Shown one piece after another: positions 1 to 64,000 of a DNA stretch of 64,000 nucleotides. A model generated the notes under the pieces. The model worked only from the letters and a program-made list of their open reading frames with translations. It was not told the origin of the DNA and did not search any database. Each line of letters starts with the position of its first letter. Position 1 is the first letter of the stretch. The stretch comes from an uncultured bacterium (GTDB taxonomy: Bacteria; Chloroflexota; UBA5177; JANWHV01), in NCBI GenBank assembly GCA_963729625.1, contig CAVSOU010000008.1, positions 800,001 through 864,000 of the forward strand, written 5' to 3'. A program made the position numbers and the translations under genes.

Positions 1-1392
1 CCGAGCACAATCATCGAGCCGTTTCGCATCAAGTCAATTGAGCCCATACATCCCACCACGCCCGAGCACCGACGCGCGGCGCTCGAAGCGGCGGGATTCA
101 ACCTGTTTCTGCTCCATGCCGACGACGTAACAATCGACCTGCTCACCGATTCCGGTACAGGGGCAATGAGCTCCGCTCAGTGGGGCGGCATGCTGCAGGG
201 CGACGAAAGCTACGCGGGCAGCAGATCGTTCTACAGATTGCAGGCCGCGGTCGAGCAGATCACTGGATTCAAGCACGTGATTCCCACGCACCAGGGACGC
301 GCGGCTGAACGCATCCTGTTTGGCACTGTATGCAAGCCGGGGAATGTGGTACCAAGTAACTCGCACTTCGACACGACGCGCGCCAATATCGAGGTCGTGG
401 GCGCCGAAGCGCGCGACCTGGTGATTGCCGAAGGCCGGCAGGCGTCCGTGCTGCATCCATTCAAGGGCAATATAGATCTGCATGCACTCGAAGACACGCT
501 GCGGACGGTTGGACGGGAGTACATCCCGCTGTGCATGATCACGGTCACCAACAACGCGGGCGGTGGTCAGCCGGTGAGCATGGCAAATATACGCGCCGCG
601 AGCGAATTGTGCCACTCATACGGGATCCCTTTCTTCATCGACGCGTGCCGATTCGCGGAGAACGCATGGTTCATCAAGCAGCGAGAGTCCGGTTACGCGG
701 ACAAGTCACCGCAGGAGATCGCGCGAGAAATGTTCAGCCATGCCGACGGCTGCACCATGAGCGCAAAGAAAGACGGGATGTCGAACATCGGCGGCTTCCT
801 GGCCCTGAACGATGACACGTGGGCCGAACGCGCAAAGAATCTGCTGATACTTTCGGAGGGCTTCCCCACGTACGGCGGGCTCGCCGGCTACGACATGGAA
901 GCCATAGCCACCGGCCTCTTTGAGGCGCTTGAGGATGATTACCTGCGGTATCGCATTCGATCGATAGAGTATCTGGGGGACAGGCTGACCAGGAGTGGGA
1001 TACCGATCGTCCTGCCAACCGGTGGTCACGCCGTGTACATCGACGCCGCCGCCATGCTTCCACATATCCCGGCCCGCCTCTACCCGGCCCAAGCGCTCTG
1101 CGTCGCGCTCTACCAGGCGGCCGGTATTCGCAGCGTCGAGATCGGCAGCGTGATGTTCGGGAGACCCAAGCCGGATGGAACGGAGGAGCCGGCGCGGACA
1201 GAGCTGGTACGACTGGCGTTTCCGCGCCGCACGTATACGCAGAGTCACGTGGACTACGTTGGAGAGGCACTGGCGTATGTGGCGGAGCACCGCGAGCAGA
1301 TTCGCGGACTGCGCATTGTCTGGCAGGCGCCAATGCTCAGGCACTTCACCGTGCGCCTTGCACTCGCGGCCGGGGAGGCGGGAGGCGTGTGA
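1..1392 (+). CDS. tnaA: Tryptophanase / tyrosine phenol-lyase family PLP enzyme (5' partial)
   Basis: Frame is open from base 1 (PSTIIEPFRIKSIEPI...IDLLTDSGTGAMS...GDESYAGSRSF). Motifs PTHQGRAAE, DACRFAENA, PLP lysine MSAKKD, EGFPTYGGL. Trp versus Tyr specificity not resolved. Confidence 0.85.
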   Translation, partial: PSTIIEPFRIKSIEPIHPTTPEHRRAALEAAGFNLFLLHADDVTIDLLTDSGTGAMSSAQWGGMLQGDESYAGSRSFYRLQAAVEQITGFKHVIPTHQGRAAERILFGTVCKPGNVVPSNSHFDTTRANIEVVGAEARDLVIAEGRQASVLHPFKGNIDLHALEDTLRTVGREYIPLCMITVTNNAGGGQPVSMANIRAASELCHSYGIPFFIDACRFAENAWFIKQRESGYADKSPQEIAREMFSHADGCTMSAKKDGMSNIGGFLALNDDTWAERAKNLLILSEGFPTYGGLAGYDMEAIATGLFEALEDDYLRYRIRSIEYLGDRLTRSGIPIVLPTGGHAVYIDAAAMLPHIPARLYPAQALCVALYQAAGIRSVEIGSVMFGRPKPDGTEEPARTELVRLAFPRRTYTQSHVDYVGEALAYVAEHREQIRGLRIVWQAPMLRHFTVRLALAAGEAGGV

Positions 1393-1592
1393 GCAGCCTG
1401 GCTCGCGTGGTGATGCACACGCTCGCTTCAGGGCACTCACCCCAAGGGTGGGCGTCGTGGGTCGCGCCTTCACATTGCCTCTGCCGCCGCGTACTGTGAG
1501 AGGGAGCGCGTGTGACCGATGACCTGCTCGTCGGGCCACAGTATCATTTGCTGAGGGGGCTCGTAGATGTGCCATAGTGCCGCGCGGGCGCC

Positions 1593-1841
1593 GTGCAGAA
1601 CGAACGCGTGCTCTTCAAGGAACACAGTATCGTGACATCGCTGGATCGGAAGTTCGTCGAGGACTTTGAACGGCTCATGCAGGAGGTTGAGCAGGTAATT
1701 CAGGAGTTTCCGCCTGAAATGCACCCGGCACTGCGCGACGAGGCGCGCGTGACCTTCCGTCTGGAGCTCCAAAGGCGCTGGGAAGAGTTGCAGGTGCGGC
1801 TTGAAGGCATGCGCGGCGACTCTTCAGGGCCCGCGGGCTAA
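1593..1841 (+). CDS. Small hypothetical helical protein
   Basis: 82-aa ORF with protein-like charged, amphipathic composition; no family recognised. Confidence 0.5.
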   Translation: MQNERVLFKEHSIVTSLDRKFVEDFERLMQEVEQVIQEFPPEMHPALRDEARVTFRLELQRRWEELQVRLEGMRGDSSGPAG

Positions 1842-1989
1842 ACGAGCTTTTTGGGCTCAACCAGGTCGCGATTGCGAACAGTCATGGTATGGTGGAATCG
1901 CGGCAACCGCTAGTTCCCGCCTCGATACGTCCCCCCTCTGTCCCGCGAACAACGACCGGGCATGTAGTCGGAGCACCACGACCACGTGC

Positions 1990-2922
1990 TCAGGCAGGCA
2001 TGGCCCCTCGCGCCAGCAGAGCGCCAACCCGTTCGGCGCTGAGCGCGCCGGTGCCGCCGACATGCGCGGCGGTGAGCGCGCCGCATGCATTGCCCCGCAA
2101 CACACAGGCAGCAAGATTGTCGCCGGCCATCCACCCGTTCAGGAACCCGGCGTCGAAGGCATCGCCTGCGCCTGTCGTGTCGCGGGCGCTCACGGCAAAG
2201 CCGGGCACGAACACACGTTCGTCTCCATGCGCAGCCCACGCGCCATCGGCTCCGCACTTGATGGCGACCACCGGCACCAGCCCTGCGAGACGGGACAGAG
2301 CGTCCTCGACATCTACAGCGCCACTGATTGCGAGCGCTTCAACATGGTTCGGCAAGAAGATATCGACTTGCTCGAGCAACTCGCCGATCTTCCATTGTTC
2401 GGCCGGGTCGTGGCCCGTGTCGACCGAGGTAGTGAGGCCCAGCCCATGCGCGTGCCTGAGTAGCGCCGGAACGTCTGGTTGCAGGCCCACTTGCAGGAAA
2501 TAGGAGGACAGATGCAGGTGGCGGGCCCTTGCGATCACGTCGGCACGAATATGTGGAAGGCCAAATCTGGCCATGGCGCCTGGAAAGGTGAGGAAGGCAC
2601 GATCATGCTCCCCCGAGAGCGCCACGGTAGCGCCGGTTCGTGTCTTGCTGTCAACGACTACGCCGGCACGATCGATGCGGTGGCCCTCCAGGTGCTCGAG
2701 CATGTAGTGTCCGAACGGATCATCTCCGACCATGCCGCAGACGCCGACGCGCATATCAAGATCGGCCAGGCCCGTAGCGGTCAAGACCCCGCTGGAGCCT
2801 GCGGTCAGGACGACGTCGCTGACGGTGCGCTCCGCGCCAAATCGGGGCGGTCCATCCACACCGGCGACGACAATGTCTACGTTGACTTCGCAGACTACCA
2901 CGATGTCGAGATCCTTGCTCAT
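1990..2922 (-). CDS. PfkB family carbohydrate kinase
   Basis: C-terminal PfkB signature DTTGAGDAFDAGF; ATG at 2922 preceded by GGAG. Confidence 0.9.
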   Translation of the reverse strand: MSKDLDIVVVCEVNVDIVVAGVDGPPRFGAERTVSDVVLTAGSSGVLTATGLADLDMRVGVCGMVGDDPFGHYMLEHLEGHRIDRAGVVVDSKTRTGATVALSGEHDRAFLTFPGAMARFGLPHIRADVIARARHLHLSSYFLQVGLQPDVPALLRHAHGLGLTTSVDTGHDPAEQWKIGELLEQVDIFLPNHVEALAISGAVDVEDALSRLAGLVPVVAIKCGADGAWAAHGDERVFVPGFAVSARDTTGAGDAFDAGFLNGWMAGDNLAACVLRGNACGALTAAHVGGTGALSAERVGALLARGAMPA

Positions 2923-3234
2923 GTTCACTCCAGGTGCCACGAGATGCCGCAATGCCCGGTCGCGCCACGGGCCACGCCGAAACTTTGATACAGATCGTAA
3001 CTATCTCCCGCTATAGTACGGCAGGCCGTGCCCAGAGCACAACTGCCCGTCCGCTGCGGAACGTTTGAAGGATGCCGCGCGGCGCGCGCCGTGGCGCTCT
3101 GCAATCGCAGTGACCTGTACATGCGCGGCGCGATCCTCGGCCCGACTGGTTCCATCGACGGCGGGCGGACAGCGGGCGTGGTCGAGGCGCTGCCCGGCCG
3201 CGCAGAATCGAGAGCATTCGGGCGCGGCGTGTGG

Positions 3235-3263
3235 TTGACTCTGCTCGATACGGCGCATATGCT
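3235..3263 (+). promoter_or_regulatory. Putative sigma70 promoter of the sugar ABC operon
   Basis: TTGACT-N17-TATGCT about 80 bp upstream of the binding-protein start. Confidence 0.55.
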
Positions 3264-3340
3264 GGTGCTGCGCAATACGTTGGTGGTTGCCGCGGCACCA
3301 TGCCATCCGCGGCGTCGAGTCTCGCAAGGAGGTCTCGCAG

Positions 3341-4669
3341 ATGGTCCCCGTCCGTTCCCGAGCCGCCCGCGTGGCCATGGCAAGCGTTGTCCTGCTCTTG
3401 GCAGTTGCAGTGCCAGTCGACGTGAGAGCACAGCGGAGCACCAGCCCAATCACCATCTCTTATGGGCGCTGGGGGACTGCCGACGAGATCGCGGCCGGCA
3501 GGGTCCTGCTTTCCGCATTCCAGCAAGCGAATCCCGGCATCCGCGTAAGCCAGCAGGTGGCCGACTGGACCACGTACTGGACCAAGTTGCCGACGCAGAT
3601 GGCGGCGCACCAAGCGCCCGACGCATTTCTCCTCGACCCCGGTTACTACCAGGTTCACTATGCGCAGAGCGGGCGACTCGTGCCGCTGGACGATCTCATC
3701 GCTCGCGATCACATCGATATGAGCCAGTTCTGGCCGGAAGAGCTGCCAACGTTCAAGTACGACCGCCACTACTACGAGTTGCCTCGCGACATCTCGATTA
3801 ACATGCTGCTGTGGAATAAGACGTTGTTCGCGAAGGCCGGGATCGCGCGCGCGCCGTCCAGCTGGCAGGAGTTGCTCGCCGACGGGCTGAAGCTGACGCT
3901 GGACAACAAGGGCAAGAGCGCCACTCAGCCGGGGTTCGATTCCAGCCATATCGTGCAATGGGGCTACGGCAGCATCGAGTATCTGGACGGTATTGTCGAG
4001 CCGCTGATGACCGAGATGGGCGGCCATCTCTGGAGCCAACCAGAGACTGGAAACAACGTGCAGTGCCTGATCGACTCGCCGCAGGGCAGGCAGGCCGTGC
4101 AGTTCCTCGTCGACCTGATCTACAAGTACCACGCCTCGCCCACCACCACCGAAACTGGGCATTACCAGAACATCTTCGCCTCGGGCAAGGTTGCGATGTA
4201 TATTGACGGCACCTTCGACCTGCCGGTCTATCAGGCCATTCATAACTTCCAATGGGATATTGCAGCCTTTCCGTCATGGAACGGCGTGCGCGCCTCAATG
4301 GCGCAGGGCGTCGGCAACGCCATCAACGCCGATTCATCGAACAAGGCCGCAGCCTGGGCATTGGTGAAGTGGCTTTCCAGCTCTGCCGGGCAGGGCGTAA
4401 TGTCCGCGAATGGCCTCAATATCCCGTCGATTCGGACCCTGGCAGAGTCGGCGGCGTTTCTGAAAGGCAAGCCCTCTGGCATGAGGTCGGTCGTGAGCTC
4501 GATCACCGTCGGCGTTCCCTATCTTGACTTCACGTACAAGCAGGACGCGTTCACGTATGTCGATACCGAGCTGACCAATCAGGTGTTCACCGGCCACGAA
4601 AGCGTGGCGAGCGGGCTACAAAAGGCAGCCGACGGCGCGAACAAGATCTTGCGTGGACGCCATGTCTAG
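3341..4669 (+). CDS. Sugar ABC transporter substrate-binding protein
   Basis: AAGGAGG RBS, signal peptide, family-1 SBP motifs (FASGKVAMYIDG, AAWALVKWL); upstream of two permeases. Confidence 0.9.
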   Translation: MVPVRSRAARVAMASVVLLLAVAVPVDVRAQRSTSPITISYGRWGTADEIAAGRVLLSAFQQANPGIRVSQQVADWTTYWTKLPTQMAAHQAPDAFLLDPGYYQVHYAQSGRLVPLDDLIARDHIDMSQFWPEELPTFKYDRHYYELPRDISINMLLWNKTLFAKAGIARAPSSWQELLADGLKLTLDNKGKSATQPGFDSSHIVQWGYGSIEYLDGIVEPLMTEMGGHLWSQPETGNNVQCLIDSPQGRQAVQFLVDLIYKYHASPTTTETGHYQNIFASGKVAMYIDGTFDLPVYQAIHNFQWDIAAFPSWNGVRASMAQGVGNAINADSSNKAAAWALVKWLSSSAGQGVMSANGLNIPSIRTLAESAAFLKGKPSGMRSVVSSITVGVPYLDFTYKQDAFTYVDTELTNQVFTGHESVASGLQKAADGANKILRGRHV

Positions 4670-4704
4670 ACCCTGCCGACAATGAACGGCATGGGGAGTG
4701 CGGG

Positions 4705-5631
4705 ATGAGGTCTAGGCAGACACGGCCTCGCGTGAGTACGGCGCGGCGCCGCGAGACCTTGGCGTTCTATGCCTTTGCCTCCCCCTGGCTGCTGGGGTTG
4801 GTCATCTGGACACTGGGGCCTATGGTGGCCTCGCTCTACCTCAGTTTCACGAACTACGATCTCTTCGATACGCCGCAGTGGATTGGCTGGCAGAACTACA
4901 GCGACCTGCTGACGAGCGACGATGCATTCCGCTCAGCGCTCCTCAACACCTTCTACTTCGTGGTCGTGGGGCTGCCCATTAGCCTCATCGTGTCGCTCGC
5001 CACTGCGCTGCTCCTCAACGAGCGGCTGCGCGGTATCGTCTTCTTCCGAGCACTCTACTACGTTCCAAGTCTGGTACCGTCGGTGGCCAGCGGCGTGCTC
5101 TGGATCACACTCTTCGATCCGCAATACGGCATTCTCGATGGCGCCCTGCGATTCCTTCACCTGCCCAGCGTGGATTGGCTGACCGACCCCATGTGGATCA
5201 AGCCGGCGATCATTATCACGCTTGTGTGGGGCATGGGCAGCGGGATGATCATCTATCTGGCCGGTCTACAGAATGTTCCCGAGCAGTTTTACGAGGCAGC
5301 CAAGATCGATGGCGCGGGTGCGTTCGGTCGCTTTCGCCACGTGACGCTCCCACTGCTGACGCCGACGATCCTTTTTCAGGTAGTCATGGGTCTGATCGGC
5401 TACTTCCAGTTGTTCGACCAAATCTACGTGCTCACGACGAATCGACCGGACGACAATTCCATGACGTTCATGTATTACCTCTTCCGAACCGCGTTTGGCA
5501 GCGAAAGCAACGAGATGGGCTACGCCTCGGCGCAGGCCTGGGTCTTCTTCGTGATCGTCATGGTGTGCACAGCAATGGTGTTCAAGTCGTCGGCCCGATG
5601 GGTCTTCTACGAGAGGGGTGCGAACGAGTGA
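4705..5631 (+). CDS. Carbohydrate ABC transporter permease
   Basis: TM helices and EAA motif YEAAKIDGA. Confidence 0.92.
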   Translation: MRSRQTRPRVSTARRRETLAFYAFASPWLLGLVIWTLGPMVASLYLSFTNYDLFDTPQWIGWQNYSDLLTSDDAFRSALLNTFYFVVVGLPISLIVSLATALLLNERLRGIVFFRALYYVPSLVPSVASGVLWITLFDPQYGILDGALRFLHLPSVDWLTDPMWIKPAIIITLVWGMGSGMIIYLAGLQNVPEQFYEAAKIDGAGAFGRFRHVTLPLLTPTILFQVVMGLIGYFQLFDQIYVLTTNRPDDNSMTFMYYLFRTAFGSESNEMGYASAQAWVFFVIVMVCTAMVFKSSARWVFYERGANE

Positions 5632-6524
5632 GCGCCGCACACGTTGTTGGCGCCGCGGCCGGCCCGTCCAACCGCCCGGCACGGAGCCGGCGCTGGAGAC
5701 GTTCGGCCTTGCACTACGTGCTGCTGGGCCTGGGCGGGCTGGTCTTTGGGCTTCCGTTCTATTGGCTGATAATCGGCTCGCTGAAGAATCAAGCCGAATA
5801 CAATCAGTTTCCGCCCACGCTCTGGCCACATAGCCCCGCCTGGGACAACTATCGCACGCTGTTCGAGGCGCTGCCCTTTGGACGATTCCTGCTCAACAGC
5901 GCCATTATCTCCTGCTCGGTGGTCGTTGGCATAGTGGGGTCCTCGGCGGTAGTTGCTTTCGCTTTTGCCCGATTGCGCGCTCCAGGTCGCCGCATATGGT
6001 TCGCGATCTTGCTGGGCACGATCATCCTTCCCGCGCAGATCACGATCGTGCCCACGTTTGTGCTGTTTTCCAAGCTTGGATGGCTCAATAGCTTCAAGCC
6101 GCTCATCGTGCCGAACTTCTTTGGCGACGCGTTTTCAATCTTCCTCATACGCCAGTTCTTCCAGGGCATCCCGCGCGACCTCGACGAAGCCGCGACGCTT
6201 GACGGCTGTGGCTACGCCAGGATCTTCTGGCACGTCTTCGTGCCGAATTCCTGGCCAGTACTGGCGACAGTGGGCATCTTTGCATTCATCAACACGTGGA
6301 GCGACTTCTTTGCACCGCTGATTTACCTCAACGATTTCGACAAGATGACGTCTTCGGTCGGGCTGGCATTCCTGAACACGCAGCATGGCAGCGGCTCCAC
6401 GGCGCTGACGGTGCAGGTGATGCTTGCCGGGTCGCTCGTTGTCATGCTCCCGATGCTGGCAGTGTTTATTCTGCTTCAGCGCTACTTTGTGCAGGCGATT
6501 ACACTCAGTGGGATAAAGGGCTAA
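5628..6524 (+). CDS. Carbohydrate ABC transporter permease
   Basis: GTG start overlaps the upstream TGA; EAA motif LDEAATLDG; QRYFVQAITLSGIKG C-terminus. Confidence 0.92.
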   Translation: MSAAHVVGAAAGPSNRPARSRRWRRSALHYVLLGLGGLVFGLPFYWLIIGSLKNQAEYNQFPPTLWPHSPAWDNYRTLFEALPFGRFLLNSAIISCSVVVGIVGSSAVVAFAFARLRAPGRRIWFAILLGTIILPAQITIVPTFVLFSKLGWLNSFKPLIVPNFFGDAFSIFLIRQFFQGIPRDLDEAATLDGCGYARIFWHVFVPNSWPVLATVGIFAFINTWSDFFAPLIYLNDFDKMTSSVGLAFLNTQHGSGSTALTVQVMLAGSLVVMLPMLAVFILLQRYFVQAITLSGIKG

Positions 6525-6538
6525 TGAAGGAGACGGAC

Positions 6539-7849
6539 ATGGAGAAAGCACCAAAGATAGCATTCGTAGGCGCCGGCAGTGCCGTGTTTGCGCGTGAGGT
6601 CATTACCGACCTGCTGATGATCGATGGTCTGGACGCAGGTACGCTAGCGCTCGTCGACGTCGATTCGGAGCGGCTCGAGCTGGCGCAGCGGATCGTCGAA
6701 CGCCTCGTGGATCTCGGTGGAAAACGCTGGAGCGTGGTTGCCTCGACCGACAGGACACAGGTGATCGCGGACAGCGACTTCATGATCAATAGCATCGAGG
6801 TCGCGGGTTTGGCCAATGTACGGCATGACTACGATATCCCGCTTAAATACGGCGTCGATCAGTGCATCGGCGACACCATTGGGCCCGGCGGTATCTTCAA
6901 GGCGCTCCGGACCGGCGCGGCGTGGCTCGATATCCTTCGGGATGCCGAGAAGCTCTGCCCGGAAGCGCTGGTGATGAACTTTGCCAACCCCATGCAGATC
7001 CTGACGTTGGTTGCCTTGAGCGGAACACAGATGAACACGGTCGGCCTGTGTCACAGTATTCAGGGCACCAGCGCCGATCTGGCCGGGTACCTGGAGATTC
7101 CGGCCAGAGAGCTGGAGTTCCGCTGCGCCGGGCTCAACCATAACGCGTGGTTCACCGAGCTTCGCAGAGCAGGCGAAGACCTGTATCCGCGGCTGCGCGA
7201 GCGGGCCGAACTCCCAGAGGTGTATGAGCAAGATCCCATTCGCTTTGAGATGTTGAAGTACTTCGGCTACTTCGTGACTGAAAGCAGTGGTCACTTCTCG
7301 GAGTATGTGCCGTATTTCCGCAAACGTCCGGATCTGGTGAAGAAGTACGCGCGCGCCGGCTACCGAGGCGAGAGCGGGTTCTACGCCGATAATTGGCCCG
7401 CGTGGCGGCGAGAGAACGACGACGACATCCGGGCCATGCTGGCGGGCACTCGCGCGATCCCGCTGGAACGCAGCGAAGAATACGCCGCCGGGGTCGTCGA
7501 GGCGATTCTGTTCAATCGCCAGACCACGATCTACGGCAACGTACGCAACACCGGGTTGATCGGCAATCTGCCAGATGGTTGCGTGGAGGTGGCCTGCATG
7601 GTCGATGCGACCGGCGTGCATCCATGCTACTTCGGGACATTGCCGGAGCAGGTTGCCGCGCTGAATCGGGCGCACATGGCCGTGCATACGCTGGTGGCCG
7701 AGGCCATCCTGCGACGCGATCGCCAGGCTGCGGAGTATGCGCTGCTGCTGGACCCGCTTACAGCCGCCGTTTGCTCGCCCGCGGAGATCCACGCGCTCTT
7801 TGACGAGCTGTGGGAGGCAGAAGCACCGTACCTGGAATGGTTCTTATAG
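6539..7849 (+). CDS. Glycoside hydrolase family 4 (alpha-galactosidase/glucosidase, MelA-like)
   Basis: KIAFVGAGS Rossmann motif, PLKYGVDQCIGDTIGPGG, GLCHS, GLNH, TESSGHFSEY; AAGGAG RBS. Confidence 0.9.
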   Translation: MEKAPKIAFVGAGSAVFAREVITDLLMIDGLDAGTLALVDVDSERLELAQRIVERLVDLGGKRWSVVASTDRTQVIADSDFMINSIEVAGLANVRHDYDIPLKYGVDQCIGDTIGPGGIFKALRTGAAWLDILRDAEKLCPEALVMNFANPMQILTLVALSGTQMNTVGLCHSIQGTSADLAGYLEIPARELEFRCAGLNHNAWFTELRRAGEDLYPRLRERAELPEVYEQDPIRFEMLKYFGYFVTESSGHFSEYVPYFRKRPDLVKKYARAGYRGESGFYADNWPAWRRENDDDIRAMLAGTRAIPLERSEEYAAGVVEAILFNRQTTIYGNVRNTGLIGNLPDGCVEVACMVDATGVHPCYFGTLPEQVAALNRAHMAVHTLVAEAILRRDRQAAEYALLLDPLTAAVCSPAEIHALFDELWEAEAPYLEWFL

Positions 7850-7989
7850 GGCAGAATTGAGCCGGGAGCCCTGATTTGCAGCGGCCCGACCGCAACCGTT
7901 CATGCCGGCGCGACAGCCCATGAAGTGACTTGGACTGCCGCGGCCCCGCCACGCGCCTTCAGGCGCAGGCAGGAAACGTGGCGCCCGAG

Positions 7990-8016
7990 CCCCATCTGCC
8001 CCACTTCTCCCCACTT
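7990..8016 (-). promoter_or_regulatory. Inverted second array of MraZ-box-like repeats
   Basis: Minus strand reads AGTGGGGAGAAGTGGGGCAGATGGGG, mirroring the array at 8311-8337. Confidence 0.55.
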
Positions 8017-8286
8017 TCTCGGCATCAAGTGGCGATCGGGGCTATGCTGAGCACAATTCCCTGGAGTGGAGGCCGGAATCTGTCTCCGCTGGAGCGATTG
8101 CCGGCCTACAAGGCGCGAAGGAGAGATCCAAAGTTGCGCGGGGTTCCTGCTCAGCACAGTTTTGCGAGAGAAAGGCGTTTTCGTCCTCTTATCACGGCTA
8201 AACGTGTCGAAATACGGGCCAGATTTCGCGGGGACGTGTCGAAAAAGAGGGTGACGAAGCTCTGGTGCAGCGGGAACGTCCAGGCG

Positions 8287-8340
8287 TATACTGACCTCAC
8301 TGTGGATAACAGTGGGGATAAGTGGGGCCAAATGGGGATA
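8287..8340 (+). promoter_or_regulatory. mraZ/dcw promoter: -10 element and MraZ binding boxes
   Basis: TATACT at 8287-8292, then GTGGA/GTGGG/GTGGG/ATGGG at 10-bp period, the known architecture of MraZ operators. Confidence 0.8.
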
Positions 8341-8359
8341 ACCGGGAGCCAATGAGTAC

Positions 8360-8797
8360 ATGTTCTTAGGTGAATTCGCGCACAGTCTGGACAGCAAGGG
8401 CCGTCTGGCCGTACCGGCCAGATTTCGCCTGCAATTGGGCGAGGGCGCGATCGTCACCCGTGGGCTCGACGGCTGCCTGGTGATCTATCCGGCACAAGAA
8501 TGGCAGGAGTACGCGGAGAAGCTGGACAAGCTGCCATCCACTCAGCCCGATGTGCGGAACTTCAAGCGATTCATTTTCTCCGGCGCGACGGAGTGCGAGT
8601 TCGATCGGCAGGGGCGTGTGCTCATTCCCGCGTTTCTGCGGGAGTACGCGGCGCTGGACGAGACCGCCGTCGTCGTGGGCCAGTACAGCAAAGTCGAGAT
8701 CTGGTCACAGGCGCGCTGGGATACAGCACGGCCCAAGGTAGAGGAAGACGGCGAGCAGATTGCCGAGCGGCTCTCTGGACTTGGGCTTGACATTTAG
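8360..8797 (+). CDS. mraZ: Division/cell-wall cluster transcriptional repressor MraZ
   Basis: MFLGEFAHSLDSKGRLAVPARFR and DRQGRVLIP: duplicated SpoVT/AbrB domains. Confidence 0.97.
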   Translation: MFLGEFAHSLDSKGRLAVPARFRLQLGEGAIVTRGLDGCLVIYPAQEWQEYAEKLDKLPSTQPDVRNFKRFIFSGATECEFDRQGRVLIPAFLREYAALDETAVVVGQYSKVEIWSQARWDTARPKVEEDGEQIAERLSGLGLDI

Positions 8798-8912
8798 CAG
8801 GGGCTCTGCCCGGTGCAATGGCGGAGGTGGATCGAAGCAGGGTCAGTATGGATCCAGCCAGCCATCAGGTTCCGGGCAAAGACCAGTGGGGTAAGGCAAC
8901 CAGGGAGGTGAC

Positions 8913-9842
8913 GTGGTCGCGGCAGAGCACATACCGGTGCTCTACCGGGAGACGCTTGAGGGACTAGCGCCGCGTGCAGGCGAACGCTATGTCGATTGCA
9001 CCGCTGGGAGCGGCGGGCATGCGGAAGGGATCCTGGTGGCAAGCGCGCCTGATGGCGCGCTGCTCGCCATGGATACCGACCCTGAGGCTGTCGGTCGTAC
9101 CCGGGTTCGCCTGCAGCGCTACGGGGCTCGAGCACGGGTCGTACAGAGCAATTTCCACGACCTTGAGCGAGTCGTCCAGCAGGCGGGGTGGGAGCAGGTC
9201 GACGGCATTCTCTTCGACCTTGGCGTAAGCAGCGTGCAGCTTGGGGTAGCTGATCGGGGTTTCAGCTTTCAGTTGGATGGCCCGCTCGATATGCGAATGG
9301 ATCCGTCTCGGGGACTCTCGGCGGCCGATCTCGTCAACTCGCTCGACGAGACTGAGTTGGCGAACGTATTTCGAGCATACGGCGAGGAGCCATTGGCAAG
9401 GCGTATCGCGGCGGTAATCGTTCGTGAACGAGGCAACAGGAGAATCGAGACGACAGCGAATCTGGCCGAGCTGATTGGAAGGGCAAAGATTCGAAGAGGT
9501 CGAATACATCCGGCGACCATGGTGTTTCAGTCACTGCGCATCGCCGTGAACGGCGAGCTTGAGAGCCTAACGGCGGCTTTGCCGCAAGCAGTGCGACTAT
9601 TGCGGCCCGGTGGACGGTTGGCGGTGATTGCCTTCCACTCGCTGGAGGATAGAATTGTGAAGCGATACCTACACGAGGAGGCAAAAGAGTGTCGATGTCC
9701 ACCACGACAGCCTATTTGCACCTGCAATCGGCAACCTCTTCTCCGATTGACCAATCGTCACGCCATCGTACCGGGAGAAAGCGAACGACTCGGAAATCCT
9801 CGCGCTCGAAGTGCAAAGTTGCGCACTGCGGTGCGGCTCTGA
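8913..9842 (+). CDS. rsmH: 16S rRNA m4C1402 methyltransferase RsmH (MraW)
   Basis: HIPVL, DCTAGSGGH, DLGVSS, GPLDMRMD, FHSLEDRIVK, NPRARSAKLR. Confidence 0.97.
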   Translation: MVAAEHIPVLYRETLEGLAPRAGERYVDCTAGSGGHAEGILVASAPDGALLAMDTDPEAVGRTRVRLQRYGARARVVQSNFHDLERVVQQAGWEQVDGILFDLGVSSVQLGVADRGFSFQLDGPLDMRMDPSRGLSAADLVNSLDETELANVFRAYGEEPLARRIAAVIVRERGNRRIETTANLAELIGRAKIRRGRIHPATMVFQSLRIAVNGELESLTAALPQAVRLLRPGGRLAVIAFHSLEDRIVKRYLHEEAKECRCPPRQPICTCNRQPLLRLTNRHAIVPGESERLGNPRARSAKLRTAVRL

Positions 9843-9882
9843 TACGCTGTTGTGGTATGTCGGATATGTGGGTAGGCGGCCG

Positions 9883-10362
9883 ATGATGATCAGTCTTCAT
9901 CGAGCAACGCACGACTCCAGCGGTCTTGGCAGTGTGGCTACCGTCGACCAACGGCAGACCACGGGATCCGTGATCCTTTTCATTGGTGCGGTCGTCATCG
10001 CCGGTCTGACCTGCGTCCTCTACCTGTGGCAGCAAAGCCAGATCGTGGCAACGCAGGGCGATATTCGCACGCTTGACGCCAAAATATCCACGCTCACCTT
10101 GCAAAGAAACGATCTGTCCTCCCAGAGAAGCCTCATGACGTCGGTCACACATGTGCTGTCCGAAGCGATCAAGGACGGCATGGTGATTGGTGACTCGCGC
10201 CAAGTCAAGACGCTGCAAGTGCCCGTGGTTGTGCCGAGCGGCTTGGTGGCGCAGACCGTGGCGCCTGCCGGCAAGTCGACGGTCGCGCTCCCTTCGACCA
10301 ACGCCGCGATCACCTCTTGGTGGCAGGACGCGTGGGACGGGCTGTTTAGCCTGCTACGATGA
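9883..10362 (+). CDS. FtsL-like bitopic cell division protein
   Basis: Single TM helix followed by a coiled coil, at the canonical ftsL position between rsmH and the PBP. Confidence 0.65.
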   Translation: MMISLHRATHDSSGLGSVATVDQRQTTGSVILFIGAVVIAGLTCVLYLWQQSQIVATQGDIRTLDAKISTLTLQRNDLSSQRSLMTSVTHVLSEAIKDGMVIGDSRQVKTLQVPVVVPSGLVAQTVAPAGKSTVALPSTNAAITSWWQDAWDGLFSLLR

Positions 10363-12374
10363 TCCGCCGACGCGCGCGCCGTGGATGGCGGCAGCTGGCC
10401 CTGCTGGGTTCTATCTTCCTGGTTCTCTGCCTGCTCGCGGACAGGCTGTACGCATTACAGATTGCCGTGAGCGCGGATGCCAAGGCCAACTTGACGAAAT
10501 ACTGGGCTGCCGACGTGGCGGCGCCGCAGACTGCCAAGCCGCCCCGCGGCACGGTCGTGGATATCAACGGCGCCTCGTTGGTCAGCACGGTCACGGTATA
10601 TAAGCTGGCGGCTGCCCCGTCGTACGTGACGAAAAAGGCGGCCGTATCGCGGATTCTCACCGACGTCCTGTTTCCGCTGCGACTACCCGGCGGAAAGCAC
10701 GCGCACGACCAGGCGCGGATAGCCAAGGCAAAGGCCAGCTATATGCAGCACTATGAGGCGTTTCTCAAGCAACTCAACGCGTCATGGAGCTATGTCTGCC
10801 TGGCGGGAGACGACAGCGACACATGTCCGTACCAGAACACCCTCTCGCAGAGCCTGTTGAACACCATTATCAGTCGTATCAACAAGCTGAACGTGGCCGG
10901 CATCAGCTCAGAACCGCGCAGCATGCCCGTGTACCCAAACGGCACGCTGGCGGCGCAGTTGCTCGGCTACGTCGATTACGTCTACCCCGATGGCGCGGCG
11001 CCGTATGACACGGGCGTCTACGGCGTCCAGGAGGCCTACAACAACCTGCTGACGGGTATTCCTGGGCACACGACCATCCGATTTGATACCAAAGGCAACC
11101 CGATTCGAGTCGGTACTGGCGCTGATACGATGCCGCAACCAGGCGCCACGCTTCAGCTGACCCTAGACAGCTACGTCCAGTACCTGGTGGGGCAGGATCT
11201 CGCGCAAGTGGTGAAGGCGCGACACGCCACGGGCGGCACCATCATCGTGGAGCGCCCAAGTGACGGCGCCATTCTGGCCATGGCCTCGACGCCGAGCTAC
11301 GACCCGAACCAGTGGCGAAGTCTGGTGGCCAGCCTGGCCAAGAAGGCCGGCGCGGGAACAAAAAAGTACAACCAGACGAAGTTCATGCAGTCGCTGTATG
11401 CCGTATTTCCCAATCCGGCCATCAGCAAGCGCTACGAGCCGGGATCGACGTTCAAGGCGCTCACGATCGCCACCGGCTTCGATCAGAACCTCTTCAACGA
11501 AAACACCCGGGTGTACGATTCGGGCTTGCTCAGCGTGGACGGCATCAAGATCACTGATTGGTGCGCCCCGAGTTGCCCGTACGGTGGTCCCGAGACGCCC
11601 GCGACGATGCTGCACTGGTCGTCCAATATCGGCGCCACGCAGTTCAGCCGCATCATTCCGGCGCCGATCTGGTACCAGTACGTGCTCGACAACTTCGGCC
11701 TCGCATCCACGACCGGTATCGACCTCAGCGGCGAGGTGGCGGGCGACGTTCGCTGGTACAACGATGCGCCTCCGAAGCCGACATGGTACCCGGCATACAA
11801 AGATACGCAGGCCTACGGCCAGGGTCTGAGCATCACGCCCCTGCAGCTTACCAACGCGTACGCGTCGCTGGCGAACGGCGGCGAGCTGCCGACGCCGCAT
11901 GTCCTGCAGTCGTACGTGCTGGCAGGGAAGACGGTGACGCCGGTATGGAATCCAATCCACCGCGCAGTAAGTGAGGAGACCTCCTCCCGCATGGTCCAGC
12001 TCCTTGTCAGCCAGGCCATCGGCGGCGAAGCGTGCGAGGCCCTGGTTCCCGGCTACGACATCGCGGCCAAGACCGGCACAGCGTCGATCCCAAGCCTGGG
12101 CGGGAACTATCTGCCGGAGTCGACAATCGCCAGCACGATGGCATTTGGCCCGGTGGAGAACGATCCGGCCCATCAGTTCGTGGTGCTGGTCAAGGTGGAC
12201 AAGCCCGCCGACCCGTGGGGCTCCGAAGTCGCCGCTCCCGTGGTGCGGGACATCTACCAGCACCTCTTCCAGTACTACAAGATCATGCCCGCCGCGCACC
12301 CGGTGCAGCCGACCAACGGCGTGTGCCCGATCGCCACTTCAACGCAGCTTGTACCGTGGTCGTCACACCAATAG
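10359..12374 (+). CDS. ftsI: Class B penicillin-binding protein (FtsI-like)
   Basis: N-terminal TM; transpeptidase motifs STFK, SSN and KTG; dcw position. Confidence 0.88.
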   Translation: MIRRRARRGWRQLALLGSIFLVLCLLADRLYALQIAVSADAKANLTKYWAADVAAPQTAKPPRGTVVDINGASLVSTVTVYKLAAAPSYVTKKAAVSRILTDVLFPLRLPGGKHAHDQARIAKAKASYMQHYEAFLKQLNASWSYVCLAGDDSDTCPYQNTLSQSLLNTIISRINKLNVAGISSEPRSMPVYPNGTLAAQLLGYVDYVYPDGAAPYDTGVYGVQEAYNNLLTGIPGHTTIRFDTKGNPIRVGTGADTMPQPGATLQLTLDSYVQYLVGQDLAQVVKARHATGGTIIVERPSDGAILAMASTPSYDPNQWRSLVASLAKKAGAGTKKYNQTKFMQSLYAVFPNPAISKRYEPGSTFKALTIATGFDQNLFNENTRVYDSGLLSVDGIKITDWCAPSCPYGGPETPATMLHWSSNIGATQFSRIIPAPIWYQYVLDNFGLASTTGIDLSGEVAGDVRWYNDAPPKPTWYPAYKDTQAYGQGLSITPLQLTNAYASLANGGELPTPHVLQSYVLAGKTVTPVWNPIHRAVSEETSSRMVQLLVSQAIGGEACEALVPGYDIAAKTGTASIPSLGGNYLPESTIASTMAFGPVENDPAHQFVVLVKVDKPADPWGSEVAAPVVRDIYQHLFQYYKIMPAAHPVQPTNGVCPIATSTQLVPWSSHQ

Positions 12375-12492
12375 GCAGCTTGTTGCAGCGTATGGCCGAG
12401 ATGCGGCGGAAGGCCGGCAGAGGCGCGCCGTCATCCGTTGGCAGCGGCGTTTTCGCGCGAAGTGGCAGATCCGGGTGTGCTCGTCTGAGCGG

Positions 12493-13902
12493 ATGCCGGC
12501 TGTGATACGGCTGATCCTGGAGGACGTGCGTCGATTCGTACGCGAAAGCGGCGAAGGCACATTGCAAATTCTGGGCGCCGATCCGGATTGGCAAGCCACG
12601 CTGGGCCCGGCGGTAAACGATTCGCGCGAGGTGCTGCCCGGGAGCCTCTTCGTTGCGCTGCCGGGCGAGCATACGGATGGGCACCGTTTCGCGACGGCGG
12701 CGGTCGAGCGAGGCGCCCTGGCGGTCCTCGTGACGCATGTACCGGGCGACTTTAGCGGTTCGACGGTGGTAGTCTGGCTGGCGCCGGATTCACTTGTGGC
12801 GCTCCAACGTTTCGCGGCCTGGTGGCGGTCGCGATTCCCCGGACTCGTTGCTATTGGCGTGACCGGGAGTGTCGGCAAGACGACCACGAAGGACGTCATT
12901 GCCGCCGCGCTGGCTGCCGAGATGCCGGTGCTGGCGAATCCACGAAGCTTCAACAACGAGATTGGGCTTCCCTTGACGCTCCTCTCGCTGACGAGCGATC
13001 ACCGTGCGGCTGTACTCGAAATGGGCATGTACGACGTCGGCGACATCGCGTTTTTGGCGCGACTGGCACGGCAGACCGTCGGCGTGGTGCTCAATGTCGA
13101 CGCCGTCCATCTCGGGCGCGCCGGCACGATCGAGCGCATCGCGCAGGCCAAGCGAGAGATCATCGACACGCTTTCCAAGGACGGCACTGCTGTGCTAAAC
13201 GCCGATGACCCGCGCGTGCTGGCCATGAGAGCGGCGGCGCCGGGACCGGTGATAACCTTCGGCCTCCAGCCTGGAGCAGACTGGCAGGCGACGCATATCG
13301 CGTCGTCCGCGGACGGCCTCGCGCTTACGCTAAATCGCTCGGGCCGTGCCTTTGCGCTCAGCAGCCCGTTGCCCGGCAGACACCATGTGTCCGCCCTGTT
13401 GGCCGCGGCCGCCGTCCTGGAGGTCACCGGCGCGCCATTTGACCGTATCGCGGCAGCTCTGGCCGCCGTACCGGCTCCGGCCGCGCGGCAGCGCTTCTTG
13501 CGCGGCGCGAACGGCTGCACGATCATCGACGACACGTATAACGCATCGCCGCTGTCCATGATCGCCGCACTGGATCTGCTGGCGGCTCAAGACGCCGAGC
13601 GACGTGTGGCTATTCTCGGCGACATGCTCGAGCTCGGCCCGATCAGCGAGGAGAAGCATCGGCTAGTCGGCGAGCACAGCACTGGAGTGGCGGATCTGGT
13701 CATCGCGGTGGGCCCTGAAGCGCGTGGCATCGCCGACGCCGCGGGCCATATCGCTCGCTGGTACCGCGAAAAATCGGCTCTGCACGCAGACATCGAGACC
13801 CTGCTACGACCCGGGGATACGGTACTCGTGAAGGGATCGCGAGGCATGGCCATGGAGGAGGTAGTGGCATGGCTGGCAGCGACCAGCTGGTACAAGGGGT
13901 AG
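12493..13902 (+). CDS. murF: UDP-MurNAc-tripeptide--D-Ala-D-Ala ligase MurF
   Basis: GVTGSVGKTTTK, NNEIGLPLTL, DDTYNASP, LGDMLELG, VKGSRG. Start approximate. Confidence 0.93.
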   Translation: MPAVIRLILEDVRRFVRESGEGTLQILGADPDWQATLGPAVNDSREVLPGSLFVALPGEHTDGHRFATAAVERGALAVLVTHVPGDFSGSTVVVWLAPDSLVALQRFAAWWRSRFPGLVAIGVTGSVGKTTTKDVIAAALAAEMPVLANPRSFNNEIGLPLTLLSLTSDHRAAVLEMGMYDVGDIAFLARLARQTVGVVLNVDAVHLGRAGTIERIAQAKREIIDTLSKDGTAVLNADDPRVLAMRAAAPGPVITFGLQPGADWQATHIASSADGLALTLNRSGRAFALSSPLPGRHHVSALLAAAAVLEVTGAPFDRIAAALAAVPAPAARQRFLRGANGCTIIDDTYNASPLSMIAALDLLAAQDAERRVAILGDMLELGPISEEKHRLVGEHSTGVADLVIAVGPEARGIADAAGHIARWYREKSALHADIETLLRPGDTVLVKGSRGMAMEEVVAWLAATSWYKG

Positions 13903-14840
13903 CGCTCTTCTCCACTGCTGGGGCGATCGGTCTCGCGACGATGCCGTTCTTCATTCGTGCATTGGCGCGGCTTGGCGCCGGCAAACAGATCCGCGCGGAA
14001 GGTCCTGCCAGCCACCAGGTGAAGGCAGGAACGCCGACGATGGGTGGCGTCGTGTTTCTCGGCATCACGGCAGCGCTAGGCGCTTTCTTCCTCGCGCCCG
14101 CCAGTGCGAGCGTGCAGACGCTGTTGGTCCTGATGGCGGCGAGCACGATCCTGGGTGTCGTAGACGATCTGCTCAGTTCAGCCCGCTACAAGCGTGGCGG
14201 CATCCGAGCGCGGCCCAAGCTTGCCTGGCAGGCAGGAATTGCCGCCGGCGCGGTGCTGATCGAGTGGACCGGACCGGGCCTGCCGCCCCAGCACATTCCT
14301 GGGCTGGGCACGCTGCACGCGTCGTGGGCGATCGCGCTCTTAGGCTTGGTCGCGATCATCTCGACCACGCACTCGGTGAATCTCACGGACGGCATTGACG
14401 GCCTGGCAGGCTGTACAACAAGCGTCGCGCTGGCGGCGTTCGCCGTGATCGCCTACCATCAGGGTGAGGACGCGGTCGGCGCCATGTGCCTTCTGACGAT
14501 GGGCGCCCTGGTGGGATTCCTCTGGTACAACGTGCATCCGGCACGCCTGTTCATGGGGGATGCCGGTTCGCTCGGACTGGGCTCATTGATCGGCGGGCTG
14601 GGTCTTGCGACCGGTCAGATCGTGGCGTTGATCCCGATCTGCGTGGTATTCGCTGCCGAATCACTCTCAGTGATCGTGCAGGTCACGTACTTCAAGCGCA
14701 CCGGTGGCAAGCGCATCTTCAAGATGTCGCCAATTCACCACCACTTCGAGGCACTTGGCTGGCCGGAGACACAGATCGTTCAGCGATTCATGCTCGTCGG
14801 CCTGACCGGCGCTCTTGTCGGCCTGGCGCTGGCATTCTGA
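13869..14840 (+). CDS. mraY: Phospho-N-acetylmuramoyl-pentapeptide transferase MraY
   Basis: KAGTPTMGG, VNLTDGIDGL, FMGDAGSL, PIHHHFE. Confidence 0.95.
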   Translation: MAGSDQLVQGVALFSTAGAIGLATMPFFIRALARLGAGKQIRAEGPASHQVKAGTPTMGGVVFLGITAALGAFFLAPASASVQTLLVLMAASTILGVVDDLLSSARYKRGGIRARPKLAWQAGIAAGAVLIEWTGPGLPPQHIPGLGTLHASWAIALLGLVAIISTTHSVNLTDGIDGLAGCTTSVALAAFAVIAYHQGEDAVGAMCLLTMGALVGFLWYNVHPARLFMGDAGSLGLGSLIGGLGLATGQIVALIPICVVFAAESLSVIVQVTYFKRTGGKRIFKMSPIHHHFEALGWPETQIVQRFMLVGLTGALVGLALAF

Positions 14841-14976
14841 GCGGCCGCGCTGGTGTAACCCCATCCCGGCGAACGCACGGCAAGCTTCCTCCTAGCGTCC
14901 GCAGGCCTCCAATCATAGCCATGCGGCACGGTGTGTTGGGCTATGGCAGCCCCGGCGTGAATGTTGTGGCTATCTG

Positions 14977-15554
14977 CTACCAGTGTAGCGCAGTACCCTG
15001 GGCGAGCCTGCTCGACGCTGCTTCCTCCTGAGCGTCGGCGCTCGTTCGGGCCCGGCGACCGGGCAAGAACAGCGCGATGAGGACGAGCAGCGCGGTGCTG
15101 GCAGTGAGCAGGGCGCTCACGTCGACCAGGCCGCTCGTTCCGGCGCGTGCGGCGATTTCCATTCGTGCCGCCAGGGCCTGCGGCGAAGCAGGATGAGCAA
15201 GCACACTCTTCGGCAGCGACGCGGTCATGTTCGCGGCATGGGAGAGCGTGTGCTGCGTGAATACGCTGACAAGCACGGCCGATCCGATCGATGCCCACAC
15301 GTTCTTGGCTGCCTGCACAATTGACGATGCTCTGTTCAGCGCCTCGCCGGTGAGCGCCTCGAGAGCCAACGTCTGGATCATCGCGCGGTAGACGGAAAGA
15401 AGCCGATGTAGATCCACTGGGTAATGTCTATGCTGGTGTGCAGGGCCTCGCTGATAGGGACGATCGCTACGTTGACGATTGTGGCGTCGAGAGCTACCGG
15501 GAACAGGCCGATAGCCGCGACAAGAGCAATTGCATAGCGAGCAGATACTCGCAT
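14977..15554 (-). pseudogene. Internally deleted DHA2 (EmrB/QacA-type) MFS efflux transporter
   Basis: ATG at 15554 (RBS GAAAGG) gives MRVSARYAIALVAAIGLFPVALDATIVNVAIVPISEALHTSIDITQWIYIGF and stops shortly after. The C-terminal helices (QTLALEAL...ASSIVQAAKNVWASIGSAVL) continue in another frame. Confidence 0.75.
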
Positions 15555-15835
15555 GACATCAACCTTTCATACGACCGACGTTGCGTATGCATCGCGCTCC
15601 AGCACGAGTTGGCTGCAGATTGCCCGGTAACGTTGACGCCGAAGCCGGGATCCGGTCAAGTCTTCGTGCGATCGCGGCGCCAGCAAACATGTCTAACCTC
15701 GATCTTCGGATTCCAGTCTCTGTCTTCTTGCTGTTGCGCGCCACGAGCACTCACGCAGACAGGCCACGCAGTTCATACTGCGTGGGAGTGGTGCTCCACG
15801 CCGCCACTCAGAAACACAGATGAACCGTGTCCCAC

Positions 15836-17350
15836 TCAGCGATGGATTTCGGAGTCGCGCTGCGTGGCGCGCAGGCGAACTGTAAACACGCTGTCGCCGC
15901 TGAGCACGCCACCACGTCCGAATAGCCGGCCGTTCTGCCAGTTGGAAAGCCCTAGCTCCGGCCGGCTCAAAGCGTACTGGCCGTCGACCCAGCGCGTGAA
16001 ACCGTTTCCCACGAACGGGGCATCCACTGAACGGAAGAACCGGTCCTGAGCGGTGGGGTCATCGGAGATCAAAGACGCGGCGAGGCGAGGACTGTAGTGA
16101 TTGAACCACGTCACGGCCTGGGCGACATTCGCCACGACGCCAATTGTCAGCTCGGGAGTGGCCTCCCATTCCCATTCTGTTCCCAGCTCGCCGACGGCCA
16201 GGGCCTCGGCGACCGGCTCCTCCACAGGCCCGCCGGCGCGATGAATTGGTACGCGCTTCTCGAATAGCTCCGTCGGAATGAACGGCCGAGCGCCGTCCAG
16301 CACGTGCAACTTGTACCCGGTGCCGAGCGCTTCTCCGCGGCGCCGCACGGCTCGCAAGGCGATGGAAGCGAGGTCCTCCGCGCGTGACTCTACTACCAGC
16401 ACGACGTTCGCCGTGTTGCAGACCTTGCGATCGAGAGAATGGTAGACAGCAGCTTCAAATCTGGCGGCCTCGGCCGTATCGTCGGCGACGATCCAGGCGC
16501 CGCCCGTGCCGTGCAAGCTCGCGGGAATGCCGGTCTGGCGGGCGATGCTGCCAAGCTGCGCCACTGCTCGTCCCGATCCCCGAGCCACGGCGAGGGCGAG
16601 TCGAGAATCGGAGAACAGGGCCCATCCCGCGGCGTGCTCGACGCTATCGATCAGCGTTATCGCGCCGTCAGGGAGGCCTGCTTCAGCCAGTGCCGGTTGC
16701 AGCGCCTGGCGCGAAATCGCGCGCGCTGTACCCAAGGCATCGCCGCCGATACGCAACACGGCGGTGTTACCGCTGCGAAGAATACCGGTGGCGTCGGCGA
16801 ATACGTTGGGCCGGCCCTCAAATACAAATCCCACCACGCCCAGGCCGTCGGAGACCTGCTCGACGGTCCAGCCCTGGTGGTTCACGACGCCGGCGATTGC
16901 TCCGCGCATCGGCGGCAGGTCACGCCAGCCTATGAGGCCGTCGATCATATCGCGCCGCATCTTTTCGCTGGCGACCAGGCGGGTCGTGGAGCGTCCGCGA
17001 GCCTTGGCGGCCTGCACATCCTTCTCGTTTGCCGCGGCAATGAGCGCCCAGACCTCGCCGGAGGCAAGGCGAGCCGCGAATGCCTCGTAGAAACGGGCGA
17101 TGGCCGCGTCGTCGACCAGGCTCATCTGCTGAAACGCGTCGCTGGCGCGGCCGACGGCCGCCCTGACCAGCTCACAGACCGCACACGGCAGGTGCAGGAT
17201 GTCCCCGCTGCCGGACACTACCAGCAGCCGATCTCCAGGCTGGAAGCGCGTGGCGATGTCCACACCGACGTACGCCAGCTTGTTGCCATCGTAGAGGAGC
17301 GGCATGCCCGCCATGACGGTCTTCAATGTGGTCTCGTTTTCGACGTCCAT
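15836..17350 (-). CDS. proA: Gamma-glutamyl phosphate reductase (ProA-like, N-terminally extended)
   Basis: LGVVGFVFEGRPNV, LRSGNTAVLRIGG, ARGSG, catalytic VCN, FTRWVDG...ELGLS. Confidence 0.8.
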   Translation of the reverse strand: MDVENETTLKTVMAGMPLLYDGNKLAYVGVDIATRFQPGDRLLVVSGSGDILHLPCAVCELVRAAVGRASDAFQQMSLVDDAAIARFYEAFAARLASGEVWALIAAANEKDVQAAKARGRSTTRLVASEKMRRDMIDGLIGWRDLPPMRGAIAGVVNHQGWTVEQVSDGLGVVGFVFEGRPNVFADATGILRSGNTAVLRIGGDALGTARAISRQALQPALAEAGLPDGAITLIDSVEHAAGWALFSDSRLALAVARGSGRAVAQLGSIARQTGIPASLHGTGGAWIVADDTAEAARFEAAVYHSLDRKVCNTANVVLVVESRAEDLASIALRAVRRRGEALGTGYKLHVLDGARPFIPTELFEKRVPIHRAGGPVEEPVAEALAVGELGTEWEWEATPELTIGVVANVAQAVTWFNHYSPRLAASLISDDPTAQDRFFRSVDAPFVGNGFTRWVDGQYALSRPELGLSNWQNGRLFGRGGVLSGDSVFTVRLRATQRDSEIHR

Positions 17351-17594
17351 GCGTGTGCGCGCTCCCGGTGCCCTGCCTTATCCCGCCTGGGCGACGCTTC
17401 CGGACAAGATCCATGCCTGCGACGGAACATCGGCGATGCGACGCCGATGCTGCCAATGAAGATACCACGATACAGCGCACATTCTGCGCGACATGCCTGC
17501 CTGAACGGGAAGAGGAAGTCCTTACAGCCTGGAACGCAGCTGGACCAAGAGCCTTAGGCTAATGCGTGGGAGTGGCCATTAGCCCGCCGGACAA

Positions 17595-17623
17595 TTGACG
17601 CGTACCGCATGCTCACCTACACT
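17595..17623 (+). promoter_or_regulatory. Putative sigma70 promoter of the peptide-binding protein gene
   Basis: TTGACG-N17-TACACT. Confidence 0.55.
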
Positions 17624-17757
17624 GCCAGTTGTTCTTTCCGATGCGAGAGACTGGCGTCACGCATCGATTTCCGGCAGCGCTCTCCCAGAGCGGAGCCACC
17701 AATTTTGCCCCGCTTTCCGCCTTTCCCGGCGAGAAAAGCGGCTTGGAGGAAGCAGTC

Positions 17758-19458
17758 TTGACGTTCATCCAGCACATGATGGCGCGGTTCGCTCCGTGCG
17801 CGCTCGTGTTTGCTCTTGTCGTAGCAGCATCGTCGGCGCCGGAACGGGCACACGCGGCGGCACATCGCCCCACGTCCACGCCGACCGCCACGCCCGTGGT
17901 CTCTCGCGGCGGCACGCTCGTCGAGGCCATCCAGGAAGATCCCGATCGGCTCTTGCCAAACTTCAGCGGCCGCTACTACACACTGCTCATTCAGCAAACG
18001 CTTTTCGCGCCGCTCTTTTACTCGGACGACCACGGGGTCATCCATGCCGGTTTAGCCAGCGAGGTGCCGACAAGAGCCAACGGCGGCATATCGGCGGACG
18101 GCAGAACCTACACATTTCACCTGCGCCGCGGCCTGAGATGGTCCGATGGCGCGCCGCTCACGGCCCGCGACGTGGATTTCTCGTGGCGGCTGTGGACCAA
18201 TAACCAGGTTTCACCGCCGCCTGCGGTAATCCTCGGCCTCGATCGCATCGGTGGGTCTGCCATCAGTGCCGATGGTCTTAGCATTACATTTCTGCTCGTG
18301 CAGCCATATGCACCGTTCGTGGCCGACTGGACCGATTCGCTTCAGCCGCTGCCGGCGCACATCTTCGCGAAGGTCAAGCCTGCGTCCCTCGGGACCAGTG
18401 TCGCGGCGGTGATGCCCACTGTAGACAGCGGGCCTTTCAGACTGCAGGAATACAAGCGCGGCGACCGGTTGATCGTGAGCAAGAATCCGCACTACTACCA
18501 GGCGAGAGCCGGATTGCCCTACCTGTCGTCCATTGTGTTTCGCGTGATTCGTCAGCCAGGTCAGGTCGTGCAGGCACTGCGCGCCGGCGCCATCGACGCC
18601 GCGTGGCTGCTACCTATAACCTACCTCAGTACGCTTCAGCATATGGCCGGTGTCTCGGCGCTTCCATTGCCTGCTGCCAACTGGGAAGCGGCCGTCATCA
18701 ACCTGCGGCGCCCGCTCTTCAAGGATGTTCGGGTGCGGCAGGCGCTCGAGTACGGCCTGAACCGCGCCGCCGAAACGCGCACAGCCTGGCACGGCCTTGC
18801 GACGCTGATCGGCAGCGATCAACCGCCCGTGTCGAGCGCATATGCCAGCGATATCGCTCCGTACCCCTACGACCCGGATAAAGCAGGAAGGCTGCTCGAC
18901 GCCGCCGGCTGGCGACTGGGCGCCGACGGTCTGCGCCATAAGGGCCGCCAAACCCTGGCCTTTGTCTATTCGACGACCCTGAACAATCCCTGGAGGCAGC
19001 AGGATGAAGCACAAGCGCTCGCCGACTACGAACGTCTCGGCATCCAGTTGGTGATCCGCAACTTCCCACCGGGCGCATTCCTCAGCTCCCTGCAATACGG
19101 CACGTTCGACATCGCCGAGTTCGTGGTCAACAACTCGCTGGATCCCGACGACACCTCGTCATTTGGGACGCATTTTGTCTACCCATACGGTACGAACTAT
19201 GGCGCCTACAGCAATCCGGAGTTCGATCGCGTGGCGGCTGAGGAGGTCATGGCGGTGGATCCGGCGCGACGAGCATCTCTGTTCCACCAGGCACAGCAAC
19301 TGCTGCACGACGACGTTCCCGCGCTCTGGCTTTACAGTCCCGACAATCTTGCGGCAGTTTCAGTCCACGTGCACAACTACACGCCCGCCCCCTTCAGTCT
19401 CGACACCTGGAACTGCTGGGAGTGGTGGATCGACACTGCGGCAACGCGACCCACGTAG
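17758..19458 (+). CDS. Peptide/nickel ABC transporter substrate-binding protein (family 5)
   Basis: GGISADGRTYTFHLRRGLRWSDGAPLTARDVDFS, GPF, DVRVRQAL; GGAGG before TTG at 17758. Confidence 0.9.
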   Translation: MTFIQHMMARFAPCALVFALVVAASSAPERAHAAAHRPTSTPTATPVVSRGGTLVEAIQEDPDRLLPNFSGRYYTLLIQQTLFAPLFYSDDHGVIHAGLASEVPTRANGGISADGRTYTFHLRRGLRWSDGAPLTARDVDFSWRLWTNNQVSPPPAVILGLDRIGGSAISADGLSITFLLVQPYAPFVADWTDSLQPLPAHIFAKVKPASLGTSVAAVMPTVDSGPFRLQEYKRGDRLIVSKNPHYYQARAGLPYLSSIVFRVIRQPGQVVQALRAGAIDAAWLLPITYLSTLQHMAGVSALPLPAANWEAAVINLRRPLFKDVRVRQALEYGLNRAAETRTAWHGLATLIGSDQPPVSSAYASDIAPYPYDPDKAGRLLDAAGWRLGADGLRHKGRQTLAFVYSTTLNNPWRQQDEAQALADYERLGIQLVIRNFPPGAFLSSLQYGTFDIAEFVVNNSLDPDDTSSFGTHFVYPYGTNYGAYSNPEFDRVAAEEVMAVDPARRASLFHQAQQLLHDDVPALWLYSPDNLAAVSVHVHNYTPAPFSLDTWNCWEWWIDTAATRPT

Positions 19459-19665
19459 TCCCCGAGCTTGATGGCGTAACTTCAGGCCGGGCTAACTCGT
19501 CGGAGCCTGACTGCCGGCAGATTACTGGGTGCCCGCGGAGGTGCGCAGCGCTCTTCGCGCCAAGCTGTTACTCATAGGTAAGACCGACCTAGCCGATCGT
19601 ATGGGTCGCGATGACGCGGATTTGCCGCATACTGGTGATTGCAGCGCTCTTCAGAGGTTTGAATC

Positions 19666-21576
19666 GTGCATCCAGGCTCTTCTCACCGCATGTCCCCCGA
19701 CGGTTTCCATCTGCCGGGCCCGAAGTCGAGGTCGCGAAACACTGCGCCGCAGTCTTCGGGGCGCTGGGATAGTGCCAAGCGGACGATTAGCGGCACCGTC
19801 AGCGGCGTTCCGCGTGTGCTTGCCCTGGTCTGGCAGGCCGATCGGAGGCAGACCCTGCTCATGGCCGTCATGACCATTGCGCAGGCCGCGGTGCCGGTGT
19901 CGCAGGTCTATCTCTCGAAACTGCTGATCGACGCCGTCGTCAAGGCGATTCGCACGAACGGTGGACCGGTGGACACGAAGCCGATCATCGTGTTGGCGCT
20001 CCTGCAACTCGCATTGGCGGCCGCCAGCAGTCTTTTCACGACGCTCTCCAACATCAGCCAGCAGCTGCTGCAAGAGCGAGTTTCCCTCGGCGTGCAGCTT
20101 CTGGTGATGGAGCAAGCCGGTCGCCTGGATCTCGGCTTCTTCGAGGACGCGAAATCGTACGACATGCTGCAGCAGGCCCAGCAAGAGGCGGCGTCGCGTC
20201 CGGTGCAGATGGTGTCGGGTACATTCGGGCTGGTGCGAACGGCCCTGACGTTCGTATCCATGCTCGGCCTGCTGTTGCGGCTGGAGTGGTACCTGGCGCT
20301 CATAGCGCTGCTGGCGCCGGTGCCGTCGTTCATCTCCAGCTCGCGCTATGGCTGGATGGGGTACATGATGATGCGACGCCAGTCGCCCGCCCGACGCCGG
20401 ATGAACTACCTCACCACCCTGCTCACCACCGACACCTACAGCAAAGAGATTTCCGTGTTCACGCTGGCGAGCTTCTTCACGGGACGCTTCCGCAAGCTCG
20501 CGGACACGTACTACGACGAACAGCAGCGTCTGGTTGTGCGCCGCTACCTCGCCGGTTTCGCCTGGGGCTCGCTGACCATTGTCGTCAGCAGCGGCACGTA
20601 TCTGTACGTCGCGCTTCTCGCCGTGCATGGGAAGGTGACGCTCGGCGACCTCACGCTGTTTACAGGCGCGGCAACGTCGGTACAGTCCAACTTTCAGAAC
20701 CTGCTCAGCGGCCTCTCGTCCATGTACGAGAACAATCTCTACCTGACTACGCTGTTCGACTTACTCAAGATCGAGCCGCAAGTGCACAAACCGGAGCATC
20801 CGGTACCGGTGCAGAGGCCTTTCACAAAGGGCATCGAATTCCGGCATGTCACCCATCGCTACAAGGGCGCCGAACAACCCGCTCTGGACGACATTAGCTT
20901 CACGATTAACCCGGGCGAAACGGTAGCAGTGGTGGGCCGGAATGGCGCCGGAAAAACGACTCTCGTAAAGCTCGTCGCGCGGCTCTACGATCCCGAGGAA
21001 GGCCAGGTGCTGATCGATGGGCACGACGTCCGAGACTACGACCCAGACGACCTGCGGTCGGAGATAGGCCTCATCTTCCAGGACTATGTGACGTACTATC
21101 TCAGCGCCCGTGAGAACATCGGCGTGGGACGGCTCGATCGCCTCGACGATCTCGAGGCAGTGCGCGAAGCCGCCGAGCGCGGCGGAGCGACCTCGCTGAT
21201 CGAGCGCCTGCCTGAAGGTTATGAAGCGCTGCTCGGGCGGTGGTTCGACCAGGGACATCAACTATCGGGAGGCGAGTGGCAGAAGGTGGCGCTTTCTCGC
21301 GCCTTCATGCGCGATGCACAGATCCTCATTCTTGACGAGCCTACCGCGGCGCTCGATGCAAGAGCCGAGTACGAGTTGTTCGCGCGGCTCCGCGAGTTGA
21401 CCAGGGGCCGTACCGCAATCTATATCTCGCATCGGTTTTCCACCGTGAGGATGGCGGATCGGATTCTGGTCATCGAGCACGGCCGCCTGGTCGAGCAGGG
21501 AAGTCACGAGGAGCTGATGACGCTAAACGGGCGATACGCCGAGTTGTTCAGCCTGCAGGCGGCAGCGTATCGATAA
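19666..21576 (+). CDS. ABC exporter, fused permease/ATPase
   Basis: TM domain plus GRNGAGKT, LSGGEWQK, ILDEPT, ISHR. Confidence 0.93.
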   Translation: MHPGSSHRMSPDGFHLPGPKSRSRNTAPQSSGRWDSAKRTISGTVSGVPRVLALVWQADRRQTLLMAVMTIAQAAVPVSQVYLSKLLIDAVVKAIRTNGGPVDTKPIIVLALLQLALAAASSLFTTLSNISQQLLQERVSLGVQLLVMEQAGRLDLGFFEDAKSYDMLQQAQQEAASRPVQMVSGTFGLVRTALTFVSMLGLLLRLEWYLALIALLAPVPSFISSSRYGWMGYMMMRRQSPARRRMNYLTTLLTTDTYSKEISVFTLASFFTGRFRKLADTYYDEQQRLVVRRYLAGFAWGSLTIVVSSGTYLYVALLAVHGKVTLGDLTLFTGAATSVQSNFQNLLSGLSSMYENNLYLTTLFDLLKIEPQVHKPEHPVPVQRPFTKGIEFRHVTHRYKGAEQPALDDISFTINPGETVAVVGRNGAGKTTLVKLVARLYDPEEGQVLIDGHDVRDYDPDDLRSEIGLIFQDYVTYYLSARENIGVGRLDRLDDLEAVREAAERGGATSLIERLPEGYEALLGRWFDQGHQLSGGEWQKVALSRAFMRDAQILILDEPTAALDARAEYELFARLRELTRGRTAIYISHRFSTVRMADRILVIEHGRLVEQGSHEELMTLNGRYAELFSLQAAAYR

Positions 21577-21819
21577 GCGGCGAACCGCGTCGTTGGACGT
21601 CCAAGCGCACGAATGGTACACCGTTCTTGGTGGCATTGACCGGCCAGGCCTCGGCCCATGTGGTTTCATGGCCGTGGCTTGTCGCGGTCGGGCGAGGCCG
21701 ACAGTCGTGGAATGTTGGAGGGATACGATCATGCGTCCTCGAGACGGCAGCGACCCGCGTGATCTGAGTTATCCCCGTACGGTGGATGCCGGTGTCTTCG
21801 GGCAGCAGGATCGGCTCAC

Positions 21820-22785
21820 ATGACCATGGCGGCCGTGCCGGTCGGCGCGAATCTACACGAGGACCTGGAGCGGATAGAATCCGAGCTTTCACTGGTCGGC
21901 GAAGATGCCGGGCACGTACTGCGCGAGGCTATCGCGCATCATCTATCGACCGGCGGGAAGCGGCTTCGTCCGCGCATGGCCATGCTGGCGGGACGGCTGG
22001 TCGGCCATGAAGAAACCGATCGTTTGGCACGCTTTGCGGCGGTTACCGAACTGGTGCATGCTGCTTCGCTCGTTCACGACGATACGCTGGACGATGCCGC
22101 CACCCGGCGTGGCGTAGAGACAGTGAGATCGCGCTGGGGCAGCCACATTGCCGTGCTTGTCGGTGACTATCTCTTCGCCCAAGCTGCCATCTATACGGCA
22201 AATCTGGGCAGCCTTCGCCTGATGGCCCTACTGGCGGAGACGATCCAATCCCTCGTGCAGGGCGAGCTTGCTCAGATGAGCGCTGCCTACCGCATCGAGG
22301 CAAGCGCGGAGAACTACGAATCGCGCATCGGGGCGAAGTCGGCCAGCCTCTTCGTCCTGGCTGCAGAGGGCGGAGCCGAGTGCGGTGGCGCGACGAGTGC
22401 ACAGGCGTTGGCGATGCGCGACTACGGGTATCATCTTGGCCTGGCATTCCAGATCGCCGACGACGTATTGGATTACACGGCCAGCACGGAGGAGCTTGGC
22501 AAGCCGGCAGGCAGCGATCTCAAGAACGGCGTCGTGACTCTTCCTGCCCTGTATTATCTGGAGCCGCTTCCTCCGGCCGCGCGGGAACGGCGCACCGTGG
22601 AGGAGGGTGGTGATGTGTCGGCCGTGATCGACGCTATTCGCGCTTCGACGGCGCCCGCGCGCGCCCTTGCCTATGCGCACAAGCTGGTTGAGCGAGCTGC
22701 GGCCGCGCTGGACATTTTCCCTCCCTCGTCCGAGCGATCGAGTCTCCTCAGTTTGGCCGCCGGTGCAGTGAGCCGCCGCGCCTGA
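21820..22785 (+). CDS. Polyprenyl diphosphate synthase
   Basis: GGKRLRP, first aspartate-rich motif HDDTLD, AFQIADDVLD, GKPAGSDL. Confidence 0.93.
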   Translation: MTMAAVPVGANLHEDLERIESELSLVGEDAGHVLREAIAHHLSTGGKRLRPRMAMLAGRLVGHEETDRLARFAAVTELVHAASLVHDDTLDDAATRRGVETVRSRWGSHIAVLVGDYLFAQAAIYTANLGSLRLMALLAETIQSLVQGELAQMSAAYRIEASAENYESRIGAKSASLFVLAAEGGAECGGATSAQALAMRDYGYHLGLAFQIADDVLDYTASTEELGKPAGSDLKNGVVTLPALYYLEPLPPAARERRTVEEGGDVSAVIDAIRASTAPARALAYAHKLVERAAAALDIFPPSSERSSLLSLAAGAVSRRA

Positions 22786-22825
22786 ACACAAGCCTGCGGT
22801 GAGATTGGTGCTGCGTCCAGGAGCG

Positions 22826-22843
22826 CTGCCTGGAAGCAGGCAG
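22826..22843. terminator. Hairpin between convergent genes
   Basis: CTGCCTG-gaag-CAGGCAG; no clear U-tract. Confidence 0.3.
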
Positions 22844-22899
22844 GCTTCGCGCAGAAGACGGTGTTCTGCGCGCCCTCGCGCGACAGATTGGCGGAGGAC

Positions 22900-23745
22900 C
22901 TAATGCTTCTTGGGCTCTGTAAGGGGCGCCAGCGCTTCGACAAACCTGACATGTACCTGCCACTCAAATGTCAACGTGCTCGCGCCCTTCTCGCGGGAGA
23001 ACAACGGGGGCAGAATACCGGTATCCATCCCACTAAGCCCGACGCTGTCGCCAGCGGGCATCGTGGAGTTGTGCGCGTGGCCCTGCATGCCAAACAGGGA
23101 GGGCTGTGACACCGTGAACGGGCTGGGAGTTGGATGCGGAGTTTTGTCCTCCGGGCACGGAAGCGCGTTGTCATTGATGTTGCGGGTTACGGACCTCAAT
23201 GTGGGCACGCCCGCCTTCAGCAGCGCCGAGACATAGAAGCCGTTACGCGATGAGACCGGGACATGAACGTCCGCGGTATCGCCGTACTTAGCCTGCCCTG
23301 TTGCGGTGGACTCGCTGCCCCAGGTGTGCAGGGTTGAGTGCTGGTCGTTCCGGCATCTCAGCACAATCTTGCTGTGGAAGAGATCGGAATGACTGTACGA
23401 CACGCGGACCGAGTAGGTTGCCGGAACGGTGCCGTGTGTGCTTAGCCTTCCGTTCAGACTGACCGTCAGGACGGCGTCAAGCCTGGTCGACGAGTCCTCG
23501 GCAACGTCGCCCTGCGGGTCGTGATGCTCGTCGACGAAGGCCGTGTTCTGGTGCATTGTCGACGTAAGCGTTCCAGAGACCCAAACATAGCAAGTCGGAT
23601 CTTTGACGCTGCAGCGCGTGGCTGCCGCCTGAGCCGCGATCGTGGTCGCTCCCTGAGCGGGTAGCACCCAGGCGAGCACGGCGACCAGTGCCACCGCTAT
23701 ACGCGGCGCCATTTGTGTCAAACGAGCTCGATGTGGTTGCAACAT
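22900..23745 (-). CDS. Secreted hypothetical beta-rich protein
   Basis: GGAGG RBS, signal-peptide-like segment (IAVALVAVLAWVLPAQGA), paired cysteines. Confidence 0.6.
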   Translation of the reverse strand: MLQPHRARLTQMAPRIAVALVAVLAWVLPAQGATTIAAQAAATRCSVKDPTCYVWVSGTLTSTMHQNTAFVDEHHDPQGDVAEDSSTRLDAVLTVSLNGRLSTHGTVPATYSVRVSYSHSDLFHSKIVLRCRNDQHSTLHTWGSESTATGQAKYGDTADVHVPVSSRNGFYVSALLKAGVPTLRSVTRNINDNALPCPEDKTPHPTPSPFTVSQPSLFGMQGHAHNSTMPAGDSVGLSGMDTGILPPLFSREKGASTLTFEWQVHVRFVEALAPLTEPKKH

Positions 23746-23983
23746 TGTGGCTAGCCCTCCAAGCTCGCCATCGTGGCCGGTCTGGATCAGTGATGGCATG
23801 GCCTGCGTCGTGGCGCAGGCACTGCCGGCATCTGGCACCAACGCCGCTAGCATACAGCCTCAATCTTGCGCGCTTCTTACACACGCGCGAGACAAGCTTC
23901 CTCTGATGTAGCACACTCATCTTGTGCTACACAGGCGAGGTCTTGTGGAACAGCGACAGGGCACGTGGACTGTCAGCTACAAC

Positions 23984-24631
23984 CTAGCGCTTCGCGCCGG
24001 CTGCCTGGTTCGTGAGCGCATTGTACGAGCGGTTCAGCCGCGCCATCATCACTTCCGCCTCGGCGCGCAGCTCCGGCGGCCCATCGGTGAAGCGGTCAGG
24101 GTGCCAGACGCGCGAGAGTAGCCGGTACCGGCGACGGATGTCGTCGCTGCTGGAACCAGGGCGGAGGCCAAGGATCACCCAGGGGCTGTCGACAGACGGC
24201 AGTACCGTCTGCCCGTGCTGTCGCGGATCGGCCTGGTATCCGGGAGGATGAACCTGTTGGCGCGGATCGACGCGATACCGGGGCGGCAGGCTCTGCCCGA
24301 ATCCCGGCGCACCCGACTGCCGCTTGGGTTGAGCGCTGGCCAGGGCCTGCGCTTCGCGCTTGAGCCGATCCAGGCGCGAGCGCTCCTTCACTACCTGGTC
24401 GCGGAGCCAAAGGAGCTCGGAGCGCGCCTCCTCGATCGAGTGATTGACGGCATCGAGATCTTCTTGTTGCTCCGGCGTGATGTGGACTGTGCTCCTCGGC
24501 CGCCGAGTTTCATGCGCGGAGCGTCTGCTACGACCAAACACGTGCGAAGCAATTCCTACAATCCTGGATGACCATGAATCGATGCGCAATGCTAGGACAG
24601 CCACGAACGGACTCGTTCGGCCAACGCCCAT
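23984..24631 (-). CDS. J-domain protein (coiled coil plus C-terminal J domain)
   Basis: PWVILGL...DDIRRRYRLLSRVWHPDRF...MARLNRSYNAL with intact HPD. Start uncertain. Confidence 0.8.
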   Translation of the reverse strand: MGVGRTSPFVAVLALRIDSWSSRIVGIASHVFGRSRRSAHETRRPRSTVHITPEQQEDLDAVNHSIEEARSELLWLRDQVVKERSRLDRLKREAQALASAQPKRQSGAPGFGQSLPPRYRVDPRQQVHPPGYQADPRQHGQTVLPSVDSPWVILGLRPGSSSDDIRRRYRLLSRVWHPDRFTDGPPELRAEAEVMMARLNRSYNALTNQAAGAKR

Positions 24632-24862
24632 CTCACATGCGCACTGCGTTGGTATCAGTATCGCACAGGTTGTACCTATGCGCAGCCGGTTGCTCGCTTT
24701 GGGGTACTCTAGAGTCGCGGAACACCGAGAGCGGCTGCCGGCGACATCAACCCGCGTGGCTGAGCGGTTCACCGTGCGGCAGTCGCAAGTGACCTTGACG
24801 CGAGGAGGAATGCTCTTGGGCGCAACGGGATGCCGTACTGGTGTGGGAGGAGTGGGCGATTA

Positions 24863-25474
24863 TTGGCCTCGAGTGACAAGAAAACTCTGAAGCACGATAA
24901 ACCCGAGGGCGCGCGCCTGGGCTGGACGGTGCTGGAGACCCGCTACCCATTCCGCACGCCATGGCTGACTCTGCGCGAGGACCGCGTGCACATCGCTGGC
25001 CACGGAGAGATCACTTTCACGTACAACGAAACGACGCCCGCGGTGTACATCGTGCCGGTAACCGGATCAGGCGATGTCGTACTGATCCGCCAGTACCGCT
25101 ATCCAGTCGACGGATGGTCTCTCGAGGTTCCGGCCGGCGGCACGCACGACTTCCCCGGGGAGCCGCTCGAAAAGGTGGCGCGCGCGGAACTGGAAGAGGA
25201 GATTGGCGCCATGTGCGACGAAATGCTGCCGGTCGGAGTATTTCCCATGCATGTCGCTAAGAGCGCGCAGCAAGGGCACGTGTTTCTCGCGCTGGGAGTA
25301 GCTTTCAACGGGGCGCTCCACCCGGCGTCAACAGAAAGGATCACGGTACATGCGATGCCCCTGGCCGACGTATATCGCATGCTGCACGTCGGCGAGATTC
25401 TTGATTGCCAGAGCGCGATGGCGCTCATTCTTTGCGAGCCCGCGCTGCGGGCGCGCGGCCTGCTACGCTGGTAG
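24863..25474 (+). CDS. Nudix hydrolase (ADP-ribose pyrophosphatase-like)
   Basis: LIRQYRYP...EVPAGG...ARAELEEEIG Nudix box; TTG start after GGAGGAG. Confidence 0.88.
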   Translation: MASSDKKTLKHDKPEGARLGWTVLETRYPFRTPWLTLREDRVHIAGHGEITFTYNETTPAVYIVPVTGSGDVVLIRQYRYPVDGWSLEVPAGGTHDFPGEPLEKVARAELEEEIGAMCDEMLPVGVFPMHVAKSAQQGHVFLALGVAFNGALHPASTERITVHAMPLADVYRMLHVGEILDCQSAMALILCEPALRARGLLRW

Positions 25475-25730
25475 CTCGGCGCCAACTGGCGCCTGCCTGG
25501 CCTCCGGCCGCGATCGAGTGCGGCCCGCCGAGGCACCCGTCCGCAGGGTGGGTCGTGCCGCGCACCCCAGTCGGCCGCGACCGCTTGCGAAGCGGTATCT
25601 TTCTCGGGCGAGGAATCATGCAGCCGACAACAGCCGGGCCATATCCGCCATCCGCGACCCGCCGCGGTGTGTCGGGCACCCCCGGCCGGAGGCCGAACAC
25701 TGGCGTTTGACAGCGGTGGAGGGAAGACGC

Positions 25731-26633
25731 ATGTCAACTATTGCGATCACAGGGGCAAGGGGGTACATCGGCAGGCATTTGGTTGCCCGGCTTGTCGCCG
25801 GAGGCGAGCGGCCTCGGTGCCTGGTGCGGCAGGGGTCCGATCTGGCAGGTCTGCCGGCGGACCAGATCGCGGTGGTGCGAGGCGATGTCACGGAACCGGA
25901 GTCGCTATCCGCGCTCGTGGAGGGCGCGGACATCGTCGTGCATGGCGCGTCGATCGTTGCCAACATCAAGCAAAGCGGGCGCGCGAATTATCGGCGAACA
26001 AACGAAGAAGGCACCGCAAATCTCGTCGCTGCCGCCGCCACGGCCGGTGTTCGCCGCTTCATCTACATGGGCGGCTTGAATACGGTTCGCGGCGATGCCG
26101 GTTCATACATGCGCACGCGGTTTGACGCCGAGCAACGTGTGAAGGACGGTGGAGTGCCGTACGTCATCCTCCAGCCCTCGATCCTGTTTGGCGACGGATC
26201 GCCTTTCTTCAGTACCCTTGCCGGCCTGGCACGCCTGGCTCCGGTTATTCCAGTGCCGGGCAGCGGCAGGATGCGTTTCCAGCCGATCTGGGTTGAGGAC
26301 GTCGTTACGTGCATCGAACGACTACTGGACGAGAGTGCCGGCAACGAAACGATCCCGATCGGCGGTCCTGCCTATTACAGCTACGATGAGCTTCTCGACC
26401 TCATCTTCAAGGCGCTGGGAAAGCGACGCATGAAGGTGCACGTGCCGTTGGCGCTCATGGATGCGGGCGCCAAGGCCATGCAGGCCGTCCTGCCTAGGCC
26501 GCCCGTGACGACCGCCACGCTCGAGCTGTTCGCCCTGGCCACGGACAACGTGACGAGACTCGACGCCGTACATTCCCGTTTTGGCTTCCAGCCGAAATCG
26601 CTGGAAACGGATATGCGGGAACACGGCATATAG
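25731..26633 (+). CDS. NAD(P)-dependent epimerase/dehydratase, NDUFA9-like atypical SDR
   Basis: IAITGARGYIG, FQPIWVEDV; GGAGG RBS. Confidence 0.88.
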   Translation: MSTIAITGARGYIGRHLVARLVAGGERPRCLVRQGSDLAGLPADQIAVVRGDVTEPESLSALVEGADIVVHGASIVANIKQSGRANYRRTNEEGTANLVAAAATAGVRRFIYMGGLNTVRGDAGSYMRTRFDAEQRVKDGGVPYVILQPSILFGDGSPFFSTLAGLARLAPVIPVPGSGRMRFQPIWVEDVVTCIERLLDESAGNETIPIGGPAYYSYDELLDLIFKALGKRRMKVHVPLALMDAGAKAMQAVLPRPPVTTATLELFALATDNVTRLDAVHSRFGFQPKSLETDMREHGI

Positions 26634-26704
26634 CCGGGCGCTGGTGGAGACTGCTGTGCCAGAAGGATTCGTCAAACTGATGCACGAATGCCCGATTCTT
26701 CCAG

Positions 26705-27376
26705 TCACTTGTTTTGACGCGCGAGGTTCGCAAGGGCAGTGTTGTATTCATCCATGCTGCTCGCATGCAGCCGCTGTGAGAACGTGCCGCCGACGAAGCC
26801 GGAAAATACGGACCAAGGCAGTCCGCTTATCGTGAGCGTGCCATCGCCGTTGCGCGTGCCCGTGAACGTCATGGCCGCGGATCCCCCTGTCCCGGTAAAA
26901 CCGTAGCTCCCGTTGTTGTCCACTCCGCTGAATTGAAACGACTTGGGGCTGCCGGCGCCGTAATTGTCTGCTGTGAGCATACGGCCGTCGTGGATGAAGC
27001 CGTTTGTCTCCACCCAGTCGAAGTACAGCACATAGCTGTACTTGTCGATGAGAAACGATGCGAGGTACCTGCGTGCGCCATTGTCCGGAGAGGATGGCGT
27101 CTGCTGCGCGGTGGCCGCTTTCCGCAGACGCTCGATCGTTTGCTGTTGGCTCGCGACTTCGGTCCGCTCTGTTGCTGCAACGTGCTGGGCGCGCGCCAGC
27201 TCGGTTCTCAAGCCGGCGACAGTGGTATCCGTCGCGTTGGCCTGGTGCCCGCCATTCGACCGGATCGCCAGTACGAGGCCAATCGCCAGTGCGACCGATA
27301 GAACGGAGAGCAGTACGCAGACTGCTCCCAGCGGCGGCGTCTGGCGCGGCCCGATGGACCTTCTCTCAGTCGACAT
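26705..27376 (-). CDS. Membrane-anchored hypothetical protein
   Basis: N-terminal TM helix, coiled coil, then a beta-rich domain; AAGGAG RBS. Confidence 0.65.
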   Translation of the reverse strand: MSTERRSIGPRQTPPLGAVCVLLSVLSVALAIGLVLAIRSNGGHQANATDTTVAGLRTELARAQHVAATERTEVASQQQTIERLRKAATAQQTPSSPDNGARRYLASFLIDKYSYVLYFDWVETNGFIHDGRMLTADNYGAGSPKSFQFSGVDNNGSYGFTGTGGSAAMTFTGTRNGDGTLTISGLPWSVFSGFVGGTFSQRLHASSMDEYNTALANLARQNK

Positions 27377-27418
27377 ACTGACTCCTTGACAACAGCCTGG
27401 CTGAGCCTCGCACCAAGC

Positions 27419-28963
27419 TCACGGCCCCGACAATGGTCCACGCGTTGCCACGTTGCTTTCCGTGCGCGTGCTTGACGGTGGGCGCGCGGCCGCGGCTGCC
27501 GTGGGGTCCGCGGCAGGGGCGGTTCGCCGCGCGTTCACGAACTCCTGTACTACGATATGGCAGAATGCCACGATCGGCACGGCGAAGAAGGCTCCGGGAA
27601 GCCCGGCGAGCGGCAGGCCGACCAGTGCCGCCGCCATCGCTTCCAGTGGATGGATGCGGAGATGGTGCGCCTGCAGCCGTGGTCCTACCACATTGGTGAT
27701 GATCTGTTCGCCGACGAGGAGCCAGATCAGGTAGATGATCGGTTTCGGCAGCGGCGTGAAGATGAGCGCGACGGTGAGCGGCGGGATTGGCAGGATGACT
27801 GGCCCGAGAACCGGCACCAGCGAAAGGAGGAAGCTGCTGAAGAAGATCACGATGGCGTACGGGATGCCGAGAATCACGGCGCCGCTGGCGTCGGCAATGC
27901 CTGCGAGCAAGCCGAGGACAATCTGGGTTCGCACGTAGCGACCGAGGATTTGATCCAGGCTGGCGATGGCGCGCGCGGCCTGCGGTCGTGACTCTCGGGG
28001 CGCGAGATACGTGATCCAGCGCACGAATCGACCACCATCCTTCAAGAAGTAGATGGAGATGATGAAGATCAGCACGACATCAAGCAAGAGATTGCCGGCC
28101 TGCAAGCCGACGTTTACCGCGTTGTTGAGGAGGGACGATATCTGGTCGTTGATCGACTTCAGTACCTGGCTGAACTTATCGTGAAGGTCCGCGGAGAAGC
28201 CACGGTTGTCCAGATCCGTCTGCAGGTTGAGCAGCAACAGCGGCGTGGATGCCGCCTTCTGGTAGGTTGCGTTTGCCTGCTGCGCGGCCTGGTCGGCCTG
28301 CGTGAGGAACCGCGCCAGCCAGCTCGAGCTCAGCGTGGACAGGACCGGTTCGTAGGCCGACTGCAGCTGGTGAGCAGAGGTCAGAATGGGATTGGCATAG
28401 CTCGGCGGTATCGCGACCACGCCGTCAAGGGTATTCTGGTTGGTGAGATTCGACGCATCTTGCACGAGCGTACCGAGGGCTGCCTGCGCCTGCTGGACCT
28501 GGCTGATAAGTACTGGGTGGCCCGCCGCGATGCGGTCCTGCACCGCGGTCACGTCGGCGACAATGGCCGCGTAGTCATTCTTGACGGTTAAGAGCCGGAC
28601 GAGGCTGCTCTTGGACGGATTCTCCAGGTTCTTGATCAGATCTTTTGCCTCGGAGACGAACGGAGTAAGCAGCAGAGCACCGAAGCCCAGGGCGCACGCC
28701 AACAACAGAAGGTAGGCGCCAATCACCGCCGCCCATTGTTTGCGCACCACTCGCTGGAGCATGTGGACTGCAGGGGCCATGAGGTAGGCCAGCAGCGCCC
28801 CGATCACGAACAGGTAGAGCACTGATCGGAAACGATCGAACAGCCCGAGAACGTCGCTGAGCAGACCCAGCGATGTCTGCGCGATGAGCAGCACGCCAAG
28901 GACGATGAACACGCGAATGAGCGTGGCAAGGTTCTGCGGCCGATCCGGTTCAAACAGATGCAC
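27419..28963 (-). CDS. AI-2E (PerM/TqsA) family transporter with a large insertion
   Basis: LLAYLMAPAV, SIYFLKDG, LGRYVRTQ, LSLVPVLGP, NVVGPRL...IHPL, GAFFAVP. Confidence 0.85.
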   Translation of the reverse strand: MHLFEPDRPQNLATLIRVFIVLGVLLIAQTSLGLLSDVLGLFDRFRSVLYLFVIGALLAYLMAPAVHMLQRVVRKQWAAVIGAYLLLLACALGFGALLLTPFVSEAKDLIKNLENPSKSSLVRLLTVKNDYAAIVADVTAVQDRIAAGHPVLISQVQQAQAALGTLVQDASNLTNQNTLDGVVAIPPSYANPILTSAHQLQSAYEPVLSTLSSSWLARFLTQADQAAQQANATYQKAASTPLLLLNLQTDLDNRGFSADLHDKFSQVLKSINDQISSLLNNAVNVGLQAGNLLLDVVLIFIISIYFLKDGGRFVRWITYLAPRESRPQAARAIASLDQILGRYVRTQIVLGLLAGIADASGAVILGIPYAIVIFFSSFLLSLVPVLGPVILPIPPLTVALIFTPLPKPIIYLIWLLVGEQIITNVVGPRLQAHHLRIHPLEAMAAALVGLPLAGLPGAFFAVPIVAFCHIVVQEFVNARRTAPAADPTAAAAARPPSSTRTESNVATRGPLSGP

Positions 28964-29159
28964 GGTCCAGACCTCCCGTGGCCGGTGTCACGCGATGCCA
29001 GTCGAATCACGCTCCGAAACAGCACTGCTGCATCTTCGACCTTCATGATATAACGTGAAGGAAGTATCGCTGACGATTTCCCTCAACCAGAACAGAGAAG
29101 CGAGAGGATCACGCCGTGTACTGCTCTGATCTGAGCGCAGGTACGGTGAGGAGGTAAGG

Positions 29160-29666
29160 ATGACAGCTCCGGACGGCAGCGGCCCGGGCCGTGCGCTGGT
29201 CGGCGTGATCATGGGTAGCAAGTCGGACTGGGACACGATGGTGCATGTCACGACAACCCTTTCCGAGCTTGGCGTACCGTACGAAGCGCGAGTGGTGAGC
29301 GCGCATCGCACGCCGGATCTCCTTTTCGCCTACGCAGAGGGCGCCGAGGCCAGAGGAATCGAGGTGATCGTCGCCGGCGCCGGCGGCGCTGCGCACCTGC
29401 CGGGGATGGCCGCGTCGAAGACCGTGCTACCGGTGCTGGGAGTGCCGGTGCAAAGCAAGGCGCTCAATGGACTCGATTCGCTTCTCTCGATCGTGCAAAT
29501 GCCGGCCGGCGTTCCTGTAGGCGCACTGGCGATTGGTCGTTCCGGAGCGGTGAACGCCGCCCTGCTGGCCGCCGCTATGCTCGGAATCCGATACCCCGCG
29601 ATTCGCGAGGCTCTCAGGCAATATCGGCAGGCGCAGACTGAGCGCGTGCTCAGAGAGGCCCTTTAG
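29160..29666 (+). CDS. purE: N5-CAIR mutase PurE
   Basis: [37 protein letters not shown]. Confidence 0.97.
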
Positions 29667-29668
29667 GC

Positions 29669-30805
29669 GTGTTCCTGCCGGGCAGCACGATCGGGATTCT
29701 TGGAGGCGGCCAGCTCGGGCGCATGACGGCAGTTGCAGCCCGGCGCATGGGTTACAGGGCCGTCGTGCTCGACCCTACACCGGACTGCCCGGCCTCGCAA
29801 GTGGCCGACGGGCACATCCTTGGTCGCTTCGACGACTTCGATGCGGCAGCCAGATTTGCCAGTGCCTGCGATGTCGTGACTCTGGAGTTCGAGAACCTGT
29901 CGTCGGCGACCGTGAGCTACCTCGAGAAGCGCGTGCCGGTGCGCCCAGGCGCAAGGGTTCTGCACATTGCGCAGAACCGGCTGCTCGAGAAGGGCTTTCT
30001 GCAAGAGGCCGGCGTTCCGGTCGCCCCTTTTGCGGCCGTTTACGACCGCCACACGCTAGCAGCCGCCGTGCTTCAGGTGGGACTGCCGGCTGTGCTGAAG
30101 ACGGCTACGATGGGCTACGACGGCAAGGGACAGACCGTGGTCCGCTCGACAGAAGAAGCCGCTGGAGCCTATGCCTCGCTGGGGGGAACCTGTATCCTCG
30201 AGCGATTCGTGCAGTTTGAGCGCGAGATCAGCGTTGTCGTTGCGCGAGACGTAGACGGTCGCGTGGTTTCCTACGATCCGGCTGAGAATGTCCACGTGGG
30301 GGGCGTTCTCGATACGTCGATGGCGCCCGCGCTGATTCGACCGGAGGTTGCACGCGACGCGCACGCCATCGGCGCGCGCGTCGCCGAGGCTCTCGACCTT
30401 GTCGGAGTGCTGGCCGTGGAGATGTTCGTCTGTGCCGACGGATCGCTCGTCGCGAACGAGCTGGCGCCGCGACCGCATAACTCCGCGCATTGGTCGATCG
30501 AGGCATGTGCGACAAGCCAGTTTGAGCAGCAGGTCCGCGTGACCGCCGGTGCTTCGGTCGCTCCGGCCGACCTGCTGCGGCCCGCGGCCATCGCCAACCT
30601 CCTGGGCGATCTGTGGGCAGACGGCGAGCCGCTGTGGGAGCGGTTGTTTGCTCTGCCTGACGTCAAGCTTCACCTCTACGGGAAGCGCGACGCGAGAGCC
30701 GGCCGAAAAATGGGGCATCTCGCGGTGCTGGCGGCCACTGCGCTGGCCGCCAGGGAACGGGTCCTGACCGCTCGAGCGGCACTTCAGGGCTGGGAGCGGA
30801 CGTAG
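29669..30805 (+). CDS. purK: N5-CAIR synthase PurK
   Basis: GILGGGQLGRM, GYDGKGQ, NELAPRPHNS, YGK...RKMGH. Confidence 0.96.
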   Translation: MFLPGSTIGILGGGQLGRMTAVAARRMGYRAVVLDPTPDCPASQVADGHILGRFDDFDAAARFASACDVVTLEFENLSSATVSYLEKRVPVRPGARVLHIAQNRLLEKGFLQEAGVPVAPFAAVYDRHTLAAAVLQVGLPAVLKTATMGYDGKGQTVVRSTEEAAGAYASLGGTCILERFVQFEREISVVVARDVDGRVVSYDPAENVHVGGVLDTSMAPALIRPEVARDAHAIGARVAEALDLVGVLAVEMFVCADGSLVANELAPRPHNSAHWSIEACATSQFEQQVRVTAGASVAPADLLRPAAIANLLGDLWADGEPLWERLFALPDVKLHLYGKRDARAGRKMGHLAVLAATALAARERVLTARAALQGWERT

Positions 30806-30825
30806 CCCGCTCCCGGAGAAGGCCG

Positions 30826-32028
30826 CTAGAGCTCGAAAGCCCTATCCGCGGCTCCAACAATGGCTCCGGCGATAGCCAGTGATGAGGTGGCTGCCGGAGA
30901 CGGCGCGTTGCGCACGTGAATAATGTTCTTTGAGTTGAGAATCGAGAAGTCGTCCAGCAACGTACCGTCGGCCGTGATGGCCTGTGCACGCACGCCCGAG
31001 GGGCCAAACACGACATCGTCTCCGGTGACCTCCGGAACGTACGCCTGCATGGCCGCGATAAACGCATGCTTGTTATAGTCTCGATACATCTCAGACAGGC
31101 CCATACGCCAGTACTTCCGGGCCATAGCCCTGAACCCGCTGTAGCTGAGCGATTCGAGAAGATCGCGCGGGTTCGCTTCATACCTGCCGTAGCCCTCGCG
31201 CTTGAATGCAAGCACTGCATTCGGACCGGCCCACACCTGACCGTCCATACGAATCGTGAAGTGCACGCCGAGGAAGGGAAAGGCAGGATCGGGTACTGGA
31301 TAGATAAGGGACTTGCAGAGATAGGCCTTGTCCGCCTTCAGCGTATAGTAGTCACCGCGGAACGGTACGATGCGAAGATTGTCCGGCGCTCCCGTCTTCC
31401 GAGCGATGCGATCGGATTGCAGGCCCGCGCACGTGATCAGGTACTTTGCGCTTACCTCACCCACCGGAGTCTCGAGCACGAGCGGGCTGCCCTTGACGAT
31501 GCTGATCACCTCATGGCCTGTGCGGATTTCTCCGCCCGCCTCCTCGACCTTCTTCGCGTATACTTTCGCCACCTGGACGAAATCTATCACGCCGGTCGTG
31601 GGCGAGTGGATAGCCTTGATGCCCGTGGCATGCGGCTCCAGTTCCTTGATGCGCTCCGGACCGATCATCTCGATATCAGGCACTCCGTTTTTCAAGCCTC
31701 GCTCGTACAGGTCGCTGAGCCTGGGAAGTTCATCTACGTTGAGCGCGACGATTACTTTTCCGCAGAGTTTGTAGGAGATACCGTTCGCGTCGCAGAACCG
31801 CATGAGCTCGGCCTTACCTGCCACGCACATCCGCGCCTTGAGCGAGCCGGGCTTGTAGTAGATGCCGGAGTGAAGGACGCCACTGTTGTGGCCGGACTGA
31901 TGGGTGGCGATGCTGTCCTCTTTCTCAAGGACTACAATTCTCGTCCGCGGGTGCCTGGCAAGCAGTTTCATGGCTGTCGCGAGCCCCACGATGCCCCCCC
32001 CGACAATTGCCACATCATATTGCTGCAT
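30826..32028 (-). CDS. lhgO: L-2-hydroxyglutarate oxidase
   Basis: GGGIVGLA, HQSGHNSGVLHSGIYY, IYPVPDPAFPFLGVH, NAPSPAATSSL. Confidence 0.92.
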   Translation of the reverse strand: MQQYDVAIVGGGIVGLATAMKLLARHPRTRIVVLEKEDSIATHQSGHNSGVLHSGIYYKPGSLKARMCVAGKAELMRFCDANGISYKLCGKVIVALNVDELPRLSDLYERGLKNGVPDIEMIGPERIKELEPHATGIKAIHSPTTGVIDFVQVAKVYAKKVEEAGGEIRTGHEVISIVKGSPLVLETPVGEVSAKYLITCAGLQSDRIARKTGAPDNLRIVPFRGDYYTLKADKAYLCKSLIYPVPDPAFPFLGVHFTIRMDGQVWAGPNAVLAFKREGYGRYEANPRDLLESLSYSGFRAMARKYWRMGLSEMYRDYNKHAFIAAMQAYVPEVTGDDVVFGPSGVRAQAITADGTLLDDFSILNSKNIIHVRNAPSPAATSSLAIAGAIVGAADRAFEL

Positions 32029-32190
32029 AGTTCACTCCCTCCAGCATCTTGAGCTGGGCGACACGTCGGGATAGATACCTTCCCGAACCCAGCCGGATAC
32101 ATCATGCTTCCTAGGATACCGTACGGCACCGTTCTCGCCGTTTGCCGTGCGAAAAGGCCGGCGTCTGTGGGGCTTGGTTCGCGGCGCCTA

Positions 32191-32556
32191 TCATTCCGTC
32201 ATGTCGGGCGTACGGCCCTCGCCGGTGCATGCATCGCAGGGGCACAGCGCGCGAAGCAGCTCGAACGCGTAGTAGCCACTGTCATGCCCATCGCCCCAGA
32301 CCGGCTGCAGCGCGTAGCGTCCCACTTCATGGATATCGACGAGCGTGCTCTGCTCACGCGTGAAGAGTGTTTCGGCCCGCACGATCCCTGGCCGGCCCAT
32401 TTCACCGCTACATACGGCGCACGGGCACAGTGGCCGAAGTGCGGAGAGCTCAAACAGACTGTCATGGCCATCCTGCCACACGATGTGCAACAGTCCCTGG
32501 TCGGGATCGCAGACGATCTCGGCGGGGCGGACCGCCCCAGAATGCCCGGTGGCCAT
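32191..32556 (-). CDS. DUF971 / gamma-butyrobetaine hydroxylase N-terminal-like metal-binding protein
   Basis: WQDGHDS...LRPLCPCAVC and VGRYALQPVWGDGHDSGYY...CPCDAC. Confidence 0.85.
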   Translation of the reverse strand: MATGHSGAVRPAEIVCDPDQGLLHIVWQDGHDSLFELSALRPLCPCAVCSGEMGRPGIVRAETLFTREQSTLVDIHEVGRYALQPVWGDGHDSGYYAFELLRALCPCDACTGEGRTPDMTE

Positions 32557-32570
32557 GGCACACTCCTTCA

Positions 32571-33482
32571 TCAGACAGTGATCTCATCCGTTCGGCGCCT
32601 GCGCGCGAGCCAACGCTCCCGTAGCGGCATCGCGCCTCCCAACGGGGCGAATCCTTCGCCCAGCACCGTAGATGCAACGGATACGACCAGAAACGCTTTC
32701 GGGTCGATCGCCTGGACGAGGGAGCGTAGCATTGGCTCCTCAGATCGGTCAAGCACGCACAGCAGTACCGGCCGGTCCTGGCCGGTGAAGCCGCCCTTTG
32801 CCTGAAGCACGGTTACACCCCGCTCCATGTCGTGGGTGATGTGCCTGCATATTTCCTCGGAGGCACTGGAGACTACCAGGGCGAGCCGCTCCCCTGACGT
32901 GCCCTCCAGCGTCCAGTCAATCGCCTTTCCACTGACGTACAGCCCGACCAGACTGTAAAGCGCCAGCTGCGGGCTGAAGGCCAGACCGGTCAGGGCGATG
33001 ATGATGCCGTCGACGATCACCTGCAGGATGCCCACGCTCTCGCTCGTCAGGTTCTGCAACAGTCGGGCGATAATCGCCGTGCCGCCGGTGGACGCGCCGG
33101 CGCCGAAGATGAGCCCCATCCCGACACCGATGGTCACACCGCCGTAGAGCGAAGCGAGGAAGGCGTCGTGCGTGAGAGGTAGCTTGACGAGGTGCGCAAT
33201 CGGGTCGACGGTTGCCGAGAACACGGCGACGGAGACGAGCGTGCGGACAGTGAAGCGCAGGCCGCCGAGGAAGACGTATCCGGCGATCAGGAGCGGCACG
33301 TTCAGGAGGAACACGACCGGGCCCGTCGGCACGCCCCACTTATAGTGGGCGATAATCGCCAGCCCGCTCACGCCCCCTGAGGACAGCATCGCGGGAATAA
33401 GAAACAGGGCAAAGCCTGCGCTGAACAGCAGCGTTGCTGCGACCAACACCGTGTAGTCGCGGATCAGTGCGCGTACAGCCAT
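32571..33482 (-). CDS. YitT family membrane protein
   Basis: SGGVSGLA, NVPL, GASTGGT, RGVT...GGFTG, IDPKAF...VLGEGF. Confidence 0.9.
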   Translation of the reverse strand: MAVRALIRDYTVLVAATLLFSAGFALFLIPAMLSSGGVSGLAIIAHYKWGVPTGPVVFLLNVPLLIAGYVFLGGLRFTVRTLVSVAVFSATVDPIAHLVKLPLTHDAFLASLYGGVTIGVGMGLIFGAGASTGGTAIIARLLQNLTSESVGILQVIVDGIIIALTGLAFSPQLALYSLVGLYVSGKAIDWTLEGTSGERLALVVSSASEEICRHITHDMERGVTVLQAKGGFTGQDRPVLLCVLDRSEEPMLRSLVQAIDPKAFLVVSVASTVLGEGFAPLGGAMPLRERWLARRRRTDEITV

Positions 33483-33849
33483 AAGCGTCCATTCCTTATT
33501 GAGGGCAGGCGCACCGCAACCAGAGACCACCGATCTGCACACCCCTAGATAGTTTAGGAGGCTTGGGGCCCAAATTGGGGTACGTTGGTGTATCCTCGAT
33601 CTCCAATTGCCTGTTTCGCGGATGACTCTCCCATCCGCGCACCGATACTACTGGTCGATTAGCTCGCAATCACAGACCGAGAACTGTGCGAAACTCTCAC
33701 CCGAGCCCGGGCTCGCCTCGAGGAGCGTTGCCAACTGCGCTCGATCCGAACATAGCTGCCCAATAGCGGGCAAGCAGAGACCGATCTGCTCCGGTAGCAG
33801 AAGGCTCCGGGTAGTCGTGACAATCGGGACTGCCGGGGGAGAGCAACCA

Positions 33850-34063
33850 GACGACTCTTGGCCGTTCGTTGCCCCGGGCGTCCCGTGACGATACAATCGC
33901 CTGTGCGGGCATTTGCATGGCAGGAGCACTTGCGGCGACGACTCCTATGTTCATAGACTACCATGTGGATTCCATCAGCAGCCCGCGGCCGCAACTGGTG
34001 ATACAGCGGCGAGTTCGTATGGTGAGCGCGGGGCGTGTCGTGGTGGCCGCTGGGGGGCGGTAA
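33850..34063 (+). pseudogene. Decayed 3' remnant of an OppC/DppC-type permease
   Basis: Two frames give WPFVAPG and FIDYHVDSISSPR, resembling the OppC C-terminal pattern WWF..PG...N/D...D....PR. The TAA stop overlaps the oppD ATG (TAATG). Confidence 0.5.
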
Positions 34064-35085
34064 TGATCGAAACGCAGACGAAGCAGCCCGGTTCAATGTC
34101 CCCGTCCGGCTGGGACGGTCGGGACCTGTTGGAGGTGCGCAACCTCACCGTAGACTTCTATACGCCGCGCGGAGCTGCTCGTGCCGTCGACAACGTCTCA
34201 TTCAGCATCTCCCCTGGCGAGGTCTTTGGGCTGGCGGGCGAATCGGGCTGTGGCAAGAGCACGGCCGCGCACGCGATTATGCGGCTGATCAAGAGCCCAG
34301 GACAGATTAACGGTGGCGATATCCACTTTAAGGGCCGCGATGTCATGTCCTTGAGCACCGAGGAGCTGCGGAAATATCGCTGGAGTGACGTTTCCATCGT
34401 CTTCCAAAGCGCCATGAACGCGCTCAACCCAGTCATGTCGCTTGGCGACCAACTTGCCGACGCGATTCGCGCGCACGAGCCGGTCAACAAGAAAGACGCC
34501 ATGGAGCGAGCCGCCCAATTGTTCGACCTTGTCGGAATCGCCAGCACCCGATTGAAGAGCTTCCCCCACGAGTTGTCCGGTGGCATGCGCCAGCGTTCCG
34601 TCATAGCCATGGCGCTCGCGCTCAAACCGGCGCTTGTGATCATGGACGAGCCCACGACTGCCCTCGACGTCGTCGTGCAACGCGATATCTTGCAGCAGAT
34701 TGAAGACCTGCAGGCCAAGCTAGGTTTCTCGATTCTGTTTATCACGCACGATCTCTCGCTGCTCGTGGAGTTTTCCACTCGGCTCGCGATCATGTATGCC
34801 GCCCATATCGTCGAGCTTGCTCCTGCGGCGGAGCTGTTCTCCAACCCATTACATCCATACACGCTGGGACTGATGAACTCGTTCCCTTCGATTCGGGGAG
34901 AGAAGAAGCACTTGCAGGGCATCCCCGGTACGCTGCCCGATCTTGTGAACACACCGCCAGGCTGTCGGTTCGCGCCGCGATGCCCTCGTGTGATGGGTCG
35001 CTGTACTACAGTCGATCCAGTGCTGCGTGAGGTCTCCCCGGGACACTGGGTGGCCTGTTACCTCTATGATGAAGCGAGGAGCTGA
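34063..35085 (+). CDS. oppD: Oligopeptide ABC ATPase OppD/DppD
   Basis: GESGCGKS, PHELSGGMRQR, DEPTTALD, PLHPYT, GCRFAPRC. Confidence 0.9.
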   Translation: MIETQTKQPGSMSPSGWDGRDLLEVRNLTVDFYTPRGAARAVDNVSFSISPGEVFGLAGESGCGKSTAAHAIMRLIKSPGQINGGDIHFKGRDVMSLSTEELRKYRWSDVSIVFQSAMNALNPVMSLGDQLADAIRAHEPVNKKDAMERAAQLFDLVGIASTRLKSFPHELSGGMRQRSVIAMALALKPALVIMDEPTTALDVVVQRDILQQIEDLQAKLGFSILFITHDLSLLVEFSTRLAIMYAAHIVELAPAAELFSNPLHPYTLGLMNSFPSIRGEKKHLQGIPGTLPDLVNTPPGCRFAPRCPRVMGRCTTVDPVLREVSPGHWVACYLYDEARS

Positions 35086-35089
35086 GACG

Positions 35090-36112
35090 ATGCAGGCGCG
35101 CGCGAGCGAAGTCGTAATGGATGTCCGCAAGCTGTGCAAGTGGTTCCCCATCGGAACCAGTCTGCCGTTTGGCATCGGAGGCGGCCAGAAACAGATCCAC
35201 GCCGTCGACGACGTGAGCTTCACGCTGCAACGCGGTCAGATCATTGCTCTTGTAGGTGAAAGCGGCAGCGGAAAGAGCACTATTGCCCGGGTGCTTGTGG
35301 GCTTGTATCCCGCGACTTCGGGGGAAGTGCTATTCCACGGGCAGAACATCACGAAGCTGCATGGCCGGCGCGCCTTGCTGAACTATCGCGGTCGCGTGCA
35401 AATGGTGTTCCAGGACCCATTCGGCTCGTTGAATCCGGTCAAGACCATCGCGCACCACATTCAGCGACCGCTCAGCATTCACAAACGGCAGAGTGGGCGG
35501 AATAAGACCGGTAACACGGTGATCGAGCTGTTGCGCGCGGTTGGGCTGACGCCGCCGGAAGAAGTGGCGAAGAAGTATCCTCATCAGCTTTCAGGCGGCC
35601 AGCGGCAGCGTGTGTCGTTCGCGCGCGCACTTGCCGTGAACCCGGAGGTCATTCTGGCCGACGAGCCAATCAGCATGCTCGACGTATCCATCCGCATGGG
35701 TATCCTCAACCTTATGGCAGGCCTGCGCACGGAGCGCGGACTGTCATACCTCTACATCACGCACGATATTGCCAGCGCCAGGTACATCGCGGACGACACG
35801 ATCGTGCTGTACGCCGGCCAATCGGTCGAGCAGGCCAGCAGCGAAGAACTGATCACCGAGCCGATGCACCCGTACACACAGCTCTTGCTCAGCGCCGTGC
35901 CTGATCCCGGTACGGGCCTGAGTAAGAAACGTATCGAGGCGCGTGGCGCGATTCCGACGGTCATCGATCCGAAGCCGGGATGCCGCTTCGCCAATCGATG
36001 CCCGCACGTCATGCCGGTATGCCGGTCGACGACACCGCAGTTCGTCGAAGTCAAGACGGCCCACCAGGTGCGTTGTCATTTGTATGGGACGACCAGCGCA
36101 GTCGGCTCCTAG
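35090..36112 (+). CDS. oppF: Oligopeptide ABC ATPase OppF/DppF
   Basis: AVDDVSF, GESGSGKS, PHQLSGGQRQR, DEPISMLDVS, GCRFANRC. Confidence 0.9.
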   Translation: MQARASEVVMDVRKLCKWFPIGTSLPFGIGGGQKQIHAVDDVSFTLQRGQIIALVGESGSGKSTIARVLVGLYPATSGEVLFHGQNITKLHGRRALLNYRGRVQMVFQDPFGSLNPVKTIAHHIQRPLSIHKRQSGRNKTGNTVIELLRAVGLTPPEEVAKKYPHQLSGGQRQRVSFARALAVNPEVILADEPISMLDVSIRMGILNLMAGLRTERGLSYLYITHDIASARYIADDTIVLYAGQSVEQASSEELITEPMHPYTQLLLSAVPDPGTGLSKKRIEARGAIPTVIDPKPGCRFANRCPHVMPVCRSTTPQFVEVKTAHQVRCHLYGTTSAVGS

Positions 36113-36275
36113 TCGGATTTCCCTGGCTCCTACCTGAAGCAGGGAGCAAGGCTCGTCCGTCACGGCCAGGGGCGGAGCGCGACCTCCCCAAGAACATCTG
36201 CATGAAGGACTGCAGCGCGTAGTGCGCATTGGGGACTTGCGGAACGGCCGGCAGGTTGTCAGACTGAGAGCCGGA

Positions 36276-37490
36276 ATGTCCGCAACAACATCGTCGCCTA
36301 ACGGATCCGCCGATCGTATTGTGCCTGCTCTGCCCACCGGGCTAGGCAGGTTAGGCCTCGCCATCATCGTGCCCTCGGCCTTGATCGATGTTTCGCTGCT
36401 TCGGGCGTGGAACAACGTCAACAACGGCTTCCACGATTCTGACTGGCTTGTGTACTATCACGCTGCCGAGCGGTCGCTTCACGGCAGCGATCCGTATCGT
36501 GTCGGCAGCGAGTTCTTCAATCCTCCCCCCTTTCTGCTGGCGGCGCGATTCGCGCTTTTGTTCGGCTACATGCCGTCCCGGATTCTCTGGTGCATCGCTT
36601 CGTTGCTCATGCTGCTGGCAGCCGGGCGCCTCATGTGCGGCGCGTTGCAGTTGCGGCTCAACGCTACCATTGTGCTCCAGGGCACGGCGCTCATTGCTCT
36701 GTCGACGCCGACGATCCTGCTCATCCCGACATCAGGTAACTCGACCGCGCCCGTCGTGCTGGGTTACGCACTGGCAATCTGGTGTTTCTGCCGCGGCTTG
36801 GACGCCGCCGGCGGTTGCGCCTTGTGCGTTGCCGTGTTGGTCAAGCCCCAGCTTGCGTTCCTGACCCTGCCCCTGCTCCTGTACAAGCGGCGCTGGAAAG
36901 CTTCGGCGGCCTTTGTCGGTTTGGGCTGCGCCGCAATGCTGGGCTCGGTGATCGTACTGGGCACCGACACCGTGCACGGATTCTTCAGAACTCTAGGCAG
37001 CACCGAAAGTGGCGCCGGCTCGGTGAGTATCTGGGTGCGGGATATCCCGGGTCTCCACGCCATGTTCCTTCAGGCATGGCCCGGAAGCGCCGCCGCGGGA
37101 GGAGTCGCGTATCTTCTGAGCGGCTTGCTGATTGTCGCGCTTGCGCGCTACTGGCAAGGCGACTGGCTGCCGTCGAGTCCCCAATTCGCATGCGGATGGG
37201 CCGCGCTGATCCTGGTCGATCTCCTGGCGGTGCCATACGCGCACACTGACGATCTGGTCCTGCTGCTCGTGCCGATCGCGGTCCTGTGCAGCTTTGTGTC
37301 GCGGCCGACCGGCCGTGATGAGCTGGACCGCTGGGTACTGCCCGCTATTGTGGCGCTCTACGTCGCGCCGACGCTGGTAGTCTACATCCGGCTCCATTTC
37401 CCGGCGATAGCGATGCTGTCTGTGCTCGTGCTGTTGTTGAAGCTGGCTCCTCCTTTCCACGCGACTGGCCAGTCCGGTAACGAGAGATGA
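36276..37490 (+). CDS. GT87 / DUF2029-type polytopic glycosyltransferase
   Basis: SDWLVYYHAA...DPY, FFNPP, VKPQL, PYAHTDDL and many TM helices. Start uncertain (36222 or 36276). Confidence 0.75.
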   Translation: MSATTSSPNGSADRIVPALPTGLGRLGLAIIVPSALIDVSLLRAWNNVNNGFHDSDWLVYYHAAERSLHGSDPYRVGSEFFNPPPFLLAARFALLFGYMPSRILWCIASLLMLLAAGRLMCGALQLRLNATIVLQGTALIALSTPTILLIPTSGNSTAPVVLGYALAIWCFCRGLDAAGGCALCVAVLVKPQLAFLTLPLLLYKRRWKASAAFVGLGCAAMLGSVIVLGTDTVHGFFRTLGSTESGAGSVSIWVRDIPGLHAMFLQAWPGSAAAGGVAYLLSGLLIVALARYWQGDWLPSSPQFACGWAALILVDLLAVPYAHTDDLVLLLVPIAVLCSFVSRPTGRDELDRWVLPAIVALYVAPTLVVYIRLHFPAIAMLSVLVLLLKLAPPFHATGQSGNER

Positions 37491-37629
37491 TCTGCCCACG
37501 CGCGTGCCGGACAGCGACATGGAGGACGACAAACGGACTCGTATACCGGCACGATGCGAACATCGGCTCGATCGGCGGTCGGCAGCGTCATGTCGTCTGG
37601 ATCGCTCGTCAGTATCACGACAGCAGCCG

Positions 37630-39594
37630 TTAGGTGCCAAAGCGCGCGCGGCTGGCAGCCATCCGTTCTTCGAGCGCGTCTAGCCCGCGCTCGATTCCCG
37701 CGAGACGCTCCAGTTCCGGCGCCTGCTCGCCTTCGAGGCGGCGTCTAGCCTCGAGGGCCGCGTCGATGCTATCGCGCACGTTGGCAATCATCACATCGAT
37801 ACCTCGGGCAATCGAGGTTGAGAAGGCATCGAACGACTTGTGCACTTCCTGCAGCATGTTCGGAAGGGCCTTGGCCGGGAGCTTGTGCAACTCGGCCCGA
37901 GCCGTCTCGGCTATCTTCTCCTTCATGTTCCGTTCCATGGTGTTGCGGCGATTGATGATGCCGATGGTCACGGCACTGGCGACAGTTCCCACCACGAAGA
38001 GGGGGCTGGTGGCCCAGCCGATGGCGGCCAGCAGCACGGTTGCCGCAATCTGCAGCGCGATGACGCGAAGCGCGCTCTGCAGCCAACCGCTGCCGCCCTT
38101 CAACACGACGCCGAAGTCGCCCAGCATGCCGCCACCGTAGGCCAGGATGGTCTCCAGCACCCGCTTCGAATCACCTTCGACCTCGTCGATCTCCGGCAGA
38201 ACTCCGCCGGCAACCTGGATGCGAATGCGCTTCAAGGTGGCATCGATGGTCGCGGCGTCTTCGCCGATGTCCTGAGTCAGTTGTGTCAGCCGCTCCTCTA
38301 TGTCCTGGCCGGTCTGATCCGACCAGGTCTGCAGCTCGCGCTCGATGTACTTGTTGATTCCCTCGGCCATCTCTTTGCGGAGGCGCTGGGGATTCCACTG
38401 CGGGGAGACCTTGAGGGCCATTGCCGCTTCCAGCATGCCGTCTTCCATGGTGGCGACGCGCTGGCGGAAGCTCAGCTCGACAGACTTCTGCACGAGCTGC
38501 TCGCCCGACTCGATTGTGCGAAGAATCCGCCTTCGATGCTCCTGCAGCTGGTCGAATTTCGGCTGCACCTCTTTGACGCGATTCTCGAGCGTGGCCAGGT
38601 CGATTTCCATGGTGGAGCGACGGAAGGACAGTGCCTCGCGCGCGTCTCCGACGGCCTGGGAAGCCTGGGCCAGCGGGCGTTCCAGCGCGACTCGACCGCG
38701 TTCGCGAGCGAGGAAGCGCTCGAGCGACCCTTCGAGAGCCGGCAGCCGCGATTGGTCGAGCGCCTGTGTGTCTCCGGCCAGCCGGGCACGGAGCGCTGGC
38801 TTGGCACTCACGAAGTAGATTCGTTCGCGGCCGTAGTCACGACCATTGACGCGAGTGAGAGGGCCGAGGCGCTGCTCGGCCAGCGCGGTCAGATCCCGCG
38901 CCTCGCGGGCCGGGTCGTCCGCGTCGTCGAGCACGCGGTCGTATTGGTTGATCGCGAAGAAGATATGCGTCAGGCCCTTGCCCAGGATATGCGTGTTGAG
39001 GTATTCGAGCTCGGTCAGGCTGGCGAAGTTCGTGGCGGACAGCACGAAGATCGCCGCGTCCGACTGGCGGACGTAGCCGCTGGTGATCTCCGTGCGTATC
39101 GCCGATTCGTTGAGACCGGGTGAGTCGACGATCTCAACGTTGTTCTCGCACAGCGGCGCCGGGTAGTGGACTTCGACCATCTTATACGTCGCCTGCCGCC
39201 GGTGGTTTTCCTCTTCGTCGGTTGAGAGGCTAAGGGTCTGCGCTAGCTGTTCCACGCTTACTTGCTGAGGCTCGCCGCGGAAGGGGATCAACTCGATAGT
39301 GATTTCGGGACCGTACTTGATCAGTGTGAGCAATGCTGTCGTCGGCGTTACGTTGGCCGGAAGGAGGTTCGCACCCAGGAGCGCATTGATCAGGGTAGAC
39401 TTTCCACGCTTGAATTCACCCAGCACCAGCACCCGGAAGACGCCTGCCTGTACGCGGTCGGCGAGTTCCTGCAGCTGGAGGGCGCCGTCCTCCATGCCCA
39501 GACCACGATTGAGCGTGGCCAGTTCTCGCAGCTCCGAGACAACCTCGCTTCTGACTGCCGCAAAGTCCCGGTAGCCTTCAACCTGTCCGGTCAT
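37630..39594 (-). CDS. Bacterial dynamin-like GTPase (DLP-B)
   Basis: G1 GEFKRGKST, G2 PTT, G3 DSPG, G4 NQYD, FVSA; helical trunk with a hydrophobic paddle (IALQIAATVLLAAIGW...). Confidence 0.92.
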   Translation of the reverse strand: MTGQVEGYRDFAAVRSEVVSELRELATLNRGLGMEDGALQLQELADRVQAGVFRVLVLGEFKRGKSTLINALLGANLLPANVTPTTALLTLIKYGPEITIELIPFRGEPQQVSVEQLAQTLSLSTDEEENHRRQATYKMVEVHYPAPLCENNVEIVDSPGLNESAIRTEITSGYVRQSDAAIFVLSATNFASLTELEYLNTHILGKGLTHIFFAINQYDRVLDDADDPAREARDLTALAEQRLGPLTRVNGRDYGRERIYFVSAKPALRARLAGDTQALDQSRLPALEGSLERFLARERGRVALERPLAQASQAVGDAREALSFRRSTMEIDLATLENRVKEVQPKFDQLQEHRRRILRTIESGEQLVQKSVELSFRQRVATMEDGMLEAAMALKVSPQWNPQRLRKEMAEGINKYIERELQTWSDQTGQDIEERLTQLTQDIGEDAATIDATLKRIRIQVAGGVLPEIDEVEGDSKRVLETILAYGGGMLGDFGVVLKGGSGWLQSALRVIALQIAATVLLAAIGWATSPLFVVGTVASAVTIGIINRRNTMERNMKEKIAETARAELHKLPAKALPNMLQEVHKSFDAFSTSIARGIDVMIANVRDSIDAALEARRRLEGEQAPELERLAGIERGLDALEERMAASRARFGT

Positions 39595-39706
39595 TCTCGT
39601 CCTCTCATCGGCGTACGATTCGCCGTTCCTCTGTGTTCGTCATTGATGGAATATTCTGACTGATGCGTACTGCTATTGTTGCACGGGCCTACCACGGCCA
39701 GATGAG

Positions 39707-41350
39707 CTATGGCACACTCCCACCATGCCCGCGCGCAAGATCGGCCAATGCGTTGAGCAACCCCGCGACACGGGCCCGCGATTCCTGGCGCGACGAGTCG
39801 TCCAGCACGATCTCGGTCTGTCGTTTCTGCTCGGGAATGCCGGCGCGGATGCCTTGCGCGAGCTCCGCGCAGGACGCACCGACCTGACCTTCCAGGGCCT
39901 GGCCAGCCTCTATGGTCGCGGCCATGGCGGCCTGCACCAGCGCGGACTTTGTGTTCTGATCATGCATCCCACGAGTGAGCATGCGAAGGATTGGGCCGAT
40001 AGTCATCATGGCGCCTGCAATGACCGGCTTCATGGTCAGCCCGATGACGGTCATGAATGTGGTGAGCAATATGCTGTCTTCGAGGAAGTCGGGCTCGACA
40101 TAGGGATGGAGGCCCGGAGCAGGCGCGCCTGTCGCGAGGCGTTCGGCCTTCCAGTCGGCCACTCCCGCCTCCTGGATGACAGCCTGCATCTTCGCGCGCA
40201 CCTGCACGTCGTGCTCTCGCAGAAACGCGGCGAACTCCTCCTGAATGTAAAACGGAAGGAAGCGGCGGATGTCGCTTATCGCCGCTTCTCCGGTTTCGTC
40301 CTGGAGGCGGTCGCGCAGCGCCAGAGTGAAGGCCTGCAGCTGCAGCTTGAAGTCATTGCATATGGCCTCCACGGCGCGGCACGCGCCTTCCGCCTGCGCG
40401 CGGCGGTCCGTGCCGGCAATGTCCCCGGGCTCGGTCACGGCAGGGATGGGCTCGGAGAGCCTGGCATGGAGCGCGCGCGCGAGGTCCGCTGCCCTCCGCG
40501 CGACAATCGCGCGCAGCACGCCGGCCCTTGTCGCAACGCACTCGCTCAGAAGCGCGCGCAATTCGGGGTAGCCGGACCGGGCCAGCGCACGGTCGTCTCC
40601 GCGCTCTCGAGCGCGCAACGCTCGGCGCGCGGCGTACGGAAGCACATCGGGCGCCTTGCCGAGCGCCGACTCGAACAAGCGCACCACACGATCTCGAACG
40701 TCTGTCCGCTGCTCCTCGTCGTCGAGCGCGTCGTCGCGGTTCAACACAACCACGAGCCGATGCAGGCCCGCCTGCGTTATCCGCCGCTCGAGTAACTGTT
40801 GTTCGCTGGCGCCGAGGGCCTGCGTGCTGTCGAGCACCAGCAGCGCCAGATCGCTCTGCGGCAGGAGCCCGTAGACAGTTTGTGCCAGTCGCGCGGTGTC
40901 CGGATCGTTGAGTCCTGGAGTGTCCACGACGGTGAGCCCGTGGACGTCGTCGCGTGGGATTGCGACGCGCGCGTGACTCACGCTTTCAGCATCGTCGGCA
41001 GTGAGGGCGAGCAGGTCCGATCGCGCGCATTCGATGCTGTTGCCGTCCGCGTATACGAGCTGCACGTGCTCTCTCGCCCCGCTGTACACGTACACGGGGG
41101 GCAACGTCGGCGCGCCCTGGCCCATTGGCAGCCAGGCCTCGCCGATCAGGCTGTTAACCAGCGTTGATTTACCGCGATTGTGTTCACCGATGACTGCGAC
41201 CAGCAGCCGGCGCGAGCGAAGGCGCTCGTCCAGCGCGGCGAGACCGCTGGCAACATCAGTCGCGGAGGCGGCAGTGGCTTCATCGCGCAGCTTGCTCAGG
41301 ATGGCGCGCAGTGCCAGCTCCGAGGTCTGCTGCGAGACTGCGACACTCAC
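39707..41350 (-). CDS. Bacterial dynamin-like GTPase (DLP-A, divergent)
   Basis: GTG start overlaps the upstream TGA. G1 GEHNRGKST, G3 DTPGLND, G4 NRDD; hydrophobic hairpin LLTTFMTVIGL... Confidence 0.88.
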   Translation of the reverse strand: MSVAVSQQTSELALRAILSKLRDEATAASATDVASGLAALDERLRSRRLLVAVIGEHNRGKSTLVNSLIGEAWLPMGQGAPTLPPVYVYSGAREHVQLVYADGNSIECARSDLLALTADDAESVSHARVAIPRDDVHGLTVVDTPGLNDPDTARLAQTVYGLLPQSDLALLVLDSTQALGASEQQLLERRITQAGLHRLVVVLNRDDALDDEEQRTDVRDRVVRLFESALGKAPDVLPYAARRALRARERGDDRALARSGYPELRALLSECVATRAGVLRAIVARRAADLARALHARLSEPIPAVTEPGDIAGTDRRAQAEGACRAVEAICNDFKLQLQAFTLALRDRLQDETGEAAISDIRRFLPFYIQEEFAAFLREHDVQVRAKMQAVIQEAGVADWKAERLATGAPAPGLHPYVEPDFLEDSILLTTFMTVIGLTMKPVIAGAMMTIGPILRMLTRGMHDQNTKSALVQAAMAATIEAGQALEGQVGASCAELAQGIRAGIPEQKRQTEIVLDDSSRQESRARVAGLLNALADLARGHGGSVP

Positions 41351-42273
41351 AGTACTTTCACCAGCTGTTCCGTCTCGCGCTCGAGATCGGTTCGCTGCAG
41401 CAGGTTGAGGTCGTCGGCAGGTCGCGGCAATCCGCTGCAAGCGTAGAACAGGTCCGATCGCGCGAACATTCGCAACAACTTGATGCGCTTTACCACCAGC
41501 GGATGCGAGTAAGTCAGCTCCTGGCCTCGGACGAAGAATCCGGATTTGCGGAGATCGTCTCCCTGGGCAAGGTACGCGTCCACGTCGATGTCCTTGGCCA
41601 GGGAAGCAAAACCGAGACGCAGCTTGATCAGCGCCCGGCAACCGACCTCGGTGTCCTGGGCGCAGATCGCGCCTGCGCGGTCGGCCGTGACCTCCGCCCT
41701 ACGCTGCCAGGTGGCCAGCGGCACTTTCGTGGCAAGCATTGGGAACTTGTACGCATCCGGATTGTGCCAGAACTTGTTGAACAACTGGTAGTGCAGGAGG
41801 TACGCGAGGGTGAGATACGTCACGTGCTGGTTGTGGATGTGCCCGCACTCATGCCCAAGCACAAAGCGCAGCTCTTCGGGCGACAGTTGGAGCGCCAGGA
41901 ACGACGTAACGTGGATGAAGGAGTGCTCATCCGTGCCGAACGTGAAAGCGTTGAGCTCCATGCCGCCGGTGCCTGGGCCGATCAGCAATCTGGGCACGGG
42001 GATGGACAGGCGGTCAGCGCAATCGGTGAGCAGCGAATAGATTTCCGGGAATTGACGCGGCGTAACCTGAACTGAGTCATGCAGGAACGTCCCGAACGCC
42101 ACACGCACGTAGGCGTTGATGATCGCGTCGACGCTACCTTGCAGGCCAGCGCGGCTGAGCAAACGCTGTACGGTGGAGTCAGTGGGATGCGCGTAGAGCA
42201 CGGGCTCTTCCGCATTCTTGCGATTCTCGTGTTCCTTGCGCGACTTGACAAAATCCGCGAAACTCGTAGCCAT
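41347..42273 (-). CDS. M48 family zinc metallopeptidase
   Basis: NAFTFG, EELRFVLGHECGH (HExxH), AEVTADRAG, SHP..VKRI; AGGAGG RBS. Confidence 0.92.
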   Translation of the reverse strand: MATSFADFVKSRKEHENRKNAEEPVLYAHPTDSTVQRLLSRAGLQGSVDAIINAYVRVAFGTFLHDSVQVTPRQFPEIYSLLTDCADRLSIPVPRLLIGPGTGGMELNAFTFGTDEHSFIHVTSFLALQLSPEELRFVLGHECGHIHNQHVTYLTLAYLLHYQLFNKFWHNPDAYKFPMLATKVPLATWQRRAEVTADRAGAICAQDTEVGCRALIKLRLGFASLAKDIDVDAYLAQGDDLRKSGFFVRGQELTYSHPLVVKRIKLLRMFARSDLFYACSGLPRPADDLNLLQRTDLERETEQLVKVL

Positions 42274-42283
42274 GGGCCGCCTC

Positions 42284-42306
42284 CTGGTAGCTGTACCAGA
42301 AGTATA
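42284..42306 (-). promoter_or_regulatory. Putative -10 element and palindromic operator of the M48-dynamin operon
   Basis: TATACT on the minus strand (42301-42306), followed after 1 bp by CTGGTA-N4-TACCAG, which abuts the RBS. Confidence 0.4.
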
Positions 42307-42457
42307 CCCAGGGGCCAAATACGCGCATATTGGCGCAGCGTCGGCGCCGTGCCGGTTCTCGGACGCGCATGATGCGCGCGACCCGCGCAGGATGTCGCGG
42401 CGCGTGTTCGTGACCCGGCTCCGCGATCGTGGTGGATTCATGCAGTAGGGAGAAAGT

Positions 42458-43282
42458 ATGCCTCTCAGCCGGTCCCAGATTCGATGCGTCCTGACAATTG
42501 CCGGATCCGACAGTGGTGGGGGCGCTGGCCTGCAGGCCGATCTGAAGACCCTCCTCAGCCACCGCGTGCATGGAGCCGTGGCCGTGACGTGCATAACGGC
42601 GCAGAACACGATCGGTGTCAGCGCCATCGAACGGCTGTCGTCCGGCATCATTATCGCACAGATACGGGCCGTGCTGGACGATCTGGCTCCCGAGGCCGCC
42701 AAAACCGGCTTTGTGGCCGGTATTGAGGCAATCGGCGCGATCGAGATAGTCGCGGACGCCCTGCCTCCGTTGGTCGTGGATCCGGTGTGCGTCAACAAGC
42801 ATGGCGCCCAGATTCTGGATGACTCGGTCGTGGCTGCGATCAAGCGTGTGCTGCTCCCGCGCGCGATTCTTGTCACGCCGAATGTCGCCGAGGCCAGGGT
42901 GCTTACCGGGCTGGTGGTCAACGATGAGCGCGACATGGAGGCAGCTGCCGACGAATTACTGGCGCAGGGTGCGCACGCCGTACTGATCAAAGGCGGCCGT
43001 ATCGGCAGCGATCGAAGCCCCGATCTGCTCGCCATGGAGACGGGTACTCGCGAATGGCTCGACACGCAGCGTGTGGCCACTACCGCGGTCTTGGGCGCGG
43101 GCGATACACTCGCCGCGGCAATCGCCGCGCGCATCGCCTGGGGCGCTTCGCTGGTTGAAGCAGTTCGCCTGGGCAAGGCATACGTTACCGCGTGCCTGAG
43201 GGTAGCTCTTGAGATCGGCCGCGGGCAGGGACCGGTTGGGCATGTGCCCGCGAACGGCGAGCGCCGCGCGACATATTGCTAA
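42458..43282 (+). CDS. thiD: Hydroxymethylpyrimidine/phosphomethylpyrimidine kinase ThiD
   Basis: LTIAGSDSGGGAGLQADLKT, TAQNT, VVDPV, TPN..EA, IGRGQGPVGH. Confidence 0.92.
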   Translation: MPLSRSQIRCVLTIAGSDSGGGAGLQADLKTLLSHRVHGAVAVTCITAQNTIGVSAIERLSSGIIIAQIRAVLDDLAPEAAKTGFVAGIEAIGAIEIVADALPPLVVDPVCVNKHGAQILDDSVVAAIKRVLLPRAILVTPNVAEARVLTGLVVNDERDMEAAADELLAQGAHAVLIKGGRIGSDRSPDLLAMETGTREWLDTQRVATTAVLGAGDTLAAAIAARIAWGASLVEAVRLGKAYVTACLRVALEIGRGQGPVGHVPANGERRATYC

Positions 43283-43287
43283 CTTCG

Positions 43288-43335
43288 TTGACATCTCTCT
43301 GGTATGCCTGTTAGTATGTGATTGAACATACGTTC
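43288..43335 (+). promoter_or_regulatory. lexA promoter with SOS (Cheo-type) box
   Basis: TTGACA-N18-TAGTAT with a TG extension, followed by GAAC-ATAC-GTTC at 43324-43335. Confidence 0.85.
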
Positions 43336-43357
43336 TATAGCCCGTGGAGGATGGGCG

Positions 43358-44020
43358 ATGCCACGACATACAGGGGAAATCATGCGTCAGCGCATCGAGC
43401 AGGCGATCGCTGCGCTAACCGCGGAACATGGCAGGCCGCCGACCAATCGCGAGATTGGTGCTCACGTGGGCGGGGGTACGGCAAAGTCCACTGGGCATAT
43501 CGACTATCATCTCCGGCTCATGCGTGAGCAGGGGATAATCGGCCATGAACCGCGAAAGAGCCGAGGGATTACGCTGTTGCGGCACGCACCAGTAGCGGCG
43601 GCAACTCCGATTCCATTTCCGCTCACGCGCGTTCGCTTGGTCGGGCAGATCGCGGCAGGCACCGCGATCGAAGCATCGGAGATCCCCGATGACTACGTCG
43701 ATCTTGCCGACGGATTCTCAGGCGATCAAGATATCTTTGCTCTTCGTGTCAAAGGGACATCGATGATCGAGGACCACATCGACGACGGTGACATCGTGAT
43801 TGTGCGGCGGCAGCAGACGGCCAACAACGGCGATACCGTCGTCGCTCTTCTGACCGACGCGACGAACGAGCGAGGAGAGGCGACCCTCAAGCGGTTCTAC
43901 CGGGACATCGGCGGCAAGGTCCGATTGCAGCCGCGTAACCCTGACCTTGCGCCAATCGTCAAAGACGCGAAAGACGTCCAGATTCAGGGCAAAGTGATCG
44001 CGGTATACCGGCAGGTGTAG
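43358..44020 (+). CDS. lexA: SOS repressor LexA
   Basis: PPTNREIG HTH, cleavage site IAAG, catalytic GTSM serine and ATLKR lysine. Confidence 0.95.
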   Translation: MPRHTGEIMRQRIEQAIAALTAEHGRPPTNREIGAHVGGGTAKSTGHIDYHLRLMREQGIIGHEPRKSRGITLLRHAPVAAATPIPFPLTRVRLVGQIAAGTAIEASEIPDDYVDLADGFSGDQDIFALRVKGTSMIEDHIDDGDIVIVRRQQTANNGDTVVALLTDATNERGEATLKRFYRDIGGKVRLQPRNPDLAPIVKDAKDVQIQGKVIAVYRQV

Positions 44021-44025
44021 CGCGG

Positions 44026-44961
44026 CTATTCTGTCCGCTGGTCGACGAGGTAGACACTCGATGCGGTCTGTTTTGCCTGTTTCTTCAGCTGGGCAGCAAT
44101 ATCGCTGATCTCGTACTCCGTCTTGAGCACGCGCTGCCGGTTGGTTACGACGCCGATCGATACAGTCACGATGGGAAAATCCTGACGCACTCCCTGTCGA
44201 TCCATGGTTGTGACGTAGCCACTTGCGCGATCTTCAGGATCGTAGAGGGCCGGCACCTGCGAATCGAATTGACTGATTATTGCCCCGCAGACCTTGCGCA
44301 TTTCGTCGTCGCTGCCCCGCAGCATGCCGACGAAATCGTCTCCCCCGACATGGCCAACAAAAGCGCTCTCGTGAGCTGTCAACACCACGGTCTTCAAGAT
44401 TCCGGCGAGCAGCTTGATCAGATCGTTTCCTCGCACGAATCCATATGCGTCGTTGAACGACTTGAAGTTGTCGATGTCGATGTACAGGACATAGAGGTCG
44501 CGCCGCTCGTCCTGCAAGCTCTGCCGGAGAACACGCTCGATCTGCGTGTTTCCTGGCAGGCCCGTGAGCTCCGACAGGAGATGCTCCTCGGCGTGCCGTA
44601 GCTGTGTGCGCACCCGGGCCAACAGTTCCTGGATGGCAAAGGGCTTTCCGACGTAATCATCCGCGCCAAGAGCAAGGCCGGTCACCCGATGCTCGGTCTC
44701 ATCAAGCGCCGAGAGGAAGATTATCGGGATGGAGGCGGAGCGCGGTTGTTCTTTCAATGCACGCAATACGTCCCAGCCACGCATGTCTGGAAGCATCACG
44801 TCGAGAATGATCAAGTGCGGCTGTTCGCGAATAGCGTTCCGTATTCCTTCGGTGCCGTCGGATGCCAGAATCACACTGTAGCCGTCGAGGTCCAGAGCAG
44901 CCTGCACCAGTTCACGAATGTTCGGATCGTCGTCAATACAGAGTATCGTGCTAGTCTGCAT
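44026..44961 (-). CDS. Response regulator with GGDEF (diguanylate cyclase) output domain
   Basis: REC domain (IDDD, LDVMLP, KPF) plus [27 protein letters not shown]. Confidence 0.9.
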
Positions 44962-47548
44962 CGCTCGGATCGGACACACTGTCACCTTCTTGATCTGGGC
45001 CGTCTAGGCCTGATCCATCTTCCTCGGCAACGATCATCTCGCTATCTTGATCATCGTCCACATTGCCGTTTTCTGAAGGTGCAATAATGTTTCCCTGGGG
45101 AGACGCGTCTCCGTTGTCGTTTTGCTGCAGCATGCACGCCATCGAGACCACGGTGTCGCCCTCGTTCAGGCGCATCACTCTCACACCTTGCGTGTTCCTG
45201 CCGGTAGGGCGAATCGTGCTGACGGGCTGGCGGATCACCTGCCCACCGGCTGACATCAGGACCATTTCCATGTCGGATGACACTATTGCGGCCGCGACGA
45301 TGGAACCGACCTTGTCGACGTTCCTTATGGTGTACACGCCTTGCCCCTTGCGTCCCTGCTGGCGATATTCGTCGACGGGCGTGCGCTTGCCGATGCCGAG
45401 CTCCGTTACCACGAGCAAGTCGTGGTCGAGCCTCGCGAGACCCATAGCGACAAGTTTGTCTCCACCGCGCAGCTTGATACCTCGGACTCCGGCGGCGGTG
45501 CGGCCCATTGAGCGGACCTGTTCCTGGGCGAAGCGGATTGCGCGTCCGTCCGAGGTTACCAGCATGATGTCCTCATCACCCTGGCCGGCCTCGACCCACT
45601 CCAGATCGTCCTCCGGATCGACAGTTATCGCAGCGAGCCCGCTGCGACGGATATTCATGAAATTCTCCAGAGGCGTGCGCTTGATCACACCGCGTCGCGT
45701 GGCCAAAATCAGGAATCCCTCTCGCAAGCCGTCTTTAGCCTGGACGAGGACTGTGGCGACCCCTTCGCCCGGTTCGAGAGCAATGAGGTTATTAACCGGC
45801 ACGCCCCGGGCCTGCCGTCCGGTTGACGGCAGCTCGTACACCTTGAGCTGATAGGCGCGGCCGCGGGTGGTGAAGAAAAGCAGCGAATCGTGCGTATTGC
45901 AGGCGAGAAGCCGGCTGACCTCGTCCGCTTCGCGAGCAACCATCCCCACAATACCCTTGCCGCCGCGCCGCTGTGGGCGATAGGTGCTGGCGAGCATCCG
46001 CTTGGTGTAACCACGGGATGTCATGGTGACGATGACGTCCTCGGGAGCGACCAGGTCGTCGAGTGTCATCTCGCTGGCCTCTTCCTGAACGATGACGGTG
46101 CGGCGGGCGTCGCCGTATTTCTCTCGCAGATCGGTCAGCTCGGAGACGATGATGGAGTCGATGCGCGCGGCATCGGCCAGGATGGCGCGGTACTCCGCGA
46201 TCTTTGTCTCCACTTCCGCCAATTCGTCGCGAATCTTCTGCTGTTCGAGCGCCGCCAGACGACTGAGCTGGAGGGCGAGAATAGCCTTTGACTGCGCTTC
46301 GGTCAGGTCGAAGCGCTCCTGCAGCACGTGGCCGGCTTCCTCGCTGTTTCGCGCGGCGCGAATCGTAGCGATAACCGCGTCCAGCTGGTTGAGGGCCTTC
46401 GCCAACCCTTCGAGGATGTGAGCGCGGGCTTCGGCCTTTCGCAGATCGAACTCAGTGCGTCGCCGCACGACCTCGCGCCGATGCTTGACATAATAGCGGA
46501 GGGTCATCTCGAGCGGCAGGACGCGCGGCTGGTTGTCGACAAGGGCAAGCATATTGATGGAGATGCTGTCCTGTAACTGCGTGTGCTTGAACAACTGGTT
46601 CAGCACGTGCTGCGTATGCGCGTCGCGCTTGAGCTCGATCATCAGGCGCATACCCTGGCGGTCAGACTCGTCGCGAAGGTCCGCTATGCCCTCGATGTCG
46701 CGCTGCTGCACGAGCTCGGCGATGCGCTCCTGCAGCTTCGCCTTATTGACCTGGAAAGGAAGCTCGGTGACGATGATCGCCGTTCTTCCGGTGCGCGATT
46801 CCTCGAGATGGTGCTTGCAGCGCAGGACGATCCGCCCGCGCCCGGTGGCGTACGCGTTGGTGATCCCCTCCTGCCCAAGGATGATGCCGCCGGTCGGGAA
46901 ATCGGGGCCTTTGACGATTGCCGCAAGCTCGGCGACCGTTGCCGACGGATGCGCGATGAGGTAGATGATCCCATCGACCAGCTCGCGCAGATTGTGCGGC
47001 GGAATGTTGGTTGCCATGCCGACTGCGATGCCGTTTGTGCCGTTGAGCAGCAGCTGGGGAAGCCGCGCAGGAAGTACGGACGGCTCTTGCTCATTCCCGT
47101 CGTAGTTCGGGCCGAAATCGACCGTATCTCGATCGAGATCGACCAGCATCTCGTCGGCGATCGCCGCCATACGCGCTTCGGTGTAGCGCATTGCAGCCGG
47201 CGCGTCGCCGTCGACGGATCCGAAGTTACCTTGCCCGTCGATCAGCGGGTAGCGCATGCTGAAATCCTGCGCCAAGCGCACCATGCTGTCGTACACGGCA
47301 ACGTCGCCGTGTGGGTGGTACTTGCCAAGCACCTCGCCGACCACGGTGGCGCTTTTCCGATAGTGTGAGGTCGAGCGGAGGCCGAGCTGACTCATCGCGT
47401 ACAGAATGCGGCGGTGAACGGGTTTCAAGCCGTCGCGAACATCCGGCAAAGCGCGAGATACAATCACGCTCATCGCATAATCGAGGTACGCTTCGCGCAT
47501 CTCGGTTTCGATATGTACCTCGCGAACGGTACCAAAGTCCGCTACCAT
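44951..47548 (-). CDS. gyrA: DNA gyrase subunit A
   Basis: [31 protein letters not shown], GyrA-box QRRGGKG, acidic tail. Confidence 0.97.
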
Positions 47549-47915
47549 AGAGAGGGGCCTTTCGTGAAATGCCGCGGCATATCGGAGACGCGGCTAGGTG
47601 GAAGCATGTGCATAATCAACGTGCAAGGGCGACAGCGAACCTGAGGTAAATGGTGCAGCAATCCGCCCTTTTGAGGGGTATTGTGTCCAATTCTTGCTCA
47701 CTGTAAGTATACTTCGTGCCCCTGATGAGGGCAATGCGACGACCCCAGCCCGCAGTCTCGCAGCGGCACATCCGACGCGCAAGTCGTTGTTTTCGTATCG
47801 AGAGAAATGTTCCGTTTCGCTCAACAGAAATGCCCAGGCAAAGTTCTGTGCGACCTCGACTTGAGCTCGACTGCGCGCGAGCACTGCCAGACTAGCAGAT
47901 ATTGGATTGTATCTC

Positions 47916-48317
47916 ATGAGCGACGCGCCAAATCAGTGTCCCTCGTGCCATGGGGACCTCTTGATCACCCGATTCACGTGTCCATCTTGCGAGACCGAGG
48001 TGACCGGCTCCTTCAGCCTGGGCAGGCTCGCGCGATTGGGGGAGCCTCAAGCCTCGCTGCTGGAGCTGTTCCTTCGTGTTAGGGGAAACGTGAAGGACAT
48101 GGAGCGTCTTCTCGGGCTCTCGTATCCAACGGTTCGTGCCCGGCTGGAGGAGGCTCTTGCCGCAGCCGGGCTCGATCGTGAACCGGCGCCCGCGCTTACT
48201 GAATCGGAACTGCGACAGCGCCGCGATCTGGTGCTTGATCAGCTCGAACGCGGCGAGATCGCGGCTTCTGACGCCACGACCAAGCTTCGCGATCTTCAGG
48301 GCATGCGCGGGGTATAG
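47916..48317 (+). CDS. DUF2089 family protein (zinc ribbon plus HTH)
   Basis: CPSC...CPSC, GNVKDMERLLGLSYPTVRARL, LDQLERGEI. Confidence 0.85.
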   Translation: MSDAPNQCPSCHGDLLITRFTCPSCETEVTGSFSLGRLARLGEPQASLLELFLRVRGNVKDMERLLGLSYPTVRARLEEALAAAGLDREPAPALTESELRQRRDLVLDQLERGEIAASDATTKLRDLQGMRGV

Positions 48318-48459
48318 GCGGCGAGCACCGCCGCCCTCGTCGCACAGGAGTTATCGGCGCTCAAGGCTCCCACTGGGGTTGGCGCGCTCGTAACAGTACT
48401 GGCAAGCGTGGTGGTCGGCGTCGCGCCGACGGTGCTGGCTGGGGTCCGTTGTGTTTGCG

Positions 48460-51400
48460 CTACCCGCCGGTCACGGCCACGCTGTCGTATTCAACGGCGG
48501 TCAACGTGTGGAAGCCGACCATACCGCTTGTCAGACTCACGTCCTTGATGGTCTTGAGCACCGTGCTGTTGATCGATGCCGTGATCGTGGAGCCGCTGAA
48601 GGTAAGCCCGAGCGTATACCAGGCGCCGGTCACCGGGGTGAACGAGCCGGAGCCAATCTGTGAAAACGCGCCGGCCACCCGCTTTGCCAGCTGCCACTTC
48701 GTGCCGTCCCGGAGCAGCAACATGTACGTGTCATTGAAGTCGTGCCAGCGACCAAGAATGCCGAACGCAGCGGTGCCGCCGGGCGCTTTGACGGCGATGG
48801 ACACCATGTAGTTCGTCCATGCGGGACTTCCGGCCGTAAGTTCTGCCGCGGGAGACACGGTGCGCGTCTCCGCCGCCACATGTGATTGATCCTGCGTGAC
48901 GGTCCATGTGCCGCCGGTGGCGGCCCAGTTGGCCGGTGCGGCGCCGAGTTGATCGGCTTCAAAGTCGTCCGAGAACAAGGTGCCGCCGGTTATTGGGGTA
49001 TAGGTCGCGGTCGGCGTGGCAGGCGCGACCGTCGGAGTAGGTGTGCCGGTACGCTCGGGAGACGCCGACAGCGTCGGCGAGTTGGTGGCGCTCGGCACTG
49101 CCGTGAACGTCGCGGAAGCGGTCGCGGTGCTCGTAGTGCTCGGCGCAGCCGTGAGTGTGGCAGAAGTGGTCGCAGTGCTTGTGGCGCTTGACACTGCCGT
49201 GAAAGTGGCGGAAACCGTGGCGGTAGCGGCAGGCGTCCCGGTGGGGGAAGCTGTCGTCGTGCTCGTAGCGGTCGAGGTCATAGTCGCCGTTGGCGTCGTG
49301 CTAGCGGTGCCCGTCGCCGAAGCGCTGGGCGTCGCCGTCACCGTGCCGGTATTTGGCAGCACGCTCACCGCAGTGAAATTGACGGTGCTCGATCCGATCA
49401 AGTTATGGGCCGTTACCGCGAGGCCCGCGAGCACGGGGCCGGCAAGACCGGTCAGGGGCACGGTCGAGCCTGGAACAAGGGTCCAGGCGACTCCGTCCTG
49501 CGACGTGAAGGCGCTGAAGGTCGTGCCCGAGCGGCTGACCTGCAAATACGCCGGTGCGCTGCCGGAAACGGTCGCCAGCGCGAGCGCCTTCACGCCCTGA
49601 GGCGAGCGGTATTGGACGTTAATGCCATTGCTGGGAGTGACCAGCAGGTCATAGAATGCGGCGCCCGGTCCAGTCCCTCCTCGCAGCATCACACCAGCCT
49701 TGGCCCACGGATCGCTGTTCGTCTGGCTCACCACCTGAGCCTGGACATTGCCGTCCGCGCTCAGGCTCTGATAGTCGAAGCGTAGCTGGTCGCCGGTTCC
49801 CCAGATATCGCCGCCCCCGCCCGTCACCGTCCAGTTGCCATTCGCGACGGCGTCGCTGCCCGGCACGGTCGGATTGCCGATGTCGGCGCAAGCCCAGCCG
49901 GCCGGGCAGCCTCCCGGCGCAGTCCCCGTCGGCGTCACGGTAGACGTCTGCGTGGGAGTCGGCGTTGCAGTCGTGACCGTGGTGCTGGTCGACACGCTCA
50001 CTGCATGGAACACGACAGTGCTTGAGCTGCTCGTATTGTGCCCCGTCACTGCGAGACCGGCCAGCAGGGTGCCGGACATGTCCGGCAGGCTAAGCGCAGA
50101 GCCCGCGACTGCCGTCCACGTTGCACCGTCGGCCGACGTGTAGGCATTGAAGGTCGTGCCCGTGCGGGCGATCATCAGGCAGGTAGGCGCCACTCCGCTG
50201 ATCAGGGACTGCTGGACGGCGCTTCCGCTGGTGAAGCCTCGGTACTGCACGGTGATGCCGTTGCCGGGCGTGACGACTGCATCGTAGTACGCCGCGAAGG
50301 CTTGCGGGCCACTTCGCAGCATCAGTCCGGCCTTCGCCCACGGGCTACTGTTCGACTGCGAGGTGACGCAAGCGCTGATGCCGCCGTCGCCGCCGAGCGA
50401 CTGCCAATCGAAGTGGAACTGGTCTCCAGTGCCCCAGATGTCGCCCCCGCCTCCCTGAACCGTCCAGGATCCCGTGGCCTGAGCGTCACTGCCTTGCACC
50501 GTCGGCCCGCCAATGTCGGCGCAGGACCAGCCCGAGGGGCAGAGTAGCGGCGCGGTGGCATTGATCGATACGGTGTCGAATTGGGCGCTGCCGACAACAC
50601 CGGCGTTGTGCGACGAGACCGCAAGGCCGACCAACAGCGTGCCGAGAAGGTTAGTCATGACCTCGCTCGTGCCGAGAGACGTCCAGGTGATACCGTCTGA
50701 TGATGTGTAGGACGTGAAGGCCGAGCCAATACGCGAGACTTTCAGATACACCGGCGCCGCGCCGGCTACCCTGGCAAGGCCCAGGGTATTGAAGGACGCT
50801 GCCGCACGGTACTCCGTGGTGATACCGTTAGCGGGCGTGGCGAGAAGAGCGTAGGACGGGGCATTCGCCGCGGTGTTCTGCCGGAACATGATGCCGGCCT
50901 CGGCGTTACCGTTGGTCTTTGTCTGATTACTGACGCGCGCGGTAATCGTGCCGTCGCCCGTCAAGCTCTGCCAGACGTAATGGAATTGGTCGGACTGGTT
51001 CGCGATGAGGTTGCCAGCGCCTTGAACCGTCCAGGTTCCGCCACTGAGCGACTGTCCACCGGTAAGTGAAGGATTCCCGACATCGCCGCAGGACCAGCCG
51101 CTCGGGCACGAACCCGTGGGAGCTGCCACGGGTGCCATGGCCGGGGTGCCTACTGTGACCTGGCTGAGTTGCGCCGTGCCGGCGGTGCCGTTGGCACCCG
51201 AGGCGGCAGCCAAACCGGCGAGAATAGAGGCCGGCATGGCGATGGCCACGGTGGTGCCGGGAATCAGCGTATACGTGATACCGTCTGTCGAGGCGGACGC
51301 CTGGAATTGGTCGCCGACCCGCTGCACGGCTATGTACGAGGGAATCGACACCGTGACCGAGCGCACAACCGCTACTACCGCGGGTGTAACGCGGTAGGCA

Positions 51401-53118
51401 ACCGCCAACGACCCCGAACCGGTCAAGTACGCGGCGTAGAACGGCGAAACGGGATCGCCGGTTTGCCGGATGATCAATCCCTCCTGTGCGTGAGTCGAGC
51501 CGGAAGGTAGGGTGCCGGCGAGGGCGGTCAGCTGCACGTCACCGCCCATCGGTTGAGTCAACAGACGGAGCGAATCTCCGGCTCCGCCGAGCCCGGCACC
51601 GCCGGAGCTGATGGTCCAGGAGCCCGACGAAACCACCTCCGATCCGGCTGGAGATGGCGTGCCGACGTCCTGGCATGTCCATCCACTGGGGCACGAAGGA
51701 TCGGGGGGCGGTCCGGAGGCGCTCGAGGTAGGGAGGCCGAATGCATAAACATTTCCGTCCGTGCCGCCGAAAATGATCTGCCCGTTCGCTACAGCAGGCG
51801 CGCCGTACAGTGGCGCGGCCGTGGTGTAGCTGAACAGCCTTGTGCCGCTTGAGGCATCGAGGACTTCCAGCGTCGATCCCTCCCCGTCGACGATGAAACC
51901 GTTAGCGTAGGCGATGGCAGGAATAACAGGAGAAGCATTTGGATGCTGCCATTCAACTGCACCGTTTCGCGGGTTGATAGCGCTCACAGACCCGCCAAAA
52001 CCCTGGCCCCCGATCACTGCGTTGCCCGTGGCCTGGTAGATGGCGCCATTGGCGAAAGCCGCATTAGAGACTGTCCCGTCGCCGGCAGCCGGGTTTGCTC
52101 CGCCCGGATCGAGCCGCACCTGCCAGGCGGGTCCGGCCGCCAGGTTGATGGCGGTCGTCGAGCTTGCAGGCTCGCCGAAGGCGTAGAGTACGCCGTTCTT
52201 GTTCATGGCAATAACGAGCCGGTTTCCCGCACCGTCGGTGACAATCGTGGGCCCCGTGCCGAAATCGGCGTCGCTCAGCGACTGATTCTCAGGAATCTGC
52301 CAGTACGACTCTATGGAAAGATCGGACGCGGAGAGCGCAACCACGGCCTGCGACATAGTCTGATCCGCGGAAGCCTTTGTGCCAGTTGAGACGTAGACTG
52401 TACCGGTCGCGGCGTCGTATGCAGGGGAGGTCCAGACGCCTCCACCGACTTCGCCGCTGGGAACGAAGGTGGCTGTCGCCACGATGGCGTGCTGGGTGAG
52501 GTCGACCTTCAGGAGCTGCCCCTGGACGAGCGGGCAATCACCGAAGCTCGCAGTGCCCACGTACGCGAAGTTGCCCACGATCAAAGGGCTCGCCCAGTTG
52601 TAGTGGCCACCTGTCGCGCTCCCATCGCCGGTGTTGACCGTCCAGAGAATGGCGCCCGTGCCGGCGTCGAGAGCGTAGAAATAGGTGTTGGTTCCGTGCT
52701 GATAGTCCCCGCCTCCGACGTACGCTACGCCGTTCACGACTGCGGCTCCGGAACTGACGCCGGCGGAAGGCGGATTGCAGGCATACGGGCCCGTGATTCC
52801 CAGAAACGTCTTCCACTTCAGGGCGCCGGTAGCGGCGTCCAGCGCGTATTCGTAGCCGTCCCAGGACCCGATATACACTGTGCCGGCCACGACGGCCGGT
52901 TCGGCGGCAATAATGCCGCCCGTCTTGAATGTCCAGCTCTTGACCAACGTGTCAGCGTTGTTCGTCGACAACGTGCTCTCGTCTACGCTGGCGGCGCTTC
53001 GACCGGCGTCGTGAAGGTACGTTGGCCAGTCGCCGGCGGTGGTTAGGAGAGACACAACCAGGAGCACCACCACTGCGCGGGCACGCGCCAACGAGACAGC
53101 AACACCTGGACGCCTCAT
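48460..53118 (-). CDS. Secreted modular protein: PQQ-type beta-propeller, four ConA/DUF1349-like modules, Thr/Ala linker, C-terminal ConA-like domain
   Basis: Signal peptide, DWPTY, GSWDG..YALDAATGALKW propeller repeats, four CPxGWxCxDxG-initiated repeats; GGAGG before ATG at 53118. Confidence 0.85.
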   Translation of the reverse strand: MRRPGVAVSLARARAVVVLLVVSLLTTAGDWPTYLHDAGRSAASVDESTLSTNNADTLVKSWTFKTGGIIAAEPAVVAGTVYIGSWDGYEYALDAATGALKWKTFLGITGPYACNPPSAGVSSGAAVVNGVAYVGGGDYQHGTNTYFYALDAGTGAILWTVNTGDGSATGGHYNWASPLIVGNFAYVGTASFGDCPLVQGQLLKVDLTQHAIVATATFVPSGEVGGGVWTSPAYDAATGTVYVSTGTKASADQTMSQAVVALSASDLSIESYWQIPENQSLSDADFGTGPTIVTDGAGNRLVIAMNKNGVLYAFGEPASSTTAINLAAGPAWQVRLDPGGANPAAGDGTVSNAAFANGAIYQATGNAVIGGQGFGGSVSAINPRNGAVEWQHPNASPVIPAIAYANGFIVDGEGSTLEVLDASSGTRLFSYTTAAPLYGAPAVANGQIIFGGTDGNVYAFGLPTSSASGPPPDPSCPSGWTCQDVGTPSPAGSEVVSSGSWTISSGGAGLGGAGDSLRLLTQPMGGDVQLTALAGTLPSGSTHAQEGLIIRQTGDPVSPFYAAYLTGSGSLAVAYRVTPAVVAVVRSVTVSIPSYIAVQRVGDQFQASASTDGITYTLIPGTTVAIAMPASILAGLAAASGANGTAGTAQLSQVTVGTPAMAPVAAPTGSCPSGWSCGDVGNPSLTGGQSLSGGTWTVQGAGNLIANQSDQFHYVWQSLTGDGTITARVSNQTKTNGNAEAGIMFRQNTAANAPSYALLATPANGITTEYRAAASFNTLGLARVAGAAPVYLKVSRIGSAFTSYTSSDGITWTSLGTSEVMTNLLGTLLVGLAVSSHNAGVVGSAQFDTVSINATAPLLCPSGWSCADIGGPTVQGSDAQATGSWTVQGGGGDIWGTGDQFHFDWQSLGGDGGISACVTSQSNSSPWAKAGLMLRSGPQAFAAYYDAVVTPGNGITVQYRGFTSGSAVQQSLISGVAPTCLMIARTGTTFNAYTSADGATWTAVAGSALSLPDMSGTLLAGLAVTGHNTSSSSTVVFHAVSVSTSTTVTTATPTPTQTSTVTPTGTAPGGCPAGWACADIGNPTVPGSDAVANGNWTVTGGGGDIWGTGDQLRFDYQSLSADGNVQAQVVSQTNSDPWAKAGVMLRGGTGPGAAFYDLLVTPSNGINVQYRSPQGVKALALATVSGSAPAYLQVSRSGTTFSAFTSQDGVAWTLVPGSTVPLTGLAGPVLAGLAVTAHNLIGSSTVNFTAVSVLPNTGTVTATPSASATGTASTTPTATMTSTATSTTTASPTGTPAATATVSATFTAVSSATSTATTSATLTAAPSTTSTATASATFTAVPSATNSPTLSASPERTGTPTPTVAPATPTATYTPITGGTLFSDDFEADQLGAAPANWAATGGTWTVTQDQSHVAAETRTVSPAAELTAGSPAWTNYMVSIAVKAPGGTAAFGILGRWHDFNDTYMLLLRDGTKWQLAKRVAGAFSQIGSGSFTPVTGAWYTLGLTFSGSTITASINSTVLKTIKDVSLTSGMVGFHTLTAVEYDSVAVTGG
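49360..51694 (-). repeat. Four tandem ~190-aa intragenic domain repeats
   Basis: Units start CPSGWTC, CPSGWSC, CPSGWSC and CPAGWAC, and share WT(V/I)xxxG, (F/S)xAxxSxDG and V/LLAGLA-type motifs. Boundaries approximate. Confidence 0.85.
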
Positions 53119-53599
53119 ACTGAACCTCCGAATTGTGGTGCAGCGGGAACCACCGCGAAGAATGCGACGAGCGCGGTAGTTCGGCTCATGCACAGCAGGA
53201 AAACATAATGGGAGAACGAAAAAGGACCAGGAAAGCACACTGAAGCAGTTCGCCGTTCTGATGCACTGCGACGGCAAACCTCCTAAGATCGTACGTTTAC
53301 ACACGGCCGAAAGGAATACCTGCCTGGCACACAGTGCGCGGCCAGTCGGATACTGAATCGCACTCAGCAGGATTGTGCCCGTACACGTGGATTGCGATTG
53401 GCGCCATCGGGCCGGCAGATAGAGGCATTCAGGCCCAGACATTTGGGTCATTGATGAGCGGGCTTCGCGCCACTACTATGGCATCGTCGCAGGGACCTGG
53501 ATGTCGTCAGTGCGATGACTGTCAGCCGAGTTGTCGGACATGAAACAAGGCGGTAGCTGAGCGCGCCGCGGCATAACCGCTCACTCTATTTGAAGTCGG

Positions 53600-53675
53600 A
53601 TCGGCAAAGGCAAACCTGCCGTGAGGCAGGGGAGCAAAGTCGTGGGGCTCGGCAAGCCAGTCAGGCTGCACAGAG
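53600..53675 (+). ncRNA. Cyclic di-GMP-I (GEMM-I) riboswitch-like element
   Basis: AAAGGCAAACC-TGCC-GTGA-GGCA-GGGGA-GCAAAGTC...GGCTGC: the conserved GGCAAACC and GCAAAG motifs, a GNRA tetraloop stem and a second stem, about 50 nt upstream of the next start codon. Confidence 0.7.
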
Positions 53676-53725
53676 GGACATTCTCTCGGTCAGGCTCTTG
53701 CCCCGTGGCAGAAAGGGTAGGGGTC

Positions 53726-55765
53726 TTGCTAAAACGAATTGCACCCTGTCTACTGGTGGCAGCAATCGTGGGCCTTCCTCGCGCCGCAGCTCTGCCAACC
53801 ACACTATCTCGTCTGTCGAGCGCGCATGCAGCGTCCAGCAGCGTATGGTACGTACGCGACATGGGCATGACGCCGGTGACGCACGACACCGTCTGCAACC
53901 AGATGAGCCAGACCAATATGACCCGCATGGTCGGCTACGTGGCGCAATTCCATGCCAACTATGCCTCCGACGATGTCCCCCTGGGCGATGCTTCGAACTT
54001 CAACTGCAAGTTCGGCTCCGGCAACTCCCTGCTCCAGCCGTACGACTACATGAAGAAGTGGGCGGCGACCATGCGCGCTGCTGGGCTGCACGTGATGTTC
54101 CGGGGCAACTGGAATACCTGGAAGGTCTCGAACGGCACCGGCAACTACGGGCAGCCGTCGCTAACCTATCTCACTTCGCCAGCCATTCCCTACGAGGGGC
54201 CGGGTGGACTGGCGGCGGTGCTACGCGGCGCCGACACCACTTCGTACATCGGCAAAACCTACCAGTGGATCCTGCACCACCCCGATGTGTACCAGGATGG
54301 CGACATCTTCGAGCCCTTTGGCGAGGCACAGAACAACGGCATTCTCAATGGCCCCCGCGGTTCGACCCTGTGCAGTGCTCCGTACTGCCAGTTCCCCACC
54401 ACGGCCGCCTTCAACCAGTGGCTCAGCGATTTCAGCCAGGCAGACCAGGCCGCGTTCACTGCCATTGGCAAGAAGGTGACCTCAGGCTGGTTTGGCCTTT
54501 CAGGCGACTCGTACAATTATCTGACCGCGGCGGCGATGTCGCACAGCAGCGCCTACAACCTGGACCACTTCAATCCACAGTGCAGTTTTTCGCATTGGCA
54601 GGCGGGGGTGACCGGCAGCCATGCTGCGATGCCCAACATGACGATAGCGCTGGAGTTTGGCGACAACTGCGACACCGACGCCACGGTGCAGCAGGTGGCC
54701 GCCACTACCGACCAGTACTTGGGCTGGCTGGTGCAGCAGCCGTACGTCAGCGGCGTTGAATGGTGGGACGAGTCGGGCCAGGGTCCCGGCGCCCAATCCG
54801 CGGCGGTCGACTACGGCACGGGCCAGATGACGCCGGCCGGTCAGGTGGTGGCGAAGTATTTTGCGCTGATGGATGGTGGGGCCGCGCCAACAGCCACGTC
54901 CACGAGCACGCCAGTACCGCCGGCCCCGACGAAGACGCCCGTTCCGCCGACTGCCACGAACACTGTGGCGCCGCCGACCGTGACGAAGACGCCCATCGCG
55001 CCGATCGCTACGTCGACACGCACGCCGGTATCGCCGACCGCGACGAAGACGCACATTCCGCCGACTGCCACGAATACCGCGGCGCCGGCGACCGCGACGA
55101 ACACGCCCATTCCACCAACGGCCACGAACACTGCGGTGCCGACGACACCGCCTGCACCAGGGCGAATCGCGTTCGTGCAGAGCACTGCCCAGCTGGGCCA
55201 GGGTTCCAGCCTGACGTCAAGTTACGCTAGTATCGTGGGAGCGGGCGATTTGCTGGTCGGCACCTTCCGAAGCCAGGGCTCGACATCGGTGAGTGACAAG
55301 CTCAACGGTGCATGGACCCAGGCAGCAAAATGTGGCGTGGTAACTATCTGGTACGCGGCCAACGCCAAAGCTGGCGCGACCACGGTCACGCTCACCAGCG
55401 GCAGCGTAGGGCAGATGCGGATCAGCCTATCCGAGTACTCTGGCGCCGCTAGGGCGAGTCCCCTGGATGCAACCGCGTGCAGCGCCGGCTCGACCACCGG
55501 GGTAACCGCTACTTCCGGCGCGGCAATACCGGCGGGAGAGCTCGCGTACGCCGGCCTGGGCAGCGGTAGCAACCCCGCTACAGTAACGGCGGGAACCATT
55601 GGCAGTCGACCGGCTACGCTCCGCGCCCAGATGACCGGAAACGCCGGCACAATCGCCGTAGAGGATGTGACGGCCACCGCGGCAGGCCAGCAGAATGCAA
55701 GCATGACCTTGAGCGCCTCCAGCGGCGGCTGGAACGTGGGCCTGGTCACGTTCAAGCATCAGTAG
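53726..55765 (+). CDS. Secreted putative clan GH-A-like glycoside hydrolase with Pro/Thr linker and C-terminal beta-sandwich
   Basis: Signal peptide, AAGLHVMFRGNW, DIFEPFGE (candidate acid/base), IALEFG (candidate nucleophile), PTATNT repeats, IAFVQS domain. TTG start inferred downstream of the riboswitch. Confidence 0.7.
   Translation: MLKRIAPCLLVAAIVGLPRAAALPTTLSRLSSAHAASSSVWYVRDMGMTPVTHDTVCNQMSQTNMTRMVGYVAQFHANYASDDVPLGDASNFNCKFGSGNSLLQPYDYMKKWAATMRAAGLHVMFRGNWNTWKVSNGTGNYGQPSLTYLTSPAIPYEGPGGLAAVLRGADTTSYIGKTYQWILHHPDVYQDGDIFEPFGEAQNNGILNGPRGSTLCSAPYCQFPTTAAFNQWLSDFSQADQAAFTAIGKKVTSGWFGLSGDSYNYLTAAAMSHSSAYNLDHFNPQCSFSHWQAGVTGSHAAMPNMTIALEFGDNCDTDATVQQVAATTDQYLGWLVQQPYVSGVEWWDESGQGPGAQSAAVDYGTGQMTPAGQVVAKYFALMDGGAAPTATSTSTPVPPAPTKTPVPPTATNTVAPPTVTKTPIAPIATSTRTPVSPTATKTHIPPTATNTAAPATATNTPIPPTATNTAVPTTPPAPGRIAFVQSTAQLGQGSSLTSSYASIVGAGDLLVGTFRSQGSTSVSDKLNGAWTQAAKCGVVTIWYAANAKAGATTVTLTSGSVGQMRISLSEYSGAARASPLDATACSAGSTTGVTATSGAAIPAGELAYAGLGSGSNPATVTAGTIGSRPATLRAQMTGNAGTIAVEDVTATAAGQQNASMTLSASSGGWNVGLVTFKHQ
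54885..55160 (+). repeat. Pro/Thr linker repeats (PPTATNT / PTKTP)
   Basis: Imperfect repeats of roughly 10 aa within the CDS. Confidence 0.8.
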
Positions 55766-55916
55766 CAGTCCGTGCTCAGCGGGTCCAGACCTGCCTTTCC
55801 GCTCTACAGGCAGGGACCATGCGGAGGTTGGAGGAGCCACAGCGTAGTTGTCCGGCCATCCTATCCCAAGAGAATAACCAATGCCGCGGCTCACTCGGCC
55901 GATGCCGAGCGGAGAC

Positions 55917-58900
55917 TCACGGTGTGGTGACGAGGGCGTTGTCGTATTCCGGGGTGTTCGAGGCTCGGAAGCCGATCATTCCGCTGGCGAGGCTGCTGTC
56001 CTGGATGGACTTGAGCACTGTGTTGCCAATCGAGGCCGTGATCGTGGTGCCGCTGAACGACAGCCGGAGGGTATACCACGTACCGGTCACGGGGCTGAAG
56101 GGGCCGGAGGCAAGCTGGGTGAACGTGCCGCCGACCCGCTTGGCCAGCTGCCAGGTGGTGCCATCATGCAACAAGAGCATATAGGTGTCGTTGAAGTCAT
56201 GCCAGCGGCCTGTAATGCCGAACGGCGCGACACCGCCCGGAGCTTTGACGCTGGCCGAGAAGGTGTAGTTCGTCCAGCCGGCACTCCCAGCGGTCAACTC
56301 GGATGCGCCGCCGATGGTGGCAGTTTGCTGGACCATGTGCGATTGATCCTGCCCTACCTTCCAGGTGCCGCCGCTCGAGATGGTCCAACCTGCTGGACTG
56401 GCGCCGACCGTGTCGGACTCAAACGTATCCGAGAACAGCGTTCCACTCGGCGTGGGCGAGCTTGTGGGGGAGATTGTTGGCGAGGTGGTCGACGTGGGTA
56501 TGGGCGAGAGCGTACTCGTCGGGCTCGGTGTGGCTGCGAGCGTAGTCGTTGGGCTCGGCGTGGCCGCGAGCGTGCTGGTCGGGGTTGGTGTGGCGGCAGG
56601 CGCCGATCCGGTAACGAGCACGTTGTCGTATTCCGGAGTGGACAAGGTATGGAAGCCAACCAAACCGCCGGTCAGGCTGGCATCCTTGACGGTCTTGAGT
56701 ACGGTACTGTCAATGGAGGCCGTGATTGTGGAGCCGCTGAAAGCGAGCTGAAGGGTATACCAGGTGCCGGCCACCTGCGTGAAAGTCCCAGAGCCAATCT
56801 GTGAGAACGTGCCGTTCACCCGTTTGGCTAGCTGCCAGCCCGTACCGTTTCGCAGCAGCAGCAAGTAGGTGTCGTTGAAGTCGTGCCAGCGGCCGAGAAT
56901 GCCGAATGCAGCAGTGCCGCCTGGCGCTTTAACATCGACCGACACCGTGTAGTCGGTCCAGCCGGGATTCCCCGCCGTCAGCTCCGCAGCAGAGGACACG
57001 GTGGCGGTCTGCGTCACGACATGTGATTGATCAAGCGAGACGGACCACGCACCACCCGTGGCAGTCCAGCCAGCCGGCGCGCTACCGATTGGGTCGGCTT
57101 CGAAGTTGTCGGCGAACAATGTACCGCTCGGGGTGGGTGAGCTCGTAGGGGAGCTGGTTGGTGAAGCAGTCGATGTGGATGAAGGCCCGGGCGTGTTCGT
57201 CGGCGTTGGCGTGGCGGGCGTGCCAGACGACGTGGGCGTGTTCGTCGGCGTTGGCGTCGCGGACAAGAGACCGTAGACATCCAGCACGCCCGAGAACGTA
57301 GCCAGGTAGACCTTGCCGTTCGCAATTGTCGGCGACACGAACTTTGCCCGGTTTCCCACGGCGTCCCGCGCCGCATTCTGATCGCTGTTCCAGAGCTCCT
57401 TGGTTACATCCGAGGCGTCGAAGGCGCGCAGGATGCCCGTTCGGGTCTGGGTGTCGCTGTTCCCGCTGCTGGCCATCGCAGACCAGAGAATGCCGGTGCC
57501 GGGAGTGGCGCCGTTAGCGGATATCGACATCTGGCCGGCTCCGTCCTGCAGCGCGGCGATCGCGCTTTGTGAGATCGGCGTGGTGGCGAAGAGCCTGTTG
57601 GCGAAGTGGAACTGCTTGAGGTGGTCGGTATCGCCCCAGGTGTACATGAACGCGCCGTTCGGGCCATTCCAGTAGACGGGGGTACCTCCGATATGCATGT
57701 CGGTGCCCGGCGTCACCTGGAACTCCTGCACTACGTTATCGGTAGTATTGAACCCGCCCATATGCCCTGTATCGGTATCGACGACGTAGAGCTTGCCCTC
57801 CTTGCCGCCCCCAACGACAAGGTTGGTGTCCGGCACCAGGAGGACTCCGGATGAGCCCAGATCCAGGTCCCGGGTGTTGAGAGTCACCTGATCGCTCGGC
57901 GAGAAATAGTCAAGGATCGAGCCCGTTGGGCTCACCTTGACAAAGCTATCGCCGTAGCTGAATCCACCGCTTCCGATCGTGAGGGCGCCGTTCCCCGTCA
58001 TCGCGTAGATGTTGCCATTAGTGTCCGCGGCCGGCCCTGCCCCGCTTTGCCAGATGCCGGCTGCCTGGGTATCCGGAGACAGATTGACCACAACCGTCTG
58101 CTGCTGGACGTTGCTCGCGTTGTAGCCAAGCAGCCAGCCGTTGTACGGCTCCTGCTCCCCGTGCCCGGCGAAGGCAATGTAGACGGTGCCGTTGGCCAGC
58201 AGCAGAGACGACCGCTGCAGCTGTTTGAAAGCGCGGAACGTGACGATCCCACCACTGCTGTTCGAGCCGGAGCCCGGCACCGTGGCGCCGATGACGACCG
58301 GACTGCTGGGTTGTTCGGAGCCGGTCCGGATGTCGAGCGCGTGCAGGCGGAAGAAGTAGGTTGCCGTGCCATTCACGGTCTCTTTTGTAAAGGCCACCAC
58401 GTAGACCGTGTTGCTGGCCGGGTCGATCACCGGCGTGCTGAGAATGCCGACTTCGACCGAGATATCGTGAAAGCTGGTGCCAAAGTCGGACGCCGGGGAG
58501 GACGGCCCGAGGTTGACACTCCACAACGGCGCGCTTTGCGCCGGGTCATCGGCGTCGAATGCATAGACTGTGTTATGCATCGTGGCGACATAGACGACGT
58601 TGTGGATGCCTCCCGCGATGCTGACGCCCGGCACGTAAAGGGGCTGAGCATAGATCTGGCCATCTACGGCGCGCGTGAAGATCCGGCCAAACTGCGAGAC
58701 ATTCACGTTAGACGTAGTAAGGGTCGTTTCGTTCAGGTTGTCGCCCGAGCGATTGTTGTCGTTACGTTGGGTCAGAACGCTGGCCTCAGGCGCGGCCCGG
58801 CTCTGCGATACTGTGAATGCACGCATCCCGGGCACGGGCATGACGACCACCGCGAGCACGAGCGCCCACACAAAGAGGGATCGTCGCAGATACAGGCTGC

Positions 58901-58949
58901 TGTGAGAGCCTGCCGGGGAAACGCTCGGGTGCGCGACGTTACGATGCAT
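55917..58949 (-). CDS. Secreted PQQ-type beta-propeller protein with two tandem ConA-like C-terminal domains
   Basis: VLTQRNDNNRSG.N..ET.LT..NV, VDGQIYAQPLYV, GILSTPVID, DLDLGS, PTIANGKVY; two TLFxDxFExD domains; AAGGAG RBS. Confidence 0.85.
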   Translation of the reverse strand: MHRNVAHPSVSPAGSHSSLYLRRSLFVWALVLAVVVMPVPGMRAFTVSQSRAAPEASVLTQRNDNNRSGDNLNETTLTTSNVNVSQFGRIFTRAVDGQIYAQPLYVPGVSIAGGIHNVVYVATMHNTVYAFDADDPAQSAPLWSVNLGPSSPASDFGTSFHDISVEVGILSTPVIDPASNTVYVVAFTKETVNGTATYFFRLHALDIRTGSEQPSSPVVIGATVPGSGSNSSGGIVTFRAFKQLQRSSLLLANGTVYIAFAGHGEQEPYNGWLLGYNASNVQQQTVVVNLSPDTQAAGIWQSGAGPAADTNGNIYAMTGNGALTIGSGGFSYGDSFVKVSPTGSILDYFSPSDQVTLNTRDLDLGSSGVLLVPDTNLVVGGGKEGKLYVVDTDTGHMGGFNTTDNVVQEFQVTPGTDMHIGGTPVYWNGPNGAFMYTWGDTDHLKQFHFANRLFATTPISQSAIAALQDGAGQMSISANGATPGTGILWSAMASSGNSDTQTRTGILRAFDASDVTKELWNSDQNAARDAVGNRAKFVSPTIANGKVYLATFSGVLDVYGLLSATPTPTNTPTSSGTPATPTPTNTPGPSSTSTASPTSSPTSSPTPSGTLFADNFEADPIGSAPAGWTATGGAWSVSLDQSHVVTQTATVSSAAELTAGNPGWTDYTVSVDVKAPGGTAAFGILGRWHDFNDTYLLLLRNGTGWQLAKRVNGTFSQIGSGTFTQVAGTWYTLQLAFSGSTITASIDSTVLKTVKDASLTGGLVGFHTLSTPEYDNVLVTGSAPAATPTPTSTLAATPSPTTTLAATPSPTSTLSPIPTSTTSPTISPTSSPTPSGTLFSDTFESDTVGASPAGWTISSGGTWKVGQDQSHMVQQTATIGGASELTAGSAGWTNYTFSASVKAPGGVAPFGITGRWHDFNDTYMLLLHDGTTWQLAKRVGGTFTQLASGPFSPVTGTWYTLRLSFSGTTITASIGNTVLKSIQDSSLASGMIGFRASNTPEYDNALVTTP

Positions 58950-58959
58950 CGATACTCCT

Positions 58960-60111
58960 TTACTGTGCGGACCGCAGGGTCATAGCTTCGAACCACTTGG
59001 CCACTATCCGGCCGGTTGGGGTCAGCGCGCCTGTTCTCAGGTCGATTGCCCGCTCGGGGGCGGTGGGGCTGTTCCCGGTGAGCTGCCAGTACTCCACTCC
59101 CGCGATATACGGCTGCTGGGCCATCCAGCCCATGATCCGATCGGTGGTGTTCGCCGTGGAGGGCTGGGCACCGCCTTCTTCCGTGTCGCCCCATTCCACG
59201 ACGATTGGCTTGTGGAAGGCATTCCAACTTGCCTGAAGCTCTGCAGTGAAGCGGTTGAAATCGATCGTGAAATGGTCGACGTTGTAGACGTCGGCATACG
59301 CCAGTGCCTGCGGCGCCACATACGTGTACGAGTCGCCTGCGAGGCCGAACCAGCCCGAGGTTACCTTCTTGCCGATGGCATCGAATGCATCCTGGTCGGC
59401 CCGGCCAAAATCGCTAAGCCACTGGTTGAAGGCGGCCGTCGAGGGGAACTGGCACACCTGCTTGGGGCAGTGCGCCGCTGAGGTACCGCGAGGCCCGTTA
59501 GCGATCCCGTCGTTTTGTGGTTCCCCGAATGGCTCGAAGATATCGCCGCTCTGAAAAGGGGCCGCATGGTGCAGGATCCACTGGTAGGTCAAGCCGATAT
59601 AGGAGTCGACGTCCGCGCCGCTCTGCGCCGCTGCCGGACCACGAGTCGTCTCAAAAGGAATGGCCGGGCTCGTGCTATACGAAAGCTTGGCCTGGCCGTA
59701 GTCCCCCGCCCAATGATTCCAGTTTCCGCGAAAGAGTACGTGGAGCCCAGCCGCGTGGATGGTCTGCGTCCAGGCCTGCAAATAGCCATACGGCGACATC
59801 GGCCCTACATGGCAGTTGAAGCCCGAGGCATCGTCAAAAGGCACGCTCACGGAGGCAACGTTCGCGTGGAACCGGGCAATATAACCGACCAGGTGTGTCA
59901 TGTCAGCCTGGTCGTATTGGTGGCAGAGCGTATTGTGGGTGAGACTCGTCAAGCCCATGTCGCGCACCAGCCAGCCGCCTGTCGGCGCGGCTGCTGCAAT
60001 GGCCGCACGAGCAGCCTGACCCCGGATCTGTCCGCTGGAAATGAGCAGCGCCGCTACAGCGACGAAGGCGGGCAGGCGGCCGATCGTGTGGAGCAATGAG
60101 CGATGTGCCAT
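58960..60111 (-). CDS. Secreted putative clan GH-A-like glycoside hydrolase (catalytic domain only), paralog of 53726-55765
   Basis: Shares VRDMG, AAGLHVxFRGNW, DIFEPFGE, CQFPxTAAFNQWLSDF and GKKVTSGWFGL with the paralog; candidate nucleophile in PIVVEWG. Confidence 0.75.
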   Translation of the reverse strand: MAHRSLLHTIGRLPAFVAVAALLISSGQIRGQAARAAIAAAAPTGGWLVRDMGLTSLTHNTLCHQYDQADMTHLVGYIARFHANVASVSVPFDDASGFNCHVGPMSPYGYLQAWTQTIHAAGLHVLFRGNWNHWAGDYGQAKLSYSTSPAIPFETTRGPAAAQSGADVDSYIGLTYQWILHHAAPFQSGDIFEPFGEPQNDGIANGPRGTSAAHCPKQVCQFPSTAAFNQWLSDFGRADQDAFDAIGKKVTSGWFGLAGDSYTYVAPQALAYADVYNVDHFTIDFNRFTAELQASWNAFHKPIVVEWGDTEEGGAQPSTANTTDRIMGWMAQQPYIAGVEYWQLTGNSPTAPERAIDLRTGALTPTGRIVAKWFEAMTLRSAQ

Positions 60112-60518
60112 GTACTGACCAATCTGGAAGCGACACAGGCTCAACGACTCTCCGCGATCGGATTGCCGTCGCAGGCTACCGTTGCAGCCGGGTGAGCCGC
60201 CAAAGTGAGAGACATGGGAACACGATGCGGCTCATTTCGCGCTCACACCATCGTAGACGACGAGCCATGCTCCACGCAGCACCTCGTCGGATACTAGTTA
60301 GGTCCAGCCGGGTATGAAACAGACCCTCCATCTGGTGCGCGCTTATCCAGCCGATCTGCTGGAACTCCAATCGCGGGGAACGCCCGCAGCGGTCAAACGG
60401 CAGCGATGCCCCGGCTTCGACGCCGCGGCTTTGCGCGCTATCGCGTTCTGATCTACGGAGCGCTCAAGAAGGTGGCGAGAGGGGGGCGAAGATAGCCAGA
60501 CACGGCGGTCGGCACGAT

Positions 60519-61301
60519 CTAGAGCAGGCTGACGATCGCGGCAAACCGGCCCGTGCGATGGTGGTCGCCCCGGTGCGAGAAGTACTCGTCCCTGTGGCAG
60601 CGCGTGCAGATGCCGGACAGGTCGATGCGGGCATCGTCCAACCCCGCATCAAGTAACTGGCGCCTCGCGGCGTCCCACAGGTCGACGTAACGGCCGCGTA
60701 TATGAGGCGCGAAGGAACCCGGCAACTCGCGGTCCGGATCGGTGAACTCCGCGCAGCACGGTCCCAGTCCCGGCCCGATGCCTGCAAGCATCAGGTGCGG
60801 GTTGCTGCCGTAGCTGGCGTGCATGGCCGCGATCGTGGTGCCGATGCTGCCGGCGACGAGCCCGCGCCAGCCGGCGTGCGTCAAGGCGACGGCTGGTGTC
60901 ACGGGGTCAAGGAGGATGATTTGCAGGCAATCGGCGGCAGTTATCAGCAGCGGCCTTCCCGGCGTTGCCGAGATCAGGGCGTCCACGGCGGAGACGAGCA
61001 TGCTGCCATCTGGCATCGATACCACCGGAGCGGTCTCCACTGCCGCTACGTCAGCCCCATGTACGAGGCCGGCCACGGTTGGGGCTACCCCGCCCAGATC
61101 GAGGGCGGCCATGCAGCGTCGGCGGTTCTCCGCGACGCAGTCCTTGCTGTCTCCTACCGTGAACGACACGTTGAGCGAATGGAAGTCGCCGGTGCTGACC
61201 CCGCCATGGCGAGTGAAGATGCCGTGCGCCACCATCCGGCCATACGGAGCGAAGACCGGGATGTGCCGAACGGGCGAGTTCATTGCTGTGTCACGGTTCA
61301 C
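60519..61301 (-). CDS. pgeF: PgeF/YfiH (laccase-domain, purine nucleoside phosphorylase-like) protein
   Basis: FTRHGGVS, VHG, ADCL, HAGWRG, IGP...CC, CT...YFSHR, GRF. Confidence 0.88.
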   Translation of the reverse strand: MNRDTAMNSPVRHIPVFAPYGRMVAHGIFTRHGGVSTGDFHSLNVSFTVGDSKDCVAENRRRCMAALDLGGVAPTVAGLVHGADVAAVETAPVVSMPDGSMLVSAVDALISATPGRPLLITAADCLQIILLDPVTPAVALTHAGWRGLVAGSIGTTIAAMHASYGSNPHLMLAGIGPGLGPCCAEFTDPDRELPGSFAPHIRGRYVDLWDAARRQLLDAGLDDARIDLSGICTRCHRDEYFSHRGDHHRTGRFAAIVSLL

Positions 61302-61514
61302 AGTGTAGCGTGCACAGGAGGGATCGAGTTACTCCATCCTGGCAGGAGCTAGACGTGCCGGCGTCACTCGTGGCGTTGTACCAGAGCATTTCCCTTCGGT
61401 TTCAGGCATAGAGTACCTATGAGCCCCTTTTACCAAGGTCCGCAAGGCGCGACAATAGAGCCGGGGCAATCGCCGCGCCCCTGTTGAGAGTTGTGCATGC
61501 AAGGTGATGGTTCG

Positions 61515-62201
61515 ATGAGCAGCAAACAAGTGGCTATCGACTGCCCCAATCCGCAGTGCGCGGCTCCCGCGGCGCTAGGCGCGTGCACCCGCTTCTCCAC
61601 TGGATTCGGACTCCAGCTGGGCGGAGGCCGCATGGAGGCATCTCGCTGGGACGATACACACTGCCTCGTCTGCGGACATTTTTCCTCCCCCTACACAGGG
61701 ATAGAACGGCTTGGGCGCGACCTCAATTCCGACTCTGCCTGGCTTTCTGCCGTGGACCGCGCGCTCCATCAGGCTCGAAAGGCAGGCCTTGGGGTGTTCT
61801 TGGCCATGCACGATCTGGATAGTCACGACCTTTTGGCCATGCGGCGAGCGACCCAGGGCCTTCGCACGCTACGCGACATGCTGGAGTCGGTGCCGTCATT
61901 CCCGCAGGTCGGCTTGCTGCGCGTGCAGATCGACGCCGACGTTCCGGGGGTTTTCGGCGTCGCGCACGGTGAGGCGGAGAGCGAGCCCTTCGCCCGTAAA
62001 GTGCGGGTCCTGGGCCGGCTGCTTGGTGCGCAGAGCGCGGAATCGGCTCCCCGCCATTGCGCGGGCGTCGAAGCGCACCTATCCTGGTACTTCTATGATC
62101 GAGATACGTTCATGGGTCTGCTGAGCGTCGACAGAAATCGCGGCTACCGTGGCAGCGAGACGATCGACGGCTGCCTCGATCGGCTGCTCCACGCGAATTG
62201 A
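61515..62201 (+). CDS. Hypothetical protein with N-terminal Cys cluster
   Basis: CPNPQC...C...CLVCGH; no family recognised. Confidence 0.55.
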   Translation: MSSKQVAIDCPNPQCAAPAALGACTRFSTGFGLQLGGGRMEASRWDDTHCLVCGHFSSPYTGIERLGRDLNSDSAWLSAVDRALHQARKAGLGVFLAMHDLDSHDLLAMRRATQGLRTLRDMLESVPSFPQVGLLRVQIDADVPGVFGVAHGEAESEPFARKVRVLGRLLGAQSAESAPRHCAGVEAHLSWYFYDRDTFMGLLSVDRNRGYRGSETIDGCLDRLLHAN

Positions 62202-62569
62202 GCGGATGCCCGTGAGTGTGCCGCTTCTACTGCGCACAGCCCGATGCCGAGAGCGGCATGGGGCGTGCGTTTGAGCAGGTCGACACGGACGAAATCAATT
62301 CGGCCCGTACGTCCCATGCGTTCGACGCCGTACAGGCGGTCCCGCTCTCGGACCATGCGGTCTGGCTCATCTTCTCGCTTCGAGGTAGACTGCCACCGTC
62401 GGTATGTGGCCGGTCGCGCCAGTGGCGACCATGGTTTCGGTGCATTGCCCGGCGCTGCTGAGGGCCGGACGAATGGAACAAACGTTGTGATGAGATGATG
62501 CGGCGGCTTCGCACTGCCCGTTGCACGAGACCGCCGAGACAGACCAACAGCACGCGATTGGTGAAATAG

Positions 62570-64000
62570 ATGACCGACGAAACGCTCGATGACGGACGCT
62601 ACCAGCCCCAGGGAGCGATCGGCATTGGAGCCATGGCGCGGGTCTTTCGCGCTTTCGATGTACGCCTTGAGCGTACCGTGGCCATCAAGATGTTGCATGA
62701 ACCCCTGGCCGCTGAACAGCAGGTTGTCGAACGGTTCAAGCTGGAAGGACGCATCGCGGCAGGCCTTGCACACCCGAACATCGTGAGCGTCTATGATTTC
62801 GGCGAAGAGCAGGGCAGGCCGTTCATGGTGATGGAGTATGTGCCGGGCAAGAATCTCAGGCAAGTGGTGGCACGGGAAGCGCCCATGCCCGTGAATCGTG
62901 CAACGGCAATCATGCGGCAACTCGCTGCCGCACTCGACTTCGCGCATGCGAACGGCGTGATCCATCGCGATATCAAACCCGAGAACATCCTGCTGACGGA
63001 CAGGGGTGAGGTGAAGGTTGGCGACTTCGGCATCGCCCGGGCCCTTGCCGGCACGTCGCTCACCACGGCGGGGACAGTCCTCGGCACCGCAGCCTATGCC
63101 TCACCGGAGCAGGTTAGCGGCCAGGTGGTGACGGCGGAATCCGATATCTATTCTGCCGGCATCGTACTATACGAGATGCTAACCGGGCGGGTCCCATTCG
63201 CCGGCGAGAATTCCGTGGCCGTGGCCATGGCCCAGGTGAATGAGATTCCGGAGCCGCCATCCGTGCACGTGCCAGGCCTCCCGCGCGGGGTTGAGGCAGT
63301 GGTGCTTATGGCACTTGCCAAGCAGCCGGCCGAGCGGTTCCACTCGGGATATGAGATGGTCATGGCCTTGAACAGCGCCGGCAAGGTCGCCTGGGCGCCG
63401 CCGGTCGAGGCGTCACCGGAGCGTGCGGGCGGGCGGCGCGGCGCGCGGAGGGCCGGCGGTGAGCCGGTCACGGCGAAGACGCTCATTGCTCCCCAGGTAC
63501 CGGTACCGGCGCCGTCGCGTCCATCGCGCGGCCGGGCGAAGCAAATTCCGGGGCTGCTGCTGGTCTGCGTGGTGCTCGCAGTTCTAGCCGCGATGTTTTA
63601 CCGCGGCCAGATCAGCGGTGGCGGAAGCCCGTCAGTCTCGGGGCCGGCGGTGACGCCAAGCTCGTCCACCGCCGGAGCGGCTGTTGATACTCGGCAAGTC
63701 CAGCCCGCGGCCTCCGGCGTCGTGGGTTCCAGCCACGGAGCCACCATCGCTCTGGTCACCGCAGCAGGAGTAAGCCAGAACTACCTTCCGGTGGGCGTTT
63801 CTACGCGCTTCCACATGAGCGGCGGCGACGTCTTTGCCGTGGCCACCGTTCGCAACAAGGCACAGGGCGATGCGGTGAAGTTCACCTGGCTGTACCCGGA
63901 CGGCTCGACATTTGTCTACAACAATGGTGTGATCGCATCGTACGTGGGCACCGTCGTCGCGTATGGACAATTGACGCCGCGAATGCCGGGGGCCTACACG
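62570..64000 (+). CDS. Hanks-type Ser/Thr protein kinase with TM and extracellular domain (3' partial)
   Basis: Absent from the ORF track, probably because it runs off the window. Manual reading gives MTDETLDDGRY...IGIGAMARV...VAIK...HPNIV...HRDIKPEN...DFGIAR, then TM LLLVCVVLAVLAAMFY. Confidence 0.9.
   Translation, partial: MTDETLDDGRYQPQGAIGIGAMARVFRAFDVRLERTVAIKMLHEPLAAEQQVVERFKLEGRIAAGLAHPNIVSVYDFGEEQGRPFMVMEYVPGKNLRQVVAREAPMPVNRATAIMRQLAAALDFAHANGVIHRDIKPENILLTDRGEVKVGDFGIARALAGTSLTTAGTVLGTAAYASPEQVSGQVVTAESDIYSAGIVLYEMLTGRVPFAGENSVAVAMAQVNEIPEPPSVHVPGLPRGVEAVVLMALAKQPAERFHSGYEMVMALNSAGKVAWAPPVEASPERAGGRRGARRAGGEPVTAKTLIAPQVPVPAPSRPSRGRAKQIPGLLLVCVVLAVLAAMFYRGQISGGGSPSVSGPAVTPSSSTAGAAVDTRQVQPAASGVVGSSHGATIALVTAAGVSQNYLPVGVSTRFHMSGGDVFAVATVRNKAQGDAVKFTWLYPDGSTFVYNNGVIASYVGTVVAYGQLTPRMPGAYT

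Follow-up and report, generated by a model that had tools for sequence, protein, structure and literature searches.

Known dynamin pairs and M48 proteases

What is known of bacterial dynamins comes mostly from structures; what they do in the cell, and with which partners, is poorly defined. According to excerpts of PMC5827413, Nostoc punctiforme encodes two different dynamin-like proteins (DLPs) in tandem, as does the locus described here. They are the BDLP, or "Tandem B" (PDB 2J68/2J69/2W6D), and its upstream partner "Tandem A"; the available excerpts of that paper and of a 2025 bioRxiv paper on BDLP do not mention a protease partner. DLP1 and DLP2 of Campylobacter jejuni (PDB 5OWV/5OXF) are likewise encoded by two adjoining genes in one operon, whose third gene codes for an HcpA-like beta-lactamase and not a protease, and in the excerpted part of that report heterotypic DLP pairing is thought to be the bacterial rule (PMC6104087). 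The mycobacterial iniBAC operon is reported to encode a stress-induced DLP pair, IniA and IniC; the partner gene there is iniB, whereas the operon described here carries an M48 protease gene. Eleos (LeoA and LeoBC) and the ETEC LeoABC system also have several DLP genes per operon; Eleos is not known to include a protease component.

The M48 proteases HtpX and Ste24/ZMPSTE24 act in membrane-protein quality control. OMA1, a mitochondrial M48 protease and an integral membrane protein, cleaves the dynamin OPA1 under stress, and OPA1 is thereby released from its N-terminal membrane anchor. We found no published description of a bacterial M48–DLP pairing in the literature searched.

Organization of the M48–DLP operon

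In a soil Chloroflexota bacterium, an M48 zinc protease gene lies directly upstream of two dynamin-like GTPase genes. The three genes, in the order M48, DLP-A and DLP-B, are co-oriented on the minus strand at 37630..42273 of the window, the whole 64-kb stretch of DNA that was analysed. The features of the operon are as follows.

41347..42273, minus strand: M48 zinc metallopeptidase of 308 aa, DLP-associated M48 subfamily (translation and Pfam)
41839..41853, minus strand: codons of the HECGH zinc-binding/catalytic motif, M48 residues 141-145 (invariance in the subfamily alignment)
41677..41694, minus strand: M48 codons E194-V-T-A-D198-R199, with E194 as the third zinc ligand, ExxxD (invariance in the alignment)
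41347..41350, minus strand: GTGA overlap of the DLP-A GTG start and the M48 TGA stop (sequence)
39707..41350, minus strand: DLP-A, BDLP/IniA-like dynamin of 547 aa with intact G motifs (Pfam, AF2 model and Foldseek)
41162..41188, minus strand: DLP-A P-loop GEHNRGKST, residues 55-63 (motif alignment)
39986..40120, minus strand: DLP-A paddle region, residues 411-455, in which a hydrophobic helix comes after a loop modelled with low confidence (hydropathy and pLDDT)
39595..39706, minus strand: DLP-A/DLP-B spacer of 112 nt (sequence)
37630..39594, minus strand: DLP-B, 654 aa, full-length relative of the Nostoc punctiforme BDLP (Pfam and phmmer)
39394..39420, minus strand: DLP-B P-loop GEFKRGKST, residues 59-67 (translation)
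37954..38073, minus strand: DLP-B hydrophobic hairpin (paddle), residues 508-547 (hydropathy)

The co-orientation, the GTGA overlap and the 112-bp gap ahead of DLP-B, all claimed by an initial annotation of this DNA, are present in the sequence, and the three genes do form a tightly coupled unit. The overlap implies that translation of M48 and DLP-A would be coupled. A 4-nt overlap of the DLP-A start codon with the M48 stop recurs in 10/10 relatives from the genus and the class, and among the best loci of the M48 subfamily 38/77 show a stop/start overlap of 4 or 1 nt. Longer ORFs in the M48 frame (609 aa) and for DLP-A (644 aa) were rejected as upstream run-ons and not true genes, because in all ten relatives the homologous DLP-A start overlaps the M48 stop.

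The M48 gene is preceded by the Shine-Dalgarno sequence AGGAGG, 8 nt ahead of its ATG, and a Shine-Dalgarno-like GAGAGGA element lies within the spacer ahead of the DLP-B ATG. The spacer measures 109, 65 and 49 nt in three relatives from the genus; five relatives that fall in the same class but in other families have a 4-nt DLP-A/DLP-B overlap in its place. A scan of positions 37200-42700 gave two promoter-like sites (1.0 expected) and six terminator-like sites (2.7 +/- 2.0 expected), with neither kind in the spacer. An Rfam scan of the window found no RNA element in or beside the operon. No public RNA run holding the operon was listed; the best DNA run held 0.22 of the operon's words.

M48 protease

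The protease matches Pfam Peptidase_M48 (PF01435) over residues 73-268 with 83.8 bits against a cut-off of 20.3, and it has the HExxH motif and the downstream Glu as third zinc ligand (ExxxD) that mark the M48 family. The active site, annotated as intact, is so: HECGH and E194 are present, and H141, E142, H145, E194, D198, R199, H257 and R263 are invariant in 81/81 members of the subfamily. The AF2 model (pLDDT 89.5) has ZMPSTE24 (4aw6, E 2.8e-4) and the HtpX domain (3cqb) as its best Foldseek matches, and the M48 fold is recovered with probability 1.00 against ZMPSTE24, Ste24p and the HtpX domain. On the target, the TM-score to the HtpX domain is 0.69; the TM-score on the query is only 0.44, because the transmembrane barrel of the targets is missing here. 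A profile of the protease matches 3cqb with E 1.1e-11.

The protein thus matches HtpX and Ste24/ZMPSTE24 in fold, active site and HExxH/Glu/His/Arg set, and it differs from them in the lack of transmembrane helices and in having its own N-terminal region and C-terminal helix. These subfamily-specific parts comprise about 70 N-terminal residues with a near-invariant YA(HP)xD motif and a conserved C-terminal helix. Its highest 19-residue Kyte-Doolittle mean is 1.12, short of a transmembrane-grade segment, and its N-terminus is charged, in keeping with the earlier statement that the protease has no clear signal peptide; it has no membrane anchor either. The nearest named relatives are HtpX models, every score lying far under its cut-off (NCBIfam HtpX equivalogs, 23-43 bits against cut-offs of 245-422; best, 42.9 against 355). 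With such scores and no transmembrane helices, the protease falls outside both the HtpX equivalogs and the membrane-embedded M48 proteins Ste24 and OMA1.

DLP-A and DLP-B

Both DLPs have the make-up of the BDLP type, a Dynamin_N G domain (61.5 bits for DLP-A and 90.4 bits for DLP-B, cut-off 27) together with a helical neck/trunk and a hydrophobic paddle. DLP-A carries the P-loop GEHNRGKST, DTPG and the G4 motif NRDD. The AF2 model of DLP-A has a pLDDT of 83.4, falling below 50 at residues 411-434. Its best Foldseek matches are the Nostoc BDLP (2j69, E 3.3e-19) and IniA (6j72, E 7.1e-19); the sequence match to IniA has E 1.1e-7. To Cj-DLP2 the sequence similarity (E 1.6e-8) is confined to the G domain. 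DLP-B contains the bacterial dynamin-like helical domain PF21808 (96.5 bits) and aligns at full length with the Nostoc BDLP (phmmer against PDB 2j68, E 1.3e-58, residues 41-646 against 58-682). Its P-loop GEFKRGKST is intact, and the G3/G4 equivalents were read off the translation by eye.

The hydrophobic paddles attributed to both GTPases were borne out by hydropathy. DLP-A has one, at residues 427-445 (1.74), and DLP-B has the hairpin at residues 508-547 (2.04 and 1.81). Neither protein belongs with B. subtilis DynA, as they score 42.8 and 18.9 bits against the cut-off of 1600 of the NCBIfam model DynmDynABac, and the two DLPs here are separate genes in contrast to the two-headed DynA chain. 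Elsewhere in the genome, two loci together hold three more Dynamin_N genes with no M48 gene beside them, so DLPs in general do not need this M48 protease.

Conservation of the M48–DLP pairing

We collected the best 80 loci of the M48 subfamily from 185,579 species genomes, and 77 of them have at least 800 nt downstream. In all 77 usable loci the next same-strand gene is of the dynamin family. The partner matches a local DLP profile with E<1e-8 and starts within 405 nt in 75 loci, and it is a degenerate DLP-A-like ORF in the other two. The best 80 loci span Chloroflexota, Myxococcota and Firmicutes. Culturable carriers include Murimonas intestini DSM 26524 and myxobacteria of the Polyangium/Sandaracinus type. 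The M48–DLP linkage is more than chance, because it is conserved at every usable locus. The initial annotation had named a linkage peculiar to this genome as the outcome that would count against it, which clearly fails since the usable loci of three phyla keep the pairing.

In cyanobacteria, both top-tier M48 orthologues with flanks (2/2) precede two DLPs. As a specificity control, the 12 kb retrieved for each second-tier cyanobacterial M48 paralogue contain no DLP (10/10 paralogues). The whole triad is kept with 4-nt stop/start overlaps in 4/4 genomes of the same genus and in five genomes that belong to the class but to other families. In a sixth such genome, G006, M48 and DLP-A are retained as far as the contig end, and the contigs of two more relatives end too early to judge.

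The M48 and DLP trees each separate Myxococcota from the rest, with an SH-type support of 99 in both. The DLP-associated M48 is present in 14/301 sampled genomes of the phylum (E<=1e-70), 13 of these being in the window's own class, and in 4/251 sampled cyanobacteria. Comparison across genomes shows that the pairing is ancient, occurs with one M48 subfamily only and is passed on as a unit. In at least four phyla the module offers bacterial dynamins an enzymatic partner that is conserved and dedicated to them, sometimes within one chain.

Natural fusions and pseudo-GTPases

Three proteins, P0004, P0005 and P0037, are natural M48–DLP fusions of 888-906 aa, each with PF01435 and PF00350. The fused forms were not found at E<=1e-10 with a single M48 sequence as the query, and they were recovered when an M48 alignment was used after that search. 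Across the junction the three are 53-67% identical to one another. They come from one lineage, in which the protease C-terminus is joined directly to the dynamin N-terminus. In P0037 both HExxH and the P-loop are intact. P0006 (878 aa), for which both domains are listed, is not a fusion; it is a frame-shifted, Arg-rich read-through. The fusions belong to a single-DLP module of the Myxococcota type and not to the two-DLP form of the window. They argue for a direct link between M48 and DLP, both functional and physical.

The M48-adjacent DLP has lost the P-loop Lys and DTPG in 15/68 cases, and both are intact in the genus of the window. Comparison of these loci shows a GTPase site in the neighbouring dynamin that is dispensable in many lineages and a protease active site that is invariant. 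As the adjacent DLP is a pseudo-GTPase in many relatives, the protease is the constant catalytic part of the module. The frequent decay of the DLP beside a protease site that never decays suggests that the protease is the functional core, which would change the reading of "paired DLP operons". That the adjacent DLP has repeatedly decayed into a pseudo-GTPase and yet been retained suggests a role as a structural adaptor. This pseudo-GTPase state was not visible to the initial annotation.

Proposed function of the module

Taken together, M48 and the DLPs very probably work together as a dedicated unit. How they do so is less certain, and we put at roughly 40% the probability that they form a stoichiometric protease–dynamin complex at the cytoplasmic membrane face, in which the DLPs target the complex and M48 cuts damaged membrane proteins. 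One operon would yield a fixed-ratio membrane module consisting of a heterotypic DLP pair and a dedicated, anchor-less cytoplasmic M48 endopeptidase, the protease being carried on DLP-A. The DLP pair would bind the membrane through its paddles and undergo GTP-driven assembly at stressed or damaged sites, and this assembly would bring the protease to the cytoplasmic face of the membrane. Acting there as its nearest sequence relatives HtpX and Ste24 do, the protease would cleave substrates close to the membrane, most probably membrane proteins that are damaged or misfolded. The labour would be divided between dynamins that target and remodel and a protease that provides the constant catalytic output.

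The proposal is favoured by the conserved and specific pairing, the fusions, the invariant catalytic residues and the co-inheritance of the two genes, and also by an M48 protein that has no anchor in spite of its likeness in fold to the membrane-bound ZMPSTE24 and HtpX, next to DLPs that bear paddles. Against it, a fixed 1:1 ratio would also suit a protease that processes its partner, the genome has further DLPs without an M48 beside them, the patchy distribution of the subfamily is more typical of an accessory stress or defence function than of core quality control, and the fusions stem from the single-DLP form, unlike the two-DLP form of the window. The predicted complex of DLP-A and M48 reached a median score of 0.29 (mark 0.32) and weighs neither way on binding. 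A protease changed at one residue, compared with P-loop mutants of the DLPs, offers an experimental handle.

The alternative that survives best is a control resembling that of OPA1 by OMA1, in which M48 would cut DLP-A and/or DLP-B under membrane stress and so activate, release or clear the lattice. We regard it as rather unlikely. The likeness, an M48-family protease tied to a remodeller of the dynamin superfamily, is one of analogy at the family level, with the stress cleavage of OPA1 as its precedent. The DLPs are the sole constant companions of the DLP-associated M48 and therefore its only conserved candidate substrates, and a fused M48–DLP could process itself in cis. However, no conserved cleavage site or processed DLP form is known, and OMA1 is embedded in the membrane, whereas the window M48 has no transmembrane segment. 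OPA1 loses an N-terminal anchor on cleavage, whereas the DLPs here hold the membrane by an internal paddle; therefore cleavage could not free them as simply as OPA1. The fusion has also been kept through divergence to 53-67% identity, which is easier to reconcile with a permanent complex than with an enzyme that uses up its substrate. With the same doubtful standing, the module could be a prokaryotic counterpart of OMA1–OPA1 in a wider sense, in which a dynamin-bound M48 either controls the pair proteolytically or is switched on by its assembly. If so, the module would sense membrane damage and respond by proteolysis, and the pseudo-GTPase DLPs kept so widely as adaptors of the protease would be a new use of the dynamin scaffold. 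The module makes it testable whether the mitochondria-style control of dynamins by a protease has a bacterial parallel.

A defence role, also raised by the initial annotation, would combine Eleos-like dynamins with an effector protease that comes into play late in infection, either delaying lysis or killing the cell. Excerpts of PMC8844932 and 10.1101/2022.05.11.491447 describe phage protection by B. subtilis DynA and by the Eleos system with its two dynamins, and the DLPs of the window have partial, generic PADLOC similarity to LeoA/LeoBC (E 1e-11 to 6e-25). The module is moreover patchy across phyla, and an integrase lies near one Firmicute locus and a Fic protein near another. However, no PADLOC model matches M48, and the 19 neighbouring proteins scanned gave no defence-specific match and thus no nearby defence island, two ABC ATPases giving generic ATPase matches only. 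The operon sits instead among thiD, lexA, gyrA, purE/K and ABC-transporter genes, a housekeeping context, and the synteny around it is conserved within the genus. The flanks of nine diverse loci have no defence genes in common. The NCBIfam model DLP_LeoA_gen (LeoA/HP0731) gave 31.7 bits against a cut-off of 325, and with partial PADLOC matches and no defence neighbours the locus is not a member of Eleos/LeoABC. The defence reading thus found no support, and we consider it improbable.

Least probable of all is co-regulation only, in which the protease and the dynamins would be independent membrane-stress proteins under a common promoter that neither bind nor act on each other: in other bacteria, envelope stress induces HtpX-type proteases and likewise DLPs such as IniA and DynA, but in-frame M48–DLP fusions occur naturally, the 4-nt stop/start overlaps persist across phyla, the linkage holds at 77/77 loci among the best 80 despite varying flanks, the M48 paralogues are not linked to DLPs, and decayed pseudo-GTPase DLPs are still retained.

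Organization of the operon

The M48 peptidase gene of the window and the genes for two dynamin-like GTPases (DLP-A and DLP-B) follow one another head to tail, all on the minus strand.

42273..41347, minus strand: M48 peptidase, 308 aa; AGGAGG ribosome-binding site 8 nt ahead of the ATG
41350..39707, minus strand: DLP-A, 547 aa; the GTG start shares bases with the TGA stop of the M48 gene
39594..37630, minus strand: DLP-B, 654 aa; separated from DLP-A by a 112-nt spacer

Pfam identified the first product as Peptidase_M48 (83.8 bits) and found Dynamin_N in DLP-A (61.5 bits) and DLP-B (90.4 bits), the latter also carrying the bacterial dynamin-like helical domain (96.5 bits). The window thus holds the two-DLP form of the module with both GTPases intact. 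The sequence observations of the initial annotation, namely three co-oriented genes, the overlap, the spacer, the motifs and the paddles, all hold. Longer ORFs listed mechanically for the M48 frame and for DLP-A were rejected as run-ons, because a DLP-A start codon and the M48 stop form an overlap of exactly 4 nt in 10/10 relatives.

Linkage of the M48 and dynamin genes

The window M48 was used as the query against 41 related genomes, the flanks were fetched and the three proteins were aligned to them. Full-length orthologs (E 8e-55 to 3e-197) are present in 4/4 same-genus genomes and in eight genomes from two further families within the class; the other M48 matches in the 41 genomes (E 5e-12 or weaker) span only the HExxH region and are paralogs. 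M48, DLP-A and DLP-B follow in the same order in all four genus relatives and in G007, G009, G010, G011 and G012 of the other families. G006 retains M48 and DLP-A as far as its contig extends, and the contigs of G014 and G020 end too early to judge DLP presence. In the five other-family relatives a further 4-nt overlap joins DLP-A to DLP-B, so all three genes are translationally coupled there. Conservation within the genus extends to the thiD, lexA, response-regulator and GT87 genes in the flanks, and thus the operon is inherited vertically in a housekeeping setting. The thiD ortholog beside the operon in G001 (L013:2281-3085) aligns as two overlapping pieces, which suggests a frameshift or an assembly error.

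A wide survey compared the ortholog alignment with one genome per species (185,579 species), and the best 80 of at least 570 confirmed stretches were kept. Three of these were set aside as they have less than 800 nt after M48, leaving 77 usable loci. A same-strand ORF matching a local dynamin profile (E<1e-8) starts within 405 nt of M48 in 75/77 loci. In the other two, L079 and L082, ORFs of 567 and 556 aa directly follow M48 and are homologous to degenerate DLP-A-like proteins from other Firmicutes (blastp E 1e-24 and 2e-13), each being followed in turn by a clear DLP. The M48-DLP linkage that the initial annotation had noticed in this genome is hence not unique to it, a dynamin-family gene being next in 77/77 usable loci among the best 80 of at least 570. 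With L079 and L082 omitted, the M48 stop and the DLP start overlap by 4 or 1 nt at 38 loci and are separated by a gap of at most 100 nt at 30 and of 101-500 nt at 7. No other gene is common to the flanks of nine diverse loci, where kinases, regulators and metabolic genes are found.

Table. Distribution of the best 80 of at least 570 confirmed loci, with module forms counted at those of the 80 with at least 6 kb downstream. Group labels are approximate, being taken from public record labels and tree position.
Myxococcota and relatives: 54 loci; module forms in Myxococcota: one DLP 29, two DLPs 7, three DLPs 0
Chloroflexota (including Ktedonobacterales and Chloroflexia MAGs): 17 loci; one DLP 0, two DLPs 6, three DLPs 4
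Firmicutes (including Murimonas intestini DSM 26524): 8 loci; one DLP 2, two DLPs 1, three DLPs 4
Cyanobacterial MAG: 1 locus

The taxon labels of several MAGs are unreliable. L030 (= G011:C52) and L051 (= G010:C5) are labeled proteobacterial, and genome taxonomy places both in the Chloroflexota class of the window. In the tree, the DLP of an "Amaricoccus sp." MAG contig and its counterpart in a deltaproteobacterial MAG are separated by zero distance (L093 vs L100).

Specificity and distribution

M48 profile matches at E<=1e-25 occur in 114/251 sampled cyanobacterial genomes. Only 4/251 contain a top-tier M48 (1e-92 to 1e-107), and the other matches form a paralog family with profile E values of ~1e-45 to 1e-55. 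Two DLP genes lie downstream of M48 in 2/2 top-tier loci with usable flanks, whereas no DLP is found within 12 kb in 10/10 paralog loci fetched (L126-L135, from G103, G130, G142, G200, G212, G224, G250 and G286). Therefore the linkage belongs to one M48 subfamily and is not general to M48 proteins. In one top-tier locus (L124:4274-6574), ~2.3 kb separates M48 from the two DLP genes. The cyanobacterial paralogs are ~290-320 aa long, with 1-3 copies per genome in ~110/251 sampled genomes.

The subfamily was detected at E<=1e-70 in 14/301 genomes sampled across the phylum of the window, 13 of which belong to its own class; there it occurs in 5/5 genomes of the genus (the window counted) and in 2/4 and 6/12 of the two other families. 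A profile search of 1.84 billion representatives returned 1,307 proteins at E<=1e-30, paralogs such as the cyanobacterial ones included. The module is old and widespread, yet patchy. Dynamin_N genes number five in the genome of the window and are spread over three loci, of which only one, the operon described here, contains M48. The M48-free loci, G000:C7:582843-583328 and G000:C11:488575-491629, are one single gene and one tandem pair.

No description of an M48-DLP pairing was found in the full-text literature searched, which comprised papers available without subscription. In one paper that mentions HtpX together with dynamin-like proteins, HtpX figures solely as a candidate protease for DgcE; other matches dealt with Proteus outer-membrane proteins, a mitochondrial proteome and bacterial membrane vesicles. 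The DLP gene contexts reported for cyanobacteria include KGK, tandem, HSR1 and DnaK partners (PMC5827413), and the words "protease" and "peptidase" are absent from the main text of that survey. DLP companions named elsewhere include an HcpA-like beta-lactamase and a DnaJ-like domain (PMC6104087). Bacterial dynamin operons themselves are known; the one described here has a putative dedicated M48 protease subunit.

The M48 protease

The window M48 contains HECGH at residues 141-145 and E194-x3-D198-R199. Its AlphaFold2 model, built from 81 sequences, is confident (mean pLDDT 89.5, pTM 0.89), and Foldseek ranked ZMPSTE24, Ste24p and the HtpX catalytic domain highest against it (probability 1.00; E down to 2.8e-4; TM normalized to the query 0.44). 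In the PDB, the subfamily profile likewise matched Ste24p and, at E 1.1e-11, the HtpX domain 3cqb. Unlike ZMPSTE24, Ste24p and HtpX, the window protein shows no segment of transmembrane grade: hydropathy over 19 residues peaks at 1.12 (median peak across 81 subfamily members, 1.35), and the N-terminus is charged. The NCBIfam HtpX equivalogs reach 23-43 bits where their cut-offs are 245-422, which indicates by sequence that the protein belongs to M48 but is not an HtpX.

H141, E142, H145, E194, D198, R199, H257, P258 and R263 are invariant in 81/81 M48 sequences, and the protease site is the invariant element of the module. The His-x5-Arg pair presumably corresponds to the transition-state residues of ZMPSTE24. 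A near-invariant YA(HP)xD motif at residues 27-32 (window 42178-42195, minus strand) lies in a coil of the N-terminal region, which is peculiar to the subfamily and not covered by the Pfam M48 domain; the motif could be an active-site latch or a dynamin contact.

The dynamin-like proteins

DLP-B is related over its full length to Nostoc punctiforme BDLP (E 1.3e-58, residues 41-646). The sequence relatives of DLP-A are more distant (Cj-DLP2, 1.6e-8; IniA, 1.1e-7), and the top structural matches of its model (pLDDT 83.4) are BDLP (E 3.3e-19) and IniA (E 7.1e-19). Both proteins have intact P-loops, DLP-A additionally with DTPG and an NRDD G4 motif, and hydropathy places the hydrophobic paddle in a single helix in DLP-A and in a hairpin in DLP-B.

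Among 68 aligned M48-adjacent DLPs, 53 keep GxxxxGK[ST] and DTPG; these comprise the proteins of the window's genus, those of two Chloroflexia MAGs and every myxobacterial one. GSGR or GNGR without DTPG is found in 11/68, ten other Chloroflexota and one Firmicute, always in the first gene after M48 (L028, L030, L033, L034, L035, L040, L041, L042, L051, L071 and L080). The G motifs are entirely gone in the remaining 4/68 (Firmicutes L044, L070, L076 and L084), which have no Pfam match at 1e-6. The M48-adjacent DLP is thus a predicted pseudo-GTPase in many relatives, its gene still retained in the same position.

In a FastTree phylogeny of 108 DLPs, whose long branches leave the deep order unsure, window DLP-A and the degenerate proteins form one clade (21 rows, support 99), window DLP-B and second-position DLPs a second (22 rows, support 97), and first-position myxobacterial DLPs a separate one (50 rows, support 99). 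The M48 tree also separates Myxococcota from the rest (54 rows, SH-aLRT 99). Therefore the protease and the dynamin travelled together.

Fusions and other domain partners

Three proteins consist of an N-terminal Peptidase_M48 followed by Dynamin_N: P0004 (901 aa) and P0005 (888 aa), from an alignment-based search for longer relatives, and P0037 (906 aa), which ranked third among the 150 best matches listed from an exhaustive representative search. They share 53-67% identity over the full length including the junction, and a fusion retained through such divergence is not an assembly error. Their closest unfused relatives are myxobacterial loci (~50-54% identity), and P0037 keeps HExxH, the P-loop and DTPG. 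The C-terminal helix of M48 is joined almost directly to the N-terminal helix of the DLP, which would place the protease beside the neck and the G-domain end of the dynamin. Another candidate, P0006, was discarded as a frame-shifted read-through.

DnaJ, zinc-ribbon, SHOCT, TerB-like or Ser/Thr kinase domains occur in other long M48 relatives. In P0111 (559 aa), a Ser/Thr protein kinase is fused to a subfamily M48, and two unrelated loci have Ser/Thr kinase genes immediately upstream of M48 (L028:5327-6796 and L066:1910-5290). These cases hint that phosphorylation may control the module in some lineages.

Proposed function

The M48-dynamin pair is dedicated, co-inherited, translationally coupled and occasionally fused, with a protease that is intact and anchor-less. 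In the mechanism we propose, the protease would be held by DLP-A, a protein whose gene can persist after its GTPase is lost. Together, DLP-A and DLP-B would bind the membrane via the paddles as an assembly and would deliver the protease to the cytoplasmic face of a stressed membrane. The substrates would be damaged membrane proteins, processed in the manner of HtpX, and not the dynamins, a tentative reading to which we assign a probability of about 40%. Cleavage of the dynamins by M48, which the initial annotation had suggested by analogy with mitochondrial OMA1-OPA1, seems to us rather unlikely; the permanent fusions, the 1:1 coupling and the missing anchor fit targeting and catalytic subunits, and for this reason non-dynamin substrates are favored.

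The initial annotation had also considered a defense system. PADLOC gave no match for M48, only partial LeoA/LeoBC matches for DLP-A and DLP-B, and no defense-specific match among 19 neighbors (0/19), two ABC ATPases giving generic ATPase matches only. The neighbors are of a housekeeping kind: purE/K, an FAD oxidoreductase, YitT, two oligopeptide ABC ATPases, GT87, thiD, lexA, a GGDEF response regulator and gyrA. DynA has a role against phage, but no result here points to a similar one and we regard a defense module as improbable. That the genes are linked by co-regulation only is very improbable; comparative genomics strongly supports a functional protease-dynamin link. The remainder of the probability falls to some other reading of the module.

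Other features of the window

A c-di-GMP-I riboswitch (Rfam RF01051; 53599-53673, plus strand) scores 47.3 bits, the gathering score being 35. The 714-aa ORF that begins there (53621-55765) is without a Pfam match, and its true start is therefore probably downstream of the aptamer. At 48460-53451 (minus strand), the gene for a 1,663-aa protein containing beta-propeller (PQQ-like) and DUF1349 segments adjoins a DUF2089 regulator gene and is unrelated to the operon.
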